Assembly (NCBI GenBank): GCA_963798485.1
Contig: CAWCTR010000005.1
Span: 1-64,000, forward strand
Source: an uncultured delta proteobacterium
Lineage (GTDB): Bacteria; Desulfobacterota; Desulfomonilia; UBA1062
DNA length: 64,000 nucleotides
Direction: 5' to 3'
In this document: one piece after another, positions 1-64,000 of the stretch
Numbering within the stretch: the first letter of the stretch is position 1
Layout: every line of letters begins with the position of its first letter
Notes under the pieces: model-generated
The model's database searches: none
What the model was told of the DNA's origin: nothing
Seen by the model: the letters and a program-made list of their open reading frames with translations, nothing else
Position numbers and translations under genes: made by a program

Positions 1-735
1 CGCCCGGCATATGAACTGTTATTCCTGACCCGCACAAACCAAGTTTGTAAGCAACTGCCGCAGCAGCAGTGCTGCTGCTTCCAGATGTCAGAGTATAGCC
101 GGCACCTCGTTCCCATATCTCAATTTGATGTTTTCTCGGTCTATGACCTTCATAAACTGGACATTAGTCCGGTTGGGGAACCGAGGGTCATTCTCGATGA
201 TCGGGCCGTAGTGATGGGCATCATCCGATGACGGCTTGTCGGTGAGTACAACACAGTGAGGATTGCCGACGGTTGCCGCACAGAACTTTAAAACCTTTCC
301 GCTTATGCAAAGGTCTTCATTCAGAACCTCACGCGGTGGTCCTGCAACAGGGATACGCTGACTGTTGAAACTAACTTCTCCCATTTGGACAGTAACAATT
401 CCCCCTCCATTTTCAACCTTGCACGTAACAGCACCACCGAGAGTTTCAACTGAAAAAGGCTGTTCCCTCACAAGCCCTTCGTCATAAAGTGATCGTGCAA
501 AGATACGAAGGCCGTTCCCGCTCTTTTCCGCTTCACTTCCGTCTGGATTGAATATGCGGAGACCGAAATCGCATGATTTACTATCCACCGGACCGTAGAG
601 AATTCCATCGGATCCTATGCCGTAGTTGCGATGGCAGATGAGACGAACTATGTCTGGAGACAACACAGGCTGGAAAGATTTTGGGCGTAATACTATGTAG
701 TCATTGCCTAAAGCATGATATTTCAGATATCTCAT
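1..735 (-). pseudogene. dapF: Diaminopimelate epimerase-like cassette gene, frameshift near 125, runs off the window
   Basis: KYHALGNDY, IGSDG, FNPDGSEAEKSGNG, GNPHCV and RTNVQF motifs. A shifted frame continues EIWERGAGYTLTSGSSSTAAAAVAYKLGLC. The indel may be a sequencing error. Confidence 0.75.
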
Positions 736-741
736 CGTTCC

Positions 742-833
742 TTCCAACAACCAAACTGAGTGGCGGCGGCCAACAAGCATTCCGCGTAGCGCAACAGCCG
801 CCTCCCGCCGTCCACTCAAGCGGTTGGTTCGGC
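742..833 (-). other. attC site
   Basis: - strand GCCGAAC...GTTGGAA with paired arms (TGAGTGG/CCACTCA). Confidence 0.9.
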
Positions 834-835
834 GA

Positions 836-1639
836 TCATTTATTCCCAATGGCCTTGAAAAACGTATAGCAGAATACTCCATCCGGTTCTGTCGTACGGT
901 ATAAGTCCTTAATTCCTTTTTCAAAAACATATGGCTCAACGATTCCTGCCTTGATAGCCGATTCACGAACACCCGCAATCATAGCCGTGAAAGTCTTCTT
1001 CGTGAACCCTTCGACAAGTTCAGGTTTGCTGGAATCAACGTAGACCATTCGAGGAGATACACGGATTGAGCTATATTCGGCGCTGTGTAAAAGAGGGTAA
1101 AGCTCTCTCCCGACCATGGCGTTTCCACCAGCCCGCCGCTGCAGTTCAACCTGACACCAAATCGCTTGATGTGCTTCTGCGCTGTCGGGATGAAAATAGG
1201 CGGAGCCATGGTCTCCTTCGATGACTGTGATGGTGCCGCCTCGCCTCAAATGTGTTTTCAGTGTTCGCAGCGCCTCGACGGGTCGTGAGAGATGTTCCAG
1301 GACGAAGCAGATGAAAATGTGGTCGAAGGAATCGTGCCCATAGGGCAAATTGAAGATATCCGCCTGTTCAAATTGAACATTGGTCAAACCCGCGGCTGCT
1401 ATCTTTTGTTTGGCTTCAAAGACAGAGGCATGGGATATATCGACAGAGGTAATCAAGGCATTCGGGCTGTTCGTCGCAAGTGTGTAAGTTTGCGCCCCAA
1501 TGCCGCAACCGGCTTCCAGAACACGACTTCCTGCAGGATAGGACGTGTCGGAGTGCAACAACTCGACCAAGGTAGCCGCCTGATCTTGTAGTCGTATGTT
1601 TTCTCGATGGTCGTAGCCGTGAACGTATGCTTTATTCAT
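836..1639 (-). CDS. Class I SAM-dependent methyltransferase (cassette)
   Basis: VLEAGCGIG motif I; ATG at 1639 after GAGGG. Confidence 0.9.
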   Translation of the reverse strand: MNKAYVHGYDHRENIRLQDQAATLVELLHSDTSYPAGSRVLEAGCGIGAQTYTLATNSPNALITSVDISHASVFEAKQKIAAAGLTNVQFEQADIFNLPYGHDSFDHIFICFVLEHLSRPVEALRTLKTHLRRGGTITVIEGDHGSAYFHPDSAEAHQAIWCQVELQRRAGGNAMVGRELYPLLHSAEYSSIRVSPRMVYVDSSKPELVEGFTKKTFTAMIAGVRESAIKAGIVEPYVFEKGIKDLYRTTEPDGVFCYTFFKAIGNK

Positions 1640-2399
1640 GTTCCCTCTTTTCAGCGATCCGCTGCATGCACTGGTTGGATGCTTTTCTTCCTCCAAACAG
1701 AGCCAACTCAAAGACCTTGAAGAAACAATCCACGTCCTGAAACCCTATGTCACGAAGCCATTGACACTGTGTTTCAACGGGGGCAAGGATATTATCCTTT
1801 TTATCTTGATAGTAAGCTTCTTCAATCTCGCGTGTTGCCTTGCCAGGGCTGACATTGCTATGGAAACGCCGAAGGTGGTCAACAAAGAAACCGTCAAAAA
1901 GCTCGCTCCCCGAGGGGGTCGCCGAACTCACCTGATCGAGGTTTAAAAACACCCCACCTTCGCACAGAAGCCCATAAATCTCACCGTACAGCTCTTTCTT
2001 TCGATCATCGCTTTGATGGTGGATGGCAAAACCAGACACAATGGCATCAAAAGGGGTTTCGACCTCAAAGGCGTCAACCCAGTCTGGTGTTGCAAAATCT
2101 GCCTTGACGACTGTTGAGCGTGGATTGTCGCCGATCTTTTTTTTTGCTGCTTCCAGCATGGGGTCAGAAATATCTGCAAAGATCACATGGGCTTCTGCAT
2201 GCGCGTCAAGCAGCATACGACCGAGAATCCCATCTCCGCACCCAAGGTCCAAAATCCTGGATGGCAGAGGGCACCACATATTTACAATTTTGCTGAGCAC
2301 TTCCAACTGGAAGCTTGCTCCGGGGATAGCCCCTCGAACTCCCTCTAAGAAAGTCTGTACAAGCTCGTTGGTTTCCCATTTGCTGTGCTGTTCATTCAT
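1632..2399 (-). CDS. Class I SAM-dependent methyltransferase, CmoA-like (cassette)
   Basis: ILDLGCGDG, AIVSGFAIHH, WLRDIGFQDVDC. Confidence 0.9.
   Translation of the reverse strand: MNEQHSKWETNELVQTFLEGVRGAIPGASFQLEVLSKIVNMWCPLPSRILDLGCGDGILGRMLLDAHAEAHVIFADISDPMLEAAKKKIGDNPRSTVVKADFATPDWVDAFEVETPFDAIVSGFAIHHQSDDRKKELYGEIYGLLCEGGVFLNLDQVSSATPSGSELFDGFFVDHLRRFHSNVSPGKATREIEEAYYQDKKDNILAPVETQCQWLRDIGFQDVDCFFKVFELALFGGRKASNQCMQRIAEKREHE
1647..1680 (-). other. Truncated attC (R''/L'' half only)
   Basis: - strand ATCCAAC CAGTGCATGCAGCGGATCGCTGAAAAG matches the first half of the attC sites at 5857-5919 and 7456-7516; the second arm is absent. Confidence 0.8.
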
Positions 2400-2410
2400 T
2401 TCTATTCCTC

Positions 2411-2503
2411 ATCCAACGACATCAGCGGCCCTTGGGGCAGGGAAGTGATGAATTTAGCATGGTCGAGCGGGCCCAAGGGTCCGCCTGGATGCGCTGGTTA
2501 TGC
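2411..2503 (-). other. attC site
   Basis: - strand GCATAAC...GTTGGAT; CCCTTGG/CCAAGGG stem. Confidence 0.9.
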
Positions 2504-2776
2504 GGTTCTTAACTGCTTCAGCAGCTTGTCATAGTCTCCATGAGAGCCTATCCAGAACCATATTATCTGTTTACTGTGCTCTATTCCCACGGCCCGATAA
2601 TCTTTGGTGATGCGAAGAGAGAAGATCGGCCGGGTCGAGTGTATTCGTTTGAAGTGGAGGCCGGGGTGGTAGGGGTTATTTTTGAAGTTCCTATATGCGT
2701 TTTTGGCTTCTTTTCTTACTTGCTCTGGCAATTTATCGTAACATTTCCAGAAGTCGTCAGTGGTTCGGGAGATCAT
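2498..2776 (-). CDS. RelE/ParE-superfamily toxin (TA cassette 1)
   Basis: 92 aa, FWKCYDKLP...NPYHPGLHFK...WFWIGSHGDYD; 4-nt overlap with the antitoxin. Confidence 0.85.
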   Translation of the reverse strand: MISRTTDDFWKCYDKLPEQVRKEAKNAYRNFKNNPYHPGLHFKRIHSTRPIFSLRITKDYRAVGIEHSKQIIWFWIGSHGDYDKLLKQLRTA

Positions 2777-2991
2777 AACGCCTTGATGTTCAACAGTTTT
2801 GTTTTTCCCTGCTTATGTGCGGCAAGCGCCTCGTCGGCAAGCTTGTCCAAGATATCTTCGGACCCCGCAAATGCCTTCTCCCATTTGCCTTCCGCTTCTA
2901 ACTCTTCCATCACCCATTTAGCGAGCGCATTCTGCTCAACCTCGGGGAGTTTGGATGCTTCTTTAAATGCCCTCTCCAATAGTCTCGTCAT
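2773..2991 (-). CDS. Antitoxin (TA cassette 1)
   Basis: 72 aa helical protein directly upstream of, and overlapping, the toxin. Confidence 0.75.
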   Translation of the reverse strand: MTRLLERAFKEASKLPEVEQNALAKWVMEELEAEGKWEKAFAGSEDILDKLADEALAAHKQGKTKLLNIKAL

Positions 2992-3082
2992 GTTTCACCT
3001 CTCCGACTGCATCGATAATCATATTTTACCATACAAGCATAAAAGGACAATATGTGATTTGCGGATAGTCAATCCTATTTTC

Positions 3083-3138
3083 GCATAACGGGGAACATCA
3101 CCGGCGCGCGTCAGCGCGTCCGTGTGGAAGTGTTCGCC
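3083..3138 (-). other. attC site (short)
   Basis: - strand GGCGAAC...GTTATGC; GCGCG/CGCGC stem. Confidence 0.85.
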
Positions 3139-3142
3139 TAGA

Positions 3143-3433
3143 CTACTTGTCTGGCTCATGAGGTAATTGTGCCCCATGCCAAACAGCAACAATCCACACA
3201 ACATCATCTTTAATTTTATAGAAGAAACGATATGGCTGTACGATTACTTCACGAAATGGAAGATCTGGAAACTCGGGAAGGAATCTACCTGATTCAGGGA
3301 ATTTTCTTAAACGTGATAAGCTTTTCTCCGACTTCTGCCGAAAATCCACTGCCGCTGAAGGATTGTCTCGGCGAATGAACTCTAACGCTTCAAAAAATTG
3401 CAAACGAGCTGCAGGTGTAAAGAGAATCCTCAA
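3143..3433 (-). CDS. RelE/ParE-family toxin (TA cassette 2)
   Basis: FTPAA...I.RDNPSAA...FPESGR...YRFFY...IVAVWHGAQ. Confidence 0.9.
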   Translation of the reverse strand: MRILFTPAARLQFFEALEFIRRDNPSAAVDFRQKSEKSLSRLRKFPESGRFLPEFPDLPFREVIVQPYRFFYKIKDDVVWIVAVWHGAQLPHEPDK

Positions 3434-3711
3434 GACTTTACACTCCTAAGAATTTTGTCAGCTTCCTTCAGGACTTCATCAAGCTCATAGCCGATTCCTG
3501 TCTCAATCTCTTTTTCTCCACGTGCTAATAAACGTAATATTTCATTTTCATGTTGAGCGTGCTCGTAATTCTCCATGCTTACCATTACAGCAGCTGCTCT
3601 CCCGCGCTGTGTTATGAAGACAGGTTCATGGGATGATGCTACACGCTTAATAATGTCACTTGCATTCTGTCTGAGATCAGATATTGGGATAATCTTTGGT
3701 GCTTTAGGCAT
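3430..3711 (-). CDS. Phd/YefM-family antitoxin (TA cassette 2)
   Basis: IIPISDLR...EPVFITQRGRAAAVMVS. Confidence 0.9.
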   Translation of the reverse strand: MPKAPKIIPISDLRQNASDIIKRVASSHEPVFITQRGRAAAVMVSMENYEHAQHENEILRLLARGEKEIETGIGYELDEVLKEADKILRSVKS

Positions 3712-3725
3712 TGGTAGTACCTCCT

Positions 3726-3766
3726 ATTGTACAATTAATAATACTACCAATATGACATCCTGACAA
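3726..3766 (-). promoter_or_regulatory. TA2 promoter with palindromic operator
   Basis: TTGTCA-N17-TATTAT followed by ATTGTACAAT (TGTACA is the YefM operator core) and an AGGAGG RBS. Confidence 0.65.
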
Positions 3767-3780
3767 GATGCAATGTCAAA

Positions 3781-3832
3781 GGCGAACGTGCGCATCACCG
3801 GCGGCGTAAGCCGGTGAATGCGTTTGTTCGGC
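3781..3832 (-). other. attC site (52 bp, apparently shortened)
   Basis: - strand GCCGAAC...GTTCGCC; CACCGG/CCGGTG stem; lacks the CCGT present in the similar site at 4966-5022. Confidence 0.8.
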
Positions 3833-4125
3833 TTATTCTTCTCCATTTTCAGACGGACTGAGGATATTCATTGAGCCATGTATGACGGCAAGCACATTAA
3901 TTTGATCAGGTTTGATGTAATAGATAATACGATAAGAGCCTTCAATTATTTCACGAATCTGATCAATATCATATTCGGGAACTCGGCGGCCCGATGATGG
4001 GAACTCAGCTATCTGCGAGTGAGGCGATCAACCACTCTCTTGGCAAACTCAGGAGAATCTTGAGCAATATAATCGTAGATAGCGTCTAGATGTCCTTCTG
4101 CTGTATCTGTCCAGTAGACCTTCAT
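3833..4125 (-). pseudogene. RelE/ParE toxin of TA cassette 3, frameshifted
   Basis: MKVYWTDTAEGHLDAIYDYIAQDSPEFAKRVVDRLTRR* then in another frame IAEFPSSGRRVPEY...YRIIYYI...VLAVIHGS; absent from the ORF track. Confidence 0.85.
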
Positions 4126-4310
4126 TCCGGCAAGCCGTACTTTGCCCTAATCTCATTTACATTTTTAATGCGGCCTGCCTTGCTATCAGCCAACCCTCGT
4201 TCAATTGCTTCACGGACATAGATCTCGTGTATAAGATCATCCCATGTGGCATTTTTGGGCATCTGATCAATCAACCTATGAGCCTCATCTTTTTTCATTA
4301 CCATCGACAT
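4122..4310 (-). CDS. Antitoxin (TA cassette 3)
   Basis: LIDQMPKNATWDDLIHEIYVREAIERGLADSKAGR; overlaps the toxin start. Confidence 0.8.
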   Translation of the reverse strand: MSMVMKKDEAHRLIDQMPKNATWDDLIHEIYVREAIERGLADSKAGRIKNVNEIRAKYGLPE

Positions 4311-4381
4311 AATTTTCTCCTGTGATCTTGTTTTAAGAATAGCATGAGCTACAGCTGAAATCAATTCATCGGAAGCACAGA

Positions 4382-4440
4382 GCCGAACGGCGGGCATCAG
4401 CCGCGCGCGTAGCGCGTCGGCCTGGATGCCCTTGTTCGGT
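4382..4440 (-). other. attC site
   Basis: - strand ACCGAAC...GTTCGGC; GGGCATC/GATGCCC arms. Confidence 0.9.
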
Positions 4441-4442
4441 GT

Positions 4443-4730
4443 TTACTCCGGCTTCCAATCACGGGCGCCGTGAATAACTCCTGTGACCCAGACTTCTTTC
4501 TCTTCTACGCGATACATAATACGGTAGGAACCATATATAACTTCACGGCAATCAGGATTATTGATTTCGGGAATTATCCGTCCGGAGAAGGGGAATTCTT
4601 GTAACCGGTCTGTTGCATCAAATAGTCTACTGACAAAAAGAGAAGCCATTTCAGCTGAATCTTTTGCTATATACTCCGCAATAGATTCGACATCATCAAG
4701 GGCAGAAGGTGCCCAAATCACTTTAGCCAT
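4443..4730 (-). CDS. RelE/ParE-family toxin (TA cassette 4)
   Basis: VIWAPSALDD..I.EYIAKDS...FPFSGRIIPE...YRIMYR...VIHGAR. Confidence 0.9.
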   Translation of the reverse strand: MAKVIWAPSALDDVESIAEYIAKDSAEMASLFVSRLFDATDRLQEFPFSGRIIPEINNPDCREVIYGSYRIMYRVEEKEVWVTGVIHGARDWKPE

Positions 4731-4900
4731 TTTTCTAATTTTTTCTTTGCACCTGTTTGTGATATTCCCTTGCCCTCTCTAATCTCTTTTTCTCCGTGTG
4801 AAAATTTTATATTCACATAAAGGGCATGAATGATATCATCCATAGAGACATCATTTGGCAAAGAATCTATTACTTGTTTTGCTGTTTCTTTATTGAGCAT
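4718..4900 (-). CDS. Antitoxin (TA cassette 4)
   Basis: VIDSLPNDVSMDDIIHALYV...GEKEIREGK; same family as 4122-4310. Confidence 0.8.
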   Translation of the reverse strand: MLNKETAKQVIDSLPNDVSMDDIIHALYVNIKFSHGEKEIREGKGISQTGAKKKLEKWLK

Positions 4901-4965
4901 AAGTTTTCTCCCAACACAGATATACTACAATAATATAAGCCTCCCAAGCAATGATTTCTAGAGAC

Positions 4966-5022
4966 ACCGAACGTAAGGATCACCGGCGGCTGTAAGCCGT
5001 CCGGTGCATCCTTACGTTAGGC
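4966..5022 (-). other. attC site
   Basis: - strand GCCTAAC...GTTCGGT; near-perfect hairpin AACGTAAGGAT/ATCCTTACGTT. Confidence 0.92.
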
Positions 5023-5068
5023 ATGGTTGTATTTTCCCCACTTTCTGAATCGCCCGGTAATCCCCTCA

Positions 5069-5815
5069 TCACCGCGTCATCAGCGCGAACACGCCCCAGC
5101 CCAGGTATTCACGCGTGTAAGCGGCGTAGCGCTCGGGCTCCGAGGTCAGTTTGGCTCGAACATCTTTCGCGAACTCGTCGTCGGGATTGGCTTCAAGCCA
5201 TCGGCGCATGGTGAACCACTTGGCCGCCTCGTATCTGTCCCAGCTGTCTTGGTCTGCCAAAACCATTTCCACGACGTCGTAGCCGAGGTGGCCGAAAGAC
5301 GCGAGAAGTTCTGGAAGCAGGAGAAAGTCGGAGATTGAGTTGGCAAGACACCCCCTGGCAACCTCTTCCGTCGGCGGTAACTGCCGCCAGTAGGGTTCGC
5401 CGATGAGGATGATCCCTCCGGGGCGGAGGCTCTGCGCCAGAAGCTCGATGGTGCCGACGACTCCCCCAGCGATCCACGTGGCACCGAGACAGGCTGCCAC
5501 ACCGGCCTTCTCGTCAGAGACGAAGCCGGTAGCATCGCCATGGATGAACTTGACTTGATCGGCGACACCGAGATTTTCAGCGCGGAGTTTCGCTTGCTCG
5601 GTGAACAACTGGCTCATGTCGATGCCGGTGCCGATGACTCCGTAATCGCGTGCCCAGGTGCACAACATCTCCCCCGAACCGCTGCCGAGGTCGAGCACTC
5701 GGGTTCCCGTTTCCAGACGCAGCGCCGCGCCGAGAGTGGCGAGCTTTTCGGGTGTGAATGGGTCATGGATGCGGTGAGCACTTTCAGTGATGTTGAATAT
5801 CCGTGGAATGTCCAT
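5069..5815 (-). CDS. yjhP: YjhP-like SAM methyltransferase (cassette)
   Basis: MDIPRIF...VLDLGSGSGEMLCTWARD...GEPYWR...WDRYEAAKW.TMRRWLEANPDD closely matches E. coli YjhP as recalled. Confidence 0.85.
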   Translation of the reverse strand: MDIPRIFNITESAHRIHDPFTPEKLATLGAALRLETGTRVLDLGSGSGEMLCTWARDYGVIGTGIDMSQLFTEQAKLRAENLGVADQVKFIHGDATGFVSDEKAGVAACLGATWIAGGVVGTIELLAQSLRPGGIILIGEPYWRQLPPTEEVARGCLANSISDFLLLPELLASFGHLGYDVVEMVLADQDSWDRYEAAKWFTMRRWLEANPDDEFAKDVRAKLTSEPERYAAYTREYLGWGVFALMTR

Positions 5816-5856
5816 TGTGGAAAATCTCCTTTCGGGTGTGAATAGATTCGGTCACT

Positions 5857-5919
5857 GCCTAACATAGGCATCAGCGGGAGCCGGCTTTTTCGGCGATCCG
5901 CTGCATGCCATGGTTAGAC
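5857..5919 (-). other. attC site
   Basis: - strand GTCTAAC...GTTAGGC; CAGCGG/CCGCTG arms. Confidence 0.92.
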
Positions 5920-5927
5920 ACCATACC

Positions 5928-6743
5928 TCACGGCTTGTCTTCCTCCGCGCCGTATTTCCTGCTCACCAGCGCAGCACCACGTTCCTTGAAAGCGTCGAAG
6001 TCCGTTTTGATTGCCAGGATAGCTTCGCGGATCGGCATGGCAAGACAGCCTTCGAGTATGAAGAGCATTTCAAGAAGCTTATCGGCCGCCAGAAACAGAA
6101 TGAGGTTACGTTCAGTCACGTCCGCGCTGTAGCTGACGTGGATGCCGCCAGGCACGTTCTTCGCCACGTCGCGAAGCCAGTCGCCAGAACCGTGAACGTA
6201 GCGGGACCCAAGGCTGTAGACCAAGTCATAGTAAACCTCAGGGACCCCTGCCTCGAGCGCTCGTTGGCGGACACTGCGAAACCGCGGATGCCAGGCGCTA
6301 TGGGAGAGCGCGCCCTTCGCCTGTTCCCATCCTGTGTCCCCAAAATGGTTCAGAAACAGGAGCGGAGCCATGAAGCTAGGCGCGTGGGTCTTGGCTCGCT
6401 TCTGCCAGAGAGCTTCGACCTTCAAGCCGTGCTCAACGTAGTAGTGTGCGTCCTCAGGGTAGCGAGCAACAAAGGCCATCTCAAAGAACATCTCAACGAA
6501 CGTCCGCAGTAGCACCAGCCCGTCCTGCGTGTAGCCTTCCCGCACCAGAAGCCCAAGCGCCTGAAACGTCCGGAATGCTCGGCCGAAGTGAAACATGATG
6601 ACCTTGGCGGCCTCCGCGAGGTCGGGAGGGACAAGAACGGGGCTGCCGGCCATAGGTGGTTCTACGACCACCTTGCACATGCGTAGGGCCAAGGCAACGA
6701 GTTCCGTGTACTCGCGGTCTTTGTCGGCGCTATCGGTCGTCAT
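5928..6743 (-). CDS. Hypothetical cassette protein, DUF5677-like
   Basis: LLRTFVE...F and Y..VYSLGSRYVHGS patterns; fills the cassette. Confidence 0.6.
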   Translation of the reverse strand: MTTDSADKDREYTELVALALRMCKVVVEPPMAGSPVLVPPDLAEAAKVIMFHFGRAFRTFQALGLLVREGYTQDGLVLLRTFVEMFFEMAFVARYPEDAHYYVEHGLKVEALWQKRAKTHAPSFMAPLLFLNHFGDTGWEQAKGALSHSAWHPRFRSVRQRALEAGVPEVYYDLVYSLGSRYVHGSGDWLRDVAKNVPGGIHVSYSADVTERNLILFLAADKLLEMLFILEGCLAMPIREAILAIKTDFDAFKERGAALVSRKYGAEEDKP

Positions 6744-6774
6744 GTTCAATTTCCGAAGAAGGTCCCATGATGAT

Positions 6775-6906
6775 GTCTAACGCCATGATCACCCGCCGCA
6801 ACCACAGCGGGGCAATTGCTGAAATTTACCACCAACCGTGAGGCGGAGCAAGGGCAGTCATGTACCAATGCGCTGGTTGCGGTCGGCGTGAATTTTGTGG
6901 TTGGGG
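6775..6906 (-). other. attC site (long)
   Basis: - strand CCCCAAC...GTTAGAC; CCGCAACCA/TGGTTGCGG stem. Confidence 0.88.
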
Positions 6907-6912
6907 CACACA

Positions 6913-7434
6913 TTATTCAGGCACCTTCCCGAACCATAGAAATAAAAGACGCCTCCAGTGAAACCGAAAGTACCCGATTGGCTTAAAATCTGAGCTTTGA
7001 ACACGATAGCGTACACAGCGCCCACGACTTAGTGGGAAGTTAAAAGTCATGAATTTCAGGAACAACATGATTCTGTTCTCTGTGTCATTATGCCAACCAT
7101 GAAATTGCTTTGACACATGAGATGGCAACTGACGGTCAACACAATCAAACGTGAAAGTATAGATCTGTTTTTTATGTTCAGGAGAATAACCTATTAGTGT
7201 AAATTTTGGTTCAAAGGACGTAAGTGTAGAACTTATATTTTCTACTTCAATTGCAATCCCACGGAGACTGGTGTCCCCCAGCGGCATGCCAAGCTTTCTA
7301 ATCTTGATACGAATTCGATTTCTGAACTTATCTATCCAAAACCAAATCCCACCTGGGGCTGCAATAGTTGCCAATACTTTGATGGCAACATCATTGTTTT
7401 TTAGCCAAAGCGATATCTCATTTAAGACAGACAT
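6913..7434 (-). CDS. Hypothetical AT-rich cassette protein, possible N-terminal membrane anchor
   Basis: Single ORF filling the cassette; ATG 7434; no recognised motif. Confidence 0.7.
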   Translation of the reverse strand: MSVLNEISLWLKNNDVAIKVLATIAAPGGIWFWIDKFRNRIRIKIRKLGMPLGDTSLRGIAIEVENISSTLTSFEPKFTLIGYSPEHKKQIYTFTFDCVDRQLPSHVSKQFHGWHNDTENRIMLFLKFMTFNFPLSRGRCVRYRVQSSDFKPIGYFRFHWRRLLFLWFGKVPE

Positions 7435-7455
7435 ATAATGTGCTCCGTCATTGCG

Positions 7456-7516
7456 CCCCAATGCCAGGCATCAGCGGGCGCGCTTTTCAGCGATCCGCTG
7501 AATGCCGTTGTTGGGC
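7456..7516 (-). other. attC site with mutated core (ATT instead of GTT)
   Basis: - strand GCCCAAC...ATTGGGG; CAGCGG/CCGCTG arms. Confidence 0.8.
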
Positions 7517-7553
7517 ACGTTATTCCAAATGACGAGCCATTGATCACCGGTCA

Positions 7554-8234
7554 TCAGATGGTAAAGCGGGGGTACCTGCGCCACTTATCAGGTACCTTCT
7601 CCTTTTCTGGTACAATATGGGCAAAGCATGCGGGTGAGCCTTCGGGAATGAGGTCCTCGATAAGCATCCTCACGCCCATCATGCGTACGCACTGCCGATC
7701 CCACTTGTTGGTGGCCATGCATATTTTTATGTCGTCGCCGTTTATATAGCCGATGGGGCACTCAAGGAACCTGAACTTTACACAGTCGTCCTCAACGTCG
7801 TCAACCTCGATCCTGAAATCGAAAATGTCGGTCGCGGTGAAGTACCGGGCAGCCGCTGTGCGTACGTTAGTTTTTTCATTATCAAGGCCGAAGATCTTCT
7901 GCCTGCCGAGCATGTTCACGGTCATGCGCATTGCCATGCGCAGCAAAAACCGGTTGACGGGTCCGAGGAACTTGAGCCTGCGCGCGATGTTGCCGATGCG
8001 CTTGAAATTGCCGGTCAGCCTGTGGTACTCCTCTTCATCGTTCGCTGCCTTCTCCCCCAGGTTGAACAGCTTGCCGAAGGCCCTGATCATGACAGAATCC
8101 GCCATGCGCACAGCCAAGGGCCCGTTAAGCACAGGTTTTCCCCGGATATACAGCGTCTTTGTGAGAATGTCGTACTTCTCCAGGACCGAGAGCTTCCCGA
8201 GGCCCAGTTTGTCTTCCCTGTCTCTAACCGCCAT
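7554..8234 (-). CDS. Hypothetical protein with ATC-hydrolase/4VR-like C-terminal Cys motif (cassette)
   Basis: FLECPIGY...IC.A..KWD...LIPEGSPACF; GGAGG RBS. Confidence 0.6.
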   Translation of the reverse strand: MAVRDREDKLGLGKLSVLEKYDILTKTLYIRGKPVLNGPLAVRMADSVMIRAFGKLFNLGEKAANDEEEYHRLTGNFKRIGNIARRLKFLGPVNRFLLRMAMRMTVNMLGRQKIFGLDNEKTNVRTAAARYFTATDIFDFRIEVDDVEDDCVKFRFLECPIGYINGDDIKICMATNKWDRQCVRMMGVRMLIEDLIPEGSPACFAHIVPEKEKVPDKWRRYPRFTI

Positions 8235-8300
8235 AAATCGTACCTCCTATATACAGGTATTTGTGCCTTGCATCGTCTGTGCTACCCGGCTCCTGTTTGC

Positions 8301-8432
8301 GCCCAACGTGCGGATCAACGGCCGCAAACACAGCGGAGCACCAAGCCAGAATTTGCCAATGGCCGTGAAGCGGCGCAGAGACAGAGGCAACCCCCCACGC
8401 GGTTTGCGGTCCGCTGGATTTGCTGGTTGGCA
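8301..8432 (-). other. attC site (long)
   Basis: - strand TGCCAAC...GTTGGGC; CCGCAAAC/GTTTGCGG stem. Confidence 0.9.
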
Positions 8433-8920
8433 CTTTCGCCCCCCAACTTTTTTTGATTCTTGCCCCAACAGCCTTTATAAACGACCGCATGTTGAAGAAC
8501 GGACAAGATTGAAGCAATGGACCCGATTAACACGAAAGACTTCTCCCTGTATGATTCCTTGCCCACAGATTAAAAAATCTTTCTCTCCAAACTCGTCGTT
8601 GTGAGGGTGCCAACGCTGCGGATCACCGGACGCAAACACAGCGGAGCACCAAGCCTGAATTTGCCAATGGCCGTGAAGCGGAGCAGAGACAGAGGCAAGC
8701 CCCCACGCGGTTTGCGGTCCGCTGGATTTGCTGGTTGGCACTTTCGCCCCCCAACTTTTTTTGATTCTTGCCCCGACAGCCTTTATAAACGACCGCATGT
8801 TGAAGAACGGACAAGATTGAAGCAATGGACCCGATTAACACGAAAGACTTCTCCCTGTATGATTCCTTGCCCACAGATTAAAATTCTTTCTCTCCAAACT
8901 CGTCGTTGTGAGGGTGCCAA
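8307..8920 (-). repeat. Tandem pair of near-identical ~307-bp ORF-less cassettes (8307-8613, 8614-8920)
   Basis: Direct repeat with a handful of differences; each unit is ~175 nt body + attC. Confidence 0.95.
8608..8740 (-). other. attC site (long, copy of 8301-8432)
   Basis: - strand TGCCAAC...GTTGGCA. Confidence 0.9.
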
Positions 8921-8972
8921 CAATGCGGATCAGCCGCGGCCCTAGGCCGTCGGCTGAATTTGCTGGTTAGAC
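8915..8972 (-). other. attC site
   Basis: - strand GTCTAAC...GTTGGCA; TCAGCCG/CGGCTGA arms. Confidence 0.9.
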
Positions 8973-9940
8973 ATTTTCAGGAATCCTGCTTTTTCCAATT
9001 CGTTCTTTGTTGGCAGTCCCCAAAATATATAATGGCCATGTCCTGCACTAAAACGATGCCTATAGCTCAAATTAATGGATTTTTCTGTAATTGTGACCTT
9101 AGCGTACTTTTTGAATAATCTTTTGCTAATTGGCCGCGCAGACATTGTGATTGCTGCCATATCATCGACTTCGTCTTTAACCTTCCATGGGTAGTTGTCA
9201 GGGAAGGTGACAGTTGCATCAAAATGAGAGGAAAACGAGGGTGTTGAGCCAACCAACTCAACATTATTTTGACGAATTAGATGGTTTCTCAAAGTGTTTT
9301 TAAGGTCTGGCAAGGACTTATACAAATCAAGCTCTTCTTGGAACATCGCATGTTGTCCTACGATGTCAAAGTCTAATGTAAACAATACTCGGTCCCCGGC
9401 TTTCAATGAGCCGTTGGTTCGAAGAGTAAAGCTATATCCATCTGTGCCTAGAGGGCAAACCTCGACTTTCATTCGTGTGTCATTACCAACTACTTGTAAG
9501 GTGGTACGATAGTCCTCAATTGTTTCGCTTCCATAGGTAGTATGAGGTCTGTATGCATAGTATGAAAATGGACCAATGCTTGTAATCCCGTCACGAGTTA
9601 CCTTGAATACCATATCAACATGATGATGAGTAACAAAATTGCCTGCACGCCATATGTAAGGAGTGTATGTTGCTTTTGAATTGCTTCTATAGTAGCCCAT
9701 AATGTTGCTGTACATTCGTGTTGTGTTCGACATGTATCTAAAGATAATGAACAAGAAGCTTCCTATAATGATAAGACCGCCACTAAATGAATAAAGAGAG
9801 AGTTGTAAAGTTATCGTATAGTCAAAGGCATATATCCTCTTTATGATTGGGAGACTAAGACCTGCTAGACCAACTATTATTGATGCTAGCAAATTACCAA
9901 GGAGACCAGATTCTTTTATGAATGAAATAGCTCTGTTCAT
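8942..9940 (-). CDS. Hypothetical AT-rich protein with two N-terminal hydrophobic segments (first ordinary cassette)
   Basis: 332 aa ORF; stop codon lies inside its attC. Confidence 0.8.
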   Translation of the reverse strand: MNRAISFIKESGLLGNLLASIIVGLAGLSLPIIKRIYAFDYTITLQLSLYSFSGGLIIIGSFLFIIFRYMSNTTRMYSNIMGYYRSNSKATYTPYIWRAGNFVTHHHVDMVFKVTRDGITSIGPFSYYAYRPHTTYGSETIEDYRTTLQVVGNDTRMKVEVCPLGTDGYSFTLRTNGSLKAGDRVLFTLDFDIVGQHAMFQEELDLYKSLPDLKNTLRNHLIRQNNVELVGSTPSFSSHFDATVTFPDNYPWKVKDEVDDMAAITMSARPISKRLFKKYAKVTITEKSINLSYRHRFSAGHGHYIFWGLPTKNELEKAGFLKMSNQQIQPTA

Positions 9941-9960
9941 ATTCCATCCCTTTTGTTAAT

Positions 9961-10092
9961 GTCTAACGTATAGCGTTTTATCCATTGTCCCGCCGAAATT
10001 ATAGCAGGAGGAGATCAGGGGAGCAATGGTCATAATTTTAGGATGATATATGATTACTAAGCTGCGGGATGATGGATAAAAGGCCGTTGGAC
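9961..10092 (-). other. attC-like terminal hairpin of the inserted element
   Basis: - strand GTCCAAC GGCC TTTTATCCATCATCCCGC ... GCGGGACAATGGATAAAA CGCTATAC GTTAGAC. Confidence 0.75.
9998..10026 (-). promoter_or_regulatory. sigma70-type promoter pointing into the cassette array
   Basis: TTGCTC-N17-TATAAT with extended -10 TG. Confidence 0.7.
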
Positions 10093-10370
10093 TGTGCCGC
10101 TCCGGGCATACTTATTATCTATGGGCATTGTATCCGGATACTTCGCTAAAGAATAGTGGTTGATGATCTTGTTTGTGAAGGAGACGGCGTCTCTCGATAT
10201 GGTAATCGGTCGAAGATGTTGATCTTGAGACTGGATGTGAACCGTGAAAGTGAAGCATTTTGGTGGTATCTCAGACCTCAAGGCGTACCACTCCTGCACC
10301 CCAGTTGAACAAAGAACCTTGGGGCTGTCAGGAGCATGCAGTGTATGCGTATGTGTTTTTTGTTTGCTCA

Positions 10371-11621
10371 TCACGGAGAATTCAAGATCAATGGTTGATT
10401 GGGGCCAGCCTTAGTAACGCCCATTGCCTGGAAAGGAATTTCGGAGATCCGCTTCATGGTGCCTTTCCGGCAGGAAGGGCACTGGGTGATATCCATGCCG
10501 GTAAGCTGGAGCATCAATTCCTGAGTTGATTTATCAGCCGGACTCGAAGACTGAGAAGTGCAGTTGAGAAGCACTCTGATCCTGTTCAAGTCCTGTTTTT
10601 TCGACCTGTTGGCCAGAAAGCCGTAATGACGGATGCGCATGAAGCCATCGGGAAGGACATGGAGCAGGAACCGTCGAATGAATTCCACGGCATCAAGCGT
10701 CATGATCTTGCGGGTGTTCCGGTCCTTTCGGTCCTGGTAGTGGAACATGACCTTGTCGTCATGCATCGCAATGATGCGATGGTTGGAGATGGCCACCCGG
10801 TGGGTGTACCGGCCGAGGTAATCGAGCACCTGTTCAGGTCCGGCAAAGGGTTTCTTGGAGTAGACCACCCATTCTTGCTCTTTAAGTTTCCGGATCAGCT
10901 TCTTGAACCCGGATGGAACGCCGAGGTGAACGGAACTGCCGGGGAAGCTCAGTTCGCTGGAACGATAGGATCTCTCCAGATAATCGATGAACTTGCCTCT
11001 GAAGACGCGGGAGAGTGCCCTGACCGGAAAGAGGAAATGCCGGCGAGAAGCTATCCAGCGTTCTCTGTCGAAGGAGAGTGCACCGGCCGGGATTACGCAA
11101 TGCAGATGGTAATGATCCAGGAGCACTTGGCTCCAGGTATGGAGGATCAGGATGAAGCCCATCTTGCCGCCCAGAGAGTTCCGTGGATTATGGCCGAACT
11201 CAGCTAGGGTCTCGGATACCGACTTGAAGAGAATGGAGTAGATCTCCTTCTTGTTGCACTGGGCGATGGGGTTGATATCATGAGGCAGGGTGAACACCGT
11301 GTGGAAGTACCCTACCGGAATGAGCTCCTCAATCCGTGCTTCGAGCCACCTCGCCTTGGCCATAGTCTGGCACTTGGGGCAGTGCCTGTTGCGGCAAGAG
11401 TTGTAGAACGGTCGTTCATAACCGCACCTGTCGCAACGCTCGATATGTCCCCCCTGGAACTCGGTACGACAGCGGATGATGGCGGATATGACTCTTCTGT
11501 GGGCAAGGGGAGTCGGATAGGCCGCCTGGTAGTCACTGCCATGGACACGGAAGATATCTGCCACCTCGCAACTCTGTACAGGATGCTTCTGGGTACAGGC
11601 TTGCGTGATTGGGGCTAACAT
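10371..11621 (-). CDS. IS91-family (Y2/HUH) rolling-circle transposase
   Basis: Zn motif SCRNRHCPKCQ, HUH HYHLH, Y2 motif YLGRYTHRVAISN, EFIRRFLLHVLP.GF.RIRHYG. Confidence 0.95.
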   Translation of the reverse strand: MLAPITQACTQKHPVQSCEVADIFRVHGSDYQAAYPTPLAHRRVISAIIRCRTEFQGGHIERCDRCGYERPFYNSCRNRHCPKCQTMAKARWLEARIEELIPVGYFHTVFTLPHDINPIAQCNKKEIYSILFKSVSETLAEFGHNPRNSLGGKMGFILILHTWSQVLLDHYHLHCVIPAGALSFDRERWIASRRHFLFPVRALSRVFRGKFIDYLERSYRSSELSFPGSSVHLGVPSGFKKLIRKLKEQEWVVYSKKPFAGPEQVLDYLGRYTHRVAISNHRIIAMHDDKVMFHYQDRKDRNTRKIMTLDAVEFIRRFLLHVLPDGFMRIRHYGFLANRSKKQDLNRIRVLLNCTSQSSSPADKSTQELMLQLTGMDITQCPSCRKGTMKRISEIPFQAMGVTKAGPNQPLILNSP

Positions 11622-12475
11622 GACTGGCCTCCCTCTAGATGGCATGCCTCAATGTCCAGAGGGCTCCTGACGGAAGAGAGTCCGGTGCGCGTAAGATGCA
11701 GGTAACGCGCGGTGGTATTGATGTAGCTATGTCCCATCAGTTCCTGGATAGTACGAAGGTTGACACCGGACTCCAGTAGGTGCGTGGCGAAGCAATGCCG
11801 CAGGGTATGAATACCCCGGCCTCCGGTGATTCCTGCCTTTCTCCTGGCTTTGTCATAGATTCGCTGTGCAGTGGTAATGTGCATGGTGTTCTTGCGGTCA
11901 CGACCAGAAAACAGCCATACTGTGGGGCGGTACATCTTCATAAAGACCTGCATCTCATCCCAAAGTCGCTGGGAGAGGATCGTGTACCGATCCTTGTTGC
12001 CTTTTGCCTGCTCAATGCGGATGGTCATGCGCGATCCGTCGATATGCTTCGGCTTCAAGCGCACCACTTCGCTGACTCGCAAGCCTGCTGAGTAAGTCGT
12101 CATGAGCAGGAGGCGATGCTTGGGGTTGGCGGTACAGTCAAAGAGACGCTCTATGGCTTCCCTGCTCATAATCTCGGGCAACTGGGACTTGTTCTTACGG
12201 GGCGGTATGCTTAGGCGTATAGATTCATAGCCAAGAGTCTCCGAGTAGAAAAACCGGAAGGCGGACACCGCTAAGTTGCATGAGCTCCAGGCAAGCTTCC
12301 TTTCTTTCATCAGGTAAAGCAGATAATCCTGTACTTCCGTATTCGTGATCTTGTCGGGTGACCTCCCAAAATACTTCGCAAGCGCGGCAACAGCCATAAC
12401 ATAAGACTTCTGAGTCCGCTGTGAAAACCTCCTGAGCTGCATCTCACGAATCATCTTCTCCCGTAGTTCCGTCAT
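11615..12475 (-). CDS. Tyrosine recombinase (SAM-like N-terminus), lacks the IntI-specific insertion
   Basis: YSAGLRVSE, KGNKDR, HTLRHCFATHLLE, LMGHS, TTARY. Confidence 0.95.
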   Translation of the reverse strand: MTELREKMIREMQLRRFSQRTQKSYVMAVAALAKYFGRSPDKITNTEVQDYLLYLMKERKLAWSSCNLAVSAFRFFYSETLGYESIRLSIPPRKNKSQLPEIMSREAIERLFDCTANPKHRLLLMTTYSAGLRVSEVVRLKPKHIDGSRMTIRIEQAKGNKDRYTILSQRLWDEMQVFMKMYRPTVWLFSGRDRKNTMHITTAQRIYDKARRKAGITGGRGIHTLRHCFATHLLESGVNLRTIQELMGHSYINTTARYLHLTRTGLSSVRSPLDIEACHLEGGQSC

Positions 12476-12622
12476 GCCATACCTCCTTGTTTTTGTGGTT
12501 TAGTGAACAGGGAGATATGATACCGTAACTATAGATTATCGAAGGGTATTAATCGGGTGAGCTGTTGCTTAAGGACAATTTGATCAGCAAATTCAAGAGA
12601 CTCCGCGACAGCGGCTTAGTTC

Positions 12623-12650
12623 ACATACGACTTTCGTAAACAAAATATGT
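12623..12650 (-). other. Candidate attI (integrase-proximal part)
   Basis: - strand TTTTGTTTACGAAAGTCGTATGT directly upstream of intI; joins TAGAC in the reconstructed empty site. Confidence 0.6.
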
Positions 12651-12651
12651 A

Positions 12652-12679
12652 TTGACTTAGATGGATTATTTGTTATTTT
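12652..12679 (+). promoter_or_regulatory. Candidate intI promoter
   Basis: TTGACT-N16-TATTTT with extended TG. Confidence 0.4.
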
Positions 12680-12767
12680 CAAGTTTATCCCTCCTTACAT
12701 ACATTGATTCATAAAAGTTCATACTGAAAAACTATGTGATTGATTGGATGTACCTGTCAAGGAGGGA

Positions 12768-13739
12768 ATGATGCCTGAAAGGATTAAGCTGGCGGATCAG
12801 ATCAGGAATATACTGCGCTGCAAACATTACTCCATCAGAACCGAAAAGACTTATCTCTCCTGGATCAAACAGTCTGTTGTCTTTCATCACATGCGGCATC
12901 CCCGAATCATGGGAGTGGCAGAGATCGAAGCTTTTCTCACACACCTGGCCGTGCGCCGAAGGGTCAGCTCCTCCACCCAGAACCAGGCCTTCAATGCCAT
13001 CCTGTTTCTGTACCGCGATGTTCTTAATATGGAGCTCGATCAGACCATTGATGCCGTGCGGGCTAAAAGACCCCTGCGGGTCCCCGTTGTCATGTCCCGG
13101 GAAGAAGTGGCTAAGGTCCTGAGCTTTCTGAAAGGTACCGCCAGGCTCATGGTAAGCATGCTCTACGGCTGCGGGCTCAGGATCACGGAATGCTGTAAGC
13201 TCAGGGTCAAGGATGTCGATTTTGCTATGCATCAGATAACCATTTTCGATGGCAAGGGGAACAAAGACCGTGTAGTCATGCTCCCTGAAAAGCTCCTGAG
13301 CTTACTGCGTGAACAGATTGATCGGGTCAAAATCGTTCACCAGAATGATCTCAGGCAGGGGTACGGGTCAGTCTTCATGCCGTTTGCGCTTGAACGAAAA
13401 TATCCCGGGGCTTCACGGCAGTTGGGCTGGCAATATGTGTTTCCCGCGCTCTCAATATCAAAAGACCCGCGCAGCCAGGTAATGAGGCGCCACCATGTCA
13501 GTCCCTCATGCATCCAGAAGGCTGTCAGGAAAGCGGGTGAGACAGCGGGAATAATCAAACATTTCGGGTGCCATACGTTCAGGCATAGTTTTGCCACTCA
13601 TCTGCTTGAAGATGGTTATGACATCCGCACGGTTCAAGACCTGCTCGGACACAAGAGCCTGAACACCACCATGATCTACACCCATGTCATGCAGCGCGGC
13701 GCTGGTGCGGTGAAGAGCCCGCTCGACCGCATGGGCTGA
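12768..13739 (+). CDS. intI: Integron integrase
   Basis: [30 protein letters not shown], integron insertion [55 protein letters not shown]; GGAGG RBS. Confidence 0.97.
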
Positions 13740-13927
13740 AAACGCGCAAACTCCGTCCCATAAGGGTGGATACATGCGGATGTTCCGGGCCCTCCTCTTC
13801 ATACACTCATACGTGATGCCATTCCATTTCATGGTGCGTTCTTATACTGCATTTATAGCAGGGAGAGGGGAACGTTGTCAAAGGGTTGGATGGTTTGATT
13901 CACTCTCTTGACTTCGCTGCCCAATAG

Positions 13928-14575
13928 ATGTTTATACGCGCTATGTTTCTGATCGTTGCAGGCGGGGAGCCGCCGGGTAAAGAGCTGCTTCATGGCCTGG
14001 CATTGAAGGCCGACATGATCATTGCAGCGGATAAAGGCGCGCAGTACTGCCTGGACGGCGGCATAACGCCCCGGCTCGTGGTGGGAGACATGGATTCGCT
14101 TGACAAAGGCAGTGCAGAAAGGCTTTCCGCATTGGGCGTAGCGATGAAGCGCCTCAATACGGACAAGGACCGGACCGACACGGAGATCGCCCTTGATGAG
14201 GCAATAATCCGCGGTGCAAAGCGCGTGGAGATCCTGGGGGCCATCGGTGACCGCATCGACCACACCCTCGCAAACATCCATTTGTTGCGCAAGGCATTGC
14301 ACCATGGGATCAAGGCGCGGATCACCTCAGAGAACCAGCAGATCTTCCTGGTGGATTCCAGCGAGACAATCGGCAACAGCAAGGGCCGCACCGTGTCATT
14401 TCTGCCGCTTACCGAACAGGTGGCGGGTATTTCGCTCAAAGGCTTCCTCTATGAGCTTGAAGAGGCATTCATGGAGATCGGGAAGCCCTATGGCATAAGC
14501 AATGTCGTCACGGGCGATCAGGCCTTGGTCAAGGTGGGCAAGGGGATCTTGCTTGCCGTTCTGACCATGGTCTGA
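13928..14575 (+). CDS. thiN: Thiamine diphosphokinase
   Basis: IAADKGA, VGDMDS, KDRTDTEIA, GAIGDRIDHTLAN, GISN. Confidence 0.92.
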   Translation: MFIRAMFLIVAGGEPPGKELLHGLALKADMIIAADKGAQYCLDGGITPRLVVGDMDSLDKGSAERLSALGVAMKRLNTDKDRTDTEIALDEAIIRGAKRVEILGAIGDRIDHTLANIHLLRKALHHGIKARITSENQQIFLVDSSETIGNSKGRTVSFLPLTEQVAGISLKGFLYELEEAFMEIGKPYGISNVVTGDQALVKVGKGILLAVLTMV

Positions 14576-14678
14576 ATATAAGGTGCATGCTAAGGTAGTG
14601 ACATGCACAAATGTTGGTGATATCGTAAACGCTGATGCATGGATAAACAAATAAGTAAACAAGGGTAAGGAGGATAAC

Positions 14679-15584
14679 TTGAAGAAGTTCGCGTCATTGA
14701 TTCTGGTGGTACTGTTCATGATGGTCGGATGTTCCGGGTCGGACAAGGGTGCTTTAGGGAAAGACGGCACTATGGTGGCCAGGGTAGGTGACAAGGTCAT
14801 CTCCGGCAAGCAGATTGATAAATTCCTTGAAAACCTGCCGCCGCAGGTAAGCTCCCGCTATGGCGCGGCCCGTATCCGCAGGGAGATTGCCGATGGCTTT
14901 GTCAACATGGAGATGCTGGCCTGGGAGGCTCATAAACGCGGGATCGACAAGAGGGAAGATGTCAAGCTCAAGATGGAGTTGGTTGTTGACCAGTCACTTG
15001 CCCGTGAGCTTGAGGAAGATATCAGGAAGGGCATCACGGTGAGTGATGCCGATACGAAGAAATACTATGATGAGCACCCGGATAAATATGGCGCCCGTAC
15101 CCGTGTCTTTGCACGGCAGATCATGCTTGCTTCCGAGCCGGAGGCCAAGTCAATTGCTGATAAGATTAAAAAAGGGGGTAATTTCGAAGATCTTGCCAAG
15201 CAGTTTTCCAAGGATAAGGAGACTGCACCAAAGGGTGGGGATATCGGGCTTGTTACCCCCGGCAAGCTGGACACGGCGCTGGAAAAGGCGGTCTTCAGCC
15301 TGAAAGAAGGCGAGACCAGCCCTATTGTAAAGACTGCAAAAGGGTTTTACATCCTCAAGGCCGACAGGGTGGCATCCAGCAAGGAAAGGCCCTACGACGA
15401 GATGAAGAAATCCATTGAGAACCTCATGATACGCGAGAAAGTGAACAAGGCGTTGAGCGATCTCAAGGAAGAGGTAAGGAAGAATGCGAAGGTGGAGGTC
15501 AATGAGAAATACTTTGCGCAGTTCAAGGATGCGGCCCCTCAGCCGAATCCGCTTCCAAGGCCTGACGCCGGGCCTGCCGAGTAA
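14679..15584 (+). CDS. PpiC/parvulin-type peptidyl-prolyl isomerase lipoprotein (PrsA-like)
   Basis: Lipobox MVGC; FEDLAKQFSKD..TA.KGGDIG; VKTAKGFYIL. Confidence 0.9.
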   Translation: MKKFASLILVVLFMMVGCSGSDKGALGKDGTMVARVGDKVISGKQIDKFLENLPPQVSSRYGAARIRREIADGFVNMEMLAWEAHKRGIDKREDVKLKMELVVDQSLARELEEDIRKGITVSDADTKKYYDEHPDKYGARTRVFARQIMLASEPEAKSIADKIKKGGNFEDLAKQFSKDKETAPKGGDIGLVTPGKLDTALEKAVFSLKEGETSPIVKTAKGFYILKADRVASSKERPYDEMKKSIENLMIREKVNKALSDLKEEVRKNAKVEVNEKYFAQFKDAAPQPNPLPRPDAGPAE

Positions 15585-15604
15585 GAGGGTATAAGGGGAA
15601 AAAC

Positions 15605-16828
15605 TTGGCGCTGTATACCTGGAACGGATACAACGAGAAGGGGAAGGCCTCTTCCGGTATGATGGATGCAGTCTCCATTCGGGAGGCAAAGCTGAAGCTC
15701 CGTTCCCAGGGTATGTTTGTGAGTACCATAACCGAAGAGGCCCACGGCCTGGCTAATCCCCTCAAAAACATCTCCATAAGGGGTCTGTTGGACCGCGTAG
15801 GGATGGAAGACCTGACGGTAACCACCCGTCAGCTCTCCACCCTCATCGGTGCCTCAATCCCGCTGGTGGATGCCTTGAGCGCCCTTTATGAGCAGACCGA
15901 TGCACCTGCCATGAAGAAGACCATCGCCCAGGTGAGGGATTCCGTTAATGAGGGGTTGTCCTTTGGCGACGCCCTGGCCCAGCACAAGAGGGTTTTCCCG
16001 GAACTGTACGTGAATATGGTGCGTTCAGGTGAGGCGAGCGGCGCCTTGGATGTTGTCTTGCTGAGGCTGGCCGAGTTCATGGAGGGCCAGCATCGCCTCA
16101 GGGCGAAAATCGGGGCGGCCATGGTCTATCCGGCTGTCCTGCTTATGATCTCAATAGTGGTGCTCATGTATCTGCTCACGGCAGTGGTCCCCAAGGTGGT
16201 GGGCATGTTCGAGAGCATGAAGCAGACCCTGCCGCTGCCCACGAGGATACTCATCGCCATAAGCACCTTCCTCTCATGGACCTGGTGGGTGATTATCCTG
16301 GGCATCATTCTTGCCGTTGTCCTTATCATGAAGTGGAGGAAGACCGATCAAGGCGCCTTCAAGTTCGACCGGTTCAGGCTGCGTTTCCCGGTATACGGCA
16401 CCATCTATAAGAAGGTATCCGTGGCGAGGTTTGCCCGTACTCTGGGCACGCTGCTTTCATCAGGGGTGCCCATCATCGAATCGCTGCGTATCGTCAAGAC
16501 CGTTGTCCAGAACAGGATCATGGAAATCGCCATTGAGAATTCCATTACCGAGATCATGGATGGTTCCAGCCTGGCCGCACCGCTCAAGAAGTCGGGTGTT
16601 TTCCCGCCCATCCTCGTGCATATGGTCAGTGTGGGAGAGAAGAGCGGAAGCCTGGAACAGATGCTCATGAAGGCAGCCGAGTCTTATGAAGGCGATGTCG
16701 AGACCACGGTGGCGGGGCTCACATCGGTGATCGAGCCCCTCATGATCGTTATTATGGGCACGCTGGTAGGTTTTGTGGTGCTCTCTATTCTCCTGCCCAT
16801 GCTGGAGATGAGCACCATCGTACGATAG
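15605..16828 (+). CDS. gspF: T2SS inner-membrane platform protein
   Basis: TRQLSTLIGASIPLVDAL, GEASGALD, AMVYP, GEKSGSLEQML. Confidence 0.95.
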   Translation: MALYTWNGYNEKGKASSGMMDAVSIREAKLKLRSQGMFVSTITEEAHGLANPLKNISIRGLLDRVGMEDLTVTTRQLSTLIGASIPLVDALSALYEQTDAPAMKKTIAQVRDSVNEGLSFGDALAQHKRVFPELYVNMVRSGEASGALDVVLLRLAEFMEGQHRLRAKIGAAMVYPAVLLMISIVVLMYLLTAVVPKVVGMFESMKQTLPLPTRILIAISTFLSWTWWVIILGIILAVVLIMKWRKTDQGAFKFDRFRLRFPVYGTIYKKVSVARFARTLGTLLSSGVPIIESLRIVKTVVQNRIMEIAIENSITEIMDGSSLAAPLKKSGVFPPILVHMVSVGEKSGSLEQMLMKAAESYEGDVETTVAGLTSVIEPLMIVIMGTLVGFVVLSILLPMLEMSTIVR

Positions 16829-16849
16829 AAATTCAAGAGGTGAGAGAAC

Positions 16850-17317
16850 ATGGTGAGAAATCGAAAAGGATTCACATTAATAGAACTCCTCGTGGTAATT
16901 GTCATCCTGAGCATATTGGCCACCTTTGTCGGCATAAGGATTATGGGCAAGCCCGAGGAGGCCCGCCGGACACAGGCCAAGATCCAGATTCAGTCCCTGG
17001 AGAATGCGCTCGGGATGTACAAGATGGATAACGGTGAATATCCCACCACCGAGCAGGGGCTCAAGGCCCTGGTGGAAGCACCTACAACCGGCAACATCCC
17101 GAAGAGCTGGAGGGCCGGCGGCTATCTTGACAAGAGCCAAGTGCCCAAAGACCCGTGGAAGAATGATTATGTCTATATGTTCCCCGGGGTGAGAAACCCG
17201 AACGGTTTTGACCTCTTCTCAAACGGTCCCAGCGGACAGCCTGGCGGAGAAGGGGACAATGCGCAAATCGGGAACTGGGATGACGAAGCTCAAGGGGCAC
17301 AGTCTGGAAAGAAGTAA
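16850..17317 (+). CDS. gspG: T2SS major pseudopilin
   Basis: GFTLIE, YPTTEQGLKALV, PKDPW. Confidence 0.95.
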   Translation: MVRNRKGFTLIELLVVIVILSILATFVGIRIMGKPEEARRTQAKIQIQSLENALGMYKMDNGEYPTTEQGLKALVEAPTTGNIPKSWRAGGYLDKSQVPKDPWKNDYVYMFPGVRNPNGFDLFSNGPSGQPGGEGDNAQIGNWDDEAQGAQSGKK

Positions 17318-17807
17318 AAAAGGCTTCACCCTTATAGAGTTGATGATCGTGCTGGTGATCATCGGCATTACGCTGGGCTACATCGGTCCGCGGATCTTCA
17401 ACAGCTTGTCCACTTCCAACATGGACCGGGCGGTAAGGGATATAACGACCATGATCCAGGTAGGCAGGTCCTCGGCCATTACCCAGCATAAAACCTTTTT
17501 CATACGGTTCGATCTGGACAATGATAAAATAGCACTCTATCCAATGCCCGAGACATCCGGGGTGGTACCCCAGATGCTTAAAGAGAGGAAAATGCCTGAT
17601 GGGGTCGTATTGAAAGGCATCAAGTCGCCGTATCAGTCCGAAAAGGATAATGGCGAGATGGATCTGAAGATTTCCACCGAGGGTGTGGTCGAGCAGGGGG
17701 TGATATATCTTGATGGCGCCCTTGGGACGACGTACACCCTTGTAGTGAAACCTTTTTCAGGGACGCTCAAGTTCTATGACCACTATGTGGAGATATCCTA
17801 TGGATAA
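17280..17807 (+). CDS. gspH: T2SS minor pseudopilin (start uncertain)
   Basis: KKGFTLIELMIV; gene order. Confidence 0.8.
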   Translation: MTKLKGHSLERSKKGFTLIELMIVLVIIGITLGYIGPRIFNSLSTSNMDRAVRDITTMIQVGRSSAITQHKTFFIRFDLDNDKIALYPMPETSGVVPQMLKERKMPDGVVLKGIKSPYQSEKDNGEMDLKISTEGVVEQGVIYLDGALGTTYTLVVKPFSGTLKFYDHYVEISYG

Positions 17808-18159
17808 AGGGTTCACCCTGTTGGAGGTGCTCGTTGCGCTGGTTATCTTAAGCATCACCTTCCTATGGCTTCTGTCTGCGGAGAACCAGGGAATCGATAT
17901 GGCCATAAGGTCGCGCTTCCTCACAACCTCAAGCCTTCTCGCCCAGGGGCGTATAGCCGATGTCACCTCGGGGATACGCACCGTTTCTCCAGGCGATAGC
18001 CAGGGGGATTTTGGCGATGACTATAAGGGGTATACCTACTCGGAAACGATTGAAACCACCCCATTGACCGATTACCTCAAATACACCCTGAGCGTGAAAT
18101 GGGGCGGGACGGGGAGTCCCCTTGAGACGGAATTCATCACTTTTCTCTCTACGAAATAA
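17800..18159 (+). CDS. gspI: T2SS minor pseudopilin
   Basis: KGFTLLEVLVALVIL; gene order. Confidence 0.85.
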   Translation: MDKGFTLLEVLVALVILSITFLWLLSAENQGIDMAIRSRFLTTSSLLAQGRIADVTSGIRTVSPGDSQGDFGDDYKGYTYSETIETTPLTDYLKYTLSVKWGGTGSPLETEFITFLSTK

Positions 18160-18820
18160 GGGCTTCACCCTCCTGGAACTGCTGCTGGCAATAGCTATTA
18201 CAGCGGTTGTTATAACAATCGTAAACTTCGCCTTTTTTCAGTCCAACAAAAACATCGAAGCCGTCCGGACACAGCGGGAGGCTTACCAGACTGTCCGGAT
18301 CGTCATGGACAGGATGATAAAGGACTTGACCTGTGCCTACATACCTTCACCCTCGCTCAGACCCACTATGACAGCCCTTGAACAATCCATGTACCGGTTC
18401 GTGGGGACTGATGACGACAGCAACGGCATTGATAAGGACACCCTTTCATTCACCACGACGACGGACATCGGGTTTTCAAAGGTACCGGGCGGGATCTGCG
18501 AAGTGACCTATTATCTCAAGGAGATGGAGAATAAGAAGGATGTCTTCACCCTCATGCGCAGGGAAGACCCTACCCCCCATTTTGGGGCCACCACGGGGGG
18601 CAGCGAAATGGAGCTCGCAGACGGCGTTCTGGGAATGAATATCATCTATATCGATGATTCAAACCAGGAGGTAAAGGAATGGGACCTTTCCAGGAAGCGG
18701 ACCCTGCCGAAACAGGTGAGGGTGACGCTCACCTTTGAGGCCGGCAAGGATAAGCTGACCTTTACAGGAACAGCGGCCCTGCCGCTGTACGGCATCAAAT
18801 TGGTGCCCCCGCAGGGTTAA
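18122..18820 (+). CDS. gspJ: T2SS minor pseudopilin
   Basis: KGFTLLELLLAI; LPKQVRVTL. Confidence 0.85.
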   Translation: MRRNSSLFSLRNKGFTLLELLLAIAITAVVITIVNFAFFQSNKNIEAVRTQREAYQTVRIVMDRMIKDLTCAYIPSPSLRPTMTALEQSMYRFVGTDDDSNGIDKDTLSFTTTTDIGFSKVPGGICEVTYYLKEMENKKDVFTLMRREDPTPHFGATTGGSEMELADGVLGMNIIYIDDSNQEVKEWDLSRKRTLPKQVRVTLTFEAGKDKLTFTGTAALPLYGIKLVPPQG

Positions 18821-18827
18821 CCTAAGC

Positions 18828-19805
18828 ATGGTGAGACTTAAAGACAAAAGAGGGGTCGTCCTCATCTTAGTGCTGTGCATGGTAGCGCTGTTTTCCGCCA
18901 TGATCATCACCTTCAGTTCCGACGAGGGCCTCGATATCGAGCTGGCCTATAACTTCCACGACTCCATCCAGGCACAATACATCGCCCTGGCAGGTGTGGA
19001 GGCCGCCAGGGCCATCCTTGTCCAGGACGATCCCAGCCATGACTCCCTTGATGAAAAGTGGGCCGAATTCCCGGTATATGCCGCCACTGCCTCCACCTAC
19101 CTGAACGGTGCACAACTCACCGGTACCATTACGGATGAATGCTCCAAGTTTGACCTGAACAGCCTGGCTATTAAAGACAGCTATACTGAATTAAGGAAAC
19201 AGCAGTTCCAGAGACTTTTTACCCTGCAGAATATCGATATCACCCAGGAGGAGCTCGATGACCTGACCAATTCCGTTATCGATTGGGTGGATATTGACAG
19301 CGAGGTTACCATGGGAGGCGCTGAGGATGAATACTACCTGTCGTTAGAGCCTCCGTACCATTGTAAGAACGCACCCATGGACAGTATCGAGGAGATACTA
19401 CTGGTAAAGGGAATGAAGAGCGAGTATTTTTTCGGCACCGAAAATTATGAAGGCATCAGAAACTATGTGACGGTGGGTCCCGTGAGCTCCGGTGGAAAGA
19501 TCAACATCAACACCGCATCCGAGATGGTGCTCAAGAGCATATCTGAACATTTCAACGAGGACGTGGTGAGCAGCATTATTGCGTGCAGGCCGTTCACTGC
19601 CCATAATTTCTCCTGTGCCCATGGCCTTGATTTTTCAGATGCATCGGACGAAAGCAAATGGATTAATAGCATTCTTGATATAAAGAGCTCACGCTTTTCA
19701 GTAGATGTAAAAGGTGTTATGCCTTCAGGGGCGCAGGTTAATGTGAAATCTATACTGGAACGCATTAACAATAATGTGCGAATAGTGTATTATAGGATTC
19801 ACTGA
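18828..19805 (+). CDS. gspK: T2SS minor pseudopilin
   Basis: RGVVLILVL, IDWVDID, GAEDEYY, ININTA. Confidence 0.92.
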   Translation: MVRLKDKRGVVLILVLCMVALFSAMIITFSSDEGLDIELAYNFHDSIQAQYIALAGVEAARAILVQDDPSHDSLDEKWAEFPVYAATASTYLNGAQLTGTITDECSKFDLNSLAIKDSYTELRKQQFQRLFTLQNIDITQEELDDLTNSVIDWVDIDSEVTMGGAEDEYYLSLEPPYHCKNAPMDSIEEILLVKGMKSEYFFGTENYEGIRNYVTVGPVSSGGKININTASEMVLKSISEHFNEDVVSSIIACRPFTAHNFSCAHGLDFSDASDESKWINSILDIKSSRFSVDVKGVMPSGAQVNVKSILERINNNVRIVYYRIH

Positions 19806-19811
19806 GGTGGC

Positions 19812-21332
19812 ATGAGAACTGTCATTACGAGGAAAACATTAGGTGTCTGCTGGGATGATCGCCAGGTGCAGGGGTGTATTATCCGCTCCGGGATAGCGGA
19901 TACCGCTATAGAAAAGCTTATGCGCATCCCCCGTGAGCTGAACCCGGCCCTTAGACCTGTCCATACAATCTCCGAAGACCTGAAATCATTTATCCGGCAG
20001 CTCGGAGGGGAAGCAGAGACTTGTGTGACCTGCCTGGACGAACCCGAGATCATGTACCGGACACTCTCAAGGCCCTTTTCCGACCGCAAGAAGATCACCG
20101 ACACCATCGGTTCCGAGGTGGAGACCTTGCTCCCAACCATGGATTCCAGGCTGGTGGTGGATTTCGTACTGCTGGGGAAGGACAAGGGTGGATCGCATAT
20201 CATTCAGTCGCTCAGTGCGCGCACGACATCGGTGCAGAACCTCGTTACGGTTTGCAAGAATGCCGGTCTTGACCCGGAGATCGTAGACTGTCCCAGCGCG
20301 GCAATAGCTGCAGGGGCAAGGGCTTTGCTCGAGCTTCCGGACGATAAGATTCTCGTTGTCGTGCATATGGGGTGGTCGGAAACCTCTGTGGCAGTCCTTA
20401 TGGGCAAGACCATTAAATACATCGGCGCATTGCCCTTGGGGTTTGAAAGGGTCGTCGTTTCGGATATCCTTCAAGATGCACAGGCAACTGCAGCGCTTAT
20501 TGAAAAGATGCAATCAGGGACAATAGAGCCGGGTGAGCGCCTCACAAGCCTTTTCCGGGAGATCTCCATCATGCTTGAGAAGAGCGGTGAGCGTCAAGGC
20601 GAGCAGGTCTTGCTGGCCACCGGATACGCGCGTCTCATCAAAGATTTTTCTCAAAAGGCGCAAGATTCACTGGGTATGAGCGTTCTTGACCCAACGCTCA
20701 AAGGTATTCAGTTCGAAGGGTCCATGGATGACCTCCTGTCCGGTTTCCTGAGTGCGTCTTTAGCTTGCAGGGGCTTTGATGAGACGGATGAGACCAATTT
20801 CCGCCAGGGCGAACTCGGCTTGACCAAACACATGAAGAAGCTGAAGGGCTATGCAGGTCCATGGGTCAAGGCCGCACTCGTGCTCCTGGTGATCTGGATC
20901 TTCGGGCTTGTCCTGGATGTCTTTCTCCTGGCGAGGACAAATGCCGGCCTCACCAGAAAGATCAATGTCGAGTTTGCATCCGTCATGCCCAAGGGAACCC
21001 CTATGGTGGACCCGATCAAGCAGATGGAGCAGCAACTAGGGAGACTCTCAGGGAAGTCCGGAGCCTTTGACGGGGAGGCGGCCGATTCGCCCCTTGAAAT
21101 CCTCAAGGACTTAAGCACGGGTATTCCTGCAACCCTTGACGTTGTTTTTGATTCCATCAATATCGAACAGGACAGCATTACGCTCTCGGGCAGCACAAAC
21201 AGCTATAATAATGTGGAGCAGATGCAGGCGGTAATTGCAAAGCTGCCGTATGTGAAAGAGGTGAAGATCGTCTCTGCAAATGTGGATAAAACCGATCAGA
21301 AGGTGAAGCTGAAGCTCGTATGCAAAAAATAA
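19812..21332 (+). CDS. gspL: T2SS GspL/PilM-like protein
   Basis: Actin-like cytoplasmic part, single TM, PilN-like C-terminus; gene order. Confidence 0.8.
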   Translation: MRTVITRKTLGVCWDDRQVQGCIIRSGIADTAIEKLMRIPRELNPALRPVHTISEDLKSFIRQLGGEAETCVTCLDEPEIMYRTLSRPFSDRKKITDTIGSEVETLLPTMDSRLVVDFVLLGKDKGGSHIIQSLSARTTSVQNLVTVCKNAGLDPEIVDCPSAAIAAGARALLELPDDKILVVVHMGWSETSVAVLMGKTIKYIGALPLGFERVVVSDILQDAQATAALIEKMQSGTIEPGERLTSLFREISIMLEKSGERQGEQVLLATGYARLIKDFSQKAQDSLGMSVLDPTLKGIQFEGSMDDLLSGFLSASLACRGFDETDETNFRQGELGLTKHMKKLKGYAGPWVKAALVLLVIWIFGLVLDVFLLARTNAGLTRKINVEFASVMPKGTPMVDPIKQMEQQLGRLSGKSGAFDGEAADSPLEILKDLSTGIPATLDVVFDSINIEQDSITLSGSTNSYNNVEQMQAVIAKLPYVKEVKIVSANVDKTDQKVKLKLVCKK

Positions 21333-21922
21333 AATTCAAGATACCTATCAGGGTTGATACCCGCAAGCTCAAAGAGCTTGCATTGCCCGTAGAACAGGCC
21401 CTTGGCAGGGCCCTCGACTACCTGGCCGGGCTGGCCCCCAGGGAGCGGCTTATCGTCATCGGCGGGGCGGTTTTTGTGAGCGTGTTCATTCTCCTGGCCG
21501 GCATAATCGGTCCGCTCATACACTATAAGTCAAACCTTGAGAAATCCTTTGTAGCCAAAGATGCCCAGCTGAGGAAGATCTATACCATGTCGGCCGGCAT
21601 CAGAGGGCTTCAGGCCTCTTCCGCTTCCAGCGCCCTCTTGGGAAACAAACAGTTCACCCTGTTCGGCTACCTGGAAGAACTCTCCGTCCAACTTAAGATC
21701 AATGACCGGATCGAGTACATGAAACCCATCACCGATACAACCGAGGCTACCCGCGAATCCGTAGAGGTAAAGATCAGGGGGCTCTACCAGGAAGACCTCA
21801 TCGGCCTGCTCTTCGGCATTGAGAACACCGATCACCCGGTAAAGGTCAAACGGCTGAATCTGAAAAAAATGGATAAAGAAGGGAATCTCGACGTAACATT
21901 CCAGGTGGTCTCCTATGGCTGA
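21320..21922 (+). CDS. gspM: T2SS GspM
   Basis: LAPRERL + TM; gene order. Confidence 0.8.
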   Translation: MQKIKFKIPIRVDTRKLKELALPVEQALGRALDYLAGLAPRERLIVIGGAVFVSVFILLAGIIGPLIHYKSNLEKSFVAKDAQLRKIYTMSAGIRGLQASSASSALLGNKQFTLFGYLEELSVQLKINDRIEYMKPITDTTEATRESVEVKIRGLYQEDLIGLLFGIENTDHPVKVKRLNLKKMDKEGNLDVTFQVVSYG

Positions 21923-22979
21923 TGCTGCGGAGCGGTATCGCATACTCATAAAGATCGGGCTCGGTCTGTATGCGGCTCTGTGCCTGGTGATATTCATCTG
22001 GATACGCTTCTCTTATGACTCCATAAAATACAAGGTTGAAGAGGCCTTGACGAATGTCATGGGAAACCAGGTCACGCTCGGCCATATAAAACCCAACTTC
22101 CTGTGGGGTTTTACAATAGACTCCATGGAGATCAAGGGTGTTCCGGTTGCCAAGCGCCTCACCATCTCGCCGAAACCGTGGGACATCTTCAGGGGCAGCC
22201 TCGGCTTCGGATTTCATGCCGACCTGGCAGCCGGTACGACGGATGGGCACATGATGCTCCCCTTCAGAAAAGACAAGACCCCCATGAATATCACGGTTGA
22301 CATGACGAATGTAGATCTGTCGGGGCTCTCAAAGGTTTTTCCCCCGAACTTGACTCCCAAGGGGATCGTGAGCGGGGAGCTTAACCTCATCACACTGCGC
22401 AATTCCCTTGACAAGGCTACGGGAAACCTTGCGCTCACCTGGAAGAAAGGCACCTTGCCGCTCGGTATGGAGTCACTCCCGTTTGATTCATTGATCTTCG
22501 ATAACCTGGATTTTGACGGCCGCATAGATAAGGGCCTTTTGAACCTCGAAAAGGCTGACTTCACCGGTGAGTTTTCAGGGACCATGAACGGGAGTATAAG
22601 GTTTTCAAGTGAGATGAAAAGGTCAAGGCTCGCCATTACCGGCGAACTCAACCTCCCGGAGTCAATAAAAAAGTCCCTTGGCCCTGAATATGACTCTTCA
22701 GGCCAGGGAAACAGGTTCAGCCTCAGGGGAAGCATTGAGAGGCCGAGGTTCCGCATGCTGAGCACAAACGGCAGGCAGATGCCGGCCGGCCCGGTACAGG
22801 ATGACAATACGAACCCACAGCCGCAACCTTCTCCCCTTGAACGCCGGCAGACAGAGCGCTTGAAACAGGAACCAGCGTCACCAACCCAGCCGAGCGCATC
22901 CATTGACCGGCGCATGCCGGACAGAAGGGTTCCCGATGAGATGCAAAACGAAAAGGAACCGGAACCAGAGGGGCAATGA
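21915..22979 (+). CDS. gspN: T2SS GspN
   Basis: N-terminal TM, beta-rich body, LRGSIERP; gene order. Confidence 0.7.
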   Translation: MADAAERYRILIKIGLGLYAALCLVIFIWIRFSYDSIKYKVEEALTNVMGNQVTLGHIKPNFLWGFTIDSMEIKGVPVAKRLTISPKPWDIFRGSLGFGFHADLAAGTTDGHMMLPFRKDKTPMNITVDMTNVDLSGLSKVFPPNLTPKGIVSGELNLITLRNSLDKATGNLALTWKKGTLPLGMESLPFDSLIFDNLDFDGRIDKGLLNLEKADFTGEFSGTMNGSIRFSSEMKRSRLAITGELNLPESIKKSLGPEYDSSGQGNRFSLRGSIERPRFRMLSTNGRQMPAGPVQDDNTNPQPQPSPLERRQTERLKQEPASPTQPSASIDRRMPDRRVPDEMQNEKEPEPEGQ

Positions 22980-22980
22980 C

Positions 22981-23658
22981 ATGAGCAATCAAAACGAATT
23001 CAAAAAGCATTTTCCCCAGGCCATAAGGCTGTCCTGGGAGGAAGTGGAGGAACTTCTCTGGAAGGTCTTTCTCGACATGAAGGGCCAGGGCTATGATCCG
23101 GATGTCGTTATCGGCGTGGCGAGGGGAGGACTTGCCCCTGCCCGTATCCTTATGGATTACCTTCAGAAGAAATATATCTGCACCTTTCAGATGGGGCATT
23201 GGGATGGCGAGGCGTCTTTAAGCGAGAAGCCCAAAATCGTCTTTCCGCTGCCTGATGTTGATCTCACACTTAAGCGTGTACTGGTAGTTGACGACGTATC
23301 CGATGAAGGCGGAACTTTAGAGGAGGTAGTGTCATACCTTGCGCCACGGGTTAAGGAAATCCGTACGGCTGTCCTGGTGAGCAAATCGGATTCACGCCTG
23401 AAAGCGGACTTCTGCTCCAAGACCATGGGTGAGTGGAGGTGGGTTATGTTCCCCTGGACAAAGCATGAGGACCTCCTCTCTTTTACGGAAAAGGCCCTCC
23501 AGCTCACGGGCGGGGCGAGTGTGGAGGACATCATCAGGGTGTTACAGGATGCCATGGACATCGAGATTGCAAGACACGAGATCGAACAGGTGTTATCCGA
23601 CATGCATCTATCCCGGGAGGTTACCGAGGACACTCATAAGATATGGACGTTGATATAG
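22981..23658 (+). CDS. Type I phosphoribosyltransferase
   Basis: GVARGGL, VLVVDDVSDEGGTL, WVMFPW. Confidence 0.9.
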   Translation: MSNQNEFKKHFPQAIRLSWEEVEELLWKVFLDMKGQGYDPDVVIGVARGGLAPARILMDYLQKKYICTFQMGHWDGEASLSEKPKIVFPLPDVDLTLKRVLVVDDVSDEGGTLEEVVSYLAPRVKEIRTAVLVSKSDSRLKADFCSKTMGEWRWVMFPWTKHEDLLSFTEKALQLTGGASVEDIIRVLQDAMDIEIARHEIEQVLSDMHLSREVTEDTHKIWTLI

Positions 23659-25340
23659 CAAGACTGGGGGCTATCCTCTCTCCGTATTTCGTGTTGATAA
23701 AAGATTCGGGGGTTGAATATGTCAGTGACGGCCTTGCAAAGAGGCTGGGCGTCATGGGCGAGCAGCTTAAAAAGAACCTGGAAGAAATGCCCGAGCTCTT
23801 TACGTCCGTGCAACATGTGCCGGGTACTGTCTCGCTGACCTCGGCAAACTCGGAAGCGAACAGATTTACCTGCACATCCATATCCCTTGATAGCTGCCGT
23901 GTGATAGCCTTTTGTGAAGAATTGCCGAAACACAAGCCCATCATGGAGTATGCCGACCGCGACACCTTTGTCCGCATGTTTACCACTGCTCATATGGGGT
24001 GCCTCGTTGTTGATGAAGGGAGGGTAGTTTATACCAATGATTTTCTCTGCTCGCTGTTAGGGCTCAAATATGAACAGGTGCTCGGCAGCAATGTTATAGA
24101 ACTCATTTCCAAGGATAGCAGGCCTGAATTCATCAGGGCTTGCCAGCGATGGTATGATCTTGATGGTACGACCGGTGATGTCTATGAGATCATGTTAACC
24201 TCAGAGCGTAGTACACGTCTTCATTTTATGGCCAAAGGGGGGTGGCTTGCGAGAGGATCGAGGCAACTGGTCTGGATAATCCTTAATGACATAACCGAGA
24301 ACGATAAGCTCAAGCGGTCATTGAAGGAAGAGCGGCAGAAATACTCCGAGCTGTTCGACAAGTCACCCGCCGGCATTATGTACATCAGCCCAAGGGGCAA
24401 GATCATCGATTGCAACGATTATGTTGCTGCAATCATAGGATACCCAAAGGACCAAATCAATGGGAGCCTGTTTACCAAGTTCGTCACCCAAGACCAGGCC
24501 GAGGTTCTCAGGGGTGATTTCAGCAATCTCTTTATAAACGGCGCCGAGATCAAGAAACGCGAATGCGTCATCAATACTTCCAGCGGCCAGACCGTGTACA
24601 TTGAGTACAATGCCCAGGTGATCTCCAGAAGAGGACACCCAGCAAAGGCGCTGATGATGCTGAATGACGTGACGGACAAAAAGGCCCTTGAGCTGGAATT
24701 GCTGGAAAAGAATTCAGAGATGGAGCGCACGCTGTGGGATATGGCCGAGGTGAAAGATGCGCTTGAGGCCCGTGCCGGCGAGCTCAACAAGGCCTCGGAA
24801 GACCTCAAACTCCTCAATGAAAAGCTCAACCTGCTCTCCATCACCGACGGGCTCACCGAGGTCTACAACCACCGTCATTTCCAGGACCGTCTCTATGAAG
24901 AGATTGAGCGCCTTAACCGGCAGAAGGACGGCGTGCTTTCTCTGCTCATCCTTGACATCGACGATTTCAAGCGCTTCAATGACAGCTATGGCCACCAGTG
25001 CGGGGACATAGTGCTCAAGCAGATCGCAGGGTTGTTAAAGGGCTCGATTCGTACTATCGACATCCTGGCGCGTTATGGAGGCGAGGAGTTTGCCATCATC
25101 CTGCCCAACTCAAATACCGAGCAGGCGGTTATCGCTGCTGAGAGAATCTGCCAGACCATACGCTCAACGCCGTTTTCCTATGGAGCTGCCGTAAATGCCA
25201 AGGTCACGGTGAGCATCGGGGTAGCGACCATAACAAGCAACCAGCCGGAAAAGGCTGAGCTTGTCAGGAAGGCCGACAGCGCAATGTATGCAGCCAAGGC
25301 AAAATGGAAGGACAGGGTAGAGGTTTGGGAAGAGGACTGA
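23643..25340 (+). CDS. PAS-domain diguanylate cyclase
   Basis: TDGLT..YN, DIDDFKRFNDSYGH, RTID I-site, RYGGEEF. Confidence 0.95.
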   Translation: MDVDIARLGAILSPYFVLIKDSGVEYVSDGLAKRLGVMGEQLKKNLEEMPELFTSVQHVPGTVSLTSANSEANRFTCTSISLDSCRVIAFCEELPKHKPIMEYADRDTFVRMFTTAHMGCLVVDEGRVVYTNDFLCSLLGLKYEQVLGSNVIELISKDSRPEFIRACQRWYDLDGTTGDVYEIMLTSERSTRLHFMAKGGWLARGSRQLVWIILNDITENDKLKRSLKEERQKYSELFDKSPAGIMYISPRGKIIDCNDYVAAIIGYPKDQINGSLFTKFVTQDQAEVLRGDFSNLFINGAEIKKRECVINTSSGQTVYIEYNAQVISRRGHPAKALMMLNDVTDKKALELELLEKNSEMERTLWDMAEVKDALEARAGELNKASEDLKLLNEKLNLLSITDGLTEVYNHRHFQDRLYEEIERLNRQKDGVLSLLILDIDDFKRFNDSYGHQCGDIVLKQIAGLLKGSIRTIDILARYGGEEFAIILPNSNTEQAVIAAERICQTIRSTPFSYGAAVNAKVTVSIGVATITSNQPEKAELVRKADSAMYAAKAKWKDRVEVWEED

Positions 25341-25981
25341 GCATTTCCTTTGACCTTGATGGGACCTTGACCGACCCGGCCTTTGTAGATGGCGTCTGGA
25401 ATGAGGGCCTTCCGAGGCTCGTGGGCAAGAGCCGCGGCATTGTCCTGGAAGAGGCTCTTAAGCTCTGTATGGATGCCTACCGTAGCGTTGGGGAGGCATC
25501 GATTAAGTGGTACCGGCTTTCCCATTGGCTCGACCACTTCGGATTAAGCCATGTCGACGAAGAAGAGCTCATTAAAGGCTTCGTTCCCCGTATCAAGATC
25601 TTCGAGGATGCCTTGAGGGCGGTTACTCACTTCAAGCACAAGGGCTATCCGCTTATACTGTTTTCCAATGCGCCGAGACCCTTTCTGGACAAAGAGGTGC
25701 ATTACTGCTCCCTTGAAGGCTGTTTTGACACCATCGTCTCCCTGCCTGACGATTGGGGCATGGTGAAGTCCCAGGGTGAAGCCTTCATGCGCCTGAAGTC
25801 ATACGTCAATAGTGAGCTCGTCCATGTGGGAGACCATATTCTCTTTGACTGCGAGGTCCCCAGGGAGGCAGGAGTAAAGGCATTTCATATCTGGAGGGGA
25901 AAGGGCCCCCGTCTTCACGATTCGCTTGAGAGCCTTGATGAGTTCGTGGACAGGATACTTTGTGGCCAGGTTCATCCCTGA
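25304..25981 (+). CDS. HAD-superfamily hydrolase (start uncertain)
   Basis: FDLDGTL, LFSN, HVGD...D. Confidence 0.88.
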   Translation: MEGQGRGLGRGLSISFDLDGTLTDPAFVDGVWNEGLPRLVGKSRGIVLEEALKLCMDAYRSVGEASIKWYRLSHWLDHFGLSHVDEEELIKGFVPRIKIFEDALRAVTHFKHKGYPLILFSNAPRPFLDKEVHYCSLEGCFDTIVSLPDDWGMVKSQGEAFMRLKSYVNSELVHVGDHILFDCEVPREAGVKAFHIWRGKGPRLHDSLESLDEFVDRILCGQVHP

Positions 25982-26040
25982 ACGCCTTATCTTAGAAATT
26001 CCGGCTTGACAGGTACTGAGGGTACTGTTTTGATAACACC

Positions 26041-26628
26041 ATGACATGGCGGCCGGTTTCGTGTTTTGCGGTTTCAGCCCTTATGCATGCCCTTGTATTG
26101 ATAATACCCCTTGCGATCATGACGGTGCCCTTTCACCCGCTATCCCCCAAGGAGGATGTCCTTGAGGTAAATCTTGTAGCGGCAACTGTTCAGGATAAAG
26201 GTCCTACGGAGGTGCAGGGCCCTGCCGAAGTACAGGCTCGCGGGGAGGTGAAACCAGAAGCCTCTCATCAAACCATTGATGAGGTGAAAAAGCCCGATGC
26301 CCAGGCCGAAGAGGCAATGAGTTTTGTGACCGACCGCAAGGTGGCTGTGAGTTACCTGGACCGTCTGAAGACCAAGATATTCCTTGTGTGGAAATATCCT
26401 GAGGAAGCCATCCGGATCGGACAGCAAGGCGATGTGAGCATCTCGTTCGTATTGAACAGAAAGGGAGAGCTCATGGATATAGGGGTACTTAAGGGCTCCG
26501 GTTCCCGCAGCCTCGATAAGGCTTCGATAACAGCCGTCAGACAGGCGAACCCATTCGGGCCCTTACCTGATGATATGAGCAACGAGCCGCTGAAAATAAC
26601 AGGCCATTTCCGCTATGTGCTCGATTAG
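26041..26628 (+). CDS. TonB-family protein
   Basis: SALMH anchor; YPEEA...QGDV...GSGSRSLD.AS..AV. Confidence 0.88.
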   Translation: MTWRPVSCFAVSALMHALVLIIPLAIMTVPFHPLSPKEDVLEVNLVAATVQDKGPTEVQGPAEVQARGEVKPEASHQTIDEVKKPDAQAEEAMSFVTDRKVAVSYLDRLKTKIFLVWKYPEEAIRIGQQGDVSISFVLNRKGELMDIGVLKGSGSRSLDKASITAVRQANPFGPLPDDMSNEPLKITGHFRYVLD

Positions 26629-26639
26629 GTAAGGGAAAG

Positions 26640-27731
26640 TTATTTATAAGGCGTAAAGTCAACCCCTCGCAGCTTGCCGCGTTCATCGAACCAGGCCTCT
26701 TCGGTAATCGGCGGAGGAACGATCTTATCGTGGTCTTTTCGTACAAGGCTGATGGCCTCCACCGGGCAGGTGCTGATGCATAACCCGCAGCCTATGCACT
26801 TTTCCGGGGTGATATGGTATGCCTGGTCACCTTCCTCTATGGCCGCCACCTGACAGCGCTCCTGGGCGCAGATGCCGCAGGCGATGCATGTATCCGGATC
26901 GATCTGGGCGTAATAGTGCGAGTTAACCACATCCCAAGCCGGTATGCCCAGCTGGTTTATCGACCGCAAAGGCCCGCAGCAACATTTGCAGCAGTTGCAG
27001 ATAAAGAACTGGCCGTTCTGGAGGTTGTTGGTCATGTGTACGAGCCCCGCTGTTTCCGTCTTTTTCAGCAGCTCATACGCCTCACCCTTGGTGATCACGC
27101 GGCCTATGGGTGACTTGTCGAACACCCCGGGCACCGGCGCCATGGCAAGGCATACCTCTAACGGCCTGTCGCACGGCTTACCCACTAAGGCATTCTCTTT
27201 TTTGCAGATACACTCGTTTACCAAGAACGATTGACTTTTCTCGATGAGTGCGGAAACTCTCTCATAAGGCAGGGCCTCCTGGGCCGGGGAGATAGTCTCT
27301 TCGATAGGAAGTATCTGCATGAGCTGGGGTTTGTTTGTAAAAAACTGCATCCCGTACAGAGGCATATACTGCTCGGCCAGTTCGGCCATTTCCTTGTCGA
27401 TGCGTCCGAGCTGAAATTCGTAGACACCGAATATAAAGGGCAGCATCTTGAAATACCAGGTATCCCCGAATGGGAGTGCAAAGAGTTGCCCGTGTTGCCC
27501 CATGGTTATCAACCTCTCCAGAAGGCCTTCCAGGGGGCGCCCCGTGCGCCGGGCAACCTGTTCGGCAGTCTCGAAGGTCAGGCGCATATCACAGAAGAGG
27601 TCGGCCTCTTCAGGCAGGAAAATCTTTTTCAGCAAGGCGATCTCCACACCGTTGTCCGTGGCAGGGAACCCGTTGGGCAGGGTATCCAGGACCTTGGCTA
27701 ACCTCTTATAGACCTCATCTTGTGAACTCAT
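26640..27731 (-). CDS. 4Fe-4S dicluster protein
   Basis: ICNCCKCCC, CIACGIC...C, CIGCGLCISTCP. Confidence 0.9.
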   Translation of the reverse strand: MSSQDEVYKRLAKVLDTLPNGFPATDNGVEIALLKKIFLPEEADLFCDMRLTFETAEQVARRTGRPLEGLLERLITMGQHGQLFALPFGDTWYFKMLPFIFGVYEFQLGRIDKEMAELAEQYMPLYGMQFFTNKPQLMQILPIEETISPAQEALPYERVSALIEKSQSFLVNECICKKENALVGKPCDRPLEVCLAMAPVPGVFDKSPIGRVITKGEAYELLKKTETAGLVHMTNNLQNGQFFICNCCKCCCGPLRSINQLGIPAWDVVNSHYYAQIDPDTCIACGICAQERCQVAAIEEGDQAYHITPEKCIGCGLCISTCPVEAISLVRKDHDKIVPPPITEEAWFDERGKLRGVDFTPYK

Positions 27732-27744
27732 CGTTGTGCCTCCT

Positions 27745-28335
27745 TTATTTCTTTTTTGGTGACCTTGCCCTTTCCCCGGTTATGATGAGGCCCCCTGTAT
27801 CCATGAGAAAATGGGTGATTTCCTGTTCCGTCATGGGGTCGATGACGTAATTGTTGATGAGCATGGCCAGGCCATGGGAAAAGACCCACATCTTGTTCAG
27901 CACCTCTTTTCTCTGCCCGGTGGACAGCCCGGTCATGATCTCTTCATGCTCGAGCCTGTCCATGAGGACATCGAATACATACCCGCGGTATTTCTTCTGC
28001 CTTTCCCGGTCATCCTCCTGGCCGGGTTGTTTGTAATACATCATCCTGAAGAGTTCCTTCTCCTCCTGGGCGAACATCACATAGCCCACCCCCATATCGA
28101 GAAATCCGAACCTTGACCATTTTTTGGTCTGGTACGAGATGAGTACATCGCTCGCCCTTTTGGCAATCTCGTCCTCGAGGTTCTTCATGGATTTCAGAGC
28201 TGAATAGATGGGCATGGTGGAAGCCCCGAGATCCTGGGCGATTGCCCGGGCAGTGCATTTGCCCCATCCTTGTCTGCGGATCACGTTGAACGCCGCTTCA
28301 ATGATATCCGCTGTGCTGAATTTCTTTTCCGGCAT
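27745..28335 (-). CDS. TetR-family regulator (WHG-type C-terminus)
   Basis: IIEAAF...TARAIA..LGASTMPIYS; WVFSHGLA. Confidence 0.9.
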   Translation of the reverse strand: MPEKKFSTADIIEAAFNVIRRQGWGKCTARAIAQDLGASTMPIYSALKSMKNLEDEIAKRASDVLISYQTKKWSRFGFLDMGVGYVMFAQEEKELFRMMYYKQPGQEDDRERQKKYRGYVFDVLMDRLEHEEIMTGLSTGQRKEVLNKMWVFSHGLAMLINNYVIDPMTEQEITHFLMDTGGLIITGERARSPKKK

Positions 28336-28347
28336 GAGAACGTCCTT

Positions 28348-28386
28348 AATAACAGTTGTTATATAACAACTGTTATTTATTGTCAA
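28348..28386 (-). promoter_or_regulatory. TetR promoter overlapped by a 30-bp perfect palindrome
   Basis: TTGACA-N17-TATAAC; AATAACAGTTGTTAT/ATAACAACTGTTATT. Confidence 0.85.
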
Positions 28387-28397
28387 GAAAAAGACGA

Positions 28398-29030
28398 TCA
28401 ACCCGTTTTCCTGTATACCACCTGATCGGTCTGAGCAGGGGCGATGGCGGCCAGACTGCATTTTTCAGGGTGCTTTCCCGTTACGCCGGCATAGAAGGAG
28501 CAGATCTCCTGCATGTCGGCCTCGATATCCCCTGTAGGTATCACTGTGGGCCCGATGCCGCCCGCCTTCCGCCCATAGTCGACGAACCCCAGCACAATGG
28601 GGACATGTGCGCCTGCTGCAATATGGTAAAACCCGGTCTTCCAGTAGCTCACCTTGTTGCGGGTGCCCTCAGGGGGCACAATGATGACCAGGTTATCATG
28701 TGCGTTAAAGACATCAATAGTACTTGCCACTACATTATTCGTCGTGGACCGGTCGATGGGGATACCCCCCAGCCAGCGCATGAGGGAGCCGAAGGGCTTA
28801 TTGAAGAGTGAACGTTTGCCCATCCAATAGACCTTGGTCTTTAGGGAGAAGGCCAGGAACATGGTAATGGGGAAATCCCAGTTGGAGGTGTGGGGCGCGG
28901 CGATCATGACGCACTTGGGAATATCAGGCATTTGACCTTCGCAACGCCAATTAAATGCCTTCAGGTATGCACGGGAAATCCAATAGAGGACGGTCCTGAT
29001 AACAGGGGTGTCAAACACGGTATAATGCAT
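28398..29030 (-). CDS. PlsC-family acyltransferase
   Basis: APHTSNWD, GGIPIDR, PPEGTR. Confidence 0.92.
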   Translation of the reverse strand: MHYTVFDTPVIRTVLYWISRAYLKAFNWRCEGQMPDIPKCVMIAAPHTSNWDFPITMFLAFSLKTKVYWMGKRSLFNKPFGSLMRWLGGIPIDRSTTNNVVASTIDVFNAHDNLVIIVPPEGTRNKVSYWKTGFYHIAAGAHVPIVLGFVDYGRKAGGIGPTVIPTGDIEADMQEICSFYAGVTGKHPEKCSLAAIAPAQTDQVVYRKTG

Positions 29031-29375
29031 GGTGCTCCAATCTCGCGGTGCTTAAATATGATTGTAATTGTGGTTGCATATCATAAATACCGGTAAACCC
29101 GTGTAAAACTAGTGTGAATAGGGTGGGGTGGCTGAAATCTGAATTGTTCTATCAGGGCACCTCCCTTTCACAAAAGATTTGTGTTTTAGTTGCAACAGTA
29201 GGCAATGAATTGTAAGAAGACACAGATTTAAAGAATGTCCGGGGGATGCCGTTCTAAAGCTGCGACCGTTCCGGGACACCCAAGGCAATAGTAGTATGGT
29301 ATGATACTTGCTTAATCAGGGTATGACTGTTTGTCCCTTATCTGATCATTACCGCATCACAATAATAGGGAGAAA

Positions 29376-30332
29376 ATGAGAAAAGTTAATAAATATTTAT
29401 ATATTCCAGCCATGGTGTTTTTATTCATTACAAGTGCAACATGGTTTATACCGGTTGATGTATTCGGAACAAATGGGGATGACAACAGTCGTTCATTGTC
29501 TATAGACCCTGAGTTCAAGCCTCGGTTAGGCAAATACTTTTATAATGTTAATTTTAACAGTGTGAATATCGGTAATGCAAATATAACAATTGATCGTGAT
29601 GGAGATCTCTATAAGGTGCAGGTCAAGGCCCAATCCATCGGTCTGGTAGATAGTCTGTACAGACTTCGTTACAGGGGGGAAGCCATTATGGGAACCGATC
29701 CTCTGTCTCCGGTTGAGACGAAGATGCAGCAAGAGGTGAGATCCACGGAAAAGGACACGACCATGAAATTTCAAGATAACGGTACAATTAGAACCGTAGA
29801 GAAAAAATCGGAAAATGGTAATACGGTTACCTATGATGTGCATAAGATTCAAACAGATAGGTTTACCATGGATCCGTTTTCCGCAACTTATCTGGTGCGA
29901 GGGCTTGACTGGAAAGTCGGGGTGGAGAAGGTCTTCGATGTTTATCCGGGAAAATACCAGTATGAGTTGCGGCTTAAGTGTGACAGTCTGGTTACTATTG
30001 ATATCATTGGTGAGAAGCGCAAGGCCTGGGTCATTATTCCCACGGTGACAAACCTTGACCCGGAACAAAGGGCAGAGGCATTAAAAAAGAAACCGATGAA
30101 TACGAAGATATATGTTTCTGCCGATGAGCTTAAGGATGTGCTCAAGATCGAAGCCAGCCATACATTGGGGAACTTCAGGGTCCTTATGGTAAGGTTTGAT
30201 CCTGCGGTGGAAGCGCCCAAAGAAGTTGCCCCGATCAGTAAGGAAGTAAATGTCCCGGCCGGTCAAGTGGATATCAAGGGTAAGGGTGAAGATGTACCAA
30301 ATAAACCGGAAGGGACACCTGAAAGTAATTGA
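29376..30332 (+). CDS. Exported protein, DUF3108-like
   Basis: Signal peptide; G.A.I, S.GLVD.LY, DPFSA.Y.VR. Confidence 0.65.
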   Translation: MRKVNKYLYIPAMVFLFITSATWFIPVDVFGTNGDDNSRSLSIDPEFKPRLGKYFYNVNFNSVNIGNANITIDRDGDLYKVQVKAQSIGLVDSLYRLRYRGEAIMGTDPLSPVETKMQQEVRSTEKDTTMKFQDNGTIRTVEKKSENGNTVTYDVHKIQTDRFTMDPFSATYLVRGLDWKVGVEKVFDVYPGKYQYELRLKCDSLVTIDIIGEKRKAWVIIPTVTNLDPEQRAEALKKKPMNTKIYVSADELKDVLKIEASHTLGNFRVLMVRFDPAVEAPKEVAPISKEVNVPAGQVDIKGKGEDVPNKPEGTPESN

Positions 30333-30538
30333 AGATCCGTCGTCTGCTTAAACCTTATTGAATACCATGCTTCAATCAGGGCATTTCTTGGGTCATAGTA
30401 TTTTCTTGTCCTCAGCTCAATGTTACCCTCGTAGGACTGACAATCATCGTTGATCATATGATATTGTAAAGGACTTATTGGTGACTATATTGGACATGTA
30501 AAGGAAGGACTTGCAAACAGAGTTTGGTAGAGGGGCAT

Positions 30539-33430
30539 ATGACTATGAGCGATAAGAAAAAATTAAAGTCACAGCTCATAAGCGAGCTTGCCGCGATGCG
30601 TCAGCATATGGCCGAGCTGGAAAGAATCACATACGAGCAGAGGTCAGCCGGAGAGGCCCTTCGCTCAAGTGAGGAGCGTTATCGGGCCGTGGTGGAGGAC
30701 CAGACTGAGGTCATCACCCGATTCAAGGCCGACGGGACCATAACGTTCGTGAATGATGTATTCTGCCGTTTCTTCGGAAAGAAGCAGGAGGAACTTGTCG
30801 GCCACAGCTGGCACTCGGAGGCAGTCGTCGAGGACATACCCATGATCGAGCAGAGATTGAGGACCTTGTCTCTTGACAATCCGGTCGTGGTGATCGAGAA
30901 CCGTGTCTACTCCGGAACAGGCCACGTCCGCTGTATGCAGTTCGTCAACCGCGGTTTTTTCGACGCAGAGGGTCTGCTGGTGGAGACCCAGGCCGTGGGC
31001 CGGGACGTCACCGAGCGCAAGCGGGCCGAAGAGGCGTTGCGGGCTGCTTCGCTTTATTCACGCAAGCTCATAGAAACCAGCCTTGATCCTTTGGTTACCA
31101 TCAGCTCAGGAGGGAAAATCACTGACGTCAACACAGCCACTGAGAAGATTACCGGCATGAGCCGGGAGGGGCTCATCGGGAGTGATTTCGCGGATTACTT
31201 CACCGAACCCGAAAGGGCCCGTGCAGGATACTTGAAGGTATTTGAACAGGGGCAAGTCATTGATTATCCGCTTACCATTCGCCATACATCAGGCGCGGTT
31301 ACCGAGGTGCTCTATAACGCTTCCGTCTACCGAAATGAACAAGGCGAGGTTAACGGTGTTTTCGCAGCGGCCCGCGACATTACAGGGCGCAAACGGACGG
31401 AGGAAGCGCTGCGGGCGAGCGAGCAGAAATACCGGACGCTCTTTGAAGAGTCTTTCGATGGCCTCTTTATTACTTCCCCTGCCGGAAAAATCCTCGACAT
31501 GAACAAAAAGGGTATCCTGATGTTCGGTTATGACACAAAAGAGGAAATCTTGAACCTTGATTTGGAGCGGGATGTCTATGCCTGTCCTCCGGATAGAGAG
31601 TGGATACTGGCCATGGTCAGTGCGCAGGGTACCGCCGAATATGAGGTAGTCGTCAAGAAAAAGAGCGGCGAACAGATGATGACGCACTGCTCTTTAACCG
31701 CGGTAAGAGAAGAACAGGGCGTGATTACGGCCTACCGGGGCATCATCCGCGACATCACCGAGCGCAAGCGGGCGGAAGAGGCATTGCGCTCTGTCTCGCT
31801 GTACATGCGCAGTCTGATAGAAGCAAGCCTTGATCCGTTTGTGACCATCAGTCCAGACGGTAAGATCACCGATGTGAACCAGGCAACCGAGTCGGTTGCA
31901 GGTGTCCCACGCGAGCGCCTGATCGGCAGAGATTTCTCCGACTATTTCACCGAACCTGAAAAAGCCAGAGACGGATACCACACAGTGCTGGTAGATGGCT
32001 TGGTAAGGGATTACCCGCTCACGATTCGGCATACGTCAGGCAAAACAACCGATGTACTGTACAATGCGACGGTTTACAGAAACGGGTCAGGAGAAATGCA
32101 AGGCGTTTTTGCGGCCGCGCGTGACGTTACCGAGCGCAAGCGGGCCGAAGAAGCGTTGCGACAGTCGGAGCGCAGAAAGACGATCCTGAACCGGATCGCA
32201 AACGTCTTTCTCACCGTCCCGGACGTAGAGACATACGGTGAGGTGTTGACAATCGTTCTTGATGAAATGGAAAGCAAGTACGGCGTTTTTGGGTTCATTG
32301 CGGACAATGGGGACCTGGTCGTACCAAGCATGACCAAAGAAATATGGTGTGATTGTCAGGTCCCTAACAAGACAATTGTCTTTCCATCAACTACCTGGGG
32401 CGATAGTATTTGGGGAAGAGCGATCAGAGAGCAAAAGACTTTCTACTCCGATGGCCCCTTTCATATACCGGATGGCCACATTCACATTAACAGTTTTCTC
32501 ACGGCACCGATTGTCTTTGGAAACAAGACCATAGGGTTGCTTTCCGTTGCCAATCGAGTACGAGGTTATACCGAAGAGGACAAGGACTTGCTGGAGAGCA
32601 TTACCCATTACATCTCCCCCATTCTCAACGCGCGGTTACAAAGAGACCAGCTAGAAAAGGAGCGCAAACTGGCGGAAGACGAAATCCACAAACTCAATCA
32701 GGAACTAGAACAGCGCGTAGCCGAGCGCACCGCGCAACTCAAAGCGGCGAACAATGAACTGGAGGCTTTTGCCTACTCGATCTCGCACGACCTGCGCGCG
32801 CCGCTGCGCCATATCGACGGCTTTCTGGAATTGCTCCAGGAGCGGATCGCGGCGACACTGGACGAACAGAGCCGGCACTATATGGCAACCATCTCCGACT
32901 CGGCAAGGCGCATGGGCATGTTGATTGACGACCTTCTCTCCTTCTCCCGGATGGGGCGTTATGAGATGTCCAAATTTCAAGTTGACCTTGGGGTTCTGGT
33001 CCAGGAGGTCATCAGGGAATTAGAGCCGGAGACACATGACAGAGCCATCCATTGGCGCATCGAAGACCTTCCAGTGGTCACCGGGGATCGCGCCATGTTG
33101 CGGATCGTGCTGGTCAATTTGATATCGAATGCACTGAAATTCACCCGGCCGTGTCCGCAACCGGAAATCGAGATCGGCTGTCTGCCAAGCCGGGAAACAC
33201 AGACGACAGTATTCGTACGCGATAACGGCGTGGGCTTTGATATGAAGTATGCCGACAAACTCTTTGGCGTCTTTCAACGCTTGCACCGCACCGATGAATT
33301 TGAAGGCGTCGGGATCGGCCTGGCAAATGTTCGCCGGATCATCAAACGGCACGGCGGCAAAACGTGGGCTGAAGGGCAACTCAACCAGGGCGCCACGGTT
33401 TATTTTTCACTTCCCCAGCCTAATCAGTAG
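30539..33430 (+). CDS. Multi-PAS/GAF sensor histidine kinase
   Basis: Repeated RDVTERKRAEEAL PAC ends; FAYSISHDLRAPLR, NLISNALKF, DNGVGF, GIGLA. Confidence 0.95.
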   Translation: MTMSDKKKLKSQLISELAAMRQHMAELERITYEQRSAGEALRSSEERYRAVVEDQTEVITRFKADGTITFVNDVFCRFFGKKQEELVGHSWHSEAVVEDIPMIEQRLRTLSLDNPVVVIENRVYSGTGHVRCMQFVNRGFFDAEGLLVETQAVGRDVTERKRAEEALRAASLYSRKLIETSLDPLVTISSGGKITDVNTATEKITGMSREGLIGSDFADYFTEPERARAGYLKVFEQGQVIDYPLTIRHTSGAVTEVLYNASVYRNEQGEVNGVFAAARDITGRKRTEEALRASEQKYRTLFEESFDGLFITSPAGKILDMNKKGILMFGYDTKEEILNLDLERDVYACPPDREWILAMVSAQGTAEYEVVVKKKSGEQMMTHCSLTAVREEQGVITAYRGIIRDITERKRAEEALRSVSLYMRSLIEASLDPFVTISPDGKITDVNQATESVAGVPRERLIGRDFSDYFTEPEKARDGYHTVLVDGLVRDYPLTIRHTSGKTTDVLYNATVYRNGSGEMQGVFAAARDVTERKRAEEALRQSERRKTILNRIANVFLTVPDVETYGEVLTIVLDEMESKYGVFGFIADNGDLVVPSMTKEIWCDCQVPNKTIVFPSTTWGDSIWGRAIREQKTFYSDGPFHIPDGHIHINSFLTAPIVFGNKTIGLLSVANRVRGYTEEDKDLLESITHYISPILNARLQRDQLEKERKLAEDEIHKLNQELEQRVAERTAQLKAANNELEAFAYSISHDLRAPLRHIDGFLELLQERIAATLDEQSRHYMATISDSARRMGMLIDDLLSFSRMGRYEMSKFQVDLGVLVQEVIRELEPETHDRAIHWRIEDLPVVTGDRAMLRIVLVNLISNALKFTRPCPQPEIEIGCLPSRETQTTVFVRDNGVGFDMKYADKLFGVFQRLHRTDEFEGVGIGLANVRRIIKRHGGKTWAEGQLNQGATVYFSLPQPNQ

Positions 33431-33441
33431 GGAGCATAACC

Positions 33442-33480
33442 ATAGAAAAACGCAGACGCATTCTTCTTGTGGAAGATGAT
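33442..33480 (+). pseudogene. Remnant N-terminus of a response regulator
   Basis: GGAG RBS then ATA-EKRRRILLVEDD; similarity stops there. Confidence 0.55.
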
Positions 33481-33518
33481 CACGGTGGTCTTTTATCGTC
33501 ATTCGGAAGGAGGTGGAT

Positions 33519-35978
33519 ATGGTGGACCAGATAGTCCGTGTCCTGCACCTGGAAGATAATGCAGCTGATGCAGAGCTCGTCCACGCGACGCTCGAATCGG
33601 TCGGCATCTCCTGTGAGATCACCCCTGTCCAAACGCGGGAAGAATACAGTGATTCCTTACGTAAGGGTGGATACGATATAATTCTCGCAGATTATCGGCT
33701 TCCGGGGTATGAGGGCATGTCGGCACTGCGGCTGACACAGGAACTATGTCCCCATATTCCCTTTATCTTCGTCTCCGGAACCATGGGCGAGGATGCTGCG
33801 ATCGAGGCTCTTACCGAAGGCGCGACGGATTATGTGCTCAAACAGAAGCTTTCACGTCTTGCCCCGGCGATCAAACGGGCGTTATACGAGGCTGAGAACC
33901 AACGGGAGCGCAAGCGAGCAGAGGAACGACTCGCCAAACTGAACGAGCGCTTTCTCATGTTTGGGGCCGATCCGCTCGCCAATATCAACCTGCTTGTTGC
34001 TCTTTGCGGAGAGTTGATGGGTGCCACGTGTGCGCTCTACAACCGCCTCCAGGGTGATATGCTCTGTTCTCTCGGACAGTGGAATACTCCTCAGGGTTAT
34101 CGGTCTACCGATCTTCCGGAGGGACACATCTGCTATGATGTCATCAACTCCACTAACGATAGTATTGTTTTCATCAGTAATCTGCAGGACTCACCCTATG
34201 CCCGGACAGATCCCAACGTCCGACTGTACCAGCTGAAAACGTACATTGGTAAGGCAGTGAAATTCGGAGGCGAAAACGTCGGTTCCCTATGTATCGTGTT
34301 TCAACATGATGTCATTCCAAGCGATAATGATATGCATTTGATGGACCTCATCGCATCGGCAATCGGAGTAGAGGAGGATCGCAAACGGGCGGAAGAAGCG
34401 CTGCGGGAGAGTGAGGCCAAGTACCGGGCCCTGACGGAAAAGATTAACGACGTAGTCTGGACAATGAATATCGATCGAACCCTTACCTATATCAGCCCTT
34501 CTGTCGAAAAGGCCCTGGGCTATACCCCGGAGGAACTGATAGGGCACAATGCAGGAGAAATCCTGACTTCTGAATCTCTTGCTCATGCCATGGAAATACA
34601 GGGAAAAGAGCTGGACCGTGACGGACAGGAAGGGGTTGACCCGTACAGGTCCGTTTTGTACGAGATAGCATATAATCACAAAAACGGCTCAATCGTCTGG
34701 TTTGAAAACGTTGCAAGCGCCATCCGGGACGATCGTGGACGGATCATAGGGATCCAAGGTGTATCCCGCGACATCACCGAGCGCAAGCGAGCGGAGGAGG
34801 AGAAGGCGAAGCTTGAGTCCCAAAGCCGGCAACTCCAGAAGGCCGAAAGCCTGACCCGTATGGCCGGGGCCATAGCCCATCACTTCAACAACCAGCTCCA
34901 AGCAGTGATAGGTAACCTGGAACTGGCCATGGTGGACTTGCCACGGGGTAAGGACCCTGCCGAGAGTCTTATCGCAGCCATGCTGGCAGCCGGCAAGGCA
35001 GCTGAGGTGAGCGGATTGATGCTGGCCTATCTTGGACAAACGCCAAGCAAATTTGAGCCGTTGGATCTTTCCGAGACCTGCCGACGATGCCTGCCCATGC
35101 TCCTGGTCTCCATACCAAAAGGTGTGGTACTTCAGACCGATTTGCCTTCACCCGGGCCGACCATCAACGCAAACGAGAACCAGATACAACGGGCCCTGAC
35201 CAACCTGGTCACCAATGCCAGAGAGGCCGTCGGTGAGGCAGGGGGTACCATTAATCTGAGAGTCAAAACGGTTTCCCCATCGGAAATTCCCGCATCGCAC
35301 CGCTTTCCCATCGGCTGGCAGCCGAAGGACCTTGCATATACCTGCCTTGAAATAATAGACGCGGGGTGCGGGGTCGCGCACAATGATATCGAAAAGCTTT
35401 TCGATCCGTTTTTCTCCAGTAAGTTTACCGGCCGTGGCCTGGGCCTGCCCGTGGTCCTGGGGATTGTACGGGCACACCATGGAGCTATCACGGTGGAGAG
35501 CGATCCGGGCCGGGGGAGCGCCTTTCGGGTCTTTTTACCGGTATCGGCTGAAGAAGTCCTCCGGCAGCCGGACGAAACGGCCAAAATCACTAAATTTGAA
35601 AGGGGCGGCACGGTACTGCTGGTCGAAGACGATGAGTTGGTGCGCAACATGACCGCGACTATGCTCACGCGCCTGGGGTTTACGGTTTTCGAAGCAAAGG
35701 ACGGTGTGGAGGCTGTGGAGGTGTTCCGGCAACGCAAGGATGAAATTCGTTTCGTCCTTTGCGATCTGACCATGCCACGAATGGATGGCTGGGAGACACT
35801 CACAGCGCTCCGCAAAATCACGCCCGACATCCCGGTGATACTGGCCAGCGGTTATGATGAGACTAAGGTCATGGCAGGCGACCATCCCGAATGGCCCCAG
35901 GCCTTTTTAGGGAAGCCTTATAAGCTTAAGGCGCTTAACTACGCAATTTGCCATGCCCTGGTCAACAGAAAGAAATGA
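33519..35978 (+). CDS. Hybrid sensor kinase REC-GAF-PAS-HK-REC
   Basis: LHLED..ADY, AGAIAHHFNN, NLVTNA, GRGLGL, VLLVEDD..CDLTMP. Confidence 0.95.
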   Translation: MVDQIVRVLHLEDNAADAELVHATLESVGISCEITPVQTREEYSDSLRKGGYDIILADYRLPGYEGMSALRLTQELCPHIPFIFVSGTMGEDAAIEALTEGATDYVLKQKLSRLAPAIKRALYEAENQRERKRAEERLAKLNERFLMFGADPLANINLLVALCGELMGATCALYNRLQGDMLCSLGQWNTPQGYRSTDLPEGHICYDVINSTNDSIVFISNLQDSPYARTDPNVRLYQLKTYIGKAVKFGGENVGSLCIVFQHDVIPSDNDMHLMDLIASAIGVEEDRKRAEEALRESEAKYRALTEKINDVVWTMNIDRTLTYISPSVEKALGYTPEELIGHNAGEILTSESLAHAMEIQGKELDRDGQEGVDPYRSVLYEIAYNHKNGSIVWFENVASAIRDDRGRIIGIQGVSRDITERKRAEEEKAKLESQSRQLQKAESLTRMAGAIAHHFNNQLQAVIGNLELAMVDLPRGKDPAESLIAAMLAAGKAAEVSGLMLAYLGQTPSKFEPLDLSETCRRCLPMLLVSIPKGVVLQTDLPSPGPTINANENQIQRALTNLVTNAREAVGEAGGTINLRVKTVSPSEIPASHRFPIGWQPKDLAYTCLEIIDAGCGVAHNDIEKLFDPFFSSKFTGRGLGLPVVLGIVRAHHGAITVESDPGRGSAFRVFLPVSAEEVLRQPDETAKITKFERGGTVLLVEDDELVRNMTATMLTRLGFTVFEAKDGVEAVEVFRQRKDEIRFVLCDLTMPRMDGWETLTALRKITPDIPVILASGYDETKVMAGDHPEWPQAFLGKPYKLKALNYAICHALVNRKK

Positions 35979-36017
35979 GTGTCTTTTGACAAGTGAACTT
36001 GGCTATGAAAAAATTGA

Positions 36018-36422
36018 TTAGCGGGAGCCGATAACTTTCTCCAGTTCCTGCACATGCTCTTCATCGGTAAGGAAGCCGTCATCTACAATGAACTCTTCCT
36101 TGTCTGCAACTATCCTGAGATAGAGCTCATTGTCATTAAACCATCCTTTTCTGCCTCCCTCTACGCGGGTTACATCCGATTTTCGGATAGTCCAGTTCCG
36201 GAATCCCCTGTGTATGATCTTTTCATCATCAATTTCAAGGTAATGACCCTGGCCTTTCCGTATAACCCAACCGCCCATCAAGAAGACGGCACCGCATAAG
36301 AAAGGTATTATTCCGGAATCAAGTCCTGACTCGGAAATAACCAAGGAAAGACAAACAACACCAATGACCAGTGGGATGATATATACATATTTTCTTTTAT
36401 GAAATTGCTTGTAATACCGCAT
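36018..36422 (-). CDS. Small membrane protein (2 TM + PH-like domain)
   Basis: Two hydrophobic segments then a beta-rich region. Confidence 0.6.
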   Translation of the reverse strand: MRYYKQFHKRKYVYIIPLVIGVVCLSLVISESGLDSGIIPFLCGAVFLMGGWVIRKGQGHYLEIDDEKIIHRGFRNWTIRKSDVTRVEGGRKGWFNDNELYLRIVADKEEFIVDDGFLTDEEHVQELEKVIGSR

Positions 36423-36574
36423 CAGCCCTTCTCCGACGTTACTTAAAACCCTTTTGCTCAGTAAATATGCAAGTTACTTATCGGTATTGATGTTAGCCGA
36501 AATAAATATTGTTATAACGTGGCGGCAGATGATAACATCGTTACATTAAGAGGTTGTAAGGAAAGGAAGACTTT

Positions 36575-36676
36575 ATGGCCAAATCACAGGATACCAGAAA
36601 ACAAGAGAAGAAAAAGCCGCAGAAGACTACGAAAGAGAAGAAACTGGCAAAGCTTGAGAAGAAAAAGGGTAGATAA
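36575..36676 (+). CDS. 33-aa Lys-rich small protein
   Basis: MAKSQDTRKQEKKKPQKTTKEKKLAKLEKKKGR; AAGGA RBS. Confidence 0.6.
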   Translation: MAKSQDTRKQEKKKPQKTTKEKKLAKLEKKKGR

Positions 36677-36750
36677 CCCATCACTTAAGCCGGTAGACTG
36701 GGTTGAACTTGAGAAACCCGACATCAGGCCGAATTTAAAAAGTCAAGATC

Positions 36751-36808
36751 TGTAGGAGCGGCTTCAGCCGCGATAGAATCCTTTATCACTCCTGAAGGCG
36801 CCCCTACA
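36751..36808. repeat. GTAG-family REP doublet (second copy degenerate)
   Basis: TGTAGGAGCGGCTTCAGCCGCGAT ... CCCCTACA. Confidence 0.8.
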
Positions 36809-36845
36809 GCTTGCGAAACCGATTATGTCCTGTTCAATTTAAACC

Positions 36846-38342
36846 CTACCGGACCTCTACCTGAATATACCCGGTCTGGCCGGTCCGGTGGTCAACGACG
36901 AATATGGTGATCCCCTGACGAGACGGTAGTGCATTCACGACGGATACGAATTTCTCCACGCTGTCTATGGGCTGGTCGTTTATCTTAAGGATCAGGTCAT
37001 CCACCTCAAAACCTGCCTTGGAAAGAGGCCCTTTCGGATCGAGCCAGTTTATGACGACTCCCTGGTTCTGATCGAGGCCGTATTGGGATACCTCAGTGTC
37101 TTTCAAAGGCCTCACGTCCACTCCCAGCTTGTCCCTCAGCGAGGCTGCCATAATCTTGGCTGCATCACCGAGGTTCCCGACCTTTACTGCAATGGTGAGC
37201 CTCTTTCCATCGCGCATGATGCCGAGGTTCACCTCTTTGCCGATAGGGATTCCTGCCACCAGGTTCCTCAGTTCGCCGGAATCCGCAATAGCCTTTCCCT
37301 CCAGGGTCATGATCACGTCACCCGGCTTTATTCCTGCCTTGGCTGCAGGGCCTTCCTTTACCACATCCATCACGTAGGCACCCTTTGGAGCAGTGAGCTT
37401 GAGAGATTTCATCTTATCAAAAGAGATATCCTGGAGTGATATCCCAAGCCAGCCCCGCTGGACCTTGCCTGTTCCCATTAAGGACTTTGCTATATGCAGC
37501 GCCATGTTGCTCGGTATGGCGAATCCAAGCCCTTCAGAACCGCCTGATTGCGAGGCGATGATGGAATTCACCCCGATGACCTGGCCGTCAAGGTTGAGCA
37601 GCGGGCCTCCGCTGTTGCCCGGGTTTATCGCTGCATCGGTCTGGAGGAAGTCCTGGTATGTGCTCGGGTCGCTTATACCCTGTCTGTGCTTGGCGCTTAT
37701 GATGCCCTGGGTCACGGTCTGGTCAAGACCCCGCGGGTGGCCGATGGCCACAACCCATTCCCCTACCTGGACCTTGTCTGAATCACCGAAGGTGACATAG
37801 GGGAGCCTTTCCTTTGTGGACACCTTTATAACGGCAAGGTCCGTCTTCGGATCGGTGCCGACGACCTTGGCCTGGTACTGGCTTTCATTGGAGAGGATTA
37901 CCTGTATCTGGGTCGCACCGGCCACGACATGGTTATTGGTAAGGATGTAACCGTCCTGGTTGATGATCATGCCTGTGCCGATCCCTTTCAGCTCGCGTTT
38001 GAATTTTCTGGGGCCTTGGGGAAAATCAAAGAACCTTCGGAAGAACGGGTCACCCTCAAACTGGGAGAACGGGTTAGCGACCTCCTGCCTTTGCATCACC
38101 TCGATATGCACGACCGCAGGGATATTCTTGTCGGCTACATTGATGATGGCATTACGGAAGTCCCTCTCGTTCATTGGCGCCTTTGTAGGCGGGGCCTGCG
38201 TCACCTGTGTGACAACCGTTGATTCGCCATGGCTCGCAGGTGCCGGGCTTGCGGGTTGCGGTGCCTCCTTCTTTGTGCAGGCGCCTATGAACAAACTCAA
38301 GACAAGGATGAGTGCGATGAGGTAATGAGGATAGCGTTTCAT
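36846..38342 (-). CDS. degP: HtrA/DegP-family serine protease, two PDZ domains
   Basis: LTNNHVV, DPKTDLAV, TDAAINPGNSGGPL. Confidence 0.95.
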   Translation of the reverse strand: MKRYPHYLIALILVLSLFIGACTKKEAPQPASPAPASHGESTVVTQVTQAPPTKAPMNERDFRNAIINVADKNIPAVVHIEVMQRQEVANPFSQFEGDPFFRRFFDFPQGPRKFKRELKGIGTGMIINQDGYILTNNHVVAGATQIQVILSNESQYQAKVVGTDPKTDLAVIKVSTKERLPYVTFGDSDKVQVGEWVVAIGHPRGLDQTVTQGIISAKHRQGISDPSTYQDFLQTDAAINPGNSGGPLLNLDGQVIGVNSIIASQSGGSEGLGFAIPSNMALHIAKSLMGTGKVQRGWLGISLQDISFDKMKSLKLTAPKGAYVMDVVKEGPAAKAGIKPGDVIMTLEGKAIADSGELRNLVAGIPIGKEVNLGIMRDGKRLTIAVKVGNLGDAAKIMAASLRDKLGVDVRPLKDTEVSQYGLDQNQGVVINWLDPKGPLSKAGFEVDDLILKINDQPIDSVEKFVSVVNALPSRQGITIFVVDHRTGQTGYIQVEVR

Positions 38343-38460
38343 GGGTTCTCCTTTTCCATGGCAATAAAAATTTAATTATCAATAGTACCGTGTTTGAAAA
38401 ATCTCAAGGTCTTAAATGACGAACTTTTTCCCTGCATGAAATGAAAATAGATGACAAAGT

Positions 38461-38967
38461 ATGCAACGCTGTCATAAAATAACAATTATGGAAGCAGCAC
38501 GCTCAGATAGTATTCAAATTCCGGCCCTGGGATACGACCCCGGGGTAAGCCTCCCAAGCACTGTTGAGAACGCCTTCGTGGAAGTCGAGGAGGGCGGCAA
38601 AAAGAAATTCGTATCTGCCACATCAACCCTGGTGCATGACGGCATGGCCGTTTACACCGATTTCGAAGACCTGACCGGTTATCGCAATATATATCTCCGG
38701 TCCCTGCTCAAGAATCATTGCGGCGACTGCATCGGCATACAGTGCTATATCCAAGGATCGTGGCGTCTTCTGGAAGGCCTTGCTGCCGAATTGAGGCGGC
38801 GCAGGCTGTCCGAGCGGTTCAGGATCAAAGCTCGGTTATGCACCGTCCAATACGAAGGTGGGCCGAATGTCGTAATCGGCAAGAAGATCGTCAGCCAGGT
38901 TGATACGGCAACCGCTTCTGCGTTTATCGATGCCCATCTAATGCAGTTGCTCGAGGGGAAACAGTAG
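38461..38967 (+). pseudogene. Decayed, internally deleted Fe-S oxidoreductase/hydrogenase subunit
   Basis: TIMEAA...IPAL...VEVE...GMAVYT...HCGDC joined to a thioredoxin-like C..GS...GPNV tail; most Cys ligands missing. Confidence 0.6.
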
Positions 38968-38984
38968 TCAGGAGAGTAAGGTAT

Positions 38985-39260
38985 ATGATCATTGTAACTA
39001 TTTGCGTCGGCAGCTCGTGCAGCATTCGCGGTTCGGACGAGCTTGCCTCCGAGATCCAGCGTTTCATTGAAAAAGAGGGCCTGGAGGGACTGGTGGACAT
39101 TGTCGGTTCCTTCTGCAGGGACACCTGTTCCAAAGGGGTGTCCATTCATGTCGGTGACCGTGCGTTCAGCGGCATCCGTCCTGAAGGCGCCGAGGCGTTT
39201 TTTTATAAAGAGATCATGCCATACGTAAACAGTGACTTATTGTACAAAAAAGATACATGA
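38985..39260 (+). CDS. Thioredoxin-like 2Fe-2S protein (HfsA-like)
   Basis: ICVGSSCSIRGS, GSFCRDTC. Confidence 0.85.
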   Translation: MIIVTICVGSSCSIRGSDELASEIQRFIEKEGLEGLVDIVGSFCRDTCSKGVSIHVGDRAFSGIRPEGAEAFFYKEIMPYVNSDLLYKKDT

Positions 39261-39293
39261 GGCACCATGACATCGTTTTGAAGAGGTGACATC

Positions 39294-41009
39294 ATGAACG
39301 AACCGGTTATCGTAACGAACCACCAGCGTTGCCGCGACTGCTACCGTTGCGTGCACGCATGTGCAGTAAAGGCCATACGGGTCAAGGAAGGCCGGGTTCA
39401 GGTCGTGCCCGGGCTCTGTATCATGTGCGGTTCGTGCGTGCGCACCTGTCCCCAGAAAGCCGTGAACGTCCCGAGCGCCAGACTGGACATCATCAAGGCC
39501 AGGGACGAAGGGCGTAAGATCGTTGCCTCGGTGTCACCCTCTGCGCCGGCCTTCTTTGATATGAGCACCTTTTCCGATCTGGAGAAGGCTCTGAAGGATC
39601 TCGGATTTCATGCCGCTGAAGAAACTGCCGTCGGTTGCAATATTGTTGCACTGGCGCACCGGGAGTACTTTGAGAAAGGCTCAGTCCCCATGCCGGTCAT
39701 CACTTCTACCTGCCCGGTGGCGGTCAACCTCATCGAACAGTATAATCCCGATCTCATACCCCATCTGGCCCCCATCGTTTCTCCCATGATCGCCCATGCA
39801 CGACTCCTGGCAAAGAGATACGGACCCGATGCCTACATTGTTTTTATCGGGCCGTGCCTTTCCAAGAAGAAGGAGATGTACGGTGAATCGATCTCGAACT
39901 TGATCTATGCCGTCATGACCTTCCTGGGACTCCAGGAATGGTTTACGGCAATGGGCATTGAGTGTAAAAGATCAGATGCGATCATGGAACCGTTTCCTGA
40001 AAAGGCGCGGCTGTTCGGCATTGAAGGCGGTCTGCTCGGTACTGCCGATATGAGCACCGATATCCTGGACAATAAAACGATTGTGGCTTCCGGACTGGAT
40101 GCCTGCCAGGATGTCCTGGGCGGGATCAGGACAGGCCAGCTGAATGCGAGTCTCGTGGAGCTCCTGGCCTGTAAGGGCGGGTGTGTGAACGGTCCGGCCA
40201 TGGCAGGCCTTGCGGGTGGAGTCACCTTGTCCCGTCAGAGGATCATCGAGTACTATACCCATAAGCAGCCGGATCTGCGCATACCCAGGGAGGAGTGGCC
40301 GTCTCTCACGCGTACCTACCGGGACAGGAAAGTGGATGTGCCTGAATTCAGCGAGGAGCAGATCCAGGAGGTCCTGCACCGGGTCAATAAATTTACACCC
40401 GAGGATGAGTTGAACTGTGGGGCCTGCGGTTATCCCAGCTGCCGGCAGAAGGCAATCGCATCATTGCGGGGACTGGCCGAGGTGACCATGTGCATTCCGT
40501 ACATGCGCAGCCGTTCGGAATCTCTGCGCCAGGTCGTCATGGACGTCACCCCCAATTCCATTATCATCATCGACAATGATCTCATTATACGCGGAATGTC
40601 TCCTTCAGCGGAAAGGCTGTTCAAATGCAAGCTGTCCGAGCTCGAAGGGAAACATCTTTCCCGTCTTATACCGGTACTTGATGATTTTTATTTGGTCCGG
40701 GACACGGGCCAGCCCATCTATGCCAGGCGCCGCAAGATCAGAGAGAATATTATTGCGGAGCAGACAGTTGTCCGGGTCGAGGGTCAGGCATTGATGGTCG
40801 CTATCCTCCGCGATATTACGGAACGGGAAGGAGAGCGGGAAAAATTCAATGCCATCCGCGAGGAAACCCTGCAACGCACCAAGGAGGTGGTGAGCAAACA
40901 GATGCGCGTGGCCCACGAGATCGCGCATCTCCTGGGTGAGACGACAGCCGAGAGCAAGACCATCTTTTCCCACCTGGCGAAGCTCCTCCAGGAGGATGGT
41001 GACAAGTGA
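39294..41009 (+). CDS. PAS-containing sensory [FeFe]-hydrogenase (group C, HydS/HfsB-like)
   Basis: 2x[4Fe-4S], TSTCP, GPCLSKKKE, ELLACKGGCVNG, LNCGACGYPSC, PAS, KQMRVAHEIAHLLGETTAE. Confidence 0.92.
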   Translation: MNEPVIVTNHQRCRDCYRCVHACAVKAIRVKEGRVQVVPGLCIMCGSCVRTCPQKAVNVPSARLDIIKARDEGRKIVASVSPSAPAFFDMSTFSDLEKALKDLGFHAAEETAVGCNIVALAHREYFEKGSVPMPVITSTCPVAVNLIEQYNPDLIPHLAPIVSPMIAHARLLAKRYGPDAYIVFIGPCLSKKKEMYGESISNLIYAVMTFLGLQEWFTAMGIECKRSDAIMEPFPEKARLFGIEGGLLGTADMSTDILDNKTIVASGLDACQDVLGGIRTGQLNASLVELLACKGGCVNGPAMAGLAGGVTLSRQRIIEYYTHKQPDLRIPREEWPSLTRTYRDRKVDVPEFSEEQIQEVLHRVNKFTPEDELNCGACGYPSCRQKAIASLRGLAEVTMCIPYMRSRSESLRQVVMDVTPNSIIIIDNDLIIRGMSPSAERLFKCKLSELEGKHLSRLIPVLDDFYLVRDTGQPIYARRRKIRENIIAEQTVVRVEGQALMVAILRDITEREGEREKFNAIREETLQRTKEVVSKQMRVAHEIAHLLGETTAESKTIFSHLAKLLQEDGDK

Positions 41010-42187
41010 GGCAGATTGTCGAATTTTCCTGGACGAGCCTGAACAAGGCAGGGGAAGAGCTGTGCGGCGACTCGGTCATTATCAGATCGAAACCCGATTC
41101 TTTGGTGGTCGTGCTCTCCGACGGCCTGGGGAGCGGAGTCAAGGCAAGCATCTTATCGACGCTCACTGCCGAGATCGCCGCCCGGATGTTCGAATCGGGC
41201 GCTTATGTAGAAGATGTCATACAGACCCTGGTGGAAACCCTTCCGGAATGCAGTGTCCGAAAGCTGGCATATGCAACGTTTGCCGTCCTCACGGTCAATA
41301 ACGCACGCGATGCCCATCTCGTGGAGTTCGATTCCCCGCCTCTCATCCTGGTTCGTGACCATTCAATAGTGGATCTTCCCAGGGAAAAGCGGGAGGTAGG
41401 CGACCGGAAAATCCGAGAGGTGCGCTTCGAGCTCAGGGAAAACGATTACATGGTTCTGGTCAGCGACGGCTACGTGCATGCCGGATCGGGCGGGATATAC
41501 CGGCTGGGCTGGGGGTGGGACAATATAGCCTATGCAGTGCAGCGTTTCCTGAATAAAGGGGTCCTCGACACATTCAAGTTGACTCATGCGCTTTCCAACA
41601 CCTGTCTCAAGATCTATGAAGAAAAACCAGGTGATGACGCCACGGTCATCGGCATGAGGGTACGCCCTGCCAAATCCATTAACATCCTTACCGGACCGCC
41701 TGCAGACAAGGAGCTGGATGAATTAGCGGTCGTAAGACTTATGAGTTTGGAAGGGGAAAAGATCATCTGTGGCGGCAGTACTGCCCAGATGGCGGCCCGG
41801 GTCCTGAAGGAAGAGCTTGTTGTGAATTGGATACCACCGGCAAAAAGGAAGAATGATGCACCCAAGCACCGGAAAGGGTCCCCGCCGACAGCCTTCCTGA
41901 AGGGATTGGATCTGGTTACCGAAGGTATCCTCACCCTCGGGCAGGCAGTGGAGCTCCTCCGGGAGACAAAAAGCATCTATGATCTGCCCGATGACGATGA
42001 TGCATCTACTCTGCTGGTACGATCTCTCTTGATGGCAGACGAAATACACATGATAGTCGGTAAGGCGATCAACCCGAACCAGGTCGCCGACATCATCCGC
42101 GGAGAGCCCATGCGCATGGTCTATATCAGGGAGCTGGTGCAGGAGTTGTCCAAGCGTGAGAAATTCGTGGAGATTGAAAAGATCTGA
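41006..42187 (+). CDS. SpoIIE/PP2C-type Ser/Thr phosphatase (HfsC-like)
   Basis: EELCGD, LSDGLGSGVKA, VSDG, PGDDAT. Confidence 0.92.
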   Translation: MRQIVEFSWTSLNKAGEELCGDSVIIRSKPDSLVVVLSDGLGSGVKASILSTLTAEIAARMFESGAYVEDVIQTLVETLPECSVRKLAYATFAVLTVNNARDAHLVEFDSPPLILVRDHSIVDLPREKREVGDRKIREVRFELRENDYMVLVSDGYVHAGSGGIYRLGWGWDNIAYAVQRFLNKGVLDTFKLTHALSNTCLKIYEEKPGDDATVIGMRVRPAKSINILTGPPADKELDELAVVRLMSLEGEKIICGGSTAQMAARVLKEELVVNWIPPAKRKNDAPKHRKGSPPTAFLKGLDLVTEGILTLGQAVELLRETKSIYDLPDDDDASTLLVRSLLMADEIHMIVGKAINPNQVADIIRGEPMRMVYIRELVQELSKREKFVEIEKI

Positions 42188-42202
42188 TCTTCTAGGGAAT
42201 AA

Positions 42203-42751
42203 TTACTCTTCCCGGAGGATCAACTTGGTCAGGTCGGGCCTTCCCCGGGGAAGGGTGATGGTTATTTTCGTGCCGGTGGGGCCGTTTTCCGGATCAGCTT
42301 TTGATTTGACCTCCAGTTTCCCCGAATGCATCTTGACGGAGTTGTAGGCTACCGGAAGACCTAGGCCGGTCCCTTCTCCCACAGGTTTTGTGGTGAAGAA
42401 CGGGGTGAAGAGCTTATCCATGTTTTCTCGAGAGATACCGTGGCCGCTATCCTGAATGGTAATGGTAACCTGGTCTTCATTGCCTTCCATGCCGATGGTC
42501 AGCTCGCCCCCTTCGGGCATGGCCTCAACGGCATTGGTCGCCAGGTTGACCAGGGCCTTGAAGATCCGCTCTTCATCAACCCAGACCGAAGGATCTGCAA
42601 TGTCTTTTGTAAAAGATACGGTAACCGCATCCGGTCTTGAGATGCCTTGAATAGCCTTCTCGAGGAGCCGGACAATATCAACCTCCCTGCGTTTCAACCC
42701 CTGCAGTGCGGTTTTTATGTTCTCTTCATAATCTTTTGGGTTCCAGTCCAT
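42203..42751 (-). CDS. Stand-alone HATPase_c domain (no HisKA)
   Basis: NLATNAVEAM, DSGHGI, FTPFFTTK, GTGLGL. Confidence 0.8.
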   Translation of the reverse strand: MDWNPKDYEENIKTALQGLKRREVDIVRLLEKAIQGISRPDAVTVSFTKDIADPSVWVDEERIFKALVNLATNAVEAMPEGGELTIGMEGNEDQVTITIQDSGHGISRENMDKLFTPFFTTKPVGEGTGLGLPVAYNSVKMHSGKLEVKSKADPENGPTGTKITITLPRGRPDLTKLILREE

Positions 42752-42873
42752 AAGGCCTTCTTAAGGAAGATGATCCGTCATACCTTGCCCGGTAACCATT
42801 AGCACCTTTTCCACCCGGTTATCGATTGGTTTTATGGTGATAAATTGAGGTTCATCCGTCTTATGTATAACTT

Positions 42874-44250
42874 TCAATCCTGGAGATACCGATCGAGCAT
42901 GTGTTTGGGGATGGTTTGGGGGAGATGCTGTTTTCTTGCAAAGGGCCTCCTGTGCTCCATAACCCACTCGATCAACCGCACTGAAGATATTGTCCCGTCC
43001 GATTTCCTGAGCTCTTCGCTTACATCCTTGAGACGTCGGTTCATTCCCGTGTTGTTCCTGATCTTCTCTACTGTGCTCTGAAGGGCCTCATCGCTCAGCG
43101 AGTCCATGTCAAGGCGGCATCCCATCCTGAGAAACTCGATTCTTGATGCATTGTCATGCTGTTCACCACCCACCGGGAGAACAATGACCGGCTTCCCATG
43201 ATAGAGCGTTTCATTCAGGGTGTTGTTACCCCCATGACTGATGACAAGATCCACACGGCTCAGCAGCTCGGCCTGGGGTACGGACTGAAAGAGCATGACA
43301 TTCCTGTTATGGCTCTTCTTGGCTATCGCTTCGTAAGAGCCTCCTGCACTCACGATGATCTGGTAGTCCGGATTCCCCTGCAGGGCCTTGATGATTTTGA
43401 GATAGGTCTTCGGCTTGTCATTGAACACCGTCCCTAAAGAGACATAGATCTTGTACTTGTCATTTCTCAAGCCCTCATAGGGGAAGGAGGATCTGTTCAT
43501 ACCCATGTTCATGAATATGGGCCCTACATAGACCGTGTGGGGCTCGAGTCCGCCACGCGGGATGTCTATGGATTCATGGCTTACGATGAGGTTGAGCCAT
43601 GGGGAATGCGGCGACTTCAGCATGTCATTGGCGACAGGCCTCAGCGAGAAGGTTTGTCTTGCCCTGTTGATCGTCGCCTTGAGCCTGCCGCACAGCTCCT
43701 GCTCCTGTTGCTTGTATGATCTCATCAGCGGTGTATCCTGCGCGGATACCGGGAGACCGCTGCCGAACGGCGGGACGTCTTTCCCTGAAAAGGGGAGCCC
43801 GCAGTGGTAGATTGCAGCATAGGGTAATGCATTTATTTCAGCCACCAAAGGAGCGGCATAGAAAAAGAAATCGGCCACGATCATATCGGGCCGGAATTTT
43901 TGTACAAGCCTGTTTATGCGTCTTGTGTAGCTTTTCAGTCCGGAGCTGAAAAGACGTAGCGCCATTTTGGTCTCTTCAAACCCCTTGGTCGATGGAAGCC
44001 TTGCTGCGAAGTATATGTATGGAAGCGGGGGGAAAAGGAGGCGGATGGGGATGCCATGTGAACGGATCTTCTCCGGGACGACTTTCCCATTATAGAACAC
44101 CTTGAACATCTTGATCCTTGGGTCCGCGAGGTTTGATCCCGGCACGATGAACTGTACATCATGCCCATTCTCCTTGAGCTTCAGGGCAATTGACAGAAGA
44201 CTGTTCAGGTGCCCTATGGTCGGGTGTGTGAGGAAGATGACTCTGCTCAT
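42874..44250 (-). CDS. GT1/MGT-family UDP-glycosyltransferase
   Basis: PTIGHLN, YVSLGTVFN, VPQ.ELL, SHGG.NT..E. Confidence 0.9.
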   Translation of the reverse strand: MSRVIFLTHPTIGHLNSLLSIALKLKENGHDVQFIVPGSNLADPRIKMFKVFYNGKVVPEKIRSHGIPIRLLFPPLPYIYFAARLPSTKGFEETKMALRLFSSGLKSYTRRINRLVQKFRPDMIVADFFFYAAPLVAEINALPYAAIYHCGLPFSGKDVPPFGSGLPVSAQDTPLMRSYKQQEQELCGRLKATINRARQTFSLRPVANDMLKSPHSPWLNLIVSHESIDIPRGGLEPHTVYVGPIFMNMGMNRSSFPYEGLRNDKYKIYVSLGTVFNDKPKTYLKIIKALQGNPDYQIIVSAGGSYEAIAKKSHNRNVMLFQSVPQAELLSRVDLVISHGGNNTLNETLYHGKPVIVLPVGGEQHDNASRIEFLRMGCRLDMDSLSDEALQSTVEKIRNNTGMNRRLKDVSEELRKSDGTISSVRLIEWVMEHRRPFARKQHLPQTIPKHMLDRYLQD

Positions 44251-44589
44251 AGAAGATCAATCATAGACTTTACCGCCGGTTTCTCCCTCCGAAATACCCC
44301 CATATCGGCCATTGCACATATTCCTCCTCACGCTTTCATCCCCACTATTGGTAAAAGTATCTCAAAGAGGTCTTTATTTCTACAATGGTAAAATTATACC
44401 AGACAAGATGCCTTAAATCAAATTCCCGATTTTTTTTATCACACACAGCATCTTAATAAAACCATCCACAGGTATGTCCTGCAAGATGATCCATAATTGA
44501 TCGGACATTGATTTATCGCCCGGAAGAGGAGATACTTGATTTTGGATCATTAATCCAGGCTTTGAATGAAAAATATGACGGGGGTTGCC

Positions 44590-44618
44590 TTGACAAGATA
44601 GTGGGATAAATATAGAAT
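44590..44618 (+). promoter_or_regulatory. sigma70-type promoter upstream of the T6SS operon
   Basis: TTGACA-N17-TAGAAT. Confidence 0.65.
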
Positions 44619-44726
44619 AACGCATCTGTATATTATTGAAATGCGAAGATGAAATTTATAACCGGCATCACAGAAAATACAATTATCTCTCAGGAGTATG
44701 CACCCCTCTTAGCGGAGCTGTAAGTA

Positions 44727-46787
44727 ATGGCTGATCCCTCATTGCTTCACTATCTCACCGGTACAAAGACACCCTTTTCGCTGGAGTTCGTATCGGGCTC
44801 TAGCGGCCTGAATGCAGAAACCGCCCCCCTGCTTCCCTTTGATATCATCAATGATACCTCTGCCCTGACGCGTATCATCAGGGCCAGGGTGGTCAGCGAT
44901 GCGCTTAGCGTCGTGAAGCAGGTGTTTCTCCTGCTCTCCAGGGACGATTATCCCCTTGCCGGGGCCGGCCTAAGTCCCTTGACCAATATCGATATCGAAT
45001 CCGCCTGGCAGGATGTCTTCCGGAATCACCTCAAGGGTGGTTCTCTCATTGCGCTTTCAGCCCAGGGCGATGAGAAAGGCGGCCTTGAACCGTTCAGGTC
45101 GATCTTCTCCTGTACAAGGGTCGGGCAGTTCTTCCACCCTCCCTGCCCCAAGTGCGGCAATGAGCTTGAAATGTGCCGGGATGACAAGCTCCTTGGCAAG
45201 GCAGGCCTTAAGCCCTATTCGACATCGTTGGCGCGTTACCTTGCATGCCCTGTGTGCAGCCTTAAGGAAGGGGATAAGACCTTTTATGCATATGCCCCGG
45301 ATGCCGCAGACCCTGCCCAAGTAAAGGGCACCTCGGAACTCATCATGGGGTTCGGCTTGCTCAAACAAGGTGATCTGCCCTGCATCCGTTGCCCTGAGCA
45401 CACTGCATGTTATCAGGACAGGCATGTCCTTTCCCTTATTACGCCGGTTGCCTTCTATCCCTTCTATCTGCTCATGTTCGAGGCTGCATCGCTCAATGCC
45501 GGCGACTATCTCTTCCTGCTCTCAGGCGCAGCATTTGAAGAGATTGAACAAACCCTGGATTCACGAAGACAATTCGCCCGGAAGGGGCTTGTAAGCCTCC
45601 TTAAGGATCGCTCTCCCTCGCCGTTGCTGTTCAAAGGCGACGAGCGGGAGTTTCTGGAGATCCTCTATTTGAAGCTCTGTTTTCTAGGCGAGGTTGCAAG
45701 GTATGTCGCCTCAGACGAAAGAAGATTTACCTACCCCGGGTTCGGACCCTCCCTTGAGCGGCTGTGGGTGCAGATCCCTGAACAGAGCAGCCTCCTGCCT
45801 GCCTTTTGGACATTCAAGCTCACGCTCATGGATATGGAGCCGGAGATCCCGGGGGTGCTCCCGTCTGCCGGGTCTGACTATGCAACCCATTGCATGGGCA
45901 TGCTCTGGTTCCATGCCCTGCTGAGAAATCGCTCACAGGATATCCGGGCCATCAACGAGGGGATGGCTCTGGTTTTGAAAGAGAAACAGATTCGCAGTGA
46001 TATGCCCGTGTTCGGTCCGGACAATATCTTCTGGGAGCCCAGGCCTGCGCCGGTGAAGTGGAAAGGGCTCTGGGAAAAGGCCCTTGATATAGGCAGGGCC
46101 CTCCTGGTGGATGCCGGGAATACCGGTTTCCGGCTGGATGAGTTATGGCAGGCCTACCATGATCTCACCGATGAGATCAAAAAGGGGCTGTTCCTTGAAG
46201 CCCCGGCAGCACAGGCATACCCGGAGGCAGTCGGAGAGGCCCGTGGAGAGGCCTCTGGAGAAGAAGGGGCCGATGATACGCAGATAGGTCTCATCCTCAG
46301 GCAGATCAAGTCAAAATGGGCTCAAGCAAAGCCCGTTACACCACCGGATGAAAAACCTGAACACGCCGGCATGCCTTTGCAGCCGCAATCCGCCACAACC
46401 CTCGAAGATGGTGAGGCCACGGTCATCATAACACCGGCTAAACCTTCTGTTCAGGAGGAGGCGAAAGACGAATATTCCCAAACCGTGGTCCTGGCGGCTC
46501 AATCTGAACAACAAGGCACTGCGGTTGCACAAGATGAAGACTTCAGCACCGAGACCATCATCGTGCGGCATCCTGACGCTTCAGCTGTTGCCCCTGTCTC
46601 AGCAAAGGAACCTGTTGACCTGGACAAGACTGTTGTTCTGAACCCCACCCCCTCGAAGGTTCTCCCCAAGGCAAAGGAAGGACCTTTGAAAAGGCCTGCT
46701 GCACAGGAACTTGAAGAGACCCTCATCATGGGCGCCCCTGTGCGGGGTGCGCCGGCTGCTGCACAGGAAAACGCCTGTTTCGGCTGA
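44727..46787 (+). CDS. T6SS-linked hypothetical protein with CxxC motifs and a Thr-repeat tail; likely true end 46833
   Basis: CPKC, CPVC, CIRC; a shifted frame after GAAAA (~46770) reads PVSADDALEETVILKPEKK*. Confidence 0.75.
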   Translation: MADPSLLHYLTGTKTPFSLEFVSGSSGLNAETAPLLPFDIINDTSALTRIIRARVVSDALSVVKQVFLLLSRDDYPLAGAGLSPLTNIDIESAWQDVFRNHLKGGSLIALSAQGDEKGGLEPFRSIFSCTRVGQFFHPPCPKCGNELEMCRDDKLLGKAGLKPYSTSLARYLACPVCSLKEGDKTFYAYAPDAADPAQVKGTSELIMGFGLLKQGDLPCIRCPEHTACYQDRHVLSLITPVAFYPFYLLMFEAASLNAGDYLFLLSGAAFEEIEQTLDSRRQFARKGLVSLLKDRSPSPLLFKGDEREFLEILYLKLCFLGEVARYVASDERRFTYPGFGPSLERLWVQIPEQSSLLPAFWTFKLTLMDMEPEIPGVLPSAGSDYATHCMGMLWFHALLRNRSQDIRAINEGMALVLKEKQIRSDMPVFGPDNIFWEPRPAPVKWKGLWEKALDIGRALLVDAGNTGFRLDELWQAYHDLTDEIKKGLFLEAPAAQAYPEAVGEARGEASGEEGADDTQIGLILRQIKSKWAQAKPVTPPDEKPEHAGMPLQPQSATTLEDGEATVIITPAKPSVQEEAKDEYSQTVVLAAQSEQQGTAVAQDEDFSTETIIVRHPDASAVAPVSAKEPVDLDKTVVLNPTPSKVLPKAKEGPLKRPAAQELEETLIMGAPVRGAPAAAQENACFG

Positions 46788-46866
46788 TGATGCCCTGGAA
46801 GAGACCGTAATCCTGAAACCGGAGAAGAAGTGATAAAGGATAGTGGTGGGCGAAAATGAAGATACC

Positions 46867-46890
46867 TGTAGGAGCGGCTTCAGCCGCGAT
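46867..46890 (+). repeat. GTAG-family REP, single copy
   Basis: TGTAGGAGCGGCTTCAGCCGCGAT. Confidence 0.85.
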
Positions 46891-46908
46891 CACTCTGAAG
46901 ATATACCC

Positions 46909-47625
46909 ATGACAAAGACACCACCCATTAAAAGGCTCGCAGACGCCCTCAGGGGTTTTTATATCCAAAGCCCGGACCAGGCACAGGACAAGATCGAGGC
47001 CTTTCTTGCCGAAGAGCTGAAAGGGCTGGCCTTGGGTGAGCGGTTGGATGTCCTTACGCAGCTGGAAAGTATTTTTCCTACTGCAGGTCCGCTCATGCCG
47101 CCAGGCGTGAGCGACGATCTCCTGGACCGTCTCGTACCGCTGCTCCTGGGGAGGGATGTCTCCGGGGACCTGAGCACGCCCGAGCTCTTAAGCAGGCTGG
47201 CGCACTCCCTGAACACCATATTCACCATGCTCAATGAACTCATAGGCCTGATCAACTCAACACTGGGCGGTAACCCGGCAGGCGATGAGACCATCAGGCA
47301 GATCATCGGCACCAGCCTATTGGGGCAAGGTGAAGTTCAATCCATTGAGCAATACCTTGGCCAGATCAAGAAGGCCTTTCTTACTGCCCAGTCCTCATCC
47401 AAGGAGGCCGCGCGCACCATGGGGGCCTATATCATGAGCGAACTCGATCCCAAGGGCATGGAGGGTTCGGGAGGCGGCTTCAAGCTCGGGCCTTTGAAAA
47501 AGGCCGAGTCCTTTGACATCTTTGAAGAGAAGTACAAACGGGTGAAAAAATGGTATGAATCGGAACGTTTCCTGCTGGACTTTCTCAGGCAGTTCGAGAA
47601 GAATTGCCGGAAATCATTTACATGA
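46909..47625 (+). CDS. Hypothetical, resembles the TagH/Fha C-terminal domain
   Basis: ELDP...KKAESFDIFEEKY...F...FEK pattern; directly upstream of tssJ. Confidence 0.55.
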   Translation: MTKTPPIKRLADALRGFYIQSPDQAQDKIEAFLAEELKGLALGERLDVLTQLESIFPTAGPLMPPGVSDDLLDRLVPLLLGRDVSGDLSTPELLSRLAHSLNTIFTMLNELIGLINSTLGGNPAGDETIRQIIGTSLLGQGEVQSIEQYLGQIKKAFLTAQSSSKEAARTMGAYIMSELDPKGMEGSGGGFKLGPLKKAESFDIFEEKYKRVKKWYESERFLLDFLRQFEKNCRKSFT

Positions 47626-47639
47626 ACAGGGGGTGGAAA

Positions 47640-48239
47640 ATGGTAAGGGCTGTTTTAGCGTGTTTCCTCCTTGCTCCCTTCATATTCTCATGCGCGTCCG
47701 CTCCTGTGGAGCCGGTGAAGTGGGGTTACGAGAAGGATGCCATAGAGCTTCACCTCAAGGCCGACAAGCAGCTTAATTATAAGGACAAGAAGGCCCATGC
47801 GCTGGTGATCTGCGTCTATCAGCTCATAAGCCCGAATGCCTTCGACCAGCTCTCCGGAAGCCGGAATGGTCTCTCCAGCCTGCTCGAATGCTCTGTCTTT
47901 GATCCGGCCGGAGTGGCGGTAAGCAAACAGATATTCGTGTCCCCGGGCAAGGACATGGATATAAAGCTGGACAGGGCGGAAGGGGCGAAATATGTGGCCC
48001 TGGTTGCAGGATACTATGCTATTGATAAGGACAAGATCACCAGGCTCTACCAGATACCGGAAGTTACGGAAAGATCGGGATTTCTCTGGTTGAACAAGAC
48101 CACCAGGCCTGACAAGCTCTTAATCAGCCTTATCCTGGGATCCAAACAGATCCAGGATCCTCCTCCGGTTCAGGAAACGAAGTCCCAAAAGGAAACCGAG
48201 AAGGCTCAGGATAAAGATCCCACCAGTCCATCTATCTAA
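47640..48239 (+). CDS. tssJ: T6SS lipoprotein
   Basis: Lipobox FSC; ADKQLN, VYQL, YVALVAGY. Confidence 0.9.
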   Translation: MVRAVLACFLLAPFIFSCASAPVEPVKWGYEKDAIELHLKADKQLNYKDKKAHALVICVYQLISPNAFDQLSGSRNGLSSLLECSVFDPAGVAVSKQIFVSPGKDMDIKLDRAEGAKYVALVAGYYAIDKDKITRLYQIPEVTERSGFLWLNKTTRPDKLLISLILGSKQIQDPPPVQETKSQKETEKAQDKDPTSPSI

Positions 48240-48254
48240 AAGAAGGGATATATA

Positions 48255-49637
48255 ATGGAAAGACCTCTCTTGTGGCATCAGGGGCTGTTTCTTCAGCCTC
48301 AGCATTTCCAGTTATCCGATCTCTATCATGCCTCGCTCCTGGCCCCCTTGCAGAAATATATCATCCCCCACCTCTGGGGTGTGGCAAGGCTCGAGATCAG
48401 GCAGGCAGCGCTGGGGACCGGGAGCTTCCAGCTCGACATGGGCGAATTCGTCTTCCCGGACATGACCTATGCAGTCATCCCTGACAATGCATCGGTGGAG
48501 CCGCGCAGGTTTGAAAGCGACTGGGTCGATGGGGGCAAGCCGTTCACCGTCTACCTCGGCATACGTAGGTTCAACCCCATGGGTGAGAATGTTACGACAC
48601 TCACGGGCAATGAACACATGACCGGGGTAAATACGCGTTTCATCTCTCCTGCCGCTACAGAGGAGGCGCGGGATCTTCATGAGAACGGGCCCTCCGCTCA
48701 GGTCAGGAGGCTGAAATATTCACTGAAGCTCCTCTGGGAGACGGAAGTAGACTTTTTCGGCGATTTCGAGACTATCCCCATTGCCCAACTCGAAAGACAG
48801 GGTGAGGCGGTTGTGTTGTCGAGCAGTTTCATCCCTCCGAGTTTGAGTATGAATGCCTCGGCAACCCTGGAAAAGGTCCTTAAGGAGATTCGTGACCAAA
48901 TCGCCTCGCGCGGATACCAGCTCGAGGGGTATAAGCGCGACCGGGGTATCCATACCGCTGAGTTCGGGAGCCGCGACATGGTCTATCTCCTGGCGCTGCG
49001 TTCACTCAACCGTTATATCCCCCAGCTCTTCCACATAACCGAATCCTTAAGCCATCCCTGGACGGTGTACGGCCTGCTCAGGCAGCTCATCGGAGAGCTT
49101 TCCAGCTTTTCCGAACAGTATACGGTATCGGGTGACGCCGCTGACGGCTCAAGCGAACTCCCCAAGTACTATCACCTGAACCTCTGGCAATGCTTCTCCC
49201 GGGCCCAGAGCGTGATTACGGCCCTCTTAGACGAGATCACTGCAGGACCGGAATATGTGTTCTCGCTGGTCTATGACGGCACATACTATTCATCAGAGCT
49301 GCCGCCTGCAATTTTCGAGGGCAGGAATCGATTCTTCCTGGTGGTCCAGACCGAGGCAGACGCAAAGGTCGTCCTGAACGCGCTGGCTACAGGGGCGAAA
49401 TTGAGCTCCCGCGAGAACCTGCCCATTCTTATTGTCCGCGCGCTCCCCGGAGCGGGCATAGAACACCTTGACAGGCCGCCCCAGGAATTGCCGAGGCGCG
49501 CAAATGCTCTGTATTTCCAGATCGACCATAACTGCGATCAATTCTCAAGCATCGTCAAGGGCCGCAACATCACCCTGTTCTGGGAATCGGCCCCTGAAGA
49601 CCTCAAAATAGAGCTCATGGTGGTGGGAAGGGGGTAG
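48255..49637 (+). CDS. tssK: T6SS baseplate TssK
   Basis: WHQGLFLQPQHFQ; ALPG...PPQELP. Confidence 0.95.
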   Translation: MERPLLWHQGLFLQPQHFQLSDLYHASLLAPLQKYIIPHLWGVARLEIRQAALGTGSFQLDMGEFVFPDMTYAVIPDNASVEPRRFESDWVDGGKPFTVYLGIRRFNPMGENVTTLTGNEHMTGVNTRFISPAATEEARDLHENGPSAQVRRLKYSLKLLWETEVDFFGDFETIPIAQLERQGEAVVLSSSFIPPSLSMNASATLEKVLKEIRDQIASRGYQLEGYKRDRGIHTAEFGSRDMVYLLALRSLNRYIPQLFHITESLSHPWTVYGLLRQLIGELSSFSEQYTVSGDAADGSSELPKYYHLNLWQCFSRAQSVITALLDEITAGPEYVFSLVYDGTYYSSELPPAIFEGRNRFFLVVQTEADAKVVLNALATGAKLSSRENLPILIVRALPGAGIEHLDRPPQELPRRANALYFQIDHNCDQFSSIVKGRNITLFWESAPEDLKIELMVVGRG

Positions 49638-49640
49638 GTT

Positions 49641-50312
49641 ATGCACATCAGTGAAATGTTCGTGGATGTTATTGCCTATGTGGTCTACTTTCTAAAGACC
49701 ACTTCCAAGAGGCAATCGCCCTACGACCAGGTGAGGGCGCGAATCCTTCAACTCCTCTCGGAAAGCCAGAAGAGGTCTGTGGATTTTGTGCCCCAAGATT
49801 ATGATCAGGCGCGTTTCGCCATCTGTGCCTGGATCGACGAGGCTGTCATGAATTCCTTATGGAACGAGAGATCCGCTTGGCAGCGCGAACCCCTCCAGCT
49901 GAAGTTCTATCAGACGACGAATGCCGGCGAGCTCTTTTTCGAACGGCTGAATAACCTTGCAGCGCATCAGAATGATGTCCGGGAGGTGTATTACCTCTGC
50001 CTGGCCATGGGGTTCAAGGGGCGCTACGGCAACGTGGAGGACGGATTCCTGCTGGACCAGCTTAAATCCTCGAACCTTAAGGTCCTCACCGGGGCCTCGA
50101 TAGGTCTCCCTTCTCTCAAAAAGGCGGAGTTGTTCCCTGAGGCCTACCCGGTTGAATCTCAAGAAAAGATATCCTACAAGGCCCCCGGCAGGTTTAATCT
50201 GTTAAGCATCCTCATGGCGGCCTTTCCGGTAGCGCTGTTCGGCGTCCTATACCTCATCTATGCCTTTGTTCTGGGCAATGTGAGCAACACATTGTTCAAC
50301 CTTGTACCATGA
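49641..50312 (+). CDS. tssL: T6SS TssL/DotU
   Basis: ARFAICAWIDE, AGELFFERL, YLCLAMGFKGRY, C-terminal TM. Confidence 0.95.
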   Translation: MHISEMFVDVIAYVVYFLKTTSKRQSPYDQVRARILQLLSESQKRSVDFVPQDYDQARFAICAWIDEAVMNSLWNERSAWQREPLQLKFYQTTNAGELFFERLNNLAAHQNDVREVYYLCLAMGFKGRYGNVEDGFLLDQLKSSNLKVLTGASIGLPSLKKAELFPEAYPVESQEKISYKAPGRFNLLSILMAAFPVALFGVLYLIYAFVLGNVSNTLFNLVP

Positions 50313-53300
50313 TAAAACAAATACTTAAATATACCGTAATCGGATTATCGGCCCTTCTTGTCTGCCTTTTTGTGTTCGGTGTCGTGCTGATCCTCAACTG
50401 GCCCTGGTGGGTGGGCTTCTTCCTCCTTCTGGGTCTCATAGGAATCGGGATTGCCGGATATCTCATCAGGCAGATCTGGATCAAGAAGAAAGAGCAGCAG
50501 TTTGTCAGCCGGATCGTGGAGCAGGACGAGGCGTATATAAAGTCCCTGAAAGACGACGAGAAGAAGCACGTCACCGACCTTCAAGCCCGATTTGCCGAGG
50601 CCGTCGCCGCGCTCAAGGGCTCCCATTTGAAGAAACTCGGCAACCCTTTGTATGTGCTGCCGTGGTATATGGTCATCGGCGAGAGCGCCTCGGGTAAGAC
50701 CACGGCCATCAAGAGTGCGAAGCTCAGTAGCCCCTTTGCCGAGATGACCCAAATTTCAGGCCTTTCCGGGACCAAGAACTGCGACTGGTGGTTCTTCGAG
50801 CAGGCCGTCATCATCGACACTGCAGGCAGGTACGCCATCCCGGTCGACGAAGGCCGCGACAAGGATGAATGGCAGCGATTCCTGAACCTGCTGTCCAAGT
50901 ATAGGAAAAAGGAGCCGCTCAACGGCCTCGTGGTCGCGGTTGCCGCAGACAGGCTTCTCGAAGCAGGTCCCGAGGCCCTGGAAGAGGATGGCCGTCAGAT
51001 CAGGCGCAGGGTGGACGAGCTCATGCGGGTGCTCGGCAGCAAGTTCCCGGTCTATGTCCTGGTGACAAAGTGCGACCTCATCCAGGGCATGACCCAGTTC
51101 TGCGGCCAGCTCGACGATGAGATCCTCCAGCAGGCCTTCGGCGCCATCAACCACGATTTATCCATAGACTATCCGGGTTTTATTGCACGTTCCCTCCATA
51201 CCATCCATGAGCGTCTCACCAAACTTCGCCTCATCATCTTCCATAAGCTGGAAGCCAAGTACCTTGACCCGGCCCTGCTCCTCTTCCCTGAAGAATTTTC
51301 ACGGCTGAAGACAGGGTGCGAGGCCTTCATGAAGGGTGCTTTCCATGTGAACCCCTACCAGGAGACCCCCATGCTCCGCGGCATCTTCTTCAGCAGCGGC
51401 CGCCAGGAGGGCACCCCGTATTCGCATTTCTTAAAGGCCCTGGGCCTCATCGAGGACCGCGAGGTGCTGCCCGGGACGAGCAAGGGGCTCTTCCTCCACG
51501 ATTTCTTTGCCAAGATCCTGCCGAAAGAGCGCAGTCTCTTTGCGCCCACGAAGCAGGCCCTTGCCTGGGACAGGCTCACCGTCAACCTCGGGCTCATGGC
51601 ATGGGTGGCCATCGGTATTGCCCTGTGCGGGATGCTGAGCTTCTCGTTCGTGAAGAACCTCGGGATCATGAGGGGGTTCCCTGCTGAGTTTACCAGGCCT
51701 ATAGAACTCAAGGGCGATATGGGGCAGGACCTGGATACTATGGACCGGTACAAAGGTGCGGTCCTTACGGTCCATGAGAAGAACGGGTCATGGTGGATAC
51801 CGAGGCTGGGGCTGACCGAGAGCAGAGACGCCGAGGCCAGGCTCAAGAAGAACTATTGCACCCTCTTTGATGAACGCTTCCTGGCGCTCTATGACAAGCA
51901 GATCGCCTCGGATATCAAGGGTATCGGCGGGGCTGATCCGCGCCTAGGGGAGTATATCGTATACCTCGTGCACCGCATCAACCTCCTGAAGGCGCGCCTG
52001 AACGGCCAGGACCTGGGCCCCCTCTTGTCGCGGCCCATGGTAGCGCTCTCCTCTGCCGGCCAGAGCCGTCAAGGCGCCAAGAGATTCATGGATCTCTATT
52101 CCTATAGGCTTTTGTGGGAAGAGGACGGGGAAAACCTGAAGAAGGAGTCGGACTACCTTGAAGGCCTCCTCACCGAGGCCATGGACAAGGCCCAGAACCT
52201 CCAGTGGATCACAGCCTGGATAAATGCCGGGGCGCCTGAGGCGGCCGTCACGCTGAAGGGATTCTGGGGGGGCAGCATAAACGCTGCAACCGACGTCAGG
52301 GTCGAACCGGCATTCACCCTTGCCGGCAAGGGCCAGATAGACGCCTTTCTCGTAGATCTCGAGTCGGCCATCACCAATGCGTCCGCCATTTCATCCCGGA
52401 AGACCGAGTTCAATACCTGGTATCGCGATACCTATTGCGAGGCATGGCATGCCTTTGGTCTTGGCTTTGGGAAGGGTATGGAGCGCCTGAACGGCAGCCG
52501 GGAATGGCAGGGCCTTGCAGCAAAGGCTGCATCCAAGGATGGGCTCTATTTTTCCCTACTCAAACGCATGGCCGATGAGCTGAGGCCTTTCAACCAGGAT
52601 CCCATGCCCGAATGGATGCGGTTCGTCTACGAATTCGAAAAGACCCAGGTAGTCGCAACACAGGTGCAGACCGGCGCCTTTGCACAGGCCACGGAGACTG
52701 CATCCAAACTCAAGGAAAAGATCCAGGAGAAGATAGGCAATCAAAAGCCCCTCGATGCCGTGGGCCAGGGGTTTGATGCCGCCCGGGCACTGGGTGAGTA
52801 CCAGGGGGCATTGAATAAAATCGCCTCGGTGGTGACCAAATCGAGGGTTTCGGCGTTCCAGACTGCATCTGCCGCATTCAGCGATGACCCGTCAACCTCG
52901 CCCTTCATGGCTGCACAAAGCGCCAGGAGCAGGCTGAATGCAGCGAGCGGCATCCCTGGCGAGGGTTTGTGGCGGCTTGTCTATGGGCCCTTTGAGTTCC
53001 TCTGGGCATATACCTGCCAGGAGACTGCCTGCCATCTTCAAGGGGCCTGGGAGAAAGAGGTACTGGTGGATGTCCAGGGCATCTCCGATACGAGCCAGCT
53101 TAATCAGCTTCTCTTTTCACCTGAAGGACTTGCGACGAAGTTCATCAAGGGACCTGCCGCGCCCTTTGTAAGCAGGGACCTGAGACGGGGGTATTATGCC
53201 AAAGAGGTTTATAGCAGGTCCATACCCTTTGAGACGTCATTTCTGAGATTTTATTCCGGGGCAAAGGTGGGTCTCCCGGCGGCCGCCATGGCCGCTGCAT

Positions 53301-53752
53301 CGGATAACACCGTTACCGTGAACGGTCTTCCGACCGAGGCCAATGACAACGCACGGGTTCAACCGCATACCACCAGGCTGACACTCCAATGCATGGACCA
53401 GCAGCAGAGCCTTGTGAATATGAACTATCCCGTATCCAAGACCCTCACATGGTCAAACGCCCGCTGCGGGGGTGTTATATTCTCCATCGAGGTCGGCAAT
53501 ATCACGCTGACGAAGAACTATGCAGGGCCTGAGGCCTTTGCCAAATTCCTTCTTGATTTTCCTGGTGGGCAGCACACCTTTTCCCCCGAAGACTTCCCTA
53601 AGGAGAGGGCGGCACTGAGGGGCCTGGGGATAAAGTATATTAAGGTACAGTACCGTTTCAGCGGACAGCAGGCGGTCATCAACCAAGCCAAGCCCTCCAT
53701 GAGCCAGCCCACAACGGTGCCCTTAAAGATTGCCAGATGTACGGCACAGTAA
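50309..53752 (+). CDS. tssM: T6SS TssM/IcmF
   Basis: LYVLPWYMVIG..ASGKTT, CDWWF, DTAGRY, TKCDL. Confidence 0.95.
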   Translation: MIKQILKYTVIGLSALLVCLFVFGVVLILNWPWWVGFFLLLGLIGIGIAGYLIRQIWIKKKEQQFVSRIVEQDEAYIKSLKDDEKKHVTDLQARFAEAVAALKGSHLKKLGNPLYVLPWYMVIGESASGKTTAIKSAKLSSPFAEMTQISGLSGTKNCDWWFFEQAVIIDTAGRYAIPVDEGRDKDEWQRFLNLLSKYRKKEPLNGLVVAVAADRLLEAGPEALEEDGRQIRRRVDELMRVLGSKFPVYVLVTKCDLIQGMTQFCGQLDDEILQQAFGAINHDLSIDYPGFIARSLHTIHERLTKLRLIIFHKLEAKYLDPALLLFPEEFSRLKTGCEAFMKGAFHVNPYQETPMLRGIFFSSGRQEGTPYSHFLKALGLIEDREVLPGTSKGLFLHDFFAKILPKERSLFAPTKQALAWDRLTVNLGLMAWVAIGIALCGMLSFSFVKNLGIMRGFPAEFTRPIELKGDMGQDLDTMDRYKGAVLTVHEKNGSWWIPRLGLTESRDAEARLKKNYCTLFDERFLALYDKQIASDIKGIGGADPRLGEYIVYLVHRINLLKARLNGQDLGPLLSRPMVALSSAGQSRQGAKRFMDLYSYRLLWEEDGENLKKESDYLEGLLTEAMDKAQNLQWITAWINAGAPEAAVTLKGFWGGSINAATDVRVEPAFTLAGKGQIDAFLVDLESAITNASAISSRKTEFNTWYRDTYCEAWHAFGLGFGKGMERLNGSREWQGLAAKAASKDGLYFSLLKRMADELRPFNQDPMPEWMRFVYEFEKTQVVATQVQTGAFAQATETASKLKEKIQEKIGNQKPLDAVGQGFDAARALGEYQGALNKIASVVTKSRVSAFQTASAAFSDDPSTSPFMAAQSARSRLNAASGIPGEGLWRLVYGPFEFLWAYTCQETACHLQGAWEKEVLVDVQGISDTSQLNQLLFSPEGLATKFIKGPAAPFVSRDLRRGYYAKEVYSRSIPFETSFLRFYSGAKVGLPAAAMAAASDNTVTVNGLPTEANDNARVQPHTTRLTLQCMDQQQSLVNMNYPVSKTLTWSNARCGGVIFSIEVGNITLTKNYAGPEAFAKFLLDFPGGQHTFSPEDFPKERAALRGLGIKYIKVQYRFSGQQAVINQAKPSMSQPTTVPLKIARCTAQ

Positions 53753-54438
53753 AACAGACATCCGCGTGGGTCTGGGGGGCATCCGGCAAGCACCCCGTAG
53801 TGAAGGACTATATAAGGCTTGGCCGCCAGACCCCGCTCATAAATGCCTTTTCGCGCTGGATTGAGGAGGGGTACCGGAAGGTGAGCAGTAATACGCCCCG
53901 GCATTCCTGGCGTTTTTTTGCCAAGGGGATGAAGCCTGAAGAGCTGTCCTGCGGGCTCATAAGGGACAGTCATGACGGTGCCGGAAGGCCTTTTCCTCTA
54001 CTCATCATGGGATCAGGCGTGCTGGAAAAATGGGAGCGGAGCTGGGAATATCTCCCTCATGCCCTGTCTGACCTCTGGGAGCGCATGGAATATATCAGCG
54101 CCAAGAGGATCTTCGACCTCTCCGATCTCAAGGGAGAAATCATGCGTCTGCCGGCGCCACCCCTGCCCGAGCGGGAAAAGGTGGTTGATGAATACGGGCC
54201 GAGCCCCATACCGGAGAAGCAAGACGGCATGCTCGCCATACCGCTGTCCGCAGCAGGAGACTACAGTGAGGAGATTGTTCACCTGCTCAGGCGCATTAGT
54301 GAAAGGCAGCATGCAGTGCCGGATGCAGTCTTCATGGGCGGGACGCTTTCGAGGTCATTCCTTGTGGCGTTTTTCAGGTCTGTCGGCGCAGAAGACCTTG
54401 TGAGGTTGTGGAGTGTAGATGAGAATGGTGAATTGTAG
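53737..54438 (+). CDS. tagF: T6SS regulator TagF
   Basis: GKHP..KDY, DSHDGAGRPFPL. Confidence 0.85.
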   Translation: MYGTVKQTSAWVWGASGKHPVVKDYIRLGRQTPLINAFSRWIEEGYRKVSSNTPRHSWRFFAKGMKPEELSCGLIRDSHDGAGRPFPLLIMGSGVLEKWERSWEYLPHALSDLWERMEYISAKRIFDLSDLKGEIMRLPAPPLPEREKVVDEYGPSPIPEKQDGMLAIPLSAAGDYSEEIVHLLRRISERQHAVPDAVFMGGTLSRSFLVAFFRSVGAEDLVRLWSVDENGEL

Positions 54439-54496
54439 GAGCGGCTTCAGCCGCGATAGGTTTTTCTATCGGATAGCGACTGAAGTCGCTCCTACA
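54434..54496. repeat. GTAG-family REP doublet
   Basis: TGTAGGAGCGGCTTCAGCCGCGAT ... AGCGACTGAAGTCGCTCCTACA. Confidence 0.85.
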
Positions 54497-54566
54497 CCTT
54501 AATTTTACCACTAATCACTTTCTTTCCCATATTGATTATGATAGATAAACTCAGAGGTTACTTGAT

Positions 54567-55370
54567 ATGACGGCAAAAGATCTCATGAAGGCAGGCCGTC
54601 TTTCTGATGCCCGCAGGGTATTGATCGAGGAAGTTAAATCTGCACCTACGGATGTGGGCAAGAGGACGCTCCTATTCCAAGTGCTTGCCATGGGCGGTGA
54701 GTGGGATAAGGCCCTGATCCATCTCGATATGATCTCCACCCAGGACCCAAGTAGGACCGTCGGGGCGCATACCTACCTGAACATCATAGAGGCTGAGAAA
54801 GAGAGGCTCAAGGTCGTGCAGCGCATACGGCAGCCCTCAGTCCTTCCCGAGCCCCCCGCATACATCGGAATATATCTGGATTACCTCGACGCCTTAAAGG
54901 CCGGTAAGTTCGCAGATGCGAAGGGCCTCATTGAGGAGATCGAAAAGAATAAACCAATGGTCTCAGGAACGCTTGACTCAAAAAAGTTTGATGGGTTTTC
55001 CGATACCGATGCGCGGCTCTATCCATTCCTTGAGGCATTCGTCCATGAACGTTACGTGTGGATACCCTTCGAGGCCATCCGGGAACTGGTGATCCAGGAG
55101 CCCAGGACGTCTTTTGATCTCATCTGGGTCATGGCGAACATCACCACGTGGGAGGGGCTCACCATGAACTGCTGCCTGCCTGTAGTGTACCCCGAGACCT
55201 TCCTATGCGAAAACGAGCAGGCAAAGCTGGGCAGGCTCACCGATTGGGTGTCTCTGGGCGGTGGTTTCTCCAAGGCTATCGGCCAGCATGTCTTCCAGGT
55301 GGGGGACGAAGAAACGGCCATCCTGGATATCAGGGAAGTTACTTTTCAACTTGAAGGCGGACAACCATGA
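54567..55370 (+). CDS. tagJ: T6SS ImpE/TagJ
   Basis: VKSAPTD..R.LLFQ.L...GEW.KA, DTD.R..P.LE, YVWIPF. Confidence 0.9.
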   Translation: MTAKDLMKAGRLSDARRVLIEEVKSAPTDVGKRTLLFQVLAMGGEWDKALIHLDMISTQDPSRTVGAHTYLNIIEAEKERLKVVQRIRQPSVLPEPPAYIGIYLDYLDALKAGKFADAKGLIEEIEKNKPMVSGTLDSKKFDGFSDTDARLYPFLEAFVHERYVWIPFEAIRELVIQEPRTSFDLIWVMANITTWEGLTMNCCLPVVYPETFLCENEQAKLGRLTDWVSLGGGFSKAIGQHVFQVGDEETAILDIREVTFQLEGGQP

Positions 55371-56644
55371 AGAAAAAGATCTTTGATATGGATGCAATCC
55401 TGGCCCCCATACCCGGAGACAATCCTTCCGGCGAGGATATGCGCTATTCGGCCGTCTACGAGCAGATCAAAGAGGCGAGACGGGCAGATGACCTGCTCGA
55501 TCAGGGTGACTGGCAGCGCGATGTGAAAAAATCCGACTGGGATGTGGTGATCAAGGTATCATCGGAGGCGCTCCAGAAAAAGACCAAGGACCTCCAGATC
55601 GCAACTTGGCTCACCGAGGCCCTGATAAAGAAGGGGGGGTTTGCGGGCCTTTCGGATGGACTTGCCATCATCATGGCATTCATAAACGATTATTGGGATA
55701 CCCTGTATCCCTTGCCTGAGGAGGGAGACCTTGAATACCGGATTGGGCCCCTGGAATTTCTCAACGACAAGATTTCTCCTTCCATCAAGGACATCCCCAT
55801 AACAGAACCCAAGACCACGAACGGCTATTCCTGGCACCAGTGGCAGGAGTCCCGGCAGGGAAAAGCAGAAGAAGGCAAGCTGGCAGCGGAAGATTTCAAT
55901 GCCGCAGTAAGCAAATCCTCAAGGGACTTCTATATAAACCTGGCCAGGGAAACAGATGCATGCATGGATGCCTTTTCAAGGCTGGATGCCCTTGTGGATG
56001 CGAAGTTCGGGCAGGACGCCCCAAGGCTCTCCGAGCTGAAAAAGGCAATTGAGGACTGTGGGCATGTCGTGAATGATATCCTTGCGGGAAAGGGGGGCCG
56101 TCCTGCCGGACCTGGAGATGAAACGGCAGGCGACGACCAGCCCGTAAGCCCGCTACAGGAGGACCGGATGGCAGCTGAACCCGATGGGATGGCCCAGGGC
56201 GGGGCCGGGAAGGTCTCTGCCGCACTCGGGCAGGTAACGGATCAGGGGGATTTCGAAGGGGCCTTATGGAAAGAGGCGCAGGAGACCCTGAAGGCAGCCG
56301 GCATAAAGGCGGCGCTTTCAAAATTGCTCAACGCGTCATACACCGCCTCATCCATACGCCAGCGGAACCGGTACCGGCTCATGATGGCCAACCTTGCCCT
56401 CCAGGCCAAGAGGCCTGACATCTCACGGCCCATCGTAGAAGAGCTCTATGCCCTTATAGGAGAGTTCCATCTTGAAGAATGGGAATCGTCCGTATGGATT
56501 GCCGAGGTGATCGAGGCCTACTTCCAATGCCTTACGGCCGAGGGCTCCCCTGATGAAGACATTTCAAAGGCGTATGGTGAGCTTTATCCGAAGCTCTGTT
56601 CCAAAGATATAACCAAGGCGTTGTCATATAAGAAAGGAGGATAA
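55367..56644 (+). CDS. tssA: T6SS TssA (ImpA_N)
   Basis: LAPIPGDNPSGEDMRY, KTKDLQIA.WL.EA. Confidence 0.92.
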   Translation: MKKKIFDMDAILAPIPGDNPSGEDMRYSAVYEQIKEARRADDLLDQGDWQRDVKKSDWDVVIKVSSEALQKKTKDLQIATWLTEALIKKGGFAGLSDGLAIIMAFINDYWDTLYPLPEEGDLEYRIGPLEFLNDKISPSIKDIPITEPKTTNGYSWHQWQESRQGKAEEGKLAAEDFNAAVSKSSRDFYINLARETDACMDAFSRLDALVDAKFGQDAPRLSELKKAIEDCGHVVNDILAGKGGRPAGPGDETAGDDQPVSPLQEDRMAAEPDGMAQGGAGKVSAALGQVTDQGDFEGALWKEAQETLKAAGIKAALSKLLNASYTASSIRQRNRYRLMMANLALQAKRPDISRPIVEELYALIGEFHLEEWESSVWIAEVIEAYFQCLTAEGSPDEDISKAYGELYPKLCSKDITKALSYKKGG

Positions 56645-56646
56645 AG

Positions 56647-57174
56647 ATGGCTAAGAAAGAGAGTTTGCAGCATACCCTTGACAGGGTGAGGTCCCCCAGG
56701 GTCCAGATCACCTATGATGTGGAGATAGGGGATGCTATCGAGAAGAAGGAGATCCCGTTTGTCGTGGGTGTATTGGGCGACTTTTCCGGCAAGCCTGACG
56801 AACCTCTACCCAAGATGAAAGACCGGAAATTCGTCGAGATCGACCGGGACAACTTCAATAAGGTGCTTGAAGGCATGAAACCCAGGGTGGCGTTCCGTGT
56901 CGATAACAAGCTCGCAAACGACGGTTCCCAGCTGGCCGTTGACCTCCGGTTCAAGTCCATGGACGATTTTCATCCCGAGAACGTTGCGGAGCAGATAACA
57001 CCATTGAAGAAGCTTGTTGAAGCACGGAAGCGTCTTTCCGACCTTCTCACCAAGCTTGACGGCAATGACAAACTCGACGAGCTGCTCCAGGATGTCATCT
57101 CAAATACGGACTCGCTGAAGAAACTCGGTGATGAGGCCGGGGTGGGAACTGCGGAAGAAGACAAGAAGGAATAA
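56647..57174 (+). CDS. tssB: T6SS sheath small subunit
   Basis: PRVQITYDVE, PFVVGVLGDFSG, IDRDNF. Confidence 0.97.
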   Translation: MAKKESLQHTLDRVRSPRVQITYDVEIGDAIEKKEIPFVVGVLGDFSGKPDEPLPKMKDRKFVEIDRDNFNKVLEGMKPRVAFRVDNKLANDGSQLAVDLRFKSMDDFHPENVAEQITPLKKLVEARKRLSDLLTKLDGNDKLDELLQDVISNTDSLKKLGDEAGVGTAEEDKKE

Positions 57175-57190
57175 AGGGGGGGTGAGCTGT

Positions 57191-58678
57191 ATGCCTGATA
57201 AGGAAAAATCAACGGAGCAAGCAAAGGGTGAAGTAGTCCAGGAGGAAAAGGGTCTCCTGGATCAGATAATCGACGAGGGACGCATGGCGCGTGATGAGAG
57301 CCAGCGTGCCCGTGCCAAGGACCTCATCAGCGAGTTTGTCGCCCAGATCACGGAAGGCGCCATGGCCGTGTCCAAAGACACAGAGGCCATGATCAATGCC
57401 AGGATAGCGCAGATAGACAGATTCATCTCCGCCCAGCTCAACGAGGTCATGCACCATCCGGACCTCCAGAAGTTGGAGGCATCGTGGCGCGGGCTGTTTT
57501 ACCTGGTGAATCAAAGCGAGACGGGCGAGACACTCAAGATCAGGGTAATGAACGTCTCGAAAAAGGACCTGCTCAAGGACATGGAGAAGGCATCGGAGTT
57601 CGACCAGTCCATGCTGTTCAAGAAGATCTACGAAGAGGAATTCGGCATGTTCGGCGGCGCCTCATACGGGGCGCTCATCGGCGACTATGAGTTCAGCAAC
57701 CATCCACAGGACCTCTCCCTGCTGGAGAAGGTGTCGCAGGTTGCCGCAGCGGCTCACGCCCCCTTCATCTCCGCCGCCTCTCCCCAGATGTTCAATCTGG
57801 ACAGCTACACCGATCTGGGCCAGCCCCGCGACCTTGCAAAGATCTTCCAGAGCGTGGACTATGCAAAGTGGAAGTCATTCCGTGATTCGGACGACGCCAA
57901 GTACGTGGCGCTGGTGCTTCCCCATACCCTGGGCAGACTGCCCTACGGCCAGGCCACCGAGCCCGTGGAGGCCTTCAACTACGAAGAGGATGTGGACGGA
58001 ACCGATCACAGCAAGTATCTGTGGAGCAATGCGGCATGGGCCTTCGCCACGCGGCTGACCGAGGCCTTTTCCAAATACAGCTGGACCGCTGCCATACGCG
58101 GCGTCGAAGGAGGCGGTTTGGTGTCGGGTCTGCCGGTCCATACCTTCAAGACCGATGAGGGCGATGTGGCCTTGAAGTGCCCCACCGAGATCGCCATCAC
58201 GGACCGGCGGGAAAAAGAGCTTGCAGACCTCGGTTTTGTGCCGCTCGTCCACTGCAAGGGCACCGACTATGCGGCATTTTTCAGCACCCAGTCGGCGAAC
58301 AAACCCAAGAAGTTCAGCAGCGATGCGGCGAACGCAAATGCCCGGATCTCTTCACAGCTGCAGTACATCCTGGCCGTATCCCGGTTCGCCCACTATATGA
58401 AGTCCATCATGCGCGACAAGGTCGGCAGCTTCATGACCCGCCAGAATGCACAGGATTTCCTGAATAAATGGATCAGCCAGTATGTGCTTGGCGATGCGAA
58501 TGCAGGGCAGGAGATGAAGGCGAGATTTCCCTTAAGCGAGGCGCGCATCGATGTGGCAGAGATCCCGGGGAAGCCGGGGGCATACCGGGCCGTGGCCTTC
58601 CTGAAGCCGCATTTCCAGCTCGACGAGCTTTCCGTATCGCTGCGCCTGGTGGCGAATCTCCCGCCCCCGGCCAAGTAA
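57191..58678 (+). CDS. tssC: T6SS sheath large subunit
   Basis: LEASWRGL, AAAHAPF, CPTEIAITDRREKEL, PHFQL. Confidence 0.97.
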   Translation: MPDKEKSTEQAKGEVVQEEKGLLDQIIDEGRMARDESQRARAKDLISEFVAQITEGAMAVSKDTEAMINARIAQIDRFISAQLNEVMHHPDLQKLEASWRGLFYLVNQSETGETLKIRVMNVSKKDLLKDMEKASEFDQSMLFKKIYEEEFGMFGGASYGALIGDYEFSNHPQDLSLLEKVSQVAAAAHAPFISAASPQMFNLDSYTDLGQPRDLAKIFQSVDYAKWKSFRDSDDAKYVALVLPHTLGRLPYGQATEPVEAFNYEEDVDGTDHSKYLWSNAAWAFATRLTEAFSKYSWTAAIRGVEGGGLVSGLPVHTFKTDEGDVALKCPTEIAITDRREKELADLGFVPLVHCKGTDYAAFFSTQSANKPKKFSSDAANANARISSQLQYILAVSRFAHYMKSIMRDKVGSFMTRQNAQDFLNKWISQYVLGDANAGQEMKARFPLSEARIDVAEIPGKPGAYRAVAFLKPHFQLDELSVSLRLVANLPPPAK

Positions 58679-58703
58679 CTTTGGCGGGCTTATCCGCCAA
58701 AGG
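58679..58703 (+). terminator. Hairpin after tssC
   Basis: CTTTGGCGG-GCTTAT-CCGCCAAAG; no U-tract. Confidence 0.35.
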
Positions 58704-58840
58704 CTTATCCGTGAGGCAAGTCGGTCTTGCATCGCCGGTACCTCTGAGGCGGCCCAGGACAGGAACGGGGATCAACGGTTGGTTGAGGCAAGGGCTTTTG
58801 AGAGGTCCTTCATAAAAAGAGAGATCAGGAGGATAGTACG

Positions 58841-59326
58841 ATGGCAGTAGACATGTTCATTAAGGTCGGCGATATCAAGGGAGAGTCAACTGACGCGAAG
58901 CACAAGGGCGAGATCGACGTGCTGGCATGGAGCTGGGGAGTAACGCAGTCCGGCAACATGCACGGCGGCGGCGGAGGAGGGTCCGGGAAGGCGAACGTCC
59001 AGGACCTGTCCTTCACAAAATACGTTGACACAGCCTCCGCAGGGCTGATGAGGGCGTGTGCGATCGGAGATCATATCCCCAAGGCCACCCTGGTTGTGAG
59101 GAAGGCCGGGGGGAAGAGCCCTGTCGAGTATATCAAGATAGAACTGGATGGGCTCATCGTTTCATCGGTTTCGACCGGCGGGTCGGGCGGAGAGGACAGG
59201 CTGACCGAAAACGTCACGCTGAACTTTGCAAAGATCAATTACCAGTACGTGAGCCAGAAGGCGGACGGCAGTCCGGACGCGACGTTCCCATTCTCGTATG
59301 ATATCAAGCAATCCGAAGCTGCGTGA
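58841..59326 (+). CDS. hcp: T6SS tube protein Hcp/TssD
   Basis: IKGES.D..HKGEIDVLAWSWG, FTKYVD.AS, ENVTLNF. Confidence 0.97.
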   Translation: MAVDMFIKVGDIKGESTDAKHKGEIDVLAWSWGVTQSGNMHGGGGGGSGKANVQDLSFTKYVDTASAGLMRACAIGDHIPKATLVVRKAGGKSPVEYIKIELDGLIVSSVSTGGSGGEDRLTENVTLNFAKINYQYVSQKADGSPDATFPFSYDIKQSEAA

Positions 59327-59796
59327 ACAACGAGAACCTCAAGACACAGACATCGGTTCTGGACAGGCTCATGGACTATGAACCAGGCGTTTCACGAGAG
59401 CCTGTGCAGAACCGTTTGGCGGATTACCGGCAGTTGATGGCCTCGGTGAGGAGAGACCTCGAGAACCTGCTCAATACGAAGAACTTCGTATCCTCCCTGG
59501 CCGCCGAGTACAAGGAACTGCAGAACTCACTCTTTGTTTACGGCCTGCCGGATTTCACGGCGCAGAACCCCAAGAATGCATCCGTCAGGGACCAGCTCCG
59601 CCAGGAAGTGGAGATGGCGATCTTGCGGTTCGAACCGAGGATAGCCAATGTCATGGTCGTCAGCGAAACCGATGCCGGCGATTTCAGGACACTCGGCTTC
59701 AGGATCACCGGGTTATTGATGGTCGACCCCATGCCGGAACCCATAACCTTTGACACGCGGTTCGACATCAACAAGGGCGAGTATACCATAAAATAA
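59323..59796 (+). CDS. tssE: T6SS TssE
   Basis: SVLDRL, RRDLENLLNT, YGLPD, FEPR. Confidence 0.95.
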   Translation: MNNENLKTQTSVLDRLMDYEPGVSREPVQNRLADYRQLMASVRRDLENLLNTKNFVSSLAAEYKELQNSLFVYGLPDFTAQNPKNASVRDQLRQEVEMAILRFEPRIANVMVVSETDAGDFRTLGFRITGLLMVDPMPEPITFDTRFDINKGEYTIK

Positions 59797-59800
59797 AATC

Positions 59801-61600
59801 ATGGATGACGAACTCCTCAGATACTATGAGCAGGAACTGACCTTTGTCCGGAGGATGGGAGAGGAGTTTTCGAAGAAATATCCCAAGGTCGCGTCCCGGC
59901 TTCTGCTTGAGCCTGGCAAGTGCGACGACCCGGGCACGGAACGCCTCATCGAGGCGTTCGCCTTTATCGCCGGCAGGATCCACAAGAAGATCGACGACAA
60001 CTTTCCCGAGCTGACCGAGTCTCTTCTCAGCATAATCTATCCGCACTATACCAGGCCTGTCCCATCCATGTCCGTGGTGGAATTTCAAACCCAGAAAAAG
60101 TCCGTCCCGCCGCAGGGGTACCGGATCGACAAGGGCACCCCGCTGTATTCAAGGCCGGTCGGCGGTATACCCTGCCAGTTTACGACCTGCTATCCGGTCA
60201 CGCTCTGGCCGCTGGAGGTGGTTTCCGCAGGCCTACGCGACCCCAGGCACGGTGTCAGAAACGCCCAGCAGGCCCTTGTCCTGCAGCTGAAGACCGAAGA
60301 CGGGCTCAAACTTTCCCAGCTGGCCATAGAGGAGCTCAGGTTCTTCCTGGGCGGCCCTTCCCAGCAGATGTTCCCCCTGTATGAGGTTTTGGGCAACAAT
60401 GTATGCCAGGTGATCTATGAGTTCCGCAATCAGCAGGGAGGAATTGAGAGCCTTGCGCTGGGCCCTGAGGGCCTGGAACCGGTGGGACTCTCCCCCGAGG
60501 AGACCCTCATGTCCTACCCGGAAAGGAGCTTTCCCGGGTACGGACTGCTCTTGGAGTATTTCTGCTTCCCCGAGAAGTACCTCTTCTTCACCCTGAAAGA
60601 CCTCGATAGAGTGAGGGCAAAGGACCCCACTGATACGCTTGAAGTATGGCTGTATCTGGATAAACCTGCAAAGTCGAATATATCTCTCAGACCGGAAAAC
60701 TTCCTCATCCATACAACCCCTGCCATCAACCTGTTCAGGCGCATTGCAGAGCCGGTATGGGTGGAACATACGAAGACAGAGTATCTGGTTGTCCCGGACG
60801 CCAGGAGATCCCAGGGGACCGAGGTATACAGCGTGGACGCCGTGAGCGTGTCTTCCGAAGGCCGAGAAGAGACCCTGGAGTTCCATCCCTTCTATTCGAT
60901 TCGGCATCACCTGGAAGGTGATGAGAAAGGACAGATGGCATTCTGGCGTTCTGAAAGGAGGCCTTCTAATAGAAAGGGCGATGACGGGACCGATGTATAC
61001 ATCTCGTTTACCGACTGGGCGTTGAAGCCCGTGGACCCCGGGGTCGAGACCCTCATGCTGAACGTGACGTGCACCAACCGGGACCTGCCCGGCAGGCTGC
61101 CGTTCGGCGATGCCGAGGGCGATTTCGAGATGGAGCTTTCCGCACCCGTGGAGAAGACCCTGTGCCTGGTGAAGCCGACACCGACCCGGAGACCGGCTCT
61201 CGGGGCCGCGCTCCAGTGGAGGCTCATCTCGCATCTGGCGCTGAACTACCTCTCCATCACCGAAGGGGGAGAGGATGCCCTCAAGGAGTTGCTGAAGCTC
61301 TACGACTTTGATGATTCCCCTGCCACGAGGCAGCAGATAAACGGGCTCACCGGCCTGAAATCGGCCTATGTCACCAGGAGGATAGGGCAATCGTTCTGCC
61401 GCGGGATGCAGGTCACCCTGGAATTCGATGAGGACAAGTATGTCGGCTCCGGGCTTTACCTCTTTGCGTCGGTGCTGGAACGGTTCCTGGCCCAGTATGT
61501 CTCCATCAATTCCTTTACCCAGTTGACGGCAAAAACCCTCCAGAGGAAGGAACCGCTGCATATATGGCCACCAAGAAACGGCAACCGGATACTTCTTTAG
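59801..61600 (+). CDS. tssF: T6SS TssF
   Basis: YYEQEL, DP..ERLIEAFAF, EYFCFPEKYLF, WRLISHL.LNYLS. Confidence 0.97.
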   Translation: MDDELLRYYEQELTFVRRMGEEFSKKYPKVASRLLLEPGKCDDPGTERLIEAFAFIAGRIHKKIDDNFPELTESLLSIIYPHYTRPVPSMSVVEFQTQKKSVPPQGYRIDKGTPLYSRPVGGIPCQFTTCYPVTLWPLEVVSAGLRDPRHGVRNAQQALVLQLKTEDGLKLSQLAIEELRFFLGGPSQQMFPLYEVLGNNVCQVIYEFRNQQGGIESLALGPEGLEPVGLSPEETLMSYPERSFPGYGLLLEYFCFPEKYLFFTLKDLDRVRAKDPTDTLEVWLYLDKPAKSNISLRPENFLIHTTPAINLFRRIAEPVWVEHTKTEYLVVPDARRSQGTEVYSVDAVSVSSEGREETLEFHPFYSIRHHLEGDEKGQMAFWRSERRPSNRKGDDGTDVYISFTDWALKPVDPGVETLMLNVTCTNRDLPGRLPFGDAEGDFEMELSAPVEKTLCLVKPTPTRRPALGAALQWRLISHLALNYLSITEGGEDALKELLKLYDFDDSPATRQQINGLTGLKSAYVTRRIGQSFCRGMQVTLEFDEDKYVGSGLYLFASVLERFLAQYVSINSFTQLTAKTLQRKEPLHIWPPRNGNRILL

Positions 61601-61696
61601 CTTCCCGGCTTATTGACGGGGTTTACCGGTTTAGCTTCCCTTTTTCCCCATTCTTCATGAATCGTGAAGAACCATTCATACAAGAGGAGGATATGT

Positions 61697-62203
61697 ATGT
61701 CATACAACCTTTGGAAAGCAGATGATCCGAAAGAAATCAAAGAACAAGAATATGCAATTGCTTCGGAAATAAAGTTTGGCCACTTCACTTCCTGCCTTGG
61801 AGTGATAGGAAAAGCAGGAGGTTCTCTGTATGCTGTGCATTTGGTAAAGAGCGGAGTGCTATGGAAGGAGATGTATGGGCTAACTTTGTATAAAGGCAAA
61901 CCAGTTAAACTAGATACCTTTGATACGACCGTAGCCGCTAATGTATTATCAATATTTCCACAGGAACTCGAACAAGTAGTCGTGGTGGGGTTTATAGACG
62001 AATGGAGAAATAAAGCAGCCTTTGGCATGGCGAAAGGGAAACAGATCGATGCGGAAGCCTTCACCAGGCAGGCAGCATTTAACAAACTACTCGGAGTACT
62101 AGGTACCAGAACAAACAGCACTATTCTGGAGTACACGTGGGCTGAAGCGAACTATGCTGCCAAAATAAGCGAGGACGGTCATGATATCGAAATGCTATAT
62201 TGA
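61697..62203 (+). CDS. AT-rich hypothetical protein inserted between tssF and tssG
   Basis: GAGGAGG RBS; FTSCLGVI...YAVHLV. Confidence 0.75.
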   Translation: MSYNLWKADDPKEIKEQEYAIASEIKFGHFTSCLGVIGKAGGSLYAVHLVKSGVLWKEMYGLTLYKGKPVKLDTFDTTVAANVLSIFPQELEQVVVVGFIDEWRNKAAFGMAKGKQIDAEAFTRQAAFNKLLGVLGTRTNSTILEYTWAEANYAAKISEDGHDIEMLY

Positions 62204-62341
62204 ATGGCGTGAAATCTTTATCCTTGACAGTCCTTAGTTGACTTGATGCCTTTCCCTGATTTCACGACCTCTCATATCCAATTCGATGATAACTACTACT
62301 AATACATTACCTGCCCTCAAGAGGAAAGAGCCTCTGCACAC

Positions 62342-63370
62342 ATGACAGCCAAGAAACGACAATCGGATACTTCTTTAGTCTCCCGGCTTTTCGAGGAGTA
62401 CTTCCGGTTCTCCTTCTACCGGGCGGTCTCTCTCCTGGAGAGGCTCGTCCCGTCAAAGAAGAGGCTGGGCGAGACCCTTGACCCCCGTGAAGAGCCAGTA
62501 CGCTTTTCGGTGAAACCGGGCCTTTCCTTCCCGCCGAGCGACATCTCGAACCTGCGTCAGGATGATGCCGATGGGCCGGTTACCATGGAGGTGCGCTTCA
62601 TGGGCCTCATTGGCCCTTCGGGGGTGCTACCCCACTGGTTCAATGATCTGGCTTCGGCCCGCATGCAGGCAAAGGATTCCGCGTTCGTAGACTTTCTCGA
62701 CATATTCCACCACCGCCTTATCACGCTCTTTTACCTTGCCTGGAAGCGTTACGATTTTGCGGTCAACTACAAAAGCGGTGCGAACGACTCTCTGTCTTGG
62801 TATCTGCTGAGCCTTATCGGGCTCGGAACGGAAGGAATGAGGGGAAGGATAGGGCTTTCCGAGGAGTCACTCCTCTTCTGCAGCGGACTGCTTGCCAGGC
62901 GGGTCCCCTCGGCTTCAGCCGTGGCGGCGGCGGTGAAATATATGGCCGGGGCGGATGCAGAGGTGCACCAGTTCATCGAGCGTATGATCCCGCTGGAGCC
63001 GGCTGACTGCACCCAGCTCGGCGGCGCCAACGCGTCATTGGGGATGAGCACGATCTGCGGCAGTTATGTCAGGGAATGTCAGGCCAAGTTCCGTATCCAC
63101 CTGGGGCCCATAGGGTACTCCCAGTTTAGTCGCTTTCTGCCGGGCGGGGACCTTCTTAAGCCCATCTTCTCGCTCGTCCGCTATATGGTGGGGATCGAGT
63201 ATGAATTCGAGATCTGCATCTTCCTCAAGGCGGGGGAGGTCCCGGGATGCACCCTCGGCGCGGTAAAGGCCGATTCCCCGCGCCTTGGCTGGTCCACCTG
63301 GATGCTGGGGCGGGGTATAACCTTGAAGGAAGACCCTTATGTCACGTTTCAGGAAGCAAATGTGAACTGA
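62342..63370 (+). CDS. tssG: T6SS TssG
   Basis: FSFYRAV.LLE, FMGLIGPSGVLP, DFLDIFHHRL, LGWSTW. Confidence 0.95.
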   Translation: MTAKKRQSDTSLVSRLFEEYFRFSFYRAVSLLERLVPSKKRLGETLDPREEPVRFSVKPGLSFPPSDISNLRQDDADGPVTMEVRFMGLIGPSGVLPHWFNDLASARMQAKDSAFVDFLDIFHHRLITLFYLAWKRYDFAVNYKSGANDSLSWYLLSLIGLGTEGMRGRIGLSEESLLFCSGLLARRVPSASAVAAAVKYMAGADAEVHQFIERMIPLEPADCTQLGGANASLGMSTICGSYVRECQAKFRIHLGPIGYSQFSRFLPGGDLLKPIFSLVRYMVGIEYEFEICIFLKAGEVPGCTLGAVKADSPRLGWSTWMLGRGITLKEDPYVTFQEANVN

Positions 63371-63410
63371 TGAAAGCAATTAACATTGAACGGTTCTTAA
63401 GGAGGATGTA

Positions 63411-64000
63411 ATGCCCAAGGCAAATCTGAAATCTTTGATCGGAAAACTCAATGAGACCTGCAGAAGGGGTCTTGAATCGGCGGCGGGCTTATGCCTGTCA
63501 CAAACCCACTATGAGGTCGAGGTCGAGCATTTTCTCATCAAGCTGCTTGAGGCGCAGGACACCGACCTCCAGAAGATCCTGCGGCACTTCGAGATCAACC
63601 AGTCACGGCTGGTGACCGACCTGACCGGTGCCATGGAGGGGTTCAAGACCGGCAATTCCAGGAACCCGTCGCTCTCTCCCCGCATACCTGAGATGCTGCA
63701 GGAGGCATGGCTCCTGGCCTCGGTCGATTATCAGTCTGCGAGCATCCGGTCCGGCCACATCCTCCTTGCCCTGCTTTCAAATGATGAAATGGCGCGGATG
63801 CTTACCTCGAGTTCGAAGCTGTTCAAAAAGGTCTCCGTGGAGACGCTCAAAGATAATTTCGCCAACCTGATAAAAGGCTCAATTGAAGAGAGGGAGACCT
63901 CGCCGTCAGGCCAGGCTCAGGAGACGGGAGGGGAAGGGCCGGTGCCCAAGGGGACCAAGGCCCTGGACCAGTTCACCATAAACCTGACGGACAAGGCCCG
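63411..64000 (+). CDS. tssH: T6SS ATPase ClpV, N-terminal part (runs off the window)
   Basis: MPKANLKSLIGKLNETCRRGLESAAGLC...HYEVEVEH...ALDQFTINLTDKAR; absent from the ORF track. Confidence 0.93.
   Translation, partial: MPKANLKSLIGKLNETCRRGLESAAGLCLSQTHYEVEVEHFLIKLLEAQDTDLQKILRHFEINQSRLVTDLTGAMEGFKTGNSRNPSLSPRIPEMLQEAWLLASVDYQSASIRSGHILLALLSNDEMARMLTSSSKLFKKVSVETLKDNFANLIKGSIEERETSPSGQAQETGGEGPVPKGTKALDQFTINLTDKA

What the first reader, a model, noticed from the sequence alone, without database searches (positions are those of the whole stretch)
9961..12650. Recombinase + rolling-circle transposase element that targets attI and mimics an integron cassette
Seen: a 2657-bp unit encodes a tyrosine recombinase overlapping an IS91-type HUH/Y2 transposase. 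Deleting 9968-12624 exactly rebuilds attI...GTCGTAT-GTTAGAC, so it sits in the GTT core with only GT shared at both junctions. Its downstream end is a 132-bp hairpin bounded by GTCCAAC and GTTAGAC like an attC, but with atypical 4-vs-8-nt unpaired spacers. Its upstream end (GTGAACTAAGCCGC) is roughly complementary to GCGGCACAGTCCAAC, so a circle would extend the stem. Known: IS91-family enzymes make ssDNA circles, and attC sites recombine as folded ssDNA. The GAAC and CTATAC ends resemble terIS/oriIS motifs as I recall them. Recombinase-plus-IS91 gene pairs are catalogued, but I know of no mechanism for them. Inference: this is a self-mobile cassette. The HUH enzyme releases an ssDNA circle, and its own recombinase (lacking the IntI insertion) or the host IntI integrates it at attI/attC cores.
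Basis: partly seen in the sequence, partly recalled or inferred. Interest (0 to 1): 0.9.

Follow-up and report, generated by a model that had tools for sequence, protein, structure and literature searches.

The report
Self-mobile IS91 element posing as cassette
A 2.66-kb jumping gene that pairs an integron-like recombinase with a rolling-circle transposase sits exactly where an integron captures new genes and carries its own cassette-like DNA hairpin, which hints at how this catalogued but unexplained element family moves.

Summary
Window 9965-12623 (- strand) is a discrete element. It encodes a tyrosine recombinase that resembles an integron integrase but lacks the IntI insertion, followed by an IS91-family HUH/Y2 transposase. 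A 100% identical second copy lies on contig C21.

The element sits between attI of a genuine intI (12771-13739) and the first cassette. Its 3' end is a roughly 130-nt hairpin, GTCCAAC...GTT.

Across 160 related loci:
- The gene pair is conserved.
- The 5' end, G[AG]AC[TG]AA[AG]CCGC, is conserved.
- An internal inverted copy of that end is conserved.
- A covarying hairpin is conserved.

46 of 59 left flanks end in TT.

- **Integron context.** Relatives lie 160-500 nt from an intI in L101, L133 and L021, and split an attC R' box in L026. Nine of 9 genomes of the GTT-junction group encode IntI, against 2 of 10 genomes from other clades.
- **Other clades.** These sit in sites that look like dif (consensus recalled from memory).
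- **Not a canonical attC.** The hairpin lacks the extrahelical bases that mark attC sites.
- **Window junction.** It is one T short and does not match the attI of congeners, so the "exact rebuild" of attI is not supported.
- **Mechanism.** An ssDNA circle integrated by the element's own recombinase is inferred. No circle junction was seen.

The gene pair (ISAzo26 type) and the IntI-likeness of its recombinase are already in print. I found no paper describing the site-specific, cassette-like integration.

The parts
12771..13739 (+). intI, a genuine integron integrase that reads away from the cassette array
   Evidence: TIGR02249 scores 460 bits (cut-off 265) over model positions 3-315 of 315. 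It is 94% identical to the intI of congener G007.
12624..12770 (-). attI region between the intI start and the element. It is shortened compared with congeners.
   Evidence: Alignment A4 with G007 and G008 and the L101 flank. Those read ...GTATAGTAAT(T/C)|GTT, whereas the window reads ...AAAGTCGTATG|T.
9965..12623 (-). The element: the block that is 100% identical to G000:C21:215637-218295. Under the N^TT model the element proper runs from 12623 to 9967.
   Evidence: Unitig breaks in 4 of 4 runs.
12609..12623 (-). 5' end (the terIS side), T-GAACTAAGCCGC. It is an inverted copy of 10086-10100 and is one T shorter than the family's TTGAAC.
   Evidence: The motif G[AG]AC[TG]AA[AG]CCGC is conserved in the related loci. 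It covaries with the internal copy as GAAC/GTTC, GGAC/GTCC and GCAC/GTGC.
11615..12475 (-). Tyrosine recombinase, IntI-like but without the IntI insertion
   Evidence: Pfam PF00589 plus PF13495. The best NCBIfam hit is TIGR02249 at 185.9 bits, below the cut-off, in two stretches that skip about model positions 181-228. It is 30% identical to the window's IntI, with gaps opposite IntI 177-240. The motifs GLRVSE, KGNKDR, HTLRH, GHS and RYLH are present.
10371..11645 (-). IS91-family HUH/Y2 transposase with an N-terminal zinc domain. It overlaps the recombinase gene.
   Evidence: PF04986 at 209 bits, PF14319 at 106 bits. NF033538 at 440 bits. HYHLH and YLGRYTH motifs are present.
10057..10374 (-). 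105-aa ORF, probably not a gene
   Evidence: No Pfam or NCBIfam hit. No tblastn hit in 80 related loci.
10086..10100 (-). Internal inverted copy of the 5' end, GCGGCACA-GTCCAAC. GTCCAAC is the R''-like box.
9975..10083 (-). Hairpin: 5' arm about 10064-10083, loop 9994-10063, 3' arm 9975-9993
   Evidence: Fold. Family covariation.
9998..10026 (-). Outward promoter-like motif in the loop: TTGCTC, 17 nt, then TGCTATAAT (an extended -10)
   Evidence: ATTGC-N17-TGCTATAATTT is invariant in 6 of 6 aligned ends while the rest of the loop varies. The simple consensus scan did not list it. Function is inferred.
9965..9974 (-). 3' end GCTATAC, then G^TT, the proposed crossover
   Evidence: The first letter after CTATAC is specific to the lineage.
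8913..9964 (-). First ordinary cassette: ORF 9940..8942 with attC at about 8913-8972. Its R'' GTCTAAC is the complement of the junction GTTAGAC.

Best explanation
This is an autonomous member of the two-gene branch of the IS91 family (the ISAzo26 type). It has integrated site-specifically as the first "cassette" of a chromosomal integron.

Its recombination site has three parts:
- An R''-like box (GTCCAAC) with its flank.
- A long hairpin.
- A 7-8-nt spacer ending in G^TT.

The site is completed only when the 3' end is joined to the 5' end (TTGAACTAAGCCGC), as in a circle or a tandem copy.

Most likely mechanism, all of it inferred:
1. The HUH/Y2 enzyme starts rolling-circle displacement at the hairpin (oriIS) end and releases the bottom strand as a circle.
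2. The strand folds, as an attC bottom strand or the CTX phage attP does.
3. The element's own IntI-like recombinase exchanges one strand at N^TT with a double-stranded core site. Host IntI may help on the attI side.
4. Replication resolves the junction.

In this clade the core site is attI or attC (GTTRRRY). In other clades it is a dif-like site.

What is shown: the anatomy, the two identical copies, the junctions, the family-wide conservation and covariation, and the integron context.

What is inferred: the circle, the strand, and which enzyme does what.
For: **Discrete and recent.** There are two 100% identical copies in different flanks.

**Location.** The element sits at attI next to a full IntI. 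The same arrangement, in the same orientation, occurs in other loci:
- L101: intI 72% identical, 162 nt away.
- L133: intI 51% identical, 163 nt away.
- L021: about 500 nt from an intI.
- L026: the element splits the R' of a textbook attC, and its right flank GTTAGAC is the complement of that attC's R''.
- In 6 of 7 distinct insertions of the close clade, the left flank ends ...TAG(T/C)AAT-N2-3-GTT, as attI of congeners does.

**Cassette downstream.** The junction 7-mer's complement (a cassette R'') lies downstream in 9 of 15 GTT-type loci. About 2.2 are expected by chance (binomial P = 1.7e-4). In ATT-type loci it is 3 of 19.

**IntI in the genome.** IntI above the cut-off is found in 9 of 9 genomes of the GTT group, against 2 of 10 from other clades (Fisher P = 7e-4).

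**Left junctions.** 46 of 59 distinct left flanks end in TT.

**Crossover position.** The first letter of the right triplet is fixed within a lineage. It is A in L102, L103 and the CTAAGC-A-TT clade, and G here. The first letter of the left triplet varies with the target. This places the crossover at N^TT.

**Natural tandem junctions.** L014 and L021.

**Hairpin.**
- There are 74-78 distinct hairpins.
- A hairpin's own arms pair at 17.3 of 20 positions, against 6.4 for arms from different loci.
- For the distal 12 nt the figures are 9.7 against 3.5.

**Bottom-strand bias.**
- The bottom strand is the more stable in 64 of 78 hairpins.
- The GAAC/GTCC combination (an A.C mismatch on top, a G.T pair on the bottom) occurs 15 times. 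The reverse type occurs 0 times.

**Matching absences.** The recombinase lacks the IntI insertion, and 70 of 74 hairpins lack attC-type bulges. All 5 of 5 true attCs have such bulges.

**Literature (passages read).** Recombinases of IS91 elements are the closest homologues of IntI (10.1101/542381). oriIS lies on the far side of the transposase gene from the promoter-bearing terIS, and it can carry outward promoters (10.1101/2025.11.21.689736).
Against: **No circle or empty site.** Neither a circle junction nor an empty site was seen. Only assembled contigs could be laid, and these cannot show rare forms.

**Atypical window junction.** It reads GTATGT|GAAC. It is one T short and attI is shortened.

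**Ambiguous junctions.** An HUH enzyme that cuts at N^TT, or that inserts 5' of GTT, would give the same junctions.

**Inverted repeats.** Inverted repeats can covary as duplex protein-binding sites without ever folding.

**Missing hairpins.**
- 14 of 95 copies had no hairpin by my seed criterion.
- The seed itself forces 9 of the first 10 arm positions to pair, so only the distal measure is close to independent.

**C21 left flank.** It belongs to a roughly 100-nt dispersed repeat with 10 hits in the genome. It has no intI beside it, so calling it an attI rests on about 25 nt of likeness.

**Selection of genomes.**
- The GTT-group genomes were picked by junction type and contig length.
- L026 was already known to have an intI.
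- Related genomes are not independent of one another.

**Tree.** The recombinase tree is a FastTree run, and the tool gave a long-branch warning.
Confidence: 0.6

Rival explanations
1. It is an ordinary IS91-type rolling-circle transposon. The HUH enzyme alone nicks at the hairpin (oriIS) end and inserts next to a short GTT-containing target. Integron cores are hit only because they contain GTT beside hairpins. The tyrosine recombinase has an accessory role, such as resolving tandem multimers.
For: - The transposase is a full IS91-family enzyme.
- IS91 is recalled to insert beside a GTTC/CTTG tetranucleotide at oriIS. This is from memory and comes from no call.
- Tandem whole copies (L014, L021) and tandem partial 3' ends (L023 x2, L080 x5) look like rolling-circle read-through or re-initiation.
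- The junctions cannot tell the two chemistries apart.
Against: - The targets are extended recombinase-type core sites, not a bare tetranucleotide. Examples are attI next to intI, the attC R' box, and CATAA-N6-TTATG sites.
- The letter after the 3' end travels with the element while TT is shared. This fits a crossover inside the triplet.
- The recombinase gene is kept in 77 of 80 loci. Two of the three exceptions are contigs cut within 130 nt upstream of the transposase gene.
- IntI is present in 9 of 9 GTT-group genomes against 2 of 10 from other clades.
Confidence: 0.2
2. It is a passive integron cassette. The hairpin is simply an attC, the host IntI moves the unit, and the two genes are cargo or an IS embedded in a cassette.
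For: - It has the position and orientation of a cassette, with G^TT at both ends in C21, L101 and L133.
- Its R'' fits RYYYAAC and its R' fits GTTRRRY.
- Its length is recalled to lie within the attC range. This is from memory and comes from no call.
- A Shewanella survey reported ISShvi3 next to an attC as "a new gene cassette structure" (PMC9229058, passage read).
Against: - The hairpin and its pairing with the 5' end are conserved with the gene pair in clades whose genomes lack intI: 8 of 10 genomes. These include ISAzo26 on a plasmid. The hairpin therefore belongs to the element.
- It has no extrahelical bases.
- There are two identical copies, and the element is first in the array in each case seen next to an intI.
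Confidence: 0.15

Closest known systems
ISAzo26-type elements of the IS91 family (tyrosine recombinase plus IS91 transposase). ISShvi3 and ISWz1 are recalled as further catalogued members.
   Same: - Same gene pair and gene order.
- The ISAzo26 transposase is 50.8% identical.
- In ISAzo26 the 5' end GGACTAAACCGC, the internal copy GCGGTTCAGTCCAAC, the hairpin and the N^TT-type flanks are all present.
   Different: - ISAzo26 lies in a CATAA-N6-TTATG type site, not in an integron.
- I found no paper giving a mechanism for the pair.
Integron gene cassette with attC, recombined by IntI at attI
   Same: - Inserted at G^TT of attI in cassette orientation.
- Has R'' and R' boxes and an imperfect palindrome.
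- The bottom strand folds better.
- The recombinase is the closest known relative of IntI (10.1101/542381, passage read).
   Different: - No extrahelical bases, and an asymmetric 4-vs-7/8-nt spacer.
- Carries its own recombinase and a replication-type nuclease.
- 2.66 kb with two genes.
- The recombinase lacks the IntI insertion and scores below the TIGR02249 cut-off.
IS91 and ISCR rolling-circle elements
   Same: - HUH/Y2 transposase with a zinc domain.
- Unlike ends that carry secondary structure.
- An outward promoter-like motif at the oriIS-side end, as reported for ISCR1 (10.1101/2025.11.21.689736, passages read).
   Different: - A second, recombinase gene.
- Targets are extended core sites.
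- TT is shared at both junctions.
CTX-type phages and other elements that integrate at dif through Xer (recalled)
   Same: This is what the element would work like: a folded single strand presents a recombinase core site, one strand is exchanged with a double-stranded chromosomal site, and replication resolves the junction. Other clades of this family sit in dif-like sites.
   Different: - The element encodes its own recombinase.
- It makes its single strand, if it does, with an HUH transposase rather than as a phage genome.
- It is not a member of that group.
IS1111-attC elements and group IIC-attC introns (other mobile elements that target integron sites)
   Same: They target attC sites (mentioned in PMC9229058, passage read).
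   Different: - Different enzymes.
- They insert inside attC and do not carry an attC-like site of their own.

Membership tests
IS91 family | Y2_Tnp catalytic domain with the HUH motif and two tyrosines | tested here: met
   PF04986 at 209 bits. NF033538 at 440 bits, cut-off 125. HYHLH and YLGRYTH are present in the translation.
IS91 family | N-terminal zinc-binding domain | tested here: met
   PF14319 at 106 bits.
IS91 family | Two unlike ends with secondary structure (oriIS and terIS), and no target duplication of fixed length | tested here: inconclusive
   The ends are unlike and the 3' end is a hairpin. However, TT or GTT stands at both junctions, which reads either as a shared crossover or as a 2-3-nt repeat.
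IS91 family | GTTC/CTTG tetranucleotide beside oriIS (recalled from memory) | tested here: not met
   The flanks after the 3' end are GTTA, GTTG, GTTT or ATTA, and are rarely GTTC.
IS91 family | Rolling-circle transposition through single-stranded intermediates | not testable with these tools
   Only assembled contigs could be laid.
Two-gene IS91 branch (ISAzo26 type) | Tyrosine recombinase gene directly upstream of the transposase gene | tested here: met
   Present in 77 of 80 genome loci. The annotated ISAzo26 has the same arrangement.
Integron cassette / attC | R'' RYYYAAC and R' GTTRRRY boxes that pair | tested here: met
   GTCCAAC (10086-10092). GTTGAAC across the junction in C21 and in the tandem copies, and GTTAGAC as integrated here.
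Integron cassette / attC | Flanked by G^TT crossovers in an array or at attI | tested here: met
   C21, L101, L133, L026 and L100-L106. The window's own left junction deviates by one T.
Integron cassette / attC | Extrahelical bases on the bottom strand | tested here: not met
   There are no single-base bulges in the window hairpin or in 70 of 74 family hairpins. All 5 of 5 true attCs show 2-3.
Integron cassette / attC | Recombined by IntI | not testable with these tools
   Needs an assay.
Integron integrase (applied to the element's recombinase) | Score above the TIGR02249 cut-off and the IntI-specific insertion | tested here: not met
   185.9 bits against a cut-off of 265, in two stretches that skip the insertion. 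There are gaps opposite IntI 177-240.
Integron integrase (applied to the window's intI) | Score above the cut-off over the full length | tested here: met
   460 bits over model positions 3-315 of 315.

The most novel reading that the evidence does not exclude
The two-gene IS91 elements may be the free-living relatives, and possibly the ancestors, of the integron system.

- An HUH enzyme makes bottom-strand circles.
- An IntI-like recombinase without the insertion integrates their folded hairpin at N^TT of attI, attC or dif-like core sites.

Rolling-circle read-through past the 5' end would attach such a hairpin to neighbouring genes. That would give a route by which new cassettes acquire an attC. 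IntI plus attC would then be a domesticated version of this module.
Probability: 0.15. Interest if true: 0.95.

Novelty: new variant of a known kind. Interest (0 to 1): 0.8.

Why it matters
**Open questions it touches.** Two have no accepted answer as far as I recall: how the catalogued "recombinase plus IS91 transposase" elements move, and where integron cassettes and their attC sites come from.

**What the data point to.**
- A conserved, foldable recombination site that spans the element's joined ends.
- Insertion at the same position that IntI cuts.
- One clade living in integrons and others in dif-like sites.

**Why it is testable.** The hypothesis needs two genes and one hairpin, and standard attI x attC delivery assays would serve.

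**Practical point.** Integron surveys may be counting these elements as cassettes.

**Possible effect on the array.** The outward promoter-like motif could change expression of the array behind them.

Tried and rejected
**attC finder.** My own structural attC finder mis-registered known sites and missed the C21 array. I rejected it and take no count from it.

**Closed R-box fold.** Requiring a closed R box failed for hybrid R' boxes. Only L019 and L104 passed. I judged the rest by eye and by the folds.

**attC covariance model.** MAFFT did not align 8 attCs structurally, so I built no covariance model. The hairpin was therefore never scored by an attC model.

**Crude regex for arrays behind the dispersed repeat.** It was uninformative and even missed the known C21 attC.

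**Promoter scan.** The simple scan did not list the loop motif. The claim rests on conservation alone.

**Laying public runs.**
- All runs were assembled contigs.
- No joint linking the 3' end to the 5' end was listed, and none skipping the element. 34 loose ends and 85 pieces were not shown.
- This says nothing about absence.

**Relatives.** The transposase was found at low identity in only 4 of 40 related genomes, so the element is not vertically conserved.

**Solo 3' ends at C14 and C22.** They do not fold (z = +0.6 and +1.4). I read them as eroded remnants, not as attCs.

**Chance.** I rejected chance as an explanation because of the second identical copy and the family-wide conservation.

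**Literature.** Six searches found no description of the mechanism. Only passages were read, from these papers:
- PMC9229058
- PMC11322121
- 10.1101/542381
- PMC7923331
- PMC11023631
- 10.1101/2025.11.21.689736

Supplementary figures may show more than I could see, for example Figure S2 of PMC9229058 for the ISShvi3 context and the supplements of 10.1101/542381. I did not ask for them.

**Recalled, from no call.** The dif consensus, the IS91 target tetranucleotide, the attC length range and the role of extrahelical bases.


Full report
**What is there.**

The window carries a chromosomal integron.
- The ORF at 12771-13739 (+) is a full integron integrase: TIGR02249 at 460 bits, cut-off 265, model positions 3-315 of 315.
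- Cassettes run leftwards on the - strand.
- The first ordinary cassette has its ORF at 9940..8942 and begins with GTTAGAC.
- That cassette ends in an attC whose R'' is GTCTAAC, the exact complement.
- A family of four R''-side repeats at 1648, 5887, 7484 and 8940 marks further attCs.

A 2.66-kb unit on the - strand lies between attI and that first cassette. It holds three ORFs:
- A 286-aa tyrosine recombinase (12475..11615).
- An overlapping 424-aa IS91-family transposase (11645..10371).
- A 105-aa ORF that has no family and no relatives.

**Boundaries.**
- The genome holds a second copy at C21:215637-218295. It is 100% identical over window 9965-12623 and lies in unrelated flanks.
- Unitigs of all four laid public runs break at 9963-9965 and at 12623.
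- Relatives 90-97% identical in other samples have the same ends but other flanks. One example is GTTGGGCAAAGCG... in run X3.
- Read on the - strand, the window junctions are ...AAAGTCGTATGT|GAACTAAGCCGC and ...AAAACGCTATAC|GTTAGAC.
- The C21 junctions are ...GTATAGTAATTGT|TGAACTAAGCCGC and ...CTATAC|GTTGGGC.

**The proteins.**

The transposase:
- It has the zinc domain, an HYHLH motif and the YLGRY tyrosine pair.
- It scores 440 bits on the IS91 equivalog.

The recombinase:
- It has the usual catalytic motifs.
- Its best curated family is the integron integrase, but at 185.9 bits this is below the cut-off.
- The match is split into two stretches that skip the IntI-specific insertion.
- Against the window's own IntI it is 30% identical, with gaps opposite IntI residues 177-240.
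- This agrees with a published classification in which recombinases of IS91 elements are the closest homologues of IntI and lack its insertion (10.1101/542381, passage read).

In a quick tree rooted on the host's Xer proteins:
- Nine IntI sequences form one clade (support 100).
- The 73 element recombinases form its sister group (support 82).
- The tool gave a long-branch warning.

**The hairpin.**
- The bottom strand of 9958-10096 folds at -21.9 kcal/mol, z = -4.08, with 0 of 200 shuffles as good.
- The top strand folds at -16.3 kcal/mol, z = -2.85.
- GTCCAAC (10086-10092) pairs with the GTT-AGAC of the junction.
- Next comes an asymmetric unpaired stretch, then an 18-20-bp stem (9975-9993 with 10064-10083), then a 70-nt loop.
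- Just upstream of GTCCAAC, the letters GCGGCACA mirror the element's 5' end. Joining the two ends would therefore lengthen the helix.

Such joined ends exist in nature. Tandem copies in L014 and L021 read CTATAC-ATT-GAACTAAACCGC and GCTAAAC-GTT-GAACTGAACCGC.

**The family.**
Many lie on contigs of 2.5-2.7 kb, the length of the element.
- I fetched 80 loci from genomes of many phyla and 80 from metagenomes.
- The recombinase gene stands directly upstream of the transposase gene in 77 of 80 genome loci. Two of the three exceptions are cut contigs.
- The 5' motif G[AG]AC[TG]AA[AG]CCGC is conserved.

Of 95 copies in which both this end and its internal inverted copy were found:
- 81 had a hairpin by my seed criterion.
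- 74-78 of these hairpins are distinct.
- A hairpin's own arms pair at 17.3 of 20 positions, against 6.4 for arms taken from different loci.
- For the distal 12 positions, which the seed barely touches, the figures are 9.7 against 3.5.
- There are 65 distinct distal sequences.

The 5' end and the internal copy covary as GAAC/GTTC (35), GGAC/GTCC (10) and GCAC/GTGC (2).

Evidence that the bottom strand is the one that folds:
- GAAC/GTCC, a mismatch on the top strand but a G.T pair on the bottom, occurs 15 times.
- The opposite type never occurs.
- The bottom strand is the more stable in 64 of 78 hairpins.

**Where relatives sit.**

Close clade (transposase at least 67% identical). Six of 7 distinct insertions have a left flank ending ...TAG(T/C)AAT-N2-3-GTT.
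- This is the end of attI in the element-free congeners G007 and G008.
- It is also the end of attI in L101, where an intI 72% identical starts 162 nt from the element.
- The window is the exception.
- The right flanks all differ: GTTAGAC, GTTGGGC, GTTAGAT, ATTGGGC, GTTGGCC, GTTATGG.

Further afield:
- L133 has a 49% identical transposase and an intI 51% identical that starts 163 nt from the element.
- The tandem pair in L021 lies about 500 nt from an intI.
- L026 lies 2.2 kb from an intI. Its left flank is an attC with two bulged bases, and the element splits that attC's R' box. The right flank GTTAGAC complements that attC's R''.

The reverse complement of the junction 7-mer, expected as the next cassette's R'', occurs downstream as follows:
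- In 9 of 15 GTT-type loci with at least 300 nt of flank. About 2.2 are expected by chance (P = 1.7e-4).
- In 3 of 19 ATT-type loci.
- I left out tandem junctions, one of the duplicate pair L105/L106, and loci with shorter flanks.
- Folds of five such sites show attC-type structures.

All 9 genomes behind the GTT-type loci I asked about encode IntI above the cut-off, against 2 of 10 genomes from other clades (P = 7e-4). I chose these genomes by junction type and contig length, and L026 was already known to be positive.

**Other clades.**

These are:
- A large soil and peat clade ending CTAAGC-A-TT.
- A beta-proteobacterial clade ending CTCTGC-A-TT, which includes the catalogued ISAzo26.
- A rhizobial clade.

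Their flanks read ...CATAA-N6-TT|element|A-TTATG.... This matches the layout of dif as I recall it. I did not test that these are the chromosomal dif sites, and several seem to be repeated palindromes.

**The crossover.**
- 46 of 59 distinct left flanks end in TT.
- The right triplet was picked as NTT by my script, so only the left side is an independent count.
- The letter after the 3' end is constant within a lineage, while the first letter of the left triplet varies with the target.
- This places the exchange between that letter and TT, the position where IntI is known to cut (G^TT).
- An HUH enzyme cutting at the same place would leave the same scars, so the junctions alone do not name the enzyme.

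**Not a canonical attC.**
- True attCs here and in relatives show 2-3 single-base bulges on one arm of the bottom strand, in 5 of 5 folded.
- The window hairpin has none, and neither do 70 of 74 family hairpins.
- As I recall, the IntI insertion is what reads those bases.
- An element whose recombinase lacks the insertion and whose hairpin lacks the bases looks like a matched pair.
- This is my main reason to favour the element's own recombinase over IntI. It remains an inference.

**What does not fit.**
- The window's left junction is one T short of TTGAAC. Its attI also lacks about 7 nt (AGTAATT) that G007, G008 and L101 have. Either the event was imprecise or a small deletion followed. I cannot tell which.
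- The C21 left flank has no intI beside it. It belongs to a roughly 100-nt dispersed repeat with an internal palindrome, which has 10 hits in this genome and many in congeners. Only its last 25 nt or so match attI.
- No circle junction or empty site was seen, but only contigs were available.

**Loop motif.**
- ATTGC-N17-TGCTATAATTT is invariant in 6 of 6 aligned ends, while the rest of the loop drifts.
- It faces out of the element. It could drive the next cassette, as reported for the oriIS end of ISCR1 (10.1101/2025.11.21.689736, passages read).
- In a circle it could instead drive the recombinase gene.
- It was not listed by the simple scan.

**Verdict.**
- In the papers searched I found no description of these findings: the conserved, cassette-like, junction-spanning site; the N^TT insertion into attI, attC or dif-like cores; the link with integron-bearing genomes; and the absence of extrahelical bases.
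- The only hint in print that I found is one sentence on ISShvi3 in a Shewanella integron (PMC9229058).
- The mechanism is a well-framed hypothesis, not a demonstrated one.

Noticed in passing
G000:C21:218296-218420 (L002/L180), with other copies at C17:187979, C17:215132, C7:126732, C24:40120, C24:60687, C13:34972, C21:192338, C16:1479 and C30:132306: A roughly 100-nt dispersed repeat has two direct GATATACTGCAA units and the palindrome TACTGCAAAAGTGCAGTA. It gives 10 blastn hits in this genome and many in congeners. Its last 25 nt or so match the attI of congeners' integrons. It may be a shared promoter or operator.
   Followed up: partly
L003 about 1440-1582 (G000:C14) and L004 about 1497-1640 (G000:C22): Solo remnants of the element's 3' end are 83% and 77% identical over about 70 nt, with no element genes nearby. 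They no longer fold, but they keep the TGCTATAAT motif, CTATA(C/T) and GTT. Each stands just upstream of an unrelated ORF. The two loci also share a conserved stretch downstream of that ORF.
   Followed up: partly
L012-L179, for example L087, L170, L118, L150 and L190 (ISAzo26): Other clades of the family lie in CATAA-N6-TT|...|A-TTATG sites that resemble dif. These often have a palindrome TTATGNNN-N4-NNNCATAA directly beside the insertion, and direct repeats of the left arm upstream.
   Followed up: partly
L023 about 2620-2670; L080 downstream of the transposase gene: Tandem repeats of only the last 22-23 nt of the element's 3' end occur twice in L023 and five times in L080.
   Followed up: no
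window 8309-8883: A 308-nt unit is directly repeated at 98% identity inside the cassette array. It looks like a duplicated small cassette.
   Followed up: no
G000:C19:228-1175 and G000:C12:6524-7471: Two further integron integrases are nearly identical to each other, each with the same upstream region. One lies at a contig edge. They may be one integron assembled twice, or they may come from the 7% contamination.
   Followed up: no
window 13713-13794; C19:1156-1236; C12:6463-6543; C21 left flank (query positions 381-462): An approximately 80-nt stretch that spans the stop codon of all three intI genes also occurs, at 78-83% identity, about 140 nt upstream of the C21 copy of the element. It may be the remnant of a lost intI or a shared terminator.
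   Followed up: no
L084 2620-2742: A fragment resembling the C-terminus of IntI (63% identity over 41 aa) lies just upstream of an element copy, on the same strand.
   Followed up: no
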